From positions 364,528-428,383 of the forward strand of contig NW_004797570.1 in assembly GCF_000002075.1 (NCBI RefSeq): a stretch of 63,856 nucleotides of DNA, in the 5' to 3' direction. The notes below the pieces were generated by a model that saw nothing but the letters and a program-made list of their open reading frames with translations, was not told where the DNA came from and did no database searches. Both the position numbers and the translations under genes were made by a program. This document shows, in pieces, positions 1 to 63,856 of this stretch (the stretch's first letter is position 1; each line of letters opens with the position of its first letter). This DNA comes from Aplysia californica (taxonomy: Eukaryota).

Positions 1-13010: not shown

Positions 13011-15445
13011 ATAAAACCCACAAGTACAATGTCCTAGTTATCTCCTGGCTGAAGTCCATATGTAAACATGTCAATACACATATATGAAAACATAATTTTA
13101 ACGATATGAAATAAACCTTTACATTGTAACTTAAATCTCAGTTGCCCCTCCCGCCCTAGCTGCAGCATACAAATGGTTCTCACCATAAAGAATAAATTAT
13201 CCCAAAGACACACACTGTTTCAATGAACAAAAAGTAAATCTTGTCACTGATACCAAAATGTCCCTGTCTTAGGCAGCTTTTTAGGTCTCATTCAAGAAAA
13301 ACAGTTTATCTAACACAGCAAGTTCCTGTCCCTATGGTATTATAAACCCCGCATAATTTAGCAAAATTTGATCATTTTTTGCATAATTTTTGATTATTTT
13401 TCTTTATCATTCTTTGTTAAAATTAACAGAATCGTATAATTTCACATCTTTGGGCTCAGTTTGCATAATTTCATAATTTTTCTTGCATAAAACGACGGGG
13501 ACAGGCAAGTTCTGAGAAGGGTCAAGCCTCTCTGGGGAAGAACGCTAACACTGACCAATTCTGTTAAACTCTTTCTGGAAAGCTTTCATGATCCGCACAT
13601 CATCCGTATCCATGACAACAGTCAGAGCTGGCATAATCTCTACACTCCTGAGCATGTCCGTTGGTTTTTCAACATTTGTTTTATAAGCATCTGAGGAAAA
13701 CAAAATGTTAGAGAGTTTGAAAAATCAGAACAGCTATCAAATGTATGTGTGAAAGTAATCTTGCTACAAGACCAGATGACTACTCTCACTGACTCGGATA
13801 CTTGAAAAAGACTTGACAACAGTACATGTATCCTGATGACACAGGTCAGCATTTGATCTAACATTTGACAAAGAATAATTTAAAAATTTTTTTTTTTATT
13901 GTTCTAATCATTCATATTCTTCAACCCATCAAAAGATAAAGAATTAAACATTTACATTTCAATGCACAAGTTTCATGTACTCAATATTTCCATTTGCATT
14001 CAGAATTTTAAAACTTGCTGTTCAGAAAACAATATGTGTGAAAACAATTACAAAAGCTGTCTGGCAAACTCTTCTTCGTCAGTGCTCATAATTGTATCTT
14101 AATGTTGAGAAAATTTGATATAGCTTGATAAAACGTACACAAAACTATAAAGCAAGTATACAGTCATCAACATAATGTGACAGGAAAAACATGACAAGAC
14201 AAGGCCCACTCAGTCAGAAAGACATCAAGACAACATGACATCACATTTTGTACAATAAAATGACATGACTAAACAAACAAAACAAGATGAGGCCAGGTGG
14301 GAAGACAACATGATTAAGTGACATGATTTTTTAAAAGGCAAATACAGTTTTAAGGAAAGACAACATGACAACATGTCATGAAAAGAAAAAAAGATGTCAT
14401 ATGACATGACAAAACAAAACCTGTCAAGAACTGACAGGTTAACATAACAGGTCAAGATGATGTGAATCATGACAAGATGATGTGAATCATGATTAGATAC
14501 GATCGCACAACAGAACAGAACACGGCAAGATTTGTTTGTTCTGTGAGCATTGAAAAGAACCACAAAAACATGATAACAGTTAAAGTTGTATAACACTGGG
14601 AAGAAGACAAAAAGGTAGAAAGCAACTGAGGGACAGATTTTAAAAAGTAGGGGCTTAATACTGATGTCTTCTGACCACCCATAAAATGAGAGGATCAATA
14701 AAACAACACGAAAAGATTAAGTGTATGTTTACCTGCGGTCAAGTACTCCAATCTGACCCGCTCATGCACAGCGTGCTGATCAAAAAGCACAAGGAGGGAT
14801 GACTTCAACGTCGACGCCGTTCCTGAGAACACAACAGCCTTGTGTTATGTCATGTCATGTCAGCTCATGAACAAAAGTCTCACATTACATCATCCCCCCC
14901 CCCTCCCCCACCTCATCACCACCTGCATAACAACCTTATATTAATTCACATAATGTCAGTCTCTGCACAAGAGTCTCATGTCACATCACTTTGCTCCCTC
15001 CTTGTACAACAGATCAGTTTCCACCTCAACTACACTAAGAGACCCCTTCTATCAACACACAAACAAAAGTTATATATAAAAGCAACATAGAAACATTTTT
15101 CCTGTATGTAACATCAGACGGAGGAGAAGTAGGATAGTGATAAAATAATAGTACGCATTATTACACATACCAAGTGGGAATGGGTACCTAGCTATAGACA
15201 GTGAACGATCTTGTCAGTTTGTTAGTGTTGAGCCCTTAATCAGGTGCTAGCACTGTATGTTTCCCCGGAAGCTGAGAATGTGTTCTATGGTCTGCTGGGG
15301 TAATAATATTGTGTAAAGCGCATAGAGCTTGCTGTAGAGCGGGGTTATGAGCTATACAAATGCTATTTATTATTATTATATCTACACACGTACACACTGT
15401 TACATACACACACAAACATGCATGCTCGTGCGTCACATGCATGCT

Positions 15446-15477
<32 letters not shown>

Positions 15478-16696
15478 AACACACACACAAAAATACCCAC
15501 ACAAGGAAGCAAACAGTGAAATAAATTTTGAGTAAAAGAAAACATGAATCATAACTGGCCTGTTCAATAAATCCCATTTTCAGTTTGGGCCTGTTTTATT
15601 TGGAAAAATCCAGGCCCTGAGAGCACCTGATCAACTCACCTGTGATGGCCAGGGGCTTCTCCACCAGGCATGCAATGAACTTGTTGTCCAGCTGACCAAT
15701 CACCTGTGGGTGACAGATGTTAATGAGTTACTTGTTTGTTTTGTTTATTTGAAATTTGAGTGAAGAGAAAAGACAGTAAAGTGATTTCCTTGCCAACAAA
15801 GACACAGCTCTTGAACCTCAGATGATCAGCAACTGCAACATAATGATGATTTTATTTCTCTCTATCCCACACTGTCTTGAACTCACAAGTACAATGCCCT
15901 GGCCTTCTTACAACTCAAGTGCATACGCATACCAGCATACTCATGAAATAATACTGTAACAAAATAAACAAGACCATTATATCAATACATTGAATTTAGT
16001 CCCTCTGTCCTCTTCAGAATGCAGAAAAAGAGCAAGAAAGGATCAAAGGGCAAGCTCCATCATGAACTCAACAATAGGTTTTGAATAAAGTGGAGTCCAT
16101 TTAAACTGAAATATGCGGGACCACCAGATTTTCTTCGATTTTGGTGAGTTTTCACTTTGGAGAAGCTGCTAAATCAGAAGAAAAAAAGAGAGATTTTTAA
16201 AATTTTTTGGTTTACTGCTCTTTTCGAATTATCAGTGTTCAGTTTAAGCAGACTCCATTGTACATTGTTTTCACAATCAACACTGGAACTGTTGCCTCCA
16301 GTAAAACAAAAACTATTCCAACCAAATAGGTTAAAAAAAACAAAGCCACCAAACCACTAGACTGGAAACTGAAGTATGACTGCAAGTGGGGTCCACAACA
16401 GCCTCTTGACAAACGCTTTTACACAATCCACAACAACAGTAAAGCAGGACTTACCGTCACTTTATTCAGCATGGCCTTGGAGAACTCAACCAGACTGAGG
16501 CTGTCAAAACATGAGCGGGCAGCTGCGTCCCCACGACGGGTGTCGGCCACCAGCGAGGGCTGGAGAGTGGAGAAAAACAAAAAAAATGTGACATAACTAG
16601 CAAAAACGCACACAACCTGTTTTATTTTCATTTGAGGAAAGAGAAGCACATAGACACAGCAAAGGCCAAGGGAAAGAGTAAGACAGACAGGCAGAC

Positions 16697-16741
<45 letters not shown>

Positions 16742-17082
16742 GATAATAATTGTATTTATGCTGTGCATATCCAGGCTCTACAGCATGCTCTATACGCTTT
16801 ACAATTTTAAAAAATTCATCAGAGGGAAAGAAACGTTGTGCCTTCGGTAATATTACATATAATCTAATTTTAAAAGTAAAAAAAATATTCCATTTATTTG
16901 AGATTAAATGTGGATTATATTTTCTATATTTTTTATGGGCTCATTTTGGGCCAGTCTTGCCACAGAAATCAGGGACTTAAGTTTTGTTATTTGGGGAAGG
17001 GAATGACAGATAGAAATTTAAGTAGAGGTGAATGAGACAGGAACTTGTTGCTATAAGCAAAACTTGAGGGAGGGAGGGAGGG

Positions 17083-17122
<40 letters not shown>

Positions 17123-17725
17123 CGAAGGGGGGGGGGGAAGGAGGGAGAGAGAGAGAGTAGGGGGGGGGACTGAAATTTAAAAAATTACGGTTTTACTGCA
17201 ATGTATGGTAGTATTACCTTCACTTGTTCGTCTAAATACACCATATCATACAGATTTTGAGAACAGTAGGTGGCAATGGAAGATGGTTGTTAGGTTATTA
17301 GGTTACTGATACTTTGCGATGACAGAATGTGCTTGGATGTGCATGAGTATGTATGTGCACGCCTGAGGTAAGATCAGGGCCCAACTAACCAACTCTGTAA
17401 CATTCATTTCAGATCATCAGGGTTTGCCCGATAGTCTGACGGTAATTAGTTCGGTCATGCCAATTATCCTTACCTCTTTAAACATTGTAAAAACAGGATT
17501 CTTCCAGCCTGCCAAAAGAGAGGACACATCAGCACTGGCCTCTGAATCTGGGGACATGGCAAGGGGAAGAGACTGTAGGCAAGAGGCATGGCAGTTTTTG
17601 AACTGGAGCAACATAATAGTAAAAAAAAAGGCAAATTCACAGCTATAAAGTCATCAAAAACAACATATCAACATAAACAGTGGAGTCCTCTTAAATGATT
17701 ACCCCCCCCCCCTCTCTCCAACACA

Positions 17726-17765
<40 letters not shown>

Positions 17766-20700
17766 AAACACTCTAACAACACAGCCACTAAACACCCCGA
17801 TGGACAACATGCCCACCCTACATACTGACCAAAAAACGAACTTTTACTCTGGCAACATGACATACCCATTCTCCACACTGACCTCAAACCCACCCAACAT
17901 AATAACAATAAATTGCACCTAATACACCCACCATACACCGGGCGTGTCCCTGCCCTCCACTTGGAGGTGGCCTCCGACTCTTCCTGCCTGAGATGTCTAT
18001 CCACCGTGGCCTGGAGGTCTGCCACCTCACACAGACTGAGTGATGCAGGAACCCTCTCAACAGTGTTCTCTGAGGCCTTTTCTGTAAAAACATGTAAGAG
18101 GTTGAGATTACAGAAGACACAATAATATCAAGTCGACGTTGAGATAAGAGCAACACGTACCATACTGAGAAAAAAAATCTTAGCAACAATTTGAGCCCTA
18201 CCCATCTACCAAATCTACAGGGTCTATGCACCTCAGCTCCTGTATATTGATGACCGCTAGATACACACTGTCATACACTGAGGAATGTATTTTGTGCACA
18301 GAAGGGCATAGATAGTCACACTCAGGCATGTCCTCAGGCTCATCAGGTCAACATTATCCCAAAAAATCGAAAATTTAGCAAGATCCTTGGATCCCCCCCA
18401 CCTACCTTCTAATGGAATTGAGAAACCTTAAAACCAAATGGAATTTGGGAACTGTAAACACTAACCGGCTGAACACTGGTGAAAATGATGAGATTTTAGT
18501 TCTCGTTCAATAAAAACAATTAATTTTACAATGTCCCTTCGGTCAACAAATATCCATAGACAGGAGATGACTGCACCTGAAGCTTGTTCCCCCAGCCGTT
18601 CTCTCCGTTCTTGTGAGGGCAGAGCCAACCACTGGTGCTCACTCATGTAGTGCAGGGACTCACAGTTCACATACACTGCGCTACCTCCTAGATAGAGAAG
18701 AGAAGACTTTATTTCTCAAAACTCGCAGAGAGACACATGCTGCTGTAAATGTGTGAATGTGTGCACAGAATCACTGCACTTCTCATGAGGGTACACCCTC
18801 TACAAAGTACATTTATCCTGGAAATCTTATGGAGACAAAAGTGAACACATCCCAGTATATCTTACAGAGAACATTCTGTACAAAATATTAGTGTACTTAT
18901 CGAAATAGGCCTTCACCTTATACAGAACATATTTTAGCACAGAGTACATTGTACATATATCAAACATCTTAAAGCAAAACATTATGTTAAGATTCACCCA
19001 TTTTTATTTAGAAAAAGCTATGTTTATCTTGCTACGAACAAATTTCAAGACAGAAATAAATCACAGACCCAGAAGAATAAAGAGGACTCACAGGGGCTTG
19101 CTCCAACTACTTTATCTGACTGTATTTAGTATAATCTCACCTGTATCCTGCTCGCTGACTCGTCTCCACAAGGCTCCATTGTCTTGGGCAACTTCCATCA
19201 CTGGCTCATCATCACAGCCCATAAGAGAGTCTGTTCTCCCTGTCTCTGAGCTCGCAGATTTACTCCCAGCTCCCATCATTTCCTGAAGGCCTGACGTTGG
19301 TGAACTGCACTTTACAGTCTTGTGCGCTGTTCTGCACCCAGCTGTGACCTCCTCAGGGTGTCTCCCACATACTGAACCAGCAGAAACTATACTGTCAGGG
19401 TCACCAGTATCCTCAGAGTCCCCTGCTATCATACCAGTTTGGCCAAATGAGAGATGACCCTGGCCACTGTGCAAGCCTTGCAGGTGACCACTTTGCGCTA
19501 CTAGGCTACCGTCACCTGATGCGTGATGTCCTCTTTCAGACTCAGAATCATCTACAACATGGTCAGTCTCTTTCACAGAAGGAACAGAGAGTGTTAATAA
19601 GGCACTCTCCCTGTCTCGAGAAAGTACAGGACTGTTGTGCTCTGTGATATCTATCCTGTCTTTGGATGTAGGGGGAATGTTGCTGCAAGGGAGACTGACC
19701 TTCATCAATGTCTGATCCCCGGAGCTGGAAAATTGAGCTGTTAGACTGTGGTTAGAAGTCTGATCAGGAAACTGCTCACTGTCCTCTGTTTGACCCCTGA
19801 TGACCCCCTCCTTCAAAGATGGAGTGGAGGAACAGTCAATATGATCCCTGATCTCCTTCACCATTTCAGCAGATTCAAGTTCTGGCCTGGGGAGAAAGCT
19901 GACGTTTGAGTCCTGAGAGAGCCCCTTTGTCTCACATTCAACATTAGGGCAAAGTAGCCCTGGGCCCTGGTTTTCTTTCTGGTTCAAGCTCAGTTGCCCA
20001 TAAGGCACATCTTCATGTCCATTACCATCCGTGGTATGCAGCCTGTGATGGATTTGGTCCTTCACACCAAAATCATTGCTGAAAGACTTTGTACGGCTAA
20101 GGGCAGCGGGGAGGCAATTCCCAAGAGTGGAAACAGAACTCAAAAAAGGAAATGAGTCGTCCCCTTTTTCCTCATCACAGCCTTCTGTAAACGCTGACAT
20201 TTCAGTTTGAGCACACTGAAGAGATACCTCCAGCCTCTGTCTTCCACATGGGTAACCCTGATCTAGATCTGTACACGAGGGTAGCTCCCAATTTTTATCA
20301 GGCACAACGTCTGGCTTTGCCATCATCTTTTCTATGTTTGAAAAAACTTCCCTGGTCTGAGAGAGTATACTCTGAAGATCTACCTCTTTACCTGCTGCTT
20401 TCCCACACCCATGTGACTCTCCTCCATGGCTATACGTCTGCTGGGAGGCAAAAACTTGCACTGTATTATGCCATGGAGGAAATTCTTCAGTGTCAGGAAC
20501 AGTGTCTTGGTTGAGAGAATCATAGGCTAGAACTGTCTGCCGTGACTCAGACGGGGACTCCTTCGACCCCAGTGCCTCAAACTTATCATTCGATTGACTC
20601 TGCAGGGATATACTCTGCAGGTCAATCATAGCTTTTCTTTCTTTCTGCACTGCCAACAATTTTCCTGAAGCATTCCTCCAAGGATTCATTGGTGAGCGTA

Positions 20701-23700
20701 AAATCAGTGAGTTCCCATCGAAGTATGAGGACTTCGAGAGCAGACCCATAGATGTCTCACCCACCTCACCACAACCGGCCAGCCCCACAGTATCATTTAC
20801 AGTTCTCCCCTCTACAAGCACTTGACCAGTAGTGAGCACTGACCTTTCCCTCTCCTCCCCCGTACTGCCATCGATGAAAGACTGGACCTTGCCACAGGAT
20901 ACTCTACAATTTGAGTCAGGGAGATTCACCGGATGCTGGGGTTGTGGAACTCCAGCTACATTGTCCTTCTCTCGCTCACTATTTTGTTCATCAGCCTGAG
21001 CATCTGCTATATCAGGTATCCCCACTTCACAGTCAAAGGGACTCAAGCTGGAGATGAAGTTCAGTGACGTCTCAGGACACATCTGACCACCATCAGACAC
21101 AAAGCCTGCCTGAATGTCTTGTGAAGACTTGATCGTGTTTCTGCCTTCTGAATCACAGATCTCACTGGAGCCAACTGACGGGCTAGAAGAACATGTTTGT
21201 CCTTCATCCCTCTTCTGAGCTTGACTCAGCAGTGAATCTGCAGCTCCTATGTCTCCTATTGTCTGTTGAGGCACTGAAAATCCTTGAGAAGGAAGTGGAC
21301 TGGGTGGGGAACTCGTAGAGGTCACAGGAGGGCAGGTACTTTCTCCACAACCCAGTTCTTGGGGAGAACTGCTTACACTGATGGGGGTCACAGTGCGACA
21401 TTCCTGGTGAGTGGGAAACCCTTGTGACAAGACAAGAGGAAACTTCCCTTGAGATTGTGGACACTTGAGATTTTTGTTGTTCAGGACATCCTCGTGTGTT
21501 GACTGCCCTGACTGCCCATCCATGCTGCAATTTCCAGGGCTACAGTGAGCAAGTGATACGTCAGCCTTATCATCTTTGTGAGCATCTTGACTTGAGGAGT
21601 TCAAAGGAAGGGTCAGTACCAGGGATAGTGTAGGAGACTTGTCCCTGGTCTCAGCTCTGTTCTCTGAACTCATTTGTGTCTGATATTGACTAAATGGCAA
21701 TCGTTTTCCTGTGACGGACTGACTTGAAGGGTGACTCCCGCTTGACTGACACACTGCCTGCTTGTCAGAGAAATCCATGTCACCCACTGGTCCTTCTCTC
21801 TGTCCATCAGTTACATCACATATAGACATTCTATCAAATCTTTCTGTCCGTTGACGTGACGAGAGTGGTCTATTAGTGTCAACACTAGACCTGCCATAGC
21901 GGAAAGACTGTAAGAGCTTAGTGTGTCTCGACCGCCCACAATCTTGACTTTGACCTTTTTCGTCCACAATGCCAGAATGAACTGTCTCTCCTCGCATCAA
22001 ACGGGCTAGCTTCGAGGCATGACTCACACGTTGGGACAATCGCTTTGACGGAATGGCGGAGCAGTGCACACTAGAAACTTCCTGTCTTTGGTCAAGCTGA
22101 GGCGCTTCGAGTTTGGTTACACTGTCACGGGAGGACATGGAACAGCTCTTATTCTTATCGTTGAGCAGTCCTGAGGCTGGTAAACCAAAGGAGAAAGATT
22201 CAAAAGCTCTTGAACTTTCTTGTTGAGACACGCTGTGCTCTTCTCCATGAGTTGTCCTCGACAGCTTGATCTGAGGTGCAGGATCAATATCATCCAGTCT
22301 TTTGCGTGATGCTCTCTCAGGAGTTTTAAAGCTGTTTCTTAGCATGGCATTTCTTGACTGCTTTAAGGATTGTCTCAGATCTTGTAATGTGTTTGTCACC
22401 ACATCTGACATCTTCTCAGGTGCGGTCCTCACACGACGACAGCTCTGCAGACTCGAGGAATATGACACAGATCTTGACTTTGCTAAAGTGATTGGCTCCT
22501 GTGATTTGATTGCATTATTTTTCTGTAAAGTGAGGCCATGTCCAACGGGGTCTTCACTTGACATTCGTCTTTTGCTCCCTACAAGCAACTGACACTGATC
22601 AAAACCTTTGGAGACAACAGACTGACAAGGGGCTGTTGGTGATTCAGAGTTTGGAAAACTCAAGCTGCGTCTTGTAAACCTTGGAAGTGGAGGGTTCAGC
22701 GTGAGAGGGAAAGCCTTTCCAGCTCTGTCAGGGGTGTTCTCTGAGAGTGAAGGTCTGTCTTTACATGGATTATGTGAAGCGATGTGATAAGCTTCGTCAC
22801 CCAACTGCTGATTCTTAGCATCATTGTTTGGCTCTGGAGGGGACTTAATTGGTTGAGTAGACAGGCAGCTAACCCTTACTGTGTTTTCTCCACAACTTGT
22901 TTCACAGCAAGGCGCTTGAGCATCCTGCGCCTTCCCAGAACTGCCAGTGGTCACAGTGCAAACATCTTCGGAGTGACCCACAGCTACTGCATGACTTTGT
23001 TGTGAACTGCCAGTCATAGACTTTGGGCTTGACCTGCCATTGAACTCCCCCATAAAGTCATTAGCATCCTTTTGATCTCTTTCAACAACTTGCTTTGGTC
23101 TTTTCACAGACTTAGACTGTAAGAATGTCTCGGAACTGTCCATACAGCTATTTCTTCCAAACGATTTCATTAAACCTATTGCCTTTTGGTTCGGATCATC
23201 ACGAAAGTCAATATCGAGAGGTTGAAAAGAAGAGACGGACTCGCTTGGACTACTATCACTCTCAACATCTGCATCCACAATGTCATCATCTTTATATTCC
23301 TTTTCATTGGTGGGAAATGGCCCTGAAAGCAAAGGTTCTGAAACTGAGATAAGATTTTCTGTTCGCAAGAATCCATAAAGCATGTCCTGAAGGAGATGGA
23401 TGAGCTTAGGCCAATCTTTAAACTCTACCAATGTCTTGGCTGGATCAAAAGTAATGTCATAAGCACTGAAAGGACACTCCACATTGAGAACATAAATCCC
23501 AAATCTCTCTGCGGACTTCACTGGGCTCCCTGAGTTACCTTTCCCATCCTCAGTTGCCATCTTTTCCAAAGCATCAATGTTTGATCCTTTTCTTTTCAAA
23601 ATTAATGATCGGGAGAGTATCTTATTGATTTGCCGATGAATACTAGATTTTAGGACCAGTCTTTTATTGACATAAACAAACTGGAGATTTTTGCGACTGT

Positions 23701-24821
23701 AGCTCTCCTTGCTGACAATCCCAGAGAGTTTGAACTCATCTCTCTCAGCGCTGACTTCCATCAAAGGGCGAGCACGAGCGGGTGAGAACAGACAGGAGAA
23801 GGAGGACACAAGCCCACTACACTTGTGTGTCTGCAACAACACATGGCCTATTGCGTCATCCCGCAGGCTGAAGCTGATGCGAGGCCACACCAATGCGATC
23901 CCTGCAACACGATAACGTATCCTCTCCATCTCCAAGTCAGCATGAAGTCTTTTCCTCCTGACAGGCAGATTGTAGAAGAGGTCATGAGCGGTCACAGTGG
24001 TGCCCGGGGAAGGGCGGGCCACAGAAGACTGCAGTACATCGAAGGCTTGGCCTTTCTGAAAACATTTAGAAAAAGTGACACTAGACGATTTAGCTCTCGA
24101 TGTCACCTCCAGAAAAGATGAAGCACTTCGTAAACTGGCCAAAGCTTCTCCACGGTAACCAAAGTAGTTAAGATGCTCAAGGTCTTCCATTGTGTGGCAC
24201 TTACTGGTAGAGTACCTGAGAAGTACACACAAAAGACACTTGTTTAACAAAAGAAACAGTGGTGAAAAGCACAAGACAAATATCTGTGTAACAAAAGAAA
24301 CTCTAGTGTAAAGCACACACACCTGTATGGCAAAACTAACACTGGTGTAGGGACACAGCTAATGAAAGGGTAGCACAACAAATACCTGTCTGTGTAGGGA
24401 AAAAATACTTTGGTAAAGTACACCAAAAAATGCCTGTGACACACATTTAAAACCTGTGTAAAGGACACTAGAAACATCTATCGGACTAAAAGTACAAGAT
24501 AAGCCAGAATATTTCTCCTGTGCAGTTATTACTGTCAGACTGTGCTACAAGTCCAAAGGTTTCAGAACAGTCAACACACAGATCACATCCCTCAAGAACC
24601 ACTAACCTTTCCCCGACCAGTGGGAACTGCTCAGTTGTGATTCCTAAGCCATTGTCCACCACTTGTATCTTGAAGCAAGAGAGATCAATGCGTACAGCTA
24701 CACTGGTGGCGCCAGCGTCCACAGAGTTGAGTACCAGCTCCTCCACTGCCTGTGCTAAACTCGTCAGAGCCACTCCTGTTCGGAGGCAAGCCTTCACCTC
24801 ATTTGGGAGGCGTCGAATCAT
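8119..24821 (-). CDS. MLH3: DNA mismatch repair / meiotic crossover endonuclease MLH3 (MutL-gamma subunit), 14 coding exons, about 2152 aa
   Basis: Exons on the minus strand: 24821-24607, 24215-19141, 18687-18577, 18081-17932, 17547-17474, 16559-16455, 15703-15640, 14822-14733, 13690-13556, 12043-11913, 11002-10979, 10046-9968, 9268-9111, 8166-8119. All are GT-AG and phase-compatible, totalling 6459 nt. GHKL ATPase motifs ELVLNSVDAG, DNGLG, GYRGEAL and GTTV are present. MLH3-type C-terminal motifs WKNPVF, VIGQLDNKFIAC, DQHAVHERVRLE, SQACHGAVKFGD and LPFQCAHGRP are present. Confidence 0.96.
8735..9080 (+). mobile_element. tRNA-derived SINE with CORE-like central domain and L2-like tail, in the last MLH3 intron
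   Basis: A-box-like TGGTAATCTAGTGG and B-box-like GGTTTGAATC, then TGTCCCTGGGAAAGGCACT...CACCCAGGTG and a GTAAAGC...(TAT)n tail. Related 3' halves lie at 15170-15378 (+) and 16697-16806 (-). Confidence 0.65.
10085..10250 (-). mobile_element. Retroposon 3'-end fragment (hairpin-tail family)
   Basis: Diverged reverse-complement match to the copies at 53060-53235 and 63050-63230. Confidence 0.65.
10290..10970. repeat. Degenerate AC-rich minisatellite (UG-rich on the MLH3 transcript)
   Basis: Recurrent units such as ACTGACAGTCACACAG and ACAAACAACAA. Confidence 0.7.
12916..13010. repeat. (GAT)n microsatellite
   Basis: About 30 GAT units. It produces spurious poly-D and poly-H ORFs. Confidence 0.95.
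13325..13505. mobile_element. 181-bp TIR element with 6-bp TSD
   Basis: TIR CCTGTCCC/GGGACAGG, TSD CAAGTT at 13319-13324 and 13506-13511, internal GCATAATTT repeats. Confidence 0.7.
15170..15378 (+). mobile_element. 5'-truncated SINE (same family as 8735-9080)
   Basis: Shares GTGGGAA...GATCTT.TCAG...GCACTGTAT...GGTCTGCTGGG...GTAAAGC and the (TAT)n tail. Confidence 0.65.
16697..16806 (-). mobile_element. SINE 3' tail with (AAT)n microsatellite
   Basis: The reverse complement reads GTAAAGCGTATAGAGCATGCTGTAGAGC...(TAT)n, matching about 15313-15378. Confidence 0.6.
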
Positions 24822-25334
24822 TGTGACTTTATAATGGCACCATGTTCAACAGAACAACGGCAATGTTGATGAAACTGGCAACCTCTGAAGCTGCAAAGAA
24901 TATATAATGAAATTAAGCTTAGACATTTCCATGTGTAATTACATCACTGTGCATGCAAGTAATCAACTTATTTCAAACTTGAATTATTTACCAATAATAA
25001 AATTTACCTTCTTGTTTTGTATTATGTTTCCTTGAAAGTGTGTGTGTGTGTGTGTGGGGGAGGGGGATTAAAAAAACCCAAAAGACAACAGTACAGTACA
25101 GTGCAGTGAGGTGCAGTGCAGTGCAGTACAGTACGGTACCATAATTCAGCAAGACTTGATGATATGAGTAAGTAATCTTAATCATCTTTGTGATGATCTG
25201 GTTTTGTCCCCAAAGATATTTAACAATGACAAAACTAGTTCACTATCCTGCTCCTAATCCTATCCCTACCCAAAGCTTAAAAACCTAATCCAAAGGCTCA
25301 TGAATAAAGGTAGGTTAGATAAGACTTAGATTAA

Positions 25335-26056
25335 CCCTTAAAACCCTGAATTCTTTTTTTTCATACCTCCCTAGAATCCTGAATTAAAAGTGAGATACTA
25401 GAAACAATTAGGTTGGTTTGATAATTTGTTTACTGTGTCTTTAATTGTTGTTAGATTTTCCTGAAGTTTGAAAATGTTATTTATATATAATATGAATGCA
25501 CAGTCTGAATAAAAGGGTAAAAGGTTAAAACACTGGTTTTTAGGACCAACTCTATGAGTTAAGTCTTGAGTGTGATCCCCGACTCTACTTCAGTCAAAGT
25601 ATCATTAGACCCAGCCGTAGATCTAGCCTCTGGTAGCTTTAGTGGTGATCCCCTGCCAATTCCACTATCGTCAAAATCATCATCGATGTTATGCGAACAT
25701 TGCAATCGTCTTCAACGGTCATATTTATGGATATATCAGACTGGGAGATCATTATTGGGGTCTGGTTAGGATAAAAAATGTCAAAAATTTTGCGGCCTGG
25801 AGGACCTGGCAGCGAAAAATGACTATTTTTTCTTAAATACTCGCAAAATTTCCAAACTTTCTGTGTAGAACTGCTCTCGTGACAATATCGGTACTTTCTG
25901 CTCGCGACAGAGTCATCTGGAGTTACATCCACTGGGAATTAAACGATAAAGTCGACCAGCGGCACAGAAGAAAGTGTAGAATTCTGTGACCAGCGGTTAC
26001 CAGCGGTATAGGAAAATAGGGTGTCAGCGGTTACCAGCGGTATAGGGTTTTAAGGG
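25335..26056. mobile_element. piggyBac-like MITE
   Basis: Perfect 13-bp TIR CCCTTAAAACCCT/AGGGTTTTAAGGG flanked by TTAA at 25331-25334 and 26057-26060. Confidence 0.8.
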
Positions 26057-26926
26057 TTAATTCCTCATAGAGAGTTTACAGCGAGCCATTTCGCAAGCGC
26101 AAGCATCCCTTAGTTTTAAAAAGTCATCAAAAAAATCCGCAAAACTCCAGCAAATCAGCTAGTTTAGTAAAATGGTATTTTATTATGTGTAAAGACCATT
26201 AATTTCTCCCCAGTTTCGTGTAAATTATTTTTATACAAAATATGTTAAAAATGGGAGCTAATTTTATTTTTTATAACAAAGTTTATGATGTTGAAAATTA
26301 GGTTGCGTTACAAAGGGTGGAATAGCCTTTCGTATGCTAAGAGTTAACCCTACCCCTACCCTGTAGCCCTTTAAAACTCTATTATACACGAATTCCACAA
26401 ATAAATGTAAAACAAACGCACATAAACATCAGAAAGATCTCCTTATAGAATCCCCTTCGTTGCCTTGTGACGTACCTGTTGTTAGCTACAATACACAAAC
26501 ATCAACAAGTTGGTAAAATTTGCCGTTCCTGGTTGCCTGTATATAACGTTAAACATTACGGCACGCTAATTATCAATATCATCAGTCCCTTATTCTTCTT
26601 TCTGTACGTAGTTTCTGTACGTGGATTTGTATATTCAGGAAGAAAAAGATGCATATAGGGCAGGGAACCAAACTTGCTAGTCTAGTAAAATTACTTTTCT
26701 GCTAGGCCTGCAAGAAATCAATAAACACAGATCTATTTAATACTAAAAATAGGCTAGTAGATATAGATGTATAGATATCTAGTTCAAGACCGCTAGTTAG
26801 TCCATTGTCATACACTCAGTTGACATGAACTGCGCAGTTGTTGGTTGTGGGTAACGAGCTCAGCTGAAAATCAGTGCTGCCAGTAGGGACGCATCATGTA
26901 CACCCTGGCAACAAAAGGGTTAATTA

Positions 26927-27405
26927 GGCCACCTCTATTCTCACCCGGAGTGAGAATAGTGCAGGCGAGTCTTGTGGCTATTCTCACCCGGTGCGCGTTC
27001 ACCCTAAACCACAGAATTCTACACTGTGATAACAGAAAAATTGTAGAATTCTGTGCCGTGAACAAACGTTCCATTACAATTGTAGCCTACTAAAAGCGTA
27101 CAATTTTGTCTGTGGGCAGTGGAGAGAGAGAGAGAAAGAGAGAGAGGAGTAGCGCGAGAATTTCCGGGCAAAACAAAATGGCGACCCGCGTAGTTCGGCT
27201 CGATTCGAAAAGTTAAATAGCCGTAGCATCTTTGTAGACAACCAAATTTATTTACTTTTGTGTTTTAACATCATTTTTTAACTTTGTTTTGGTCAATTTG
27301 ATCGTCCACACCGATAGACAGTATTCAGAAAGAGACGGAGAGAGAGAGAAGAGGGGAGGAGTTGATCTTGCGAGAACTTCCGGGCGGGTGAGAATAGCCA
27401 CTTTC
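26927..27405. mobile_element. Mutator-like (MULE) non-autonomous element with sub-terminal inverted repeats
   Basis: 9-bp TSD GGTTAATTA at 26918-26926 and 27406-27414. The ends read GGCCACCTCTATTCTCACCCG and (reverse complement) GAAAGTGGCTATTCTCACCCG. About 215 bp of it recur inverted at 45808-46023. Confidence 0.75.
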
Positions 27406-28095
27406 GGTTAATTACTCATGACTATTGCACATCTGATGATACTCAATTAATCTACATCTAGAGAGATCTATATATCTAGATCTAGAAAATAGATCTCTAG
27501 ATTTATAGATTCGGGAAGATTGAAGAATACCGGACCACTCGTACATTATTGTGCGAGAAAGTGGGGCGGGTGGTTGGGATGGAGGAGGGGGGAGGGGGGT
27601 TCAGGTGGGTCTCCCCCCTGACAAAATTTTAATGAATAGATCTACCGGTCCGAGATTCTCCATTGAGAGTTAAAAACGGGAAAATTGTGAATTCGTAAGG
27701 TTGAGACATGTCACATAGGCAAAGTCAGTCCGCTGGTCCAGTATTTTTCAATCTTACCCTAGATTCTATAACCGTTCAGGCTCAGACTCAGGGCCTACTT
27801 AAAATTAGATCTCTAGAATCTAGATCTAGATCTAGATTCTAGATCAAGATCTAGATCTACCTGTTCTTGCCTCAGTCTCAGTCAGTGCCGGCTAAACACA
27901 GACCTTGCAAAATTACAGAGTTTATGATATATTTATAATTCATTTAAAAAAATTCTCCACGATCCAGACCAACATTTGATTAGTGTAAATGCGGACTGGA
28001 TTAGATCTATGTCTACTTGTTTGATTTTTTAAAAAAATGTTACTGAATTGTTCAGGCATCTAGATCTAGTCACTTGAGACTATAACTAGACCCAC

Positions 28096-28338
28096 CTGAA
28101 ACCAGAAGAGATTGTACAGCCCTGGTATAGGAATTCCTTTACGGTTTTGGTAGTCAATTAAGAATCTATATATAGAATCTAGTTCTAGATCTAGACCTTT
28201 AGAATTTAGAGAACTAAGCGAATACCACTTCGGACGGAACTCCCGGCCCGGAAGCGGAAAAGTGCTAGGCCTACTCATGTAACTTTCTTTTCCAAACACT
28301 AAACAAACGTTGAGTTTTTCGGAACACAAAGATCAAAA
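28096..28338. promoter_or_regulatory. Probable bidirectional promoter shared by MLH3 and LSM2
   Basis: CpG-rich patch with ETS/GABP-like CCGGAAGCGGAAAAGTG at about 28248-28264, roughly 80 bp upstream of the LSM2 ATG. A minus-strand donor CAG|GTGGGT at 28096/28095 could splice to the MLH3 acceptor at 24891/24890 just upstream of the MLH3 ATG. Confidence 0.55.
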
Positions 28339-31300
28339 ATGGTAATTTGCCGAGAGAAAGTAGCTTTTGCTTTGGTTTGCCCTCTTTTGACCATATATTG
28401 TGATGGTTCTGTGTTTCCACTTCGGATGAATTGAGTTCCATAGAAGAGTAGTGGCTACATTTCTCTCTCTCACCCTCTCACTCTCTCCTCACTCTCTCTC
28501 AGTGAGTCTCTCAACACTCTGTCTCTGTCTGACTGTTTCTTAACTTTTGTCCTGCGTCTGTGCTGAGATGTGAATCTTATCAGCAACCGATTACGTCGGA
28601 CATGCCGGGCAGGCTGCCGGGGTCACTCAGTGTGTACTGTTGGCAGTTGGTGCACAGTTGAGTGCGCGCGCCGGGAACGAAACGTGTGTTTTCGCCGTGA
28701 ATACCATAGGAGTGTGTTAATCAATGATGAAAATAACGCTCTATCATTCATAGCTTTCTATTTATAATTTGTTACAAACACATGAATAACCCCTTCTCAC
28801 AAATTGATAAGACATTACGAGTAGTTACGCCCATTCGAATAAATCCTTTAGTCTAGTCTAGACGCTCTTGTTGTTATGAATGACCTGAGGTTCGAAAGGC
28901 ATACCTGCCAACCCTACAGAAAAAATCGGTAGATCACCGACTTTAGGGTCAAACTACCGATCCACCGATTTTGAGATGAAGCCACCGACTTCGGGATTCA
29001 GCAGGGTGACTGCCAGGCCCCGGGAATTTGAGAAAGTTATCAAATATTTGAAAACCAAATCCGATAACGCCCGAAAGTTCATTTTTGCCGGTCGCGATTG
29101 TGATTCATTCGGCTCCCTCGAGAGTATGTTTGTTCACGCAGACAGGCGGCTATGGTGGCAAGCGGGTGTGATACCGACGTTTGATCGGGATAATCAAGAT
29201 ATACTTTCACTTTCGTTACCACCCAGAAATTTGCTGGTAGTAGTTTGATAACGCAACATTTATTGTAACAACATGCAGACTGTGCATGGCAAACGCTGTG
29301 TCGCCTTGAAAATAAATCAATATTTGTGCTGTGCTGTCACTTGTGAAAAAAAAAAGAAAAGAAAAGAAAGTTATAATAGTTATACAAGCGTCTTGTCGGG
29401 TTCGCCATTGTGACCGGTCAATGAACTTGCGCGTTCCATCACATTGTGAGCACGGGCACTTGTAGGGGTCACCAAAGTTCATTCAAAGTCTGAGCGCTGC
29501 GTAGTATAGGTCTCCAGAATGGGGGAGGATTATTTTTTTTAAAGATACACTCGGGGGAGGGGGGGGGAGGTGAAGGCAACACCAGGGGAATGTTTTGCAC
29601 TCAAATTGTTCTTTGTACCTGCATAAAATGGTATTCAAAACTATCAAACAAGCTTCTTTTTTATCAGGTAGTATCATTTCATACAAAATCAAGCTCATTT
29701 GAAAGATTTTGCATAGAAAAATGAAAGTCTTGTTTCCTGACTATACTTTCGAGGTCCTCATGTCTAAGGAGTGGGTCAAAATAAAATATTAATATAAGGG
29801 TCCCAAAATATGTATACATGCGACAAGAGGTAATATAGCCTTACTACAGATTTTTTTAGGTCAACTACAGATTTTTGGACAAAAATTTGCGTCCAACTAC
29901 AGATTTGGGCCCAGGCAATGTTGGCAGGTATGGAAAGGGGATATAATCTAGATCGAGATCTAGGTCAATTTCTGAATGTTTTGCACTCAAATTGTTCTTT
30001 GTACCTGCATAATGGTATTCAAAACTATCAAACAAGCTTCTTTTTTATCAGGTAGTATCATTTCATACAAAATCGAGCTCATTTTTGAAAGATTTTGCAT
30101 AGAAAAATGAAAGTCTTGTTTCCTGACTATACTTTCGAGCTCCTCATGTCTAAGAAGTGGGTCAATTTCTTCTATAATTTCATTGGACGAACATCTAGAG
30201 CTACCAACTTGGCGTGTTTTGAATGAGACGTATACCTCGATTACGAACCAATGCCGGCGGTTCTAGAAGAAGGCCACAAACGCACACAAACTCAAGCAGA
30301 CTGACGCATACACACGTGACCTGCGTGAATGGGGATCCGACTCGGGACCCGAATTTCACGTAAGATGATGTGCAGTGTGCGTGCGCAGAGTCAGGGGCTA
30401 CACTGACGCGGAGCCAGAACGAAGGCGAGATAAACTCGGCCCCCGCAGTACGAGGGTTAAATAAAATAATATAAAAATAAATTCCTTCCTGTCCTGCGTC
30501 TGTGCCAAGTTGAGAGTCTTATCAGTAGGCTAACCGACTACATTGGACGTTTCCGGCGCACGCCGGCGTCACTCAGCGTGTAACCTACTACTACACAAGC
30601 GGATAGTATTAATTAGAATTAGAGGGCGCTTTTTCGGTAGATGTTTCCACCCTATTTGCCGGTTTTGGCCCCAACTATAGATCTAGGGAGGTTTCGGGGG
30701 GGGGGGGGGGGGGGCAAAGTAGAAAGCTAATAAAAATATGGAGGGGCGCATTTTACCATAATTTGATATTTTGCAGGCCTTTGCAGTTCTAAGTTTGATA
30801 TCTCGGTATCCTGCACGCCGCGCATCAAACATAGAGCCTGTAGTCTAATAAGATATCTAAATCTAGATCTAGGTCCAAATAAGCGGGGTTGGAACTACTG
30901 AAAAAGTGCTAATTATTTTAGGTTATTAAGGAATGTCAGGAGTACGCTATATTAGCCGATATTTATAGTAACAGCCATCTTGTTTGAAGTCGTTGGGGGA
31001 TTCCCTCTTTGTTGTCAGTCACAGTGGCAGGACGTACGTAGGTCTACTCCTAGTCTTCTTCTTCTTCTCAATTTATGTAGTGTACAGCATCAGTTTTAAT
31101 CCGAGTTGGCAGGCTGTGACTCTCTCTTTTCTTGGCAGTGAAAATCGGATTTAAGGAAGTTGTCGAGGATGAGCCTCAGTTTCATTGAATCCGAATGTTT
31201 GTTATAATAGCAGTGTGAGAAACAAGTTGCATTGCAGTGTGGTGATAGGGTATGTCCTGGACCTACATTGTTTTTGTTTCATCCATAGTTCAAGACCAGC

Positions 31301-33746
31301 ATTTCCCCACAAACCAAGGCGCAATTAATTGCGTAGTTCAATATTATAACTCTTATGTTATGCTTAAGGATGGAATAGATAGCGCTTTTTCTGTTCATTT
31401 TTATCCTTTTTACACAAAACTTGACTTTAACTCTCTAACTACTGGCCCCTTTCACCAGTCACTAACGCTGAGTACTGCATAGCTGCCACTTTCCCGCTAA
31501 ATAGCGGAAACTCCGCTTTATCTAGCTTTTCCCGCTACTTTCCCCCTTCCTCCACTGGACCGCTCTCGGTCGCAAATTGCGATACTTTTTTTTTTCACAC
31601 GCGGAAAACACCGAACCAGGAGAGAGACGAAAACGCAGCTTGTGCATGACGCATGTCCGCCCGTAGCTTTTTATTTCCGTTCTTCTAGGCCTAGCGCTAG
31701 TTTCACTTTGTTTATTGTGGAGCAACAAAGTGTCGATTGGGCATCGAGACGTTGGCGCGCTGAGTTGTCATTGAAAACAGCGGAAATTCGAGAGAAATTG
31801 ATGCAGAATGCAAAAATAAAAGGAGCTGGAATGAGAAAGAAGCAGCCGCGACTTGAAAAGTTCATTAGTAAATTGAACAAGCGCTTGCTGCACTTTGCGT
31901 TTGGTGTGATAAAGAAATCGCGGCCCGCGGCACTCTTGTACAATTGCGGTCCCGTTTGTTTACATGATGGCTATTGTGGCTGTGGAAGTGAATCTAGATA
32001 TAATCTATCTCTAGATGTAATCTAGATTTACACATATTTAGATATCTAGATGTAGATTAGATAGCCTAGGCTATAAATTTTAATTCAGTGTAGATCTACA
32101 CACTACAGGGGCACTACCAAGTTAAGTGCGAACAGGACCGCAATTGTACAGGAGTGCTCAGTACAGCGGCAAAGGTGTTGCCTCCTTGATCCAATACTGC
32201 GCGCACTCTACATCGATGTACAAGTTTAAAGTGAAAGAAATCTTTTTATAAGACCCCAGCTGGCAACAAACTCTGGATTTTTAGTCACCAATTCCAAACT
32301 GTGTCAAATTGACTCAAATGTTTGTTTGTCAACTTAATGCCTTGGGGGGGGGGGGGGGGGTGTTTGTGGCAGCTATGGTACTGGCATTTTTTAGGGTATT
32401 TCAAAACGCCACCACAACTCTCAGAATTATCCTATTATAATAATTTTTTTGACACAGTAAAGTTACTTTCAAACTTAATCTATTGCAAAAAAATTAAGTT
32501 CTCTAGGTCTAATACTTAAATTCTTATGATTGTTTCAAAATTGGAAGGAATTTGATTTTTCGAAAAATTTCCAGAGAAGTGACAGATAGAATGAAATTCA
32601 CAACAACAACAAATATAAAAATTCAAAGTGTTCTGTTTTGATTTGTATCCATGTGTGAGTGTTTGATGAAAATATAAATTCAAAAAAGTAAAAGCTGGTC
32701 TGTATGTTGATTCAGACACACATACACTGAATTACATGAGACAGATGTAGGGAACGAAGTTGTGATTTCGTCGTAATTTTTCAAAACATTTTTAAAAAAT
32801 ATATTTTAAGATGTAGGCCTTATTGTTTGTGACAGCATACCCCTCTCCAGGGATGGATATTTTCAATAAAATTACAGTAATTTTGATTTTCTCTGTCATT
32901 TTCCGTAAGTGGGACCCGACGTCCTGTCTCCTTTCTCTTCTCAGAAAGTGCTTCTCTCTCACACTTTCTTTCTCTCTCTGTTCCTGTCTCCTTATTTTTC
33001 TCTCTTTCTCTCTCTGTTCCTGTCTCCTTATGATGCCTTATCTTTCTCTATCTCCNNNNNNNNNNNNNNNNNNNNNNNNNNNNNNNNNNNNNNNNNNNNN
33101 NNNNNNNNNNNNNNNNNNNNNNNNNNNNNNNNNNNNNNNNNNNNNNNNNNNNNNNNNNNNNNNNNNNNNNNNNNNNNNNNNNNNNNNNNNNNNNNNNNNN
33201 NNNNNNNNNNNNNNNNNNNNNNNNNNNNNTTTTGGACTGATCAGTTTCTATCCCTGCCTCTGAAACCCGCCAGATCTTTCAGATCATGTGAAATATTCCT
33301 CCACAATCAGGTGTATAACTACAGTGTACAGTCAAACCTGGAGGCTATTTTTCTTTCACTCCCTTTTCATGAAGTGCATCTGCATTCACAAGTAAAAAGA
33401 TGATGTGTTGGCAGGACAAGTGGCTTGTGGGCGGAAAAATATTCATTTTCGTTACAAACTGCTTTTATTATAAAGTTTACATCGTGCTTTTGATTTTCCA
33501 TTTCAGCTTTTTTATTCCTTCTTCAAATCTCTTGTTGGCAAAGAAGTGGTTGTGGAGTTAAAAAATGATCTCTGGTAAGTTCCTTTTTTTTTTAGGCTGC
33601 CATACTTCTGTGTGGTGACGTAGACAACTTTGGCTGACTTTTTCACTCTTTGCATGTGTGGTTTTTTTTTTACTGTTCTAATAATGTAGATATTATGCTT
33701 ATGTTTAGTTTCAATGTAATATCATTAAGTCATTTGGCATGCTGTG

Positions 33747-33785
<39 letters not shown>

Positions 33786-35784
33786 AATATACATATATAT
33801 GATATTTTCATTCTTCCTTTTCAAACGGCTTATCATGAGATAACAATAGTCTTCTACAGAATATTTGATAATAAGTCATTTTTTGTTTGTCTACACAGCA
33901 TCTGTGGGACTTTGCACTCTGTGGATCAGTTCCTCAACATCAAGTTAACAGATATCAGTGTCACAGATCCAGAGAAGTATCCACATATGGTGAGTGTTGT
34001 TTTGACTTGAACATAGATTTTTTTTTAATGGGGAGGACAGGGCAAACATGATAGTAGCAATAGGCCTGACTGACAGATAATGTTCTAAGCTCGGAGTTCC
34101 TCTGAAATTATTGAGATATTTCTGAATCAATTGCCTTCTGTTGAGAGCAGGAGTGTGCAACGCTTCTCATTTTAACTGGTGAGCTTTGAACTTTGGAACA
34201 ACAGTTAGGGCCACACACTGTCATGATATGTATTTTTATGACAACTTGTGCATTGGGCTAGCGTTTGCGTTTGTTGCCATTTTTTATCGAAAAGTGACCA
34301 CAAAAAATGGCAAAAGTTGCCATTAATTTTCAAGCTTTTAATTCTCTGTGACGACGTATCTATAGCAATATGTTGATAAAGGTAACTTAATTTATAGCGC
34401 TAGAATTTCTTGTGCTTTATTCTAAGCATCCAGAATATCATTTTAGCCACACAGAGTGTAAAAACGTGAAAAACAAAGGTTTCACAACAGAATGAATTCA
34501 AAATTAAAACAGCACATAAACAACCACAAAAATTAACAAATAAGGGTGTGTGTCCACCTATCCGAAGATTGGCTGTTTTAACCCTAAACGTACGTAATTC
34601 AAGAAAAAAGTACAGGATATTACATGTAAATTATGAATCATACCAAGGGGCCTGCCAGTATCAGTTTTCGGATTTGGTGGAGACATGCTCTTAACATAAC
34701 ACATTTACATGTAAAAAAAGGTTGGAACAACTTCAAATTAAATGACATTACGCTATATAAACACAAAAAATAAAAAAGCAACACATCCGAACAATAACAG
34801 CAACAAAAATTAATACACCAGCAAATTAAAACACAACAACGAGGGAATAATAAAAGAGAAACAGCAATATAAATAGTATGTAGTGCACTTATAATTATAA
34901 CATATTCTTAACATGAAAATAACAAATCAACGTGGTGTCAACAAGTGAGAAAGAGACGAAGTGAAACTGAAGTGAATTATAAGCTCTCTTTCTAAAAGTA
35001 AAAGTAAAGAAGTTCGGTTTCTTTTTTAATATTTTCATTATTTAATTATTTCCCCTTTTTTCTACTTTTTATTCTCCAGCTGTGTTCTTTTTGTTGTTGT
35101 TTTGTTTTGTTGGTTGAAAAATGCAAAAATCACGGCTGCGATTCGCGGACTCAAAAAAATGCCAAAAATTGCGACTGCGACAAACCAGATGCTAGACTGG
35201 GGTTTAAAAATGAAAAGGATTAGTAAGAGCCATATTAACTGGCATTGTGGACTGGGTTGTGGCCCGTGAGCCACCTGTTGCACGAGGAAGGTGAGCAGTT
35301 GGCACACTTCCACTGGAAGTTTTCTTGTATGTTTACAAAGGCCATTTTTGTTATATTGTACTTTTTGTACAGCCTCTTTTTGGTAAAGGTCATGATCCTT
35401 TTTTATGTGAAATGCTTTCATCTTTGCTGAAAATATTTCTCTAGATAAAGCATGCTGTTGGTAAGGGGAAGATGTGGTTGAGTGGTTTGCAGATAAATTT
35501 GGATGCTTTTTCTTGGCTTAAATAATAGTTGTTTGAGCTCCTCCACGGGTTGTTTAAATTTAAAGCCCCTTTGTTTACACTGTATAATAATCCATGTGCA
35601 TATGTACAAATAACTTTTTATAAATCAATGATGCAATTGTGTTGTCTTTTGGCAGCTGTCAGTGAAGACGTGTTTCATCCGAGGGTCAGTGGTCCGTTAT
35701 GTGCAGTTGCCAGCAGATGAGTGTGATACACAGCTGTTACAGGATGCCACAAGGAAGGAGGCTGCTCAGAATAAACAAAGATAG
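28339..35784 (+). CDS. LSM2: U6 snRNA-associated Sm-like protein LSm2, 4 coding exons, 96 aa
   Basis: Exons 28339-28341 (ATG|GT), 33507-33574, 33899-33989 and 35656-35784 give MLFYSFFKSLVGKEVVVELKNDLCICGTLHSVDQFLNIKLTDISVTDPEKYPHMLSVKTCFIRGSVVRYVQLPADECDTQLLQDATRKEAAQNKQR. Placement of the ATG-only first exon is inferred (AAAAATG|GT context next to the promoter); intron 1 contains an assembly gap. Confidence 0.95.
28544..30456 (+). mobile_element. piggyBac-like non-autonomous element hosting a nested TIR element
   Basis: TTAA at both ends, degenerate TIRs CTTTTGTCCTGCG / (reverse complement) CCCTCGTACTGCG. A diverged inverted paralog lies at about 50525-51125 and a partial tandem copy at 30481-30582. 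Confidence 0.6.
28900..29932. mobile_element. 1033-bp TIR DNA element with 6-bp TSD
   Basis: Perfect 13-bp TIR CATACCTGCCAAC/GTTGGCAGGTATG, TSD GAAAGG at 28894-28899 and 29933-29938. The paralogous empty site at 50882-50887 has a single copy of the hexamer. Confidence 0.85.
33056..33229. other. Assembly gap (174 N)
   Basis: Run of N, preceded by a CT-rich tandem repeat. Confidence 1.
34258..35195. mobile_element. TIR element with probable 6-bp TSD in the last LSM2 intron
   Basis: Imperfect TIR CTAGCGTTTGCGTTTGTTGC / (reverse complement) CTAGCATCTGGTTTGTCGC, flanks ATTGGG and ACTGGG. Confidence 0.5.
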
Positions 35785-36550
35785 ATACCAGGGCTATTGA
35801 TTGGTGTGTTTGTGAGTGAGTCTGTGTGAAGTGCCAGAGAATGCATGTGAAAGGTACTGTTGAAAAATGGTGATGAGAGAAAGGAGTACTGCCAGTTTAG
35901 CTAATTGTTTATGTTGAATTTGTCAGCAAATCTGACTCATAGTTCACCTGTATCAGTATCACATTTGAGAATGAGAGTCATCATGTGAAATTTGATGTAC
36001 AAGTTACATGCATTGATTTGTTACCTGTTGTTGTTTTTTAAGAAAGTTGTGGGGATTGATTGAGCTGTGAGTGGAAAGTTGACAACAGGTTCAGTAATAT
36101 GTCCTACAACATCAAGCGAGATATAATAATCATATTTTTGGTTTCTGTAAGGGTCCTACCTAATTTTGATTATGATTACAGTCTCATCTTTGATGTGACA
36201 TAGTCTTTGATAGAGTAACACTAATAGTTCTGATAAGTGAAAGATTGTCCTGAAATACGAGATACCAAAACCACATGCTACTTTTGCTAGAACTGGAGGA
36301 GTTGACTACTAAGCTGGAGAAAGGCTGTTGACTTGCTGCTGAAACTCCTGGAGAGTCTATACCTATCCAGTTAGTTTTGTATTTTCTCAACAGTTTTTTT
36401 AAAACACAGAGTTTATTGATCGGCAGAGGGGGAAAAAATGCACCTGTCGAAGTTTAATGAATTGGGCCTTTGTAGTTTTGAGACACTTTCTCCCTTTCAC
36501 TGTTGGATTATACATCAGTAAGGGACTTGGCTCAGTTAACCCTTTCATTG

Positions 36551-36809
36551 CTGCTTTTTCTTCCCTCATCCTTACTATCGTCACTTTTCCTTTACTTCTT
36601 TTGTGTTTGTCACTCTCTTGTGAACTGCTAGTTCTGGGGTGCCTTGATAGTTGAAGCAGACTTTGTGCTGTTGTGGCTAGAGAGGTAAGCAGAGTAAGCC
36701 TGATTCCCTGTCTGAACTTCTCTGTCTGTTGACATCCACCCCTTGGCGTTCATATGACCTTATGCAGTTGCGAGAGTAGTGTAACCTTAATACAATTAAA
36801 CTGAAAAAT
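36551..36809 (+). mobile_element. 5'-truncated retroposon (hairpin-tail family) inserted into the piggyBac-like TIR
   Basis: 10-bp TSD CCTTTCATTG at 36541-36550 and 36810-36819. Homologous to 41995-42375 and 48150-48500. Confidence 0.75.
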
Positions 36810-37717
36810 CCTTTCATTGTCAGGGGGTGTGCATTTCTACTGTCAACCTTAAGTTTCAGCTATGCTCTTTAGCCAGGACAGTGGTCTCATCGGTCTCAGT
36901 GTCAGTGGACTGGCGGTCTGGATCTGGCCCACTCATGACATATTTGGAACCTGAGTCTTCATCACCTTCTTCATCCTCATATTCCCCAATATCATTATTG
37001 TTTCAAACAACTTGAAAAATTAAGTCAAAATGTGAAATATTTTACCTTTCTTTTTCTATCATTTTAGTGTTTATGTTTTGTGAAAGCACGCTTTTTTTGT
37101 CTGCAAGATTAGATCTGTGTTTATATATTTCTTGCAAGCCTACTTATAAAGTAACACAAGCAAATTTGGTACAAATATAGGCATTTTTAATCCTCAAATA
37201 CAAATCCATCTTGTGCTTGTGGCTTAATCTGCATACAGAAGAATTGTAGCCAGATGATTAGTGTGACACATGTGTCACGATGCGGTGGAATCAGGCACTC
37301 GTCAATTTTTGGGCTTATGGAGTTATTGGTACCGGTATCAACTTAAAGCCTGTTCACTTGCCTTGCTTTGAATGAAAAAATATCTTTTTATCTGGAATAG
37401 AAGTCAAGATATTTGTGATTGAAGGAAGTGGGGGTCGCCAGGTTCAGATGTAAAATTAGAGAGAAAATGGCTGCCAAAGTTTGGTGACTTCCATAGATTG
37501 AGAGTCCTTGAAAACTGAAAATTTACAATTTTTGCCCCTGTAAAAGTTTGTCAGTAGAATCCACACAGAAATGTGTTTTTTAATAGATGTTGAGCCAAAA
37601 AACAAAAATTCAATAAAAATGGTCTAACCAGCAGAAAAATGCCAGTTTCTTCTATTTCAGTATTTTGACGAGCGCCTGATTTCACCACAATGCCTCACAT
37701 ATAGTAATACATGTCTT

Positions 37718-38257
37718 ATCATCATCAATGCCTTCCACTCGTGGCAGGGTATAGGCCACATACAAGCTCCTTCCATTTATCTCTGCCCTGGGCCATCCTT
37801 CCAAGCTCGTTCCACGAAAGTGAGTTTCATCCCTCTCATTTCCTTTTCCACACATCTCCTCCATGTTTCCCGTGGCCTACCCCTGCCTTGTGTTCCCTAT
37901 GGGCTCCACTGCAGTGACTGTCATAAAGGGTCCTAATGTTCCACGATTCAATCCGAACAGACTTAGATGGTGGGGGAAGTTTCTGCCCAGCATCTTCCTT
38001 TTGGCTTTCACTGCCTCGCATCATAAACTGTCCATTCGGAGATGATCCACAACCAACCATTAGGCTTTTGCTTGTATGTGTTTCTGTAACAGGTTCTTTT
38101 AACGAGAGAGGTTGTTAGCCTCATGACTTATCCCCTGGCCTGGAGGGAGGATAACTCTGTTTCGGGAGTCTCTACCTGGTTCACCATTTAGTCGCCTCTT
38201 ACGACATGCTAGCACCACGTCAGTCCTATCCTTCTCAATGCCAGGACTGCATGGCAA
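37718..38257 (-). mobile_element. Bipartite (internally deleted) RTE mini-element
   Basis: RTE-type 5'UTR, APE start (VRIESWNIRTL) fused to the RTE C-terminus (GRGRPRETWRRCVEKEM...WKELVCGL), a (TGA)n tail, and a 9-bp TSD ACATGTCTT at 37709-37717 and 38258-38266. Confidence 0.8.
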
Positions 38258-38645
38258 ACATGTCTTTAAAGGAGATCAAAAATGGCAAATTTTGCCAACT
38301 TCCGTGACATCCGTGGTACGGCACAAAGCGAAAAATTATGTATTTTTCAAGATGTACTTTGTATGTCATAAGGCAATGAAGGGGTTAATGACACTTTAAC
38401 TTTAACTACATTGTCCATGTATTTGTATGCTTTACAAAAGCACTTTCTCTCATTGTTTTTTGCCATAGTTTGTGAGTGAACTGTAATTGTTTTTAAGAAA
38501 AACAAACACTTCCTTTCTATTCAGAGTGGCCCACTATATTGCATTCGACAAGTGAACATGATGATTTCACATGAATCTGTTATTATTATTTCATCTCCCT
38601 CCTGCCCTCCCCCCCCCCCCCCCCCCACCCCACACACACACTCAT

Positions 38646-39107
38646 TTTTGGAAATTGATTCATCCTTATCTTGTTCACATGATGTACCATCCCAACAAAA
38701 CAAAATGCTAGACTACCTTATGATTTATTCATAATATTAATATGTTCATGTACAGGAATGGAACAATGTTCTTCATGTTATTACTCAAACTTTTTTAATT
38801 GTTTTTTTTATTTTTTAGTGCAAACTGTTTATTCTCCCAATAAACAATTTGACAAGAAAGAGCTTATAGAACTTTTGGAAATTGATTCATCCTTATCTTG
38901 TTCACATGATGTACCATCCCAGCTGTCAACAAAATAAAATGCTAGACTACCTTATGATTTATTCATAACATTAATATGTTCATGTACAGGAATGGAACAA
39001 TGTTCTTCATGTTATTACTCAAACTTTTTTTTATTGTTATTTTTTTTTGGTGCAAACTGTTTATTCTTCCAATAAACAATTTGACAAGAAAGAGCTTATA
39101 GAACTTT
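38646..39107. repeat. Tandem duplication of about 230 bp containing AATAAA
   Basis: Two near-identical units (38646-38875 and 38873-39107), with AATAAA at 38839 and 39071. Confidence 0.9.
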
Positions 39108-39301
39108 GTATGGATATTATTTCTTTTTTGTAAGTGTTTCTCTGTTTGACCAGGGGTCCTTAACCTACCAGAGGATGCCCTGTATCTTTTTTTCTCTCTG
39201 TTGTTTTTGTTTATTAATTTTTCTTTTTTCCCCTGCTCAAAATGGCGGTTGACCTGTTGATGTGCTCCGCTTTACTCAACTTTTATACATACATGTATGT
39301 A

Positions 39302-40050
39302 CAGCAGAACACGGCTATAGCAGGACTTTTGGTTCCTGAAGAAAAATCTTGTGTTGTCGAGTTCCCGCTATAGGAATGCAAAGGGGAAATTACTGAAAAT
39401 GTTCTTTAAAATCCACATGATTACATCCCTTCCACATATTAAAAAAATTTGCGCTTTAGATTAATCTTCCTTTTTTTGTCAACTTCGTTGATTATCTCGG
39501 CATTTAAATCGAGTGAAAAGCATTTCCTGTAGTCTTCGTTGGAAGCCACATATTCCTTGGCTTGTTGCTTGTGCTGTCTATCGTACCGTTAGGCCTATTG
39601 TAGAACTGGTGAAGTGTATACTTGAGCATCAACGATCGCAATTCAATGAATCAGGAATCGCACACTACACGCTCTCCTCTTCTTTTACCTTTTAGCCTAG
39701 TCTAGGGCTAGGGCTATTATCTACATTACGTTTGGAGTGCTCCCCCCAGTGCGTCTCTCCTCACCACCTCTCTCTCCGCACCATCTCTCTTTAGGCCTAC
39801 CGCCTGCCCCACCTCAATCATCACTGGGCTAGCCAATCACAACGCTGACTGCCTGATTGGAGCCCGCCTACAACCCCCCACCCCTCCCCGCTAGAGATAG
39901 CTCGATCTCTCCCGCTGTATCAGAGTTCAGAACTTTTCTTGTCCCGCTATATTCATGCATAAGTAATTGAGTTTACATAGGAAGAAAAACGGGGATTCCG
40001 GTAAGGTCCCGCTGTAGGGATGAGGGTGCCGCTGTAGTCATGTTCTGCTC
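39302..40050. mobile_element. Tc1/mariner (pogo-like) MITE
   Basis: TA-flanked imperfect TIRs CAGCAGAACACGGCTATAGC / GCTGTAGTCATGTTCTGCTC, with subterminal CCCGCT(A/G)TAGG repeats. Confidence 0.7.
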
Positions 40051-41994
40051 TAGTAATAAACTATCTTAATGCACCAGATTAAATTCGTAGCGACGGTAGC
40101 CATGGGGTTGGTAGGCTATCGGACCCATAATCAAGAGATTGCGGGTTCAGGAATCCGAGCCTCAGCGCGGTCTGACGTTGTGTCCTCGTATATATATGGA
40201 CTTTAAAACTTGGAGGTCCCGCCTCTTAAATAAGCTAATAGTGTTGATTGATAGGGATGATAAACATTTTACCATTTCACCATTTTTCATCAGCAGACTA
40301 AATTCAGCCGGCCAAGAAATATTGATGAGCCCAGAAATACTTGTTTCTAAAATATGGATAGCTGCATAATAATATATGCTTTTCAACCTGCAAACAGACG
40401 TTTTTCTCAGTCGAGCATGAAGTTGGTACATCAGAGCTGGTGGTATAATGGGATAGCACCAATCGCCATCTTAACTAGTGGTAGAGACTAGAGACAAACT
40501 ATTATTATGGCCAATTTTGACTCCTTTAGATCTGCCATGCACGGGAAATGTGCATCAACCGTTTACACGTACAGCTCCAGATGAAACTTATGTAAATTCA
40601 TACAAAAAATGTCTGCGGGTCGGAGTTAGGCAATAGTATATTTTTTGCGTCAAACACCCTTTAAACACATTCTTTTAATTCGACACTAGTCAGTCTTGGG
40701 GTCGCCTTAGACATTCCACGTTGTATTGTGAGTCCTCACAAAAAAGCCTCATGGACCCCAGCCAGCCATTTGGTCGTGGGGCAGCTATCTGGCAACGCCA
40801 GATATTTAGCCGCTTGGCCGAGGCAGCGCAGTTCCTTTGAAGTTTCTGCGGGAGACTTGAAAATTTCATATTGGGCAAAGCCTTAAAATAATGTAGCATT
40901 TTAAAGATAGAATCAGCACAAATCACGAGCAAGTCGGCAACAAATGCTTAAATTAAGCAGAGCTCGGAAAGACTTGGGTGGGAAAGAGGCTATCAATTTC
41001 CAGCAACCAATCCGAGTGAGTGCCGTGTGCCGTGCGTGTAAATGCTATTAACACATGTTGTACTATATATAGGCGTTCCTTTTCGTACAGACTTTGGCAA
41101 AGCCTGGCGGTAATCGCGGCTGGCAGTTTGACGGGGTTTGTTATAACGAGGTTTGACTGTATGATGTAGCGTTGGCTGTATGGTGTAAAAATGTGAGTAA
41201 AAGCATTATGCGCCTTATTGGATGCCATCCTCTCTATTTTATGTGACAAAGAAGTCTGAAGCTGAAGGGAATAATTCGATCCAAGGTTGTTGGTTAAAGG
41301 ATCCAGCCGATACTATTCGAACGATATATTACAGTTATACATCTCCATTGATTTTCTTAATTTCAATGAATAAGAATAAGAACAAAATCTGGATTCCTTG
41401 ATCCATTCTCCTTTCAATAGCAGCAGCAAGTTTTTAATTAATTGAAATTAACAAAATACCGCTACACCACTTTCAGTTTTAAAAAAAAAGCCCATGAAAG
41501 ACATGCAGTTCCATGCAAACAGTTCATATCTTGTAGAAGGACAATAGTCAGAGGTAGGCCAAGGAGGTTATGTAGTAAGATTCTTTGAGTTGAGTAGGTC
41601 TACTGTATTTGTACAATATAATTATATCTTTCACTTCACTACTCTCTGTATTTAATGCTTCTGTTGTGTTGAATGTTCCTTACAAAACAGCACATATCAT
41701 TCAATAGACGGGAGTAGTGCTGAGTTTTTAGCGCCTGTTGATTATAGCCACAACCCCCCCCCCCAAACCTTTAATTATTACCGTTATCCTGGACTTAAAC
41801 AATCACCTATCTGTTCAGTTTCCCAAATTTGTTTTTGGTCTAGATCTACCCCTGTTATTTTTGCATTCTGTTTCTCCAGTGAGAGCAGGATGTTCAAGGC
41901 ATTTTTGTCAATTCAAGTAGACCGTTGGATTCAAAATTTGTCTCTTCTTTGTTGCTTTCAATAGTGTGCGTACCCCCCCCCCCCTCCCCCACTT

Positions 41995-42375
41995 CTGGCT
42001 GAAGTGCCTTTAGACCATTCCAGGGGGTACATTAATTAACATGTTCTTATGCTCAGTAAAATTTTTAATGGGCTGATTCATCAATGTCATGCTCATAACT
42101 ATGCATGAACTGCATACGGGGAACTGCTGCTTTTTTTCTCTCTTTATCCTTACTAATACTATCGTCATTTTCCTCTACTTCTTTTGTATTTGTATGTTTG
42201 TCACTCTCTTGTGACCTGCTATTTCCGGGGTGTCTTGATAGTCGCAGCAGACTTTGTGCTGTAGAAGCTTGAGAGGTGAGCACAATAAGCCTGATTCCCT
42301 TTATGGACTTCTCTGTTGACATCCACCCCTTGGCGCTCATATATGACCTTGTGCAGTTGCGAGCGCCGGAAAAAA
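41995..42375 (+). mobile_element. Retroposon 3' portion (hairpin-tail family)
   Basis: Homologous to 48150-48500 and 36551-36809; ends in the GGCGCTC...GAGCGCC stem. Confidence 0.7.
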
Positions 42376-42739
42376 CTCCTCTAAAAACTTAACTTAGAGG
42401 TTGTCAAAAACCAAGGTAGCCTTATCGAAACACACAAAAAAGGGAAAAAATAGTGTGCGTGCGATCAAGCGATTTCAGCACTCTCATTTGATATATTTTT
42501 TAATGAAAATATCAACAGTCTCTATAGAAACCACAATTCTTTTGCGTCCAGATTGCTTTCGATATCTTTTGTTATTTTGTCAAGCATTCTCAACAATGTG
42601 GAAGGGATACTTGTCCATACCCTTTAAGAACTCATATTCTCGTTGTTATTGAGATGTTTCTGGGTTGTTGTTTTTTTTAAACCCCAAAATCGCCCCTACA
42701 AGAGAAATTATAATCTCCGATCGAAGTACTTAAAGGAGA

Positions 42740-44210
42740 GGTGGGCAAAACACTGCCAGGAAGAAACTCGTCTCGAAGGAGAACGCTCTGACATATCTGC
42801 GGAAAACAAAAGACATCGATTCCCTCGTCATTGCAAAACTTCGGGAAAAGACGGCATCCTGCTAGAGGTCAACAAGGCTAGTGTCTATAAAAAAAGACAA
42901 CGACTGCTTCACCATCTCAATAAGATTTTGCAACGCCTACTGGGAGGGGGCACTAGTACCCCAAGAGAAGTGCAATGCCAAAATCATTCGTCTAAGATTA
43001 CATGTACTAAGAACAAGGTGATGGCAATGACTGCGACAATTACCGCGGTTTTCCCCCCACTCAATATTGTTGAAAAAGCCTTTTCCCTCGTAATGCTGAA
43101 CAGAGCGGCAATCGGTGAACATCTATTTCCACAGTAGTGAAGTGCGGATTCAGGGTTGACAGGGGGAATAATCAGCATGCTTTATTCACTCAAGCAGCAA
43201 GGAAAATGCAGCAGAGGCGCCCACTCTACACTACATTGCCTTCACAGACCTTCGAATCACCTGAAAAGCTTTTTTCTATTTTCCACACACTGCTCCATCG
43301 GACTGGCCACTCCGGACCTATGATCGTCCTAGGATGATTCAATTTTTTCATGAAGACACGCAAATGTCCAGTACGATGATGTAGCTTTATATCTTCGGAT
43401 CCTATCCCAATAAAGGAGTTATAGGGCCTAAAATAGGCTCGACAACGTCTGACGATGACCAATACATCCGCATAGGAGGATAAATCTCTAACGAAATAGA
43501 AGAACTTGAATAAGTTAAAGGTTAAGGTGACCTAATTAAATTGTGGCTTCTGTTGTGGCCGATACGAGACCAATCCTATCAGAGATCTTGAAAAGCTTGC
43601 CATTCAAAAGTTCCCCATCCACAATCCACTCATGGATGTAAGAGACATATTTCAGGGTGTCTTTGTAGCGCTTTAAACGCGTTCTTGTTTAATGTGCTCC
43701 ACAACTCGATCAGAGTTATACTAACGTACAGTATTGATGCCAAGAATTCTCCTGAGGTATTTCAGATGAAAAATTATTAATTTTTTTGGCATGGCTTTGG
43801 TACACCGTCCATGTCTCAGCACCATGCAACACGGTTAGAAGGGCCACAGCTTTGTAGAGTTTTAACTTATTGTCTTTGTGCAAATGCCAAGCAGTCCCAA
43901 TTCTTGTTCTGGGCCTTCCAAAGGATGTGCAATTAGCTTTTTTCATTCATAAAACTTTTTCTGCATCGATGCCGGCATTTGAAGATATCACTGCCAAGAT
44001 ACTAAATAAGCTATCAACATTACTCAAGTGTTGTTCTATGAGGCCTATAATTGTGATTTTAAGAGGAGGGTCTGCGTATCACTTGGGACAGGCTGGAAAA
44101 AAAAACTTCTGTCTTTGCTGTGCTTACCATTGTCCATGGCCTTCAGTAAGTCTAAGAATAGCATTTATTATCCTGTTGACTTTCCGCCAAATATGTTATT
44201 TATATTTCCC
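42740..44210. mobile_element. Highly degenerate RTE (BovB-like) LINE; the 3' part is inverted relative to the 5' part
   Basis: Plus-strand remnants ERWAKH, SGKDGI, LNIVEKAF and CGFR (about 42740-43400). Minus-strand remnant KLKLYKAVALLTVLHGAETWTVY (about 44210-43620). Confidence 0.65.
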
Positions 44211-45508
44211 CTATCCCCTTTGAGACCGGGCCTTTCTTTTTTTAAAAATGCATAGTACATGCATGTATATAATTAAGCTACATAATATATTTCTAAGAAT
44301 TATTTCTCTTTTTGTGTTGGGGAGGAAACGGGATCGAATTAACGACTGGCTAGATGCAAGGAGGGTATTTTTTCTCCTTTTTTCTGTTCTTTTTCACGCT
44401 ATGGTCAAAACGCCGACTCCTGCATGATTGCAGCGAACAACAACATCGATTTTGGTGGCATAAAGGTCTTTTTTTTTATTGAACCCTCCCCCCTTAAAAA
44501 AAAAAGCAGCTCCCTTCCTCTTCCAAAAATTTTCTTCGCTTAAGTCAATATTTATTAGTATGTTTCAGAGGCGGAAAAATGAACATGGTGTTTTATTATT
44601 GTATTATTCAAAGGAAAATAATTAATTTCACGTTTAAAGGTAACATTTTGCATGGGGGTTATGTTGTTTCGTTTTCAAGGTCTCGTCAGCTGTAAATAAT
44701 TAGTCTTTTTAATAGACTGATGGAGTATTGCCGAGTTGCTTTTGTCCTCTCAAATTGTTCGCTTATTCTGCAGTGTGGCTTATATTATGTTTTAGTTTTT
44801 AAAAGTAGTAGGCTAGTTTTAGGAATGAGCCGTAATACAAAAAATATTTTTAGGTAAATATCTAGCCGACTGGATGCTGTTCATATTTTTTTCTTTTCAT
44901 GTTTGAATTTTAGGTACAACAACTAATTTGAGCAACTACCTCATGGATTATCTGGCAAACGTGCATGAACCATTCAAATTTCTGCATGTGCTCGTGTTTA
45001 CATTTGTATTACACATGATTTTTCAAGGTAAATCGGCTATAACAGATCTTCTTGGCACATTAACTGATGGTAATATTAATTTCTGTATTTGAATTAGCTG
45101 TGGATGGAATGTCACGTTTAGTTATTTGTTCTTACTTGTATAGATCTACAGGGTATAATTGATTCGACACCTGTGACAAGGCCCTACTAGATCTAGCTAC
45201 ACCTACACTACTACACTACTGGTACTGGCGGGCGTGTGTGAGTGTATGTCCTCGTCCTCGTACTCGTATGTGGTTCTCTTTTGTCTTCTAGAGATCTAGA
45301 TCTAGATCTAGATCTAGATATTAGATCTAATACTGTAGGCCTATTACAGTGTCTGTGACAATAGTGACAGTCTGTAAGTCTGCACTGTGAATGATCATAT
45401 CCTGTGACATCATATGAGTAGATATCTAAATCTAGATTCTAGATCTAGATCTAGAGATCTAAGATCTAGAATCTAGACTCTCTGTGCAAATCTACCTTTT
45501 TTCCCGGC

Positions 45509-47373
45509 AAGTCTAGCCGTACTTAACTATGGCTAGACTGCCAGTCTAGCCGTACTTATTTTTAATATGGGCGATGGCTGGACTGACCATTAAAAAAACG
45601 AAGTGATTATTCGGACTCGAGTCCGAATATGAAAAAATGTTATTCAGACTCTGATTCTTGTCCAGCATTCTTGACTCGAGTCCGAATAAGAAATTTTTTT
45701 ATTCGGACTCGAGTCCGAATATGAAAATTTTTTATTCGGACTCTAGTCCGAATAACGACGGCCTTGCCTTAGAAAAATCGAAGTGACTATATGAAAGTGA
45801 CAGAAAAGAAAGTGGCTATTCTCACCCGCCCGGAAGTTCTCGCAAGATCAACTCCTCCCCTCTTCTCTCTCTCTCTGTCTCTTTCTGAATACTGTCTATC
45901 GGTGTGGACGATCAAATTGACCAAAACAAAGTTAAAAAATGATGTTAAAACACAAAAGTAAATTAATTTGGTTGTCTACAAAGATGCTACGGCTATTTAA
46001 CTTTTCGAATCGAGCCGAACTACACTTCCGACTTCCTGTGACTCGTGACTCCAGCTTCCTGTCCTGCCTCACTCGTGACTCGCCTCTGGCTGGGAAGAGA
46101 CCGGGATCACTTCGGGCAAAATGGCGTTTTGTGCAGGAGCCAAGTTTTTATCTTATAAATGATGAATTTGAGGTCGGCCTGAAAAGTTATAGCGCTTCTA
46201 ATAAATGTTTATTTGTCAAGAGGTCATTAGAAGCAATTAAAGATGGCTCGTTAGCGTGTGTTGGGGTCGGATGGGCGGCCTGCACACGTGTTGCTGTGTG
46301 CGTGTCGGGGAGGGGGATGGGGGGCACTATCGGTCCGGGCGTTGAACATCGCATACGTGTCAGTCTTTTTCCCCCGGCAACTGATCATTATTACAATAAT
46401 AAGCTAGTCTTGACGTAAATCTATGTAATGAATTGTGCGCTGGTCTATGGAATCAAAAGTTGCCGTATGCTCAGCTCTACACAGCAACACAACTTTTTCT
46501 TGGTAAACAATAGAGATGATACAGGCTTGTGTATTTGAACGAATCTGTCTTTTTTTTTTTACACAGCTCATAATATGCAGGTGCCAGGTGGTCTGCTAAT
46601 CTTCAATTTTACCTTTTTCTACAACAAATTGAAGAAAGTGGGAAACGTGGGGGGGGGGGGGTATCAATGAGGCGGCGGGCATCGGATCGGCAGAAAAGGT
46701 GTGTGGGAAACTAAAAAATGGTGGAAAATTGGAAGCATTGAACGTTAGATCTATAGAACGAAGACACTTCCTTTGTTCCGGACCCGAGTCCGAATAACAT
46801 TTTTTCATATTCGGACTCGAGTCCGAATAAGAAATTTTTTTTTTCGGACTCGAGTCCGAATATGAAAAAATGTTTTTCAGACTCGAGTCCGAATAAAGAC
46901 GGCCAAAAAAAATAGGCCTACTGAATTGTAAACCTAAAGTATTTGTATTTGAGACGAAATCAGGTGCTTTAATGACTGTGCATGTATTTTAAACCCCCTG
47001 TTTTCTAATGTTAATAATAGGGCCTACGATAAGTACGGCTAGACTGCCAGTCTAGCCTTACTTTTAAGTACTTAAGTACGGCTAGACTTCTTGGCTAGCC
47101 GTACTTAAGTACGGGTAGACAGCCAGGCTAGCCGTACTTAAGGACGGCTAGACTGTCAGGCTAGCCGTACTTAATATTGATGGCTGAATTGTAAATGAAA
47201 TTTTTAGTTTGCAATGCCTAAAGTATTTGTATTTCAGACAAAACCAAAAGGTGCCTTACTGACTTGCATGTATTTGAACCTGAATAATTACTAGATCTAG
47301 ATCTAATGAGACCTGTGTACTTAACAGGTTTGAGTCGATAGGGCCAAACCTGGATCTAAGTACGGCTAGACTT
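45509..47373. mobile_element. Foldback-like composite element bounded by 17-bp inverted repeats and containing palindrome arrays
   Basis: AAGTCTAGCCGTACTTA at 45509-45525 and TAAGTACGGCTAGACTT at 47357-47373. Arrays of CTAGCCGTACTTAAGTACGGCTAG variants (45510-45557, 47029-47173) and of ATTCGGACTCGAGTCCGAAT (45608-45753, 46776-46894). Confidence 0.6.
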
Positions 47374-47386
47374 AGTTTTTTTTTAA

Positions 47387-47986
47387 GGCTGGCTCTATTT
47401 CTGTGAACAGTTGGAAAAATAAACTAAACTTGAAAGTTGAACTGTATGTTTATTTCTCCGAACGGTTTCCCTTTTCGAGATTTGTTGTCCATTGTTGATA
47501 ATTTGCGAATGGAGTGGCCCGTGTGTGTGTGTGTGCGTGTGCGCGCATTGTGTGTGTTTAAGTTGTGACAGGGCATATATAGGGGCGGGGGTGGAGGGAT
47601 TTTTTGTTTTGTTTACATGAAGGATGCCTTTAGTTTTTGCTTTAGGGATGACTCAATGTAAAATAGGTTACTGCTGAGGTCGAGTCGAGCAATCTTTGTT
47701 TTCTCGCAGTAGCCTACCTTTCAAATGAACAAGTATAGAGATCTAGTCTGGGGACGTTGCCCCAACGACAATTGAAATATCTGAATATTCAGACATTTAA
47801 AAATCTCTTGCTCTAGAAATTGATTTTGATGCAAAAAGTGCTTCTTCCGAGTCCTCGCAGAATGGCAGAAAATGAAAGATGACGACTAAATCTCGCAAAT
47901 AGTCAAAATATCTCAAGAACGGAAACCGTTCAGAGAAATAAAGATCAAGTTTATTTTCCCGAGCGTTCGGAGAAGTAGTCACTTCG
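47387..47986. mobile_element. MULE-like element with long imperfect TIRs
   Basis: The ends read GGCTGGCTCTATTTCTG and (reverse complement) CGAAGTGACTACTTCTC. Internal inverted segments at 47451-47490 and 47881-47940. T-rich imperfect TSD. Confidence 0.5.
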
Positions 47987-48149
47987 TGTTTTTTAAAGGA
48001 AGTGGTTATTCGCGGTTGAGAATAACCCGTGTCTCGCTATTCTCACCTCCTCGTTTTACCGTTAATGACTCTAGAGGGATCAGGGATGAGGTTACTGTGC
48101 TTTTGGATCGCGTCTATCCCACAGATTTCGACCCACCGGGGCAGCGCCA

Positions 48150-48500
48150 CTGACTGTAGTGTCTTTAGGCCATTCCCAAAGGGGGGACATTTCTCGTTCA
48201 AGCACAGTAGAATTGTAAATGGGCTGATTCGTCATGTCACGCTCATAACTGTGCCTGATCTTCAACAGGGAACTGCTGCTTTTTCTTTCCTAATCCTTAC
48301 TATTGTCATTTTCCTCTACTTCTTTTGTATGTTTGTGACTCGCTATTTCCGGGGTGCCTTGATAGTTGAAGCAGGCCTTTTACTTTTGAAGCTAGAGAGG
48401 TGAGCAGAGTAAGTCTGATTCCCTGTAAAAATTTCTCTGTTGACACCCACCCCTTGGCGCTCATATGACCTTATGCAGTTGCGAGCGCCGCAAAACCCTC
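48150..48500 (+). mobile_element. Retroposon 3' portion (hairpin-tail family)
   Basis: Homologous to 41995-42375; GGCGCTC(48456)...GAGCGCC(48489) stem followed by an A-rich tail. Confidence 0.7.
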
Positions 48501-48699
48501 TACTAAAAAAAACAACAACAGAATTTCATTTGGCTCTCTGGATCTTTTTTGGCTCCACACTTCAAATGTTCAAGAAGAAAGGGAAAGTCTCTGAAAAAAG
48601 AGGCAAGAAAAAAAAAAGTGAAGAAAAGAGCTTAGATTGCTTAATTATTAAACTAGTTGACACGATTTAATGCCCTCGCCCATTTGGTCTGAATAATTT

Positions 48700-49451
48700 C
48701 GAAGTGACTATTCGGACTCGACAAAAATTATATTCAGATTCTGAATTGAGTCCAGCGTGACGTCCGTTCCGACTTTCTACCCTTGTTCCTAAATATATTT
48801 CCAGCTTTTACGAACATTTTTTCGATTATAATGATAACAATTGAGACATGAGCTTTAATAACCAGTTACTAGATCTATCTAAACTGGCCCTCCCTGCATC
48901 TTTAGTCTGAACAAAACGACTAAGTTGAGTTGACCTTGCCGGGGGCAAAGTTAAATGTTGACCAATGAGATTGCGCGTAGTGATATCGCACTCTCGGTTT
49001 GCGGGGGGAAGAGGCCACGACTGTCGGTTTTGTTTGATATGATTTTTTAAAAAAAATTACAGAAAAACTATAACTATAACACAAAACAAACTCAAATATG
49101 GAAAGACAAATGGTGGTAGAAGTAATGATGATGCTGTAGTGGTGATAGAAAGACCCTGAGTTGTTGGTTACCGTGTACATAGACACTGCCATTGGGTAGA
49201 TTTAATGAGAGTGCAGTCTTTTGACTTTTGACACAATTGCACAGTCCTCCTAGTAGGCAATTTATGGTTCTAATTCTGGTTTTACGTATAATCCCCAGAT
49301 GACACCCTTACACTCACATAACTCAGTTAGAAGCTTAGTCCAAAAAATAAAACATTTTTTTCGACCCGAGTCCGAATAGATAAAACCCATATTCGGACTC
49401 GAGTCCGAATAGATAAAAATTATATGGACTTGAGTCCGAATGGAGCTGGCC
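48700..49451. mobile_element. MULE-like element nested in 47998-49938
   Basis: 9-bp TSD GAATAATTT at 48691-48699 and 49452-49460. The ends read CGAAGTGACTATTCGGACTC and GAGTCCGAATGGAGCTGGCC. Palindrome array at 49360-49441. Confidence 0.78.
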
Positions 49452-50524
49452 GAATAATTTACAACCCTTCTACTGTAGTGCAAGAGCATTAGTTTCGTGC
49501 CCATGTCTCGTTACGTTCGTACACACTCTCTGTTCCTTGAACCATAATTTATTGTGTGTGTAGGCAGATAAGCCTGCCATCGTTAGTGTGTAAACAACAA
49601 ACGGTATGGTCCGGCGGGTGGCCGGTCCCTCATCCTGCGCACCAGGGTCTTAAGTGAGACATACTTTTTACATTATTATTATTCTATTTGTTGTTCATTA
49701 AAGATTAAATAAATTTAGCAAAGATCTGGTTAAGATGATCATATCTAGATCTATAATTTTAATATATATCTGTTCTGTTTCAAAAGTCTGACTCGTAATT
49801 TTCCATATATCCTGACTTTAATACCTGTAAGAGCGCTCACGCTTGAAGCAGTCCGAACTATTACATATAGCTACATTATGTCTTGGAGGAGAGGGGGGGG
49901 GGGCTGAGAATAGTGGGTCATGAGCTATAGAGGTGGCCTTTTTTAAAATAGGAAAAGGAAAGGTCTTAAAGTCTTAACATTATTTTAATTAATTAAGGGC
50001 AGTTAATTTCAAGTTCAAGGTAACGCCTGAACAGCTGTCAAAGTTTTAACACTTTGACATCACAAGGCTCATATAAAGTAAAAAACCTTGCCATCAAAGG
50101 CAACTAGGCGATTTGGGGAAAATCCAAAGATACTGGGTAGTAAACATCGCCGATCGGCGAGATGTGACAGCAAAGTGTTACTAGAGTACAGTGGAACTAG
50201 CCTGTTCTAAGCCACTACTGACATGTCTAAAGTCTACGTAAGTCTTAAAAAGACTAATTAACTTGGACCCACTACATCTACCCGTGCTTACCTAAGACTA
50301 AGTATCTCCTGTACAAACTGCAAAACGCTGCTTCCCATTCCCTCCCCTTTAATTTTCGTAAAGTGGGCCTATACTTTTAGGCCCGTCCCGCGGGTGGTGG
50401 GCAAATGTTCCCCGATTAAGCGTATTTTGGCACCTCGCCCTCCGCCCGGTCTCGTATTAGTCTGGCCTTAGCTCAGCGCATGCATGCCAAGCATCATCTG
50501 TGATGACCGGGTCCGGTATTCCAG

Positions 50525-51125
50525 CAGCTCAAGTGTGTGTGCGTCAGTCTGTTTGAGTTTGTGTTCGTGTTAGTTTGTGGCCTACTTCTAGAACCATTTG
50601 TGTTGGTTCAAAACCGAGTGTACGTCTCTTTCAAAACATGTCAAGTTGGTAGCTCTAGGTTCGTCCAATTAAATTAGTACAAACTGACTCATTTAGATAT
50701 GAGGAGCTCAAAAGGGTAGCCAGGAAACAAGAATTCCGATTTTTCTATACAAAATTTATTAAATGAGCTTGATTTTTATAAAATGATATTGCCTGATTGA
50801 AGTAAGCTTATTTGAATACCATTGTGCAGGTAAAAAGAAAAATTAGAGAGCAAATCATTCAGAAGTTGACCTGTATTATTTCCTTTCCAACCCAAGATCA
50901 TTCATCACAACACGAGCCTCTGAAAGGTTATTCGAATGGGTGTAACTACTTGTAACGATGTATCAACTTATGAGGGGAGGGGGGTTGTTATTCATGTGTT
51001 CGTAACACTTTATAAATAGAAAGCTATTAATATGGGATGAGTGCCCTCGGCGACCCGCTGGAATGTCCACGGTAAGAAGCTACTAATAAGACTCACATCT
51101 CGGCATAGACACAGATTAAGAGTTA
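50525..51125 (-). mobile_element. Diverged inverted copy of the 28544-30456 element (empty site)
   Basis: Reverse-complement similarity to 28545-28899 and 29939-30315, without the 1033-bp insertion. Confidence 0.75.
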
Positions 51126-51503
51126 ACATTATAAATTATACTGTGTAAGATGTCTAGCATGGCCACTTTTCTCCTTGACAATGGGTGGCTGTCTTTTTAG
51201 ATCCTTGACGATTTCAACATTTACTGTATGGCTGTATGTTTCTTGCCTTTGTTATTGCATGATTGGACTATGTTTCCAGGCTGCAATCGGACTGCCAGTA
51301 CAGATAAAAATATTTAAATATTTGAGTTGTTGTTTGGGCTTTGGTAGGGAAATCTTCCAGATCTGCAGGTTTTATTAACCTCTTTGCTGGATCCGGGTAT
51401 AAAGGTTTGGGTAGGGTTACGGTTAGAGTAAAGAAGGTAACCTTCAATTTAACTGTAGTCCTAATCCTTACTGTCTTATTACCTGAATCCAGCAAATAAA
51501 AGA

Positions 51504-51992
51504 GACTAGCTGGGCCCCCGTTCGATGAACGGATTGACACAGAAGTGTGTTGATTGTTCCCAGGAGCAAGGAAAAGAATTTGACAAAGGAGTCCCTGAAA
51601 AAACGATGATGGGCATCAAACGAAAGGATCACAGTCGAATTTAGCACCAAGTAAAAAAAGAAAACATAAGGCTAGATCTATACGAATCGCACACTTAAAA
51701 TAGTGCTCAGTATTGCGCGATAGTAGTGAACAGAAGTACGACTTGAAATAAACAAACCTGGCTGATTTTCTAAAATTACAGAGACAGAAGCGTCGGCCTA
51801 CAAAAGTGATCGGCGAAATAAAGAAAATGAGCTTTTTGCAGCAAAACTATGACAAAACTGAAAAAAAACGAAGGGTGTCATGATCAGGAAAATATTTTAA
51901 AGAATCTTTTGGCGAAAACCGCATGTCGATCGATGCCGCCATTAAAAAGTCTTTTGAATAGCAAAATTCGGTCACCACAAATAGATAATAGA
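51504..51992 (+). repeat. Dispersed repeat, possibly Helitron/HINE-like (ACTAGCTG...ATAGAT ends)
   Basis: An inverted second copy lies at 55629-56033. Confidence 0.7.
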
Positions 51993-53059
51993 AAAGGAAC
52001 AAAATATGCTGATCTCTAGAAGATTTTCCTAGTCTGGATCTTGACAGTCTAGTCTGCTGTGTTGTTTTTATGTTCTACTTGACAGTCTACCATTGATCAG
52101 TCTGACAACTAGTCTACTTGATGGTTTATTTGGCAACTACACTACATCCAGGGGGCTTTTGTGACCTAAAGAACTCTCATTCAATAGGTCCCATGTTAAA
52201 ATCCGGATAGTGACGGAAAATTTTCTTCTAAAAAGTTTTCTCCTTTCACATCCTTTCCTGCTGTCTAACAATAACAATGTTCTGTCATCTGCTTTCATCT
52301 CCACTTTCTGCCCCCACCCCCACACCTCCTTTGCCCCCACCTGTGGGCTCCTGACTTTTTGCAGCCTTTCTACCGCTTCTCCTTGGCTCTTTTTTACTGT
52401 TGTCTTTCAGCCACACCATTGATGTTATGGTAGGTAAGATCTACACCTAACCTTCTTGGACAAGGGCGAAAAATCTGGGATGTCCCATGTGCGAGTTGCG
52501 CTCGATAAAGATCCCTTGGTGGTCCAAAATCAATAAGAGTAGGCTTAAGCCTTCTTAACAACTGAAAATGTTGGTGTGTCCCGCGCACTCATATATGACC
52601 TTATGCAGTTGCGAGCACCGTAAAACACTTACCAAAAAACCACAACTCACGGTACAAAACATTTACCTTCTGCGTTATTCAGGCTGGATTGTCATTTGCC
52701 ATTAACAATGTTTTGGTCGTTGTAGTAAGTTTGTCAGGGGGGAGGGGGGGGGGGGGTCTTGAAAGTAGTGAATCGGGGTATGGGAGTGATAGTACAAAAA
52801 TAAATAATGAGTAAAATTACTTTTGCAGGCCTTTTGGTAGAATGCATTGTGATAGACTGTGGTCAGTCAGGTGGGATTTTCAGTTAAGTGGACCTCATGT
52901 AAAAAAAAAAAATTGTCCTGTTAATGGGACCTTTGACATACCACTCTCTGTCATATCACATAGAATAAGAGACACATTTCTTTACAGCATCCTTTTGTTT
53001 ATTGTCGTTGACATTCTGTTGGATTCCCATGTCTGTAGCAGCTATGAATCAGAATCGTG

Positions 53060-53235
53060 TCACCATGGGTGGTTGGCGGGTGCTCTGGTGTGGTTTGCTC
53101 CTTCTTTCCTGTCAAACATCTATCGTCCCCTTCTTTTTTATGTTTGTTACTCTCTTGTAACTCCTCTAATCTTTTGGCGCTCATATGACCTTATGCAGTT
53201 GTGAGCGCCGTAAAACATCTACTAAAACTAAACTA
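53060..53235 (+). mobile_element. Retroposon 3'-end fragment (hairpin-tail family)
   Basis: Matches 63050-63230; stem GGCGCTC(53176)...GAGCGCC(53209) followed by a TAAAAC-type tail. Confidence 0.7.
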
Positions 53236-53273
53236 AATCATGTCACTTTGTCCCCAGATCTTTGCTGCTGACT

Positions 53274-56200
53274 ATGGCATCTGCATTGTGTGGGGAGGAT
53301 GGTTCTGTGAGTGACTTGCAGCTAGCACCAGGGGTAAGGACACATGTGTACTCACTTTTATTGTCGTTTTACTTTTGTGGTTTTGTTATTTCTGAAACTT
53401 ATTGAAGTTGAGAAATTCTTGTCTGATATCTGGTGCAGTCAAAGGGAAGGTCTGTTTGCCAGTTATATCTCTAAGACTTAGATGGTCTTCGTATCTCATG
53501 TGAGTTATAGGTAGGTAGTTCCCTTGTTTGTTCACAAATGATGGGATTTAGTAGAGGCTAGTTGTTTATAACTGTCTTATTCACTAGTGTTATCATTTAA
53601 TCCAGTTTGTGAGTTTGAGTAGCTTCCTCATGTGTGTGTACTGTGATCTTTATAATAGAACTTGTGAGTTGTGAGTAGCTTGCCTGAATTTTCAAGTGAT
53701 GTTGTCTAGTTACAGATTTTAGATTGGCAATCTAGTACAACTTTTAGCTCTGTTGTCACAAGTGATGCGATCTAGCTCTAGATAAATAATATCCTTAAGT
53801 ACTTGCAGCATTACTGTCTCCTTCCTCTTCCACCAACTCATAATTATTTAGTTTTGCTATATATGACTTATATGTGGCCATTAGAAATAATTCTCTGACC
53901 TTTGATCCATTAGCTGCCATCACCTGACACTTCTGATGATGAGGACATTAAAAGTTATGCAGACTATCGCATCACAGTCCCACATTTCTGCAACAAGCTG
54001 AGGGAATTGACAAGACCACTTCTGTGCCTCAGCCATGGTTTGCCGTCTCCAACTAAACAGCTTAGAGAAACTGGCAATACAAGAAACAAGGAGTCAAAGG
54101 CAAAAAAGAGGTTGTTCAAAGGTATGGTGTTTTTTCCAGTCAAAGGAATTCTATAATTCATGGTGCATTAAAAAGATCACCAGCATTATTGTTCAAGATT
54201 AAAAATAATTGCTTAAACAACTGCATGAAAAAGTATGCTATGATTATGCTGACCAATAAGTGATGGTCAAAGAAATATAGGATTTTCTTGGTTTATTTCA
54301 CTATTTTCTTTTTTTTTAAATGCACTTGTCTATCTCATTGAGTTGTTACCTTCTTTACCAAATATCTATTGTCTTTATCTCTCCTCCTTTTTTGTGTTTT
54401 GTACTCACTTGTAACACCTTTAACTCACAGGGGACTACTTATCTCGTGATATATTCCCATTGCCTGAGTATGAATCACGAGTTAACTCGTGTTGAGAATA
54501 AAAATGCAGAAAGTAGTCCAATCCAATATTCTTTCCATGTTTGATGCCATATCCGGGTACTCGATCCATTCCTTCTTCCAGTGACCCAAAGAAGAGTGAC
54601 TCTCAACGAACAAGGGTCTTTTTACAGTGAACATAGGTAACAATATAGCCAGGGCTGTATCATGGATGCTGAAAGAAATTTTTTGAAATTCTCAAGAAGG
54701 GTGTATTTTTGACAAATTGTGGGGGGAAAAAAATCCAACATAGAAGATTTTTGTTAAGTGCACTGTGTTTAGAAAGGCTGGATCTGTAAGCGTGCCAAAT
54801 TTCAGCATTGTAACCCAACTACAACACCACTTAATATTCTTTTGAAAACCCTCCAAAAACCCTGGTCCCTAGGGGTTGTGTCCGAAAATAAGGCTGGTCC
54901 TGATTGAGTTAATCTTTGGCACTTGTATAACCTAATTGTGTTGCAAATGCCATAAGATGCTTACTAAAACAAAAACTAAAGAAATGAACTTATGAATTAC
55001 TGGTACAGTATATGTTGGACTATTTGAATTTTTTTTCTCTCAGGCGGTCAAGACCCTCCCTGTGCAATCATCGAGCGGCGTTATGGATATGTTCCCAACC
55101 CAAGATGGCCCAAGCCATTTTCTGGCCACAGCTCCAGACATTTTGAACCTAAGGGTGTAAAGGGCAAGGCTGACAAAGTGCCTGGTGTCGTTTTTCGCAA
55201 GTCGTCCTCCTACTCTAGCTCCAGAGATCACTCAGGATATCGCAGGCGGGAGCAGTCCTACCAGGAGAATGATTTCCCAGAGCTGGGATCACTGGACTCA
55301 GACAAGTAAGATGAATCTATCTGATGACGAGAAGAATCTTAGCTCCTTGAAAAGATGCAAAAATGATAAATCCTTTAGCTCAGACAAATGGGATGGTGAT
55401 GAGATTATATCATGCTTATGTGCAAATTTACTTGGTGCTTTGCTGTTGGACTTTTTCAAGAGGTTTGAACTTACTGTTTTTCCTCATCAGTTGCCATAAG
55501 GCTGTAAGGTTTTCATTGTAATTTAATTTTATTAATTACTTATTTCCTTTTTGAAGCTTAAAGAGGAAATAATGTAGAGTTGTTTTGTATTTTACTGGAC
55601 CTAGCTTGTTCTTTGTTAGATTAGCTCATCTTTTATCTATTTGTGGTGGCCGAATTTTGCTATTCAAAAGGCTTTTTAATGGCTGCATTGATCGACATGA
55701 GGTTTTTGCCAAAAGATTCTTAAAAAAATTTTCAGATCATGACGCCCTTGGTTTTTTTCGTTTTGAGACAGTTTTGCTGCAAAAAGCTAAATTTCTTTAT
55801 TTTGCCGATCGCTTTTGTAGGCCGACGCTTCTGTCTCTATAATTTTAGAAAACCCGGAAGTGATATTTCGCAAGGCGCATTTTGTTTTGAGAGTATAGAT
55901 CTAGACCTAATTTTTTTGCATCTCTCAAGATTTATTGCCCATTCCAGTAGAGTGTAAATATAGTAGGCCAGTTACTTTTAATTGATATTTTAGCACTGAT
56001 CATTCCTTTCATCGAAAGGGGGCCCAGCTAGTCTTTTCTAATTTTGTTGCCTTTCTGTGTTTTGCCAGATCTACTTGCTTTAGTGAAATATGCAAATATT
56101 ATTCTACAACTACCTGTATTTTCATGTAAGACTACTATTGTGTTTTATTAGACCATTCTCTTTTCTGTCTTGCTGGATCTGCCTGACCCTTTTATCTTTT

Positions 56201-59200
56201 GTTAGACCTAAATGTGTTTTTTTTTCTGGGCCTACCGGCATGAAAAAGGACCTGTCCTGTTATTGAAATGAGAATACATAATTTTGATGTGCCCTTTTAA
56301 GTCTTGTTGATAAATGACATTGTAATGGGTGGCTGTCTGTACTTTCAAAGAAGTGATAGTTTTTTTTAATATGGAGTAAAGCAGCATTGCTAATGAAAGA
56401 TTTGATCTTGAAGACTTTCTTGTAAAACGTTTTGTCTGATACTTTAAAGATCATTTCTTGTGCGAAATCGTGTTGTATTTTACACTGAAAGCAAAAGGAG
56501 AATACATTGACTTATTTTGATTTGACCTTCCTTGCAGGTCCCAGCTGTCTAGCTTTGGTCATTCACTCAGGTCTGGTGACTCTGCAGAAGACAGAGAGCA
56601 CTCTCGTAGCCACAACAGGAGTTCTCTCCACCGGGCAGACACCAGTAGAGTGTCTAGTGGTCACAGCTCATTACTGACCTCTACTCCTGTAAAAAGAGAT
56701 GGCCGAGTCTCCTCGGACACTTACACGCCCAGTCCTATCTCAGCACATCACCGTGTCACACCCAGTCCCATAGGAGCGCAGCGTGCAGTCAGTATTGTGT
56801 CAATGAGGGAATCTGTGTCACCAGGTAGCCCTGTTGCTGTACTGAGTGATGCAAAGCCAAGTGTTGTAGGGCAGGTAGAGGCAGTTGTGTCCAGTCCTGG
56901 TCAGTCATACCGAAGACCCAGGAAGTTGTGTCCTAGCCCACTGGCTCAGGAGACTTCATGCTCTGACACTTCGCGTTCAGGTGCACCTTTGAAGTCATCT
57001 TCATGGCTGTCTGCTACGAGTGAAGAACCTGGCGATGTGAAATTTAGCCCATCTCGTGGCTCGTCCACATCCTGGTCCGATATGGTACGGAGTGATTCAG
57101 CGGGTGAGATGAGAAAAGGCACAGAGAAGGGGAGTCCTAGTCTGACATCTAGTCACAACAGTACCGGCAGTCAACCTGGAGAGATGTTGCAAAGTGGGTG
57201 TGACCCTGTAGCAGGTCAAATTCTGGCCAGTCCCACAGCCTCATCCTCTCTTGAACGGCGACATCGAAAGGGCAACCAACGCAAGTGGACACCGCTATCT
57301 GCAGCCTCCACTGAGCCTAAGCAGATGGTGGGTGTCGGCGATAAGTCTCCGTCGCAGCTAGTGAGTCAGTCTGCGTGGAGTAGAGGGACCACTAGCTCCT
57401 CATCACTACAAGGCTCTGGCTTACTGGTCAGCGGGAAGTGTCGAGATTCGCCAGCCAGTCCCCTGCAAGAGTGGCCGCACAACGCCCGGAACAGCTCTCC
57501 TTCTGTAGCAGGATATGCTGGGGCCTGGGGTCATGGGGCTGCCTCTCGTGTCACCTCCCCTCTGGCTGCCCAGAACCATGATATCAATCCTGGTGACCTG
57601 GCCACAAAGTCCCAACCAAGGGTATCCCGGGCCTCTGTTGGAGACTCTTCATCCTCTCATATGGTGTCGCAACCTTCACCTTCTGTTTCGCCCATTCCAG
57701 GGGAGGTTTTGGCTGAGCAAAGTCAAAATGAACTGCGGAGAGGCAAGGGGAAGAAAGTTGGGACTTTAAATACGATCCATGGAGACGCCAAAGAGTGCAA
57801 GCCAGTGGCTGGTTCTCAGAGGTCTGGGAAGAGAAACAGCAACAACAATAACTACAATAAAATTCAACCTCTGACACTGGAAAACTTCATTCCAAAACCT
57901 CAGAAGGGGAAGGGGAAAAATTCATTACCGAAAAATGAAAAGGATATGATCTTGTTGAAGAGTCGTTTCATGGAGGACTTGAAGGCTAACCCAACCTCAC
58001 CCCCTAAGAAGATTCAACCGTCACCTATTAAAAGACTGAGTTTTTCCGATCAGAAAGCAGATCTTCCAACCCCTTTGGGTTCTGTGTCAGTATGTGGAGA
58101 TGGTGGAGATTCCCTGGCAGGTAGTGTTGAACAGTTGAAAAGTTTGAAAAAGTTGTTGAGTGATCGTGAAGGCACAGACCGACCACTGGATGAACCTGGT
58201 GTGTGTAAAACTAATCCCAGCAAACGGAGCCAGGTGGTTCTCAAAGACAAAACAGTGAAGGAGATTGATCTAAAGCTTGTGTGTTCTCTGGAAAAGTTAA
58301 TGACAGAAGAGGCCAATGGCAAAGATGTGTTTGAAGATGAAGACGAAGGTGAAGACGACTATACACCGACAGAGACAAGCCTTTCTGAAGCTAAGCAGTT
58401 TTGGGAACTGAGGCCAGTGAAAAGCTCAAGTCCGACGTCAAAGAGGTGAGTGTTAAAGAGCTCCTCTCCTGTGATCGTTTTTGGGTCTCAGAGGTTCTGC
58501 TTATGATTAATGGGCTCACTGCTCTAAAATCCATTCATGGCTGTTGTGTTTACTGTCTGTATGTGTTTCATTGTTGTCCTGCTTGTGTGTAAAGAATTTG
58601 TTTTTGTGACCACTTCGAGTCCTGGCTCTGGGCTAATGTTGAATAAAAGACTTTATTATCCTGTTCTCCTTTAGCCAACACGCTGTGAGACTATAATCAC
58701 CATTGTTAGTAAAGTGCAGGGAAACAATAGGCAAATCATGTAAATATATGAGGAGAATAGAATGATAGGAAAATATTTTAAGTAGATTCCTGTTTGATCC
58801 AAGTGGTCTGAATTAGAGCTGTGACAATTCTGATGGCTATGTAGGACTGACCATCACCAACGTTGAACAGTGAATTGATGTCTCAGACTCCTTTCTTGTT
58901 AGATGTCACAACAAGGGAGCTGTCAGTTGTCAGTGTAAATTATGCTGTATGGAGGTTTTATTTTCATATGTACGGTTTTGGTCTTGAGTTTATGCAGTTG
59001 TTCATCTTAGTTTTGTATTTTTCAATTTTGATATTGTGCAGTTGATGCTGATCCTGTGCTTGTACAAATTCCCCAGTACGATGCATCATGAGACAGCACA
59101 CGTGGCAGGAGCTGATAAGCCTGAGCTCGCCACCTCTTGCCCGCCGATAAGTGGAAAGGTGACTATGGGCGTTGACCAGGCCCCTGTAAAGGGTGTTGAA

Positions 59201-62200
59201 GACCAAGCCAGAGTGGAGAACTGTGTTGACCAGCCTGGCATTGAGACTTATGTTGACCAGGCTAGCGTGAAGGAGGGTGATGACCAGGCCAAGGTAGAGG
59301 GGAGTGGGGAAAAGGCGTGTGTTCAGAGCAATAGTCTCCAAGCCAACAAAGAAGTCTCTGGTGACCTAGTCTTGCCCTCTTTGGTCACTTGCAAGCAACA
59401 GCTCACGAAATATGCCCGACGCTACTGCTATTTCATTGAAGGTAAGGCAGTTCCCAAGCCTTGTTTTTCTTTTATAAATGTAGATTTTCTCTGTATATGT
59501 TTCATGCACAGTTGAACCTGTTCTAACGGCACCTGTCCTAGACAAGGGGGCTCTCGTGGTCCAGAGGTACACTGTTTGTCTCTCATTCAATATGTCCCTG
59601 GTTTGAAACCTGACAGCGGCGGAATATTTTTTATGATCTGCTTACGTCTCCATTTTTTTTGAGTACTTGGTCAAAGATTTAGTTCCACCAGAAAATGCAC
59701 GTTTAACCATTTCTTTATAATATGTTGGAAGAATTTTGTAATATTTTAAGTGTGAATGTTTTTTTATTTATTATTTCTGCAACATGTACTTCACCAAAGG
59801 TTAAAAATGTGCTAGAAATTGAGTCAGCAGACTACGGTTAAAGACATTTTTCTCGAAACTTTGTTTTTACACCCTGTATTACAAAATTTGGCATATCTCT
59901 TTAAAACTACTAAAGATATTTGAAAATTTAAAAATCAGCGTGTTCAGCATTGAATTTACCCCTAGAATATGCTCCTATTTCAATATCCAAAATTTCTAAC
60001 AACTGGGGCCTTTCTCCAGGCACACACACACACACACACATATAATATACATCTGCTGATTGTACTCATTTGTTAAGAAAATGTCTTTCGCAGTTGAATC
60101 TTACTGCAGCATCTGACCGTCAGTCTGTAGTACATCCCCCAAGACCATTTGTGTACCTGTGTGCAGACTCATTTCTACCCCCAAAACCTCCCATGTGTTC
60201 CTGTGTGTGGACTTCTCTCTCATTCTTCCCCAAGACCATGTGTTTCCTATGTGTAGACTCTTCTTTTCTCCCAAACCACCCATGAGTTTCCTATGTGTAG
60301 ACTCTTCTTTTCCCCCAAACCACCCATGTGTTTCCTATGTGTAGACTCTTCTTTTCCCCCAAACCACCCATGTGTTTCCTATGTGTAGACTCCTCTCTTC
60401 CCTCAAATCACCCCCATGTGTTCATGTGTCCCCAAGACCATGTGTGTTCTGTGTGTCATCCTCAGTAATTGCTCCTGTTTTCTCCACAGAGCACCAGGTG
60501 CCAAACGTGGCTGTGGAGCTGTACTTCATCATCCAGCTGCTAACGGCTACAGAGCTTGACACAGATGCACTTAACAGAATAGGTACAAATTGTGGTGGGG
60601 TTTCGGGGGGGGGGGGGGGGGGGATGAGGAGACAGAGAAGAAAAGGTGTATTTCAGACTCATATTGAAGATTGATTGAAAGGTGATGTAGCAAGTGGGTT
60701 TGTGGCAAAAATTGAGTTTCTACTGATGCCATTTCTTCTGGCTTAACATGTCTTTTATCATTTCAAACTTAAAGATTATACCAACTCGACCTATAGATTT
60801 AAATTATCTTCTATATATGTCCATCAGACTGAAATCCAAGAAGTAACTCATTTTGTCAATGCATCTCACATATGTCAGGTAGATTTTGACGCATTTCAAA
60901 CATGGGTTGTGGCTAAAAGGTTGATTGGTTTGTTCTGCATAATGTAACTTGTAAGAATCTTGATAATGATAGCTCAGTGCAAAATTTTATGTTACAGATG
61001 TTATTGGGAATGGAACAGTATCAAGTCTGTAGTGTGATCTTTGACGTTTCAAATGACAGCAGTAGAATGAGAGTAATTTTACTCTTTGTATCTTCTCCTT
61101 TGAATGCAACTAACCTTATGAGATTAGTTTATTGACTGATTGTTTTGAATTTTATCAACAGAAAGTATATATGGCGAATGTGTGTTCTGTTCGGTCCCAA
61201 ATGGTGTTTACTTTGCTGTGAGAGTCCTGGAGCGCCTTAAGAGGTAAGGCTTAGTTCATAAGTTGCGAGGCCTTTGTGTCATTGACACATTTTCATTTTA
61301 ATAGAAAAAGTTTGCTTTTTTTTTTGTTTATCCACATTTTCGTCTGTGGTATAGTAAGTAGTTTCTCTCCTTGCCTGTAGATGATGTGATGATATTTTAT
61401 TGAGCATCTCGCCACCCAAATTGGCTTTAACAGGTAGGGTAAAAGTAGCTAGCCCCCTAAATTATGTAAATTGTGCTGATTTGGTGGTTTTAAAACATAT
61501 ATATCCTGCATTTACTTGTGAACTCTGTGTGATTTGTGACTAACTCCTTGTTCCCAGGTTGTTCCTGTCATTGGACAAAGCTTATTTGGAGCTCCTGGTT
61601 GACAACCCGAGGGTTGCCATATTTTCTCCATCCCTGCAGGCCTGTGTTGAGAGAGCACTGAAGGAGAGAGTGGTGGTCAGTTGTTCATCATTTAATCGTC
61701 TCATTTACTATATCAATATGCCTAGTTGCTATCGCAATATTTTTCAGCTTCTACTATGATAATTTATGGTGGGTGAAGCGGTTACTGTTTTAAATCTTTG
61801 ACTTCATTCATGTTTTTGTGCGACTGCAATCGGTTTTGTCGCTAAGTCCTTGGCTTCTTTCATGTTTTTGTCTGACTGTTGTTAGTTTTGTGCAAGAGTC
61901 TTGGCTTCCTTCTCATTTTTATCTGATTGTCCTGCCAGGACTATGTGGTGCCTTCCCAAATGGACCACACAAGTTTTGATCCACTACATGACGGGATCTT
62001 GAGCTTCCCTGATACCAACTATGCTCACGTGTTCAAGTGTCAACGGTAAGGAGAATAAGCTGCGTACTCATTTTATACTTTTAGGAGCGGGGGCCCAAAG
62101 AGGTTGTCTCATCTACTCTTTGTGAACATGCACAGCGCTTGCTTTGGTTTTACTCTGATTTTGTAGCCATTTCTTGCTTGCATTATTTTATTATTTTATT

Positions 62201-63856
62201 GTTGTGTGGTCCTTGCATGTTTTTAAAACATAATTGCTTGTCATTTATGTGTGTATCAGAACTGCATGTGCTGTTCTTTTGTTTTGAAAGTCAAAATGAT
62301 GGGCAGTCTTGACTCCTTTGTAATTGTATTTTCTCTTCAGATGTCAATAAAAAAATTTTTTTTTGGTCTTGATCTATGTTTCAGGGACAATTTTTATGCG
62401 TTTTACCGCCACTACCACGACACCAGTAGCGCATATGAGTTCAAGATGGAAAACCAGATCTTGTACGTGTATGACGGGAGTACGGCTGAGCAGAACTCGG
62501 TGGTGAACCTCATGCACCTGGCCAGGCTCTTCCTGGACCACATGCTGCTGGTCAGTGTGGGGAAAAGAGAGGCGGGGGAACAGACTCTGCTTACGTGTTT
62601 TCCTAAAGTTATTTGTTGTAGGATTTTGATCTTTTTTCTTTGCTATTTCTGTCTGTGACTCTTACTATTTCACGGCCCTAATTGGCCAATATTGTGTCAA
62701 TTAAAAACTCACAAATTGTATGACTTCTGTTGTGTGGATGTGATGCTGCTTACCATTGTCATTTTGTCCTCTAGTAAGTAAAAAAACCCTTTTTAACAAT
62801 TCTTTCCATTTTTTAATGCTTTATGTTGACAACATGAGGCCAGACTTTGGTAGTCAAATTTGTAAGCTTTTAGAGTATATGTATTAAATTGTTTGTTAAT
62901 CAATTTTTTTTCTTTTCCCCCAGTGCTGTGTGAAGCAAGCAGGGGAAAAGGTAGACATTTTCAAGATGATCAGAAGTAGAGGTCAAGATGAGGAGCAGTT
63001 TAACAGGTAAAGTTGACTATGCTCTATTGATCGTGCGACAAACATAAGAGAAAACGTGTGGGTGGTTGGGGGGTTCTCTGGTGTGGTTTGCTTCTTCTTT
63101 CCTATCAAACATCTATCGTCCTTATCTCCCCTTCTTCCTTTTTGTGTTTGTTACTCTCTTGTAGCTCCTCTAATCTTCTGGCGCTCATATGACCTTATGC
63201 AGTTGCGAGCGTCGTAAAATGTCTACTAAAACAAGAGAAAAAGTTGTGTGCGCATGGAAAGTCTCATTTTTGGAAGTTTACATTTGTCATAGAGGGTTTG
63301 GGGGGGGTCTTTCTTGTTTTTGGTCTTTTTGTTTAGATTGAGTGCCTTGATGGTTTAGTGTTATAGTGGGTTCACATTTGGTTATTCTATGTGTTGTTGA
63401 TTATTGTAAATTGAAATAATTTTCTGTTCAGCCGTGTATATTTTGCTGTTTGTGGATGTGCCTCTCCTTCCTTCAAGATTCAATATTTACAAATGTTTTT
63501 CTTTTCCCAGCCATTCCCATTTGCTTATCTTACTGGTTTGTGTGTTTTACTTTCTTTTCTTAAGTCAAATAGTGTCTATCAAGGCTTGGCCTTGTCATTT
63601 GGACAGCTGACTGGCAGTGATTTTTGTATATACATTGTTTATTGTTTTCTATCTTATGAAGTATTTGTTCCTGAAGTTATGAATGTATATGTGTTTTAAT
63701 TTTTGTCATAGAGCACAATGAATGATAGTCAATTGGATCAATTGTTTTGGCAGTTTGTACGCAGCCTTCATGGAACTGTTCAGTGTGACCTCAGGCTCGG
63801 CTTGCCCATCCCCGGGCTTCTCGGATCAGCAAATGTTTTTTCCAGACTTTGTAGAG
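53274..63856 (+). CDS. CDAN1: Codanin-1 (discs lost homolog), 5' part; 12 coding exons in the window, continuing beyond the end
   Basis: Exons 53274-53333, 53914-54121, 55044-55305, 56538-58445, 59077-59441, 60490-60582, 61162-61243, 61558-61675, 61939-62045, 62385-62550, 62924-63006 and 63754-end are all GT-AG and in frame. The motifs VPNVAVELYFIIQLLT, VYFAVRVLE, LDKAYLELLVDNPRVAIFSPSL, SFDPLHD..FKCQRDNFY, HLARLFLDHMLL and CPSPGFSDQQMFFPDF parallel human codanin-1 in order, from recall. The start codon is tentative. Confidence 0.88.
55629..56033 (-). repeat. Inverted copy of the 51504-51992 repeat in a CDAN1 intron
   Basis: Reverse-complement match, e.g. TTTTGTAGGCCGACGCTTCTGTCTCT and GGGGGCCCAGCTAGTC. 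Confidence 0.75.
60130..60455. repeat. Minisatellite with a unit of about 44 bp
   Basis: Unit CCCCCAAACCACCCATGTGTTTCCTATGTGTAGACTCTTCTTTT, about 7 copies, ending about 35 bp before a CDAN1 acceptor. Confidence 0.85.
63050..63230 (+). mobile_element. Retroposon 3'-end fragment (hairpin-tail family)
   Basis: Matches 53060-53235. Confidence 0.7.

What the first reader, a model, noticed from the sequence alone, without database searches (positions are those of the whole stretch)
45509..49947. Nested cluster of Mutator-like elements with asymmetric termini and interchangeable palindrome arrays
Seen: at least three elements with perfect 9-bp TSDs (26927-27405, 47998-49938, 48700-49451) and related ones (45599-45763, 45779-46904, 47387-47986) share one end grammar. 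One end is (C/G)(G/A)AAGTG(A/G)YTA and the other is GGC(C/T). The outer 8-10 bp are not inverted repeats, but a family-specific inverted repeat starts at position 9-11 (ATTCGGACTC, CTATTCTCACCCG, CTA(C/T)TTCT). In one family that core is amplified into arrays of the perfect 20-bp palindrome ATTCGGACTCGAGTCCGAAT at about 33-bp spacing. A second palindrome, CTAGCCGTACTTAAGTACGGCTAG, brackets the 45.5-47.4 kb block in A-B-C-B-A order. The elements insert into A/T tracts, next to and inside each other. Established: 9-bp TSDs with sub-TIR or foldback ends occur in MULE/Phantom elements. Inference: a diversified system with conserved asymmetric cleavage ends and swappable transposase-binding arrays, concentrated in the open region upstream of CDAN1. 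This is the best candidate in the window for an undescribed family.
Basis: partly seen in the sequence, partly recalled or inferred. Interest (0 to 1): 0.7.

Follow-up and report, generated by a model that had tools for sequence, protein, structure and literature searches.

The report
Mutator jumping genes with mismatched tips
This cluster is a pile-up of gene-less copies of cut-and-paste jumping genes that are common across this animal genome; their two tips differ and mirror-image motifs sit just inside, and they likely descend from Mutator-type elements whose enzyme resembles the animal ZSWIM3 protein.

Summary
The elements are real. They are non-autonomous DNA transposons with 9-bp (sometimes 8-bp) target duplications. 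The outer 8 bp differ between the two ends, and an inverted repeat starts at base 9. The end motif occurs 4,923 times genome-wide against 667 for its control, so the cluster is not special to CDAN1; clumping is genome-wide. The 45.5-47.4 kb 'A-B-C-B-A' block is a nested insertion, and 45599-45763 plus 45779-46904 are one element carrying a 354-bp filler. Arrays are not swapped between families (75 of 76 elements concordant). New evidence: the 45599 family and three sister families keep a first exon matching Pfam ZSWIM3_N. One 4.4-kb TSD-flanked sister element with this end type holds a decayed ZSWIM3_N-MULE-SWIM-PHD transposase. These are therefore likely MULEs of a ZSWIM3/FAR1-type clade, not FLYWCH Phantoms. 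The end design is known (nematode Tm1). No complete partner was found for the window's own families, and Repbase/Dfam could not be checked. This scan noted similar mismatched-end elements in other genomes, but not these sequences.

The parts
26927..27405 (-). 479-bp MITE ('core2' family): GAAAGTGG end at right, GGCCACCT end at left, exact 9-bp TSD; no coding remnant found
   Evidence: 1,443 first-look candidates, 40 scored at 96-99%; of 30 fetched loci 17 have exact 9-bp and 4 exact 8-bp TSDs, ends fixed; no HMM hit
45506..45598 (-). one arm of a 'pal2' MITE (CTAGCCGTAC palindromes); terminal octamer lost or decayed
   Evidence: matches the far arm of intact pal2 copies, which end GGAAGAGG
45599..46904 (+). 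one 'pal1' element (CGAAGTGA ... GGCCGTCT) inserted in the A-tract of the pal2 MITE, carrying a 354-bp internal filler
   Evidence: aligns to canonical copies at 1-70 and 76-end, 88-90%; empty site and A-tract duplication
45669..46022 (+). filler: copy of a pal1 far-end array (to 45763), 15-bp spacer, orphan A-type octamer at 45779, and the first ~215 bp of a core2 element (from 45808, 99% to 27190-27405)
   Evidence: junction not found elsewhere among 40 scored candidates
46121..46254 (+). ATG-initiated first exon of the parent transposase (ZSWIM3_N-like), frameshifted in this copy
   Evidence: open copies hit only PF21599 positions 4-37, E 0.0015-0.002, below the curated cut-off; local HMM hit in the window copy E 5e-8 (profile included a pal1 peptide); independent profile hits 12 pal1 copies, 0 in reversed controls
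46777..46904 (+). far-end array of four ATTCGGACTCGAGTCCGAAT-type palindromes at 33-bp spacing, ending in GGCC
46905..47373 (-). remainder of the pal2 MITE; its CGAAGTGG end is truncated
   Evidence: 80-91% to intact pal2 copies
47387..47986 (-). 600-bp 'pal4' MITE (CGAAGTGA|CTACTTCTCC ... GGCTGGCT|CTATTTCT), imperfect A/T TSD
   Evidence: related copies 68-79%; family ends validated by TSD in 5 other copies
47998..49938 (+). probable older core2-like element (GGAAGTGG ... GGCCACCT) that has collected unrelated repeats and the 48700 element; low-complexity TSD, weakly supported
   Evidence: no second copy of its right end among 40 scored candidates; one 77-bp match near its left end
48700..49451 (+). 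752-bp pal1-subfamily MITE (CGAAGTGA ... GGCCAGCT), exact 9-bp TSD
   Evidence: full-length relatives at 80-83%

Best explanation
The window holds nested, gene-less copies of several related cut-and-paste transposon families with mismatched 8-bp tips, palindromes from base 9 and 9/8-bp target duplications, likely mobilised in trans by MULE transposases of the ZSWIM3_N-MULE-SWIM type. Shown: TSDs, fixed asymmetric tips, a family-specific palindrome centred 20-23 bp inside the tip, arrays at 33-37 bp (about 50 in one family), retained transposase first exons, and one TSD-flanked decayed full-length sister element. Inferred, by analogy with Muta1: transposase binds the palindromes, probably as dimers through the N-terminal ZSWIM3_N/FAR1-like domain, about two helical turns from the tip. 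The DDE core would cut at the tip, whose octamer then need not mirror the other end, and extra palindromes would strengthen binding. A/T-rich targets, including the spacers inside earlier copies, would produce nesting and clumps. Families likely diverged by descent, each palindrome changing with its own transposase, not by swapping arrays.
For: TSDs: 21 of 30 exact in the 479-bp family; 15 of 30 pal1 ends closed within 1.5 kb with at most 1 mismatch; 76 validated elements with 55 exact 9, 12 near 9, 8 exact 8 and 1 exact 10. Control: 27 calls in 138 real 10-kb loci vs 0, 0, 0 in shuffles. End motif 4,923 vs 667. No inverted second A-end in 30 consecutive hits. ZSWIM3_N first exon inside pal1, pal5 (E 8e-8, over cut-off; exact TSDs in 4 copies), family X and family Y. 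C319: family-Y end, then exon 1, exon 2 and a 661-aa MULE+SWIM frame with D-D-CxxH-W-E motifs. C7 (L265): 4,444 bp, exact 9-bp TSD, CGAAGTGG/GCCGGTGG tips, ZSWIM3_N + RNaseH + SWIM + PHD remnants. The pal5 peptide matches 22 and the pal1 peptide 2 of 150 MULE homologues, reversed controls 0; 11 of 12 chosen homologues carry ZSWIM3_N ahead of MULE. Palindrome centre 20-23 bp in 16 of 17 ends. Muta1: terminal motif plus subterminal repeats, 8/9-bp TSD (PMC5499845, PMC5225508, passages).
Against: No complete partner element was found for pal1, core2, pal4 or pal2. core2, pal4 and pal2 copies show no coding remnant, so their link is by end design only. The pal1 Pfam hit is 19 bits against a 27.8 cut-off. 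None of 20 PF10551 loci was bracketed by both ends and a TSD, and the right end at C319 was not found in about 13 kb. Several ZSWIM3_N loci lack such ends upstream (e.g. L252-L255, L266). The A-type tip is 3' of the gene at C7 but 5' in pal1, pal5, X and Y, so it is not tied to gene polarity. 9 of 30 core2 loci lack an exact TSD, and 18 of 30 unselected end hits were not closed within 1.5 kb. Three polyA runs gave no reads on the C319 MULE exon. No binding or cleavage assay exists.
Confidence: 0.75

Rival explanations
1. They are FLYWCH-type Phantom/Tm1 elements.
For: Tm1 has asymmetric 7-bp tips outside a composite TIR with tandem repeats, 8-10-bp TSDs and a Phantom transposase (PMC3169594, passages and Discussion part 1). 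FLYWCH-MULE relics exist in this genome.
Against: 0 of 20 FLYWCH-type loci were bracketed by these ends. The coding remnants inside the elements are ZSWIM3_N.
Confidence: 0.07
2. Some families without coding remnants (core2, pal4, pal2) belong to another superfamily with 8-9-bp TSDs (P or Merlin; TSD lengths recalled) and only converge on the end design.
For: No transposase trace in these families. An earlier scan note assigns similar mismatched-end hairpin elements in another genome to P elements (unchecked).
Against: They share the tip octamers with exon-bearing families (pal4 = pal1 CGAAGTGA; core2b = pal5 GGAAGTGG; pal2 far end = family X GGAAGAGG) and the same 20-22-bp palindrome position. 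P and Merlin families were not searched in this genome.
Confidence: 0.12
3. One modular system in which conserved tips recombine with interchangeable palindrome arrays.
For: The same A octamer pairs with different cores across families. Chimeric junctions exist, such as the window filler and a hybrid end at C22.
Against: 75 of 76 TSD-validated elements have matching cores at both ends, and far-end octamers are family-specific. The window chimera is single-copy among scored candidates.
Confidence: 0.06

Closest known systems
Tm1 of Meloidogyne (Phantom/foldback MULE; PMC3169594, passages and Discussion part 1 of 2 read)
   Same: Fixed, different short motifs at the two tips outside the inverted repeat; variable-number subterminal repeats; mostly 9-bp TSDs; mostly MITE-like derivatives.
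   Different: Tm1 tips are 7 bp, its repeats are direct ~14-mers and its transposase is FLYWCH-MULE. Here tips are 8 bp, the repeats are 24-30-bp palindromes with A/T- or G-rich spacers, the transposase is ZSWIM3_N-MULE-SWIM(-PHD), and one tip motif is shared by at least nine families.
Muta1 of Aedes aegypti (PMC5499845, PMC5225508; passages read)
   Same: Terminal motif plus subterminal repeat array, unequal repeat numbers at the two ends of derivatives, 8- or 9-bp TSDs.
   Different: Muta1 ends are symmetric with a palindromic terminal motif and it shows no target preference. Here tips differ, the repeats are the palindromes and targets are A/T-rich.
Curupira and 'MULE-Mollusca' (PMC6446971 Table 1 and supplement rows; original Curupira paper not seen)
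   Same: Animal MULEs listed without TIRs; Curupira has a 9-bp TSD and SWIM.
   Different: These elements do have inverted repeats, offset by 8 bp. Sequence relationship was not tested.
Rehavkus (PMC6446971 passages and Table 1)
   Same: 9-bp TSD, subterminal repeats, PHD finger (present in the C7 element).
   Different: Rehavkus is placed as a MULE outgroup in insects and annelids with 26-400-bp TIRs. The C7 protein has ZSWIM3_N and SWIM. Not compared by sequence.
ZSWIM1/ZSWIM3-type proteins (Pfam PF21599, PF21056)
   Same: Domain order ZSWIM3_N, RNaseH-like, helical, SWIM.
   Different: Here the domain set lies inside TSD-flanked mobile elements. That vertebrate ZSWIM1/3 are domesticated MULEs is inferred from Pfam overlap and recalled; one search listed no paper on it.

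Membership tests
MULE/Mutator superfamily | 8-11-bp TSD | tested here: met
   range from PMC6446971
MULE/Mutator superfamily | MULE DDE transposase within the element ends | tested here: inconclusive
   Met for sister element C7 (decayed) and on one side at C319. Only an N-terminal exon for pal1; none for core2, pal4 or pal2.
MULE/Mutator superfamily | D-D-E triad with (C/D)xxH and W motifs | tested here: met
   C319 frame: motifs at residues 131, 194, 217, 278 and 300 (located by eye and by analogy with PMC5499845)
MULE/Mutator superfamily | Terminal or subterminal inverted repeats | tested here: met
   inverted repeat from base 9 in 66 elements
MULE/Mutator superfamily | Cut-and-paste activity | not testable with these tools
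   needs an excision assay; no RNA reads on the C319 core in 3 runs
Phantom (incl. Tm1) | N-terminal FLYWCH domain | tested here: not met
   the N-terminal remnant is ZSWIM3_N; 0 of 20 FLYWCH-type loci carry the ends
Phantom (incl. Tm1) | Sub-TIR/foldback ends with short non-inverted tips | tested here: met
   definition via PMC3169594 (Marquez & Pritham 2010 not held)
Curupira | 9-bp TSD and SWIM finger | tested here: met
   SWIM weak in Pfam (E 0.01 at C7, 0.1 at C319)
Curupira | No TIRs | tested here: not met
   offset inverted repeats present
Curupira / MULE-Mollusca / Rehavkus | Clade membership by DDE phylogeny | not testable with these tools
Repbase/Dfam curated family | Consensus match | not testable with these tools
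   no such library held

The most novel reading that the evidence does not exclude
A ZSWIM3-type MULE clade splits end recognition in two. A tip motif conserved across the clade is read by the catalytic core, and a family-specific palindrome fixed two helical turns inside is read by a fast-evolving N-terminal domain. This would give at least nine natural domain-site pairs for decoding ZSWIM3_N/FAR1-like DNA specificity, and would mean that some animal MULEs listed as 'non-TIR' (Curupira, MULE-Mollusca) are offset-TIR elements of this kind.
Probability: 0.3. Interest if true: 0.6.

Novelty: new variant of a known kind. Interest (0 to 1): 0.36.

Why it matters
It gives ends, target-site length and MITE derivatives to a widespread transposase family: 3,797 representatives at E<=0.001, known in Pfam mainly through ZSWIM1/3. 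Standard TIR finders would miss ends whose first 8 bp do not match (inference). The fixed palindrome position with variable sequence is a ready specificity test. With about 4,000 excess ends in strong clumps, the clade is a notable local mutagen in this genome. The basic end design is already known from Tm1, which limits surprise.

Tried and rejected
PF10551 loci: 20 of 37 fetched at 10 kb, 10 of them extended to 30 kb; none bracketed by both ends and a TSD. PF20700 loci: 20 of 114; no such ends seen, the middle of that output was cut at one locus. FLYWCH-type loci: 20 of 56 matches; none. Longer pal1 elements (2-4.6 kb) are insertions into the MITE, with no ORF of 200 aa or more; an apparent 11.7-kb pair was two separate elements. 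C22 (pal1 end 2.1 kb upstream of a MULE core) and C157 (pal5 far end 5 kb downstream) are suggestive but not closed by TSDs. The A-like end at C568 was dropped because its first bases belong to another repeat. First control gave 76 false calls because it kept N runs and 12-mer blocks; it was redone. The classifier labelled 4 pal5 elements as pal1 at both ends. Protein database searches with exon peptides gave one 84-aa near-identical fragment and nothing. The Atlas was unavailable. Run search: no RNA holder listed. RNA laid on 44.5-57.5 kb mostly hit multicopy repeats, with no start-site pile-up and no reads at 56.2-57.5 kb, so nothing on promoter position. CDAN1: no PDB hit for two frames, weak Codanin-1-only hit for a third. 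Strict helical phasing of arrays was rejected: spacings are 33-37 and about 50 bp. P and Merlin transposases were not searched. Paper searches listed no description of these families; subscription journals, Repbase Reports and bioRxiv supplements were not visible.
Full report
Observation. The three stated 9-bp TSDs are exact; one (47998-49938) is a low-complexity T/A run. The window is G000:C300 in a 927-Mb animal genome; earlier scan notes call it a gastropod or sea hare, which I did not test. The 479-bp element has 1,443 first-look candidates. Of 30 fetched top copies, 17 have exact 9-bp and 4 exact 8-bp TSDs, 2 are near matches and 7 have none, and the two unlike tips are kept. The pal1 left 25-mer occurs 387 times and its far 26-mer 206 times, controls 0. 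15 of 30 left ends are closed within 1.5 kb by a far end and a TSD with at most one mismatch. The general tip motif occurs 4,923 times against 667 for the reversed pattern. In 30 consecutive hits, 12 were closed within 1.5 kb and none had an inverted second copy of the same tip.

End design. Across all fetched DNA, 66 elements with an exact TSD show inverted-repeat matches of 0.08-0.61 at bases 1-8 and 0.86-1.0 at bases 9-21. The far end starts GG in 63 of 66. The same test gave 27 calls in 138 real 10-kb loci and 0 in each of three shuffles; a first, flawed control gave 76. The far octamer is family-specific and not always GGC(C/T): GGAAGAGG (pal2, X), GGGTGACC (Y) and GCCGGTGG (C7) occur. 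The first palindrome is centred 20-23 bp from the tip in 16 of 17 ends. Array spacing is 33 (pal1, pal2), 34 (pal5), 35 (core2), 37 (pal4) or about 50 bp (Y). Both ends carry the same core in 75 of 76 elements; the exception is two elements sharing one target. Swapping of arrays is therefore not supported.

Re-reading the window. 45599-46904 aligns to one canonical ~950-bp pal1 element at positions 1-70 and 76-end. The 354 bp between are a filler made of a pal1 far end, an orphan tip and ~215 bp of core2, and this junction was not found again among 40 of 996 candidates. The flanking second palindrome belongs to another MITE family, and the empty A-tract site is seen in 10 distinct copies. So A-B-C-B-A is nesting. 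47998-49938 is a probable older element filled with unrelated repeats.

Not special to this locus. The window has 6 motif ends against 0.34 expected, but clumping is general. 41 of 88 ends on the three largest contigs have a neighbour within 5 kb against 4.9 expected (maximum 20 in 5,000 simulations). 9 of 29 core2 copies have another end in their flanks against 0.46 expected (some are tandem duplicates). TSDs are 85% A/T against 59% background. CDAN1 downstream is plausible but weakly shown (E 0.11, only Codanin-1 hits; no hit). RNA gave no start-site information.

The transposase. MULE, PF20700 and FLYWCH-type loci, 20 of each, were not bracketed by these ends. The link came from inside the MITE. 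About 170 bp in, pal1 has an ATG exon (46121 here, frameshifted) whose only Pfam match is ZSWIM3_N (E 0.002, under the cut-off). A profile built without pal1 hits 12 pal1 copies and no reversed control. Searching PF21599 led to sister families with the same design and a first exon: pal5 (E 8e-8; exact TSDs in 4 copies), X and Y. At C319 a Y end leads to exon 1, exon 2 and a 661-aa MULE+SWIM frame with the catalytic motifs. The assembly is one base out of frame at the exon 2/3 join, and a contig of run X1 has one more base there. The right end was not found, and three polyA runs do not cover the core. At C7:1830837-1835280 a 4,444-bp element with an exact 9-bp TSD and CGAAGTGG/GCCGGTGG tips holds decayed ZSWIM3_N, RNaseH-like, SWIM and PHD segments; a shorter second copy shares both ends. 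There the conserved tip is 3' of the gene, unlike the other families. The C319 protein has 3,797 relatives at E<=0.001. 11 of 12 chosen for long N-termini carry ZSWIM3_N before MULE, and the pal5 and pal1 peptides match 22 and 2 of the 150 listed. core2, pal4 and pal2 have no coding trace, so their assignment rests on shared tips and geometry.

Mechanism. Shown: the anatomy above. Inferred from Muta1, where the terminal motif is needed for joining and subterminal repeats aid binding, cleavage and excision (PMC5499845, passages): transposase binds the palindromes, likely as dimers via the N-terminal domain, and the core cuts about two turns away at tips that need not match. A staggered 9/8-bp cut in A/T-rich DNA, including spacers of earlier copies, would explain nesting.

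Comparison and novelty. Tm1 already shows asymmetric tips outside repeat-rich TIRs with 9-bp TSDs (PMC3169594, passages and Discussion part 1), but with a FLYWCH transposase. Curupira and MULE-Mollusca are listed without TIRs, and Rehavkus with a PHD finger (PMC6446971, passages, Table 1 and supplement rows); these were not compared by sequence. A 2026 arthropod survey kept only TIR-bearing MULEs (PMC13359780, passages). PMC8293314, PMC10236294 and bioRxiv 10.64898/2026.02.11.705288 were seen as passages and added nothing on ends. Marquez & Pritham 2010 was not held. Seven searches listed no description of these families; Repbase/Dfam could not be checked. Verdict: a real set of MITE families, likely of a ZSWIM3-type MULE clade; a new variant of a known kind; interest 0.36.

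Noticed in passing
window 19112-24358 (-): 1,748-aa open frame with a DNA mismatch-repair C-terminal domain (PF01119); MLH3-like large exon by recall. The 26927 MITE lies 2.6 kb beyond its 5' side.
   Followed up: no
window 2811-3773 and 4224-5162 (+): Reverse-transcriptase fragment and a 7TM receptor frame.
   Followed up: no
window 48150-48509, 52.3-53.6 kb: Unrelated repeats that draw hundreds-fold polyA read depth from other copies.
   Followed up: no
window 56521-58449 (+): 642-aa Ser/Pro-rich open frame in the presumed CDAN1 gene, with no Pfam or PDB hit; no reads on 56.2-57.5 kb in three RNA runs.
   Followed up: partly
window 45185-45480: Dense TCTAGA/AGATCT field directly left of the cluster; also common beside other copies.
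   Followed up: no
L299 (G000:C1:791191-792623): A core2 and a pal1 element in tandem with the same 9-bp target present three times: repeat insertion at one site.
   Followed up: partly
window 46118, 27175, 27376: YY1-like and ETS-like words (recalled motifs) in pal1 and core2; the pal1 word contains the exon's ATG.
   Followed up: no
L257, L263, L264: Family X has nearly symmetric tips (GGAAGTGT/GGAAGAGG), a possible intermediate between ordinary TIRs and mismatched tips.
   Followed up: partly
L074, L080 (C386, C33): 1,200-1,290-aa open MULE frames with an N-terminal protease-like region and C2H2 fingers by eye; ends not defined.
   Followed up: no
L161-L180: PF20700 loci often have a second convergent ORF and look unrelated to these ends; Kolobok-like by recall.
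   Followed up: no
window 33056-33229: 174-base N stretch.
   Followed up: no
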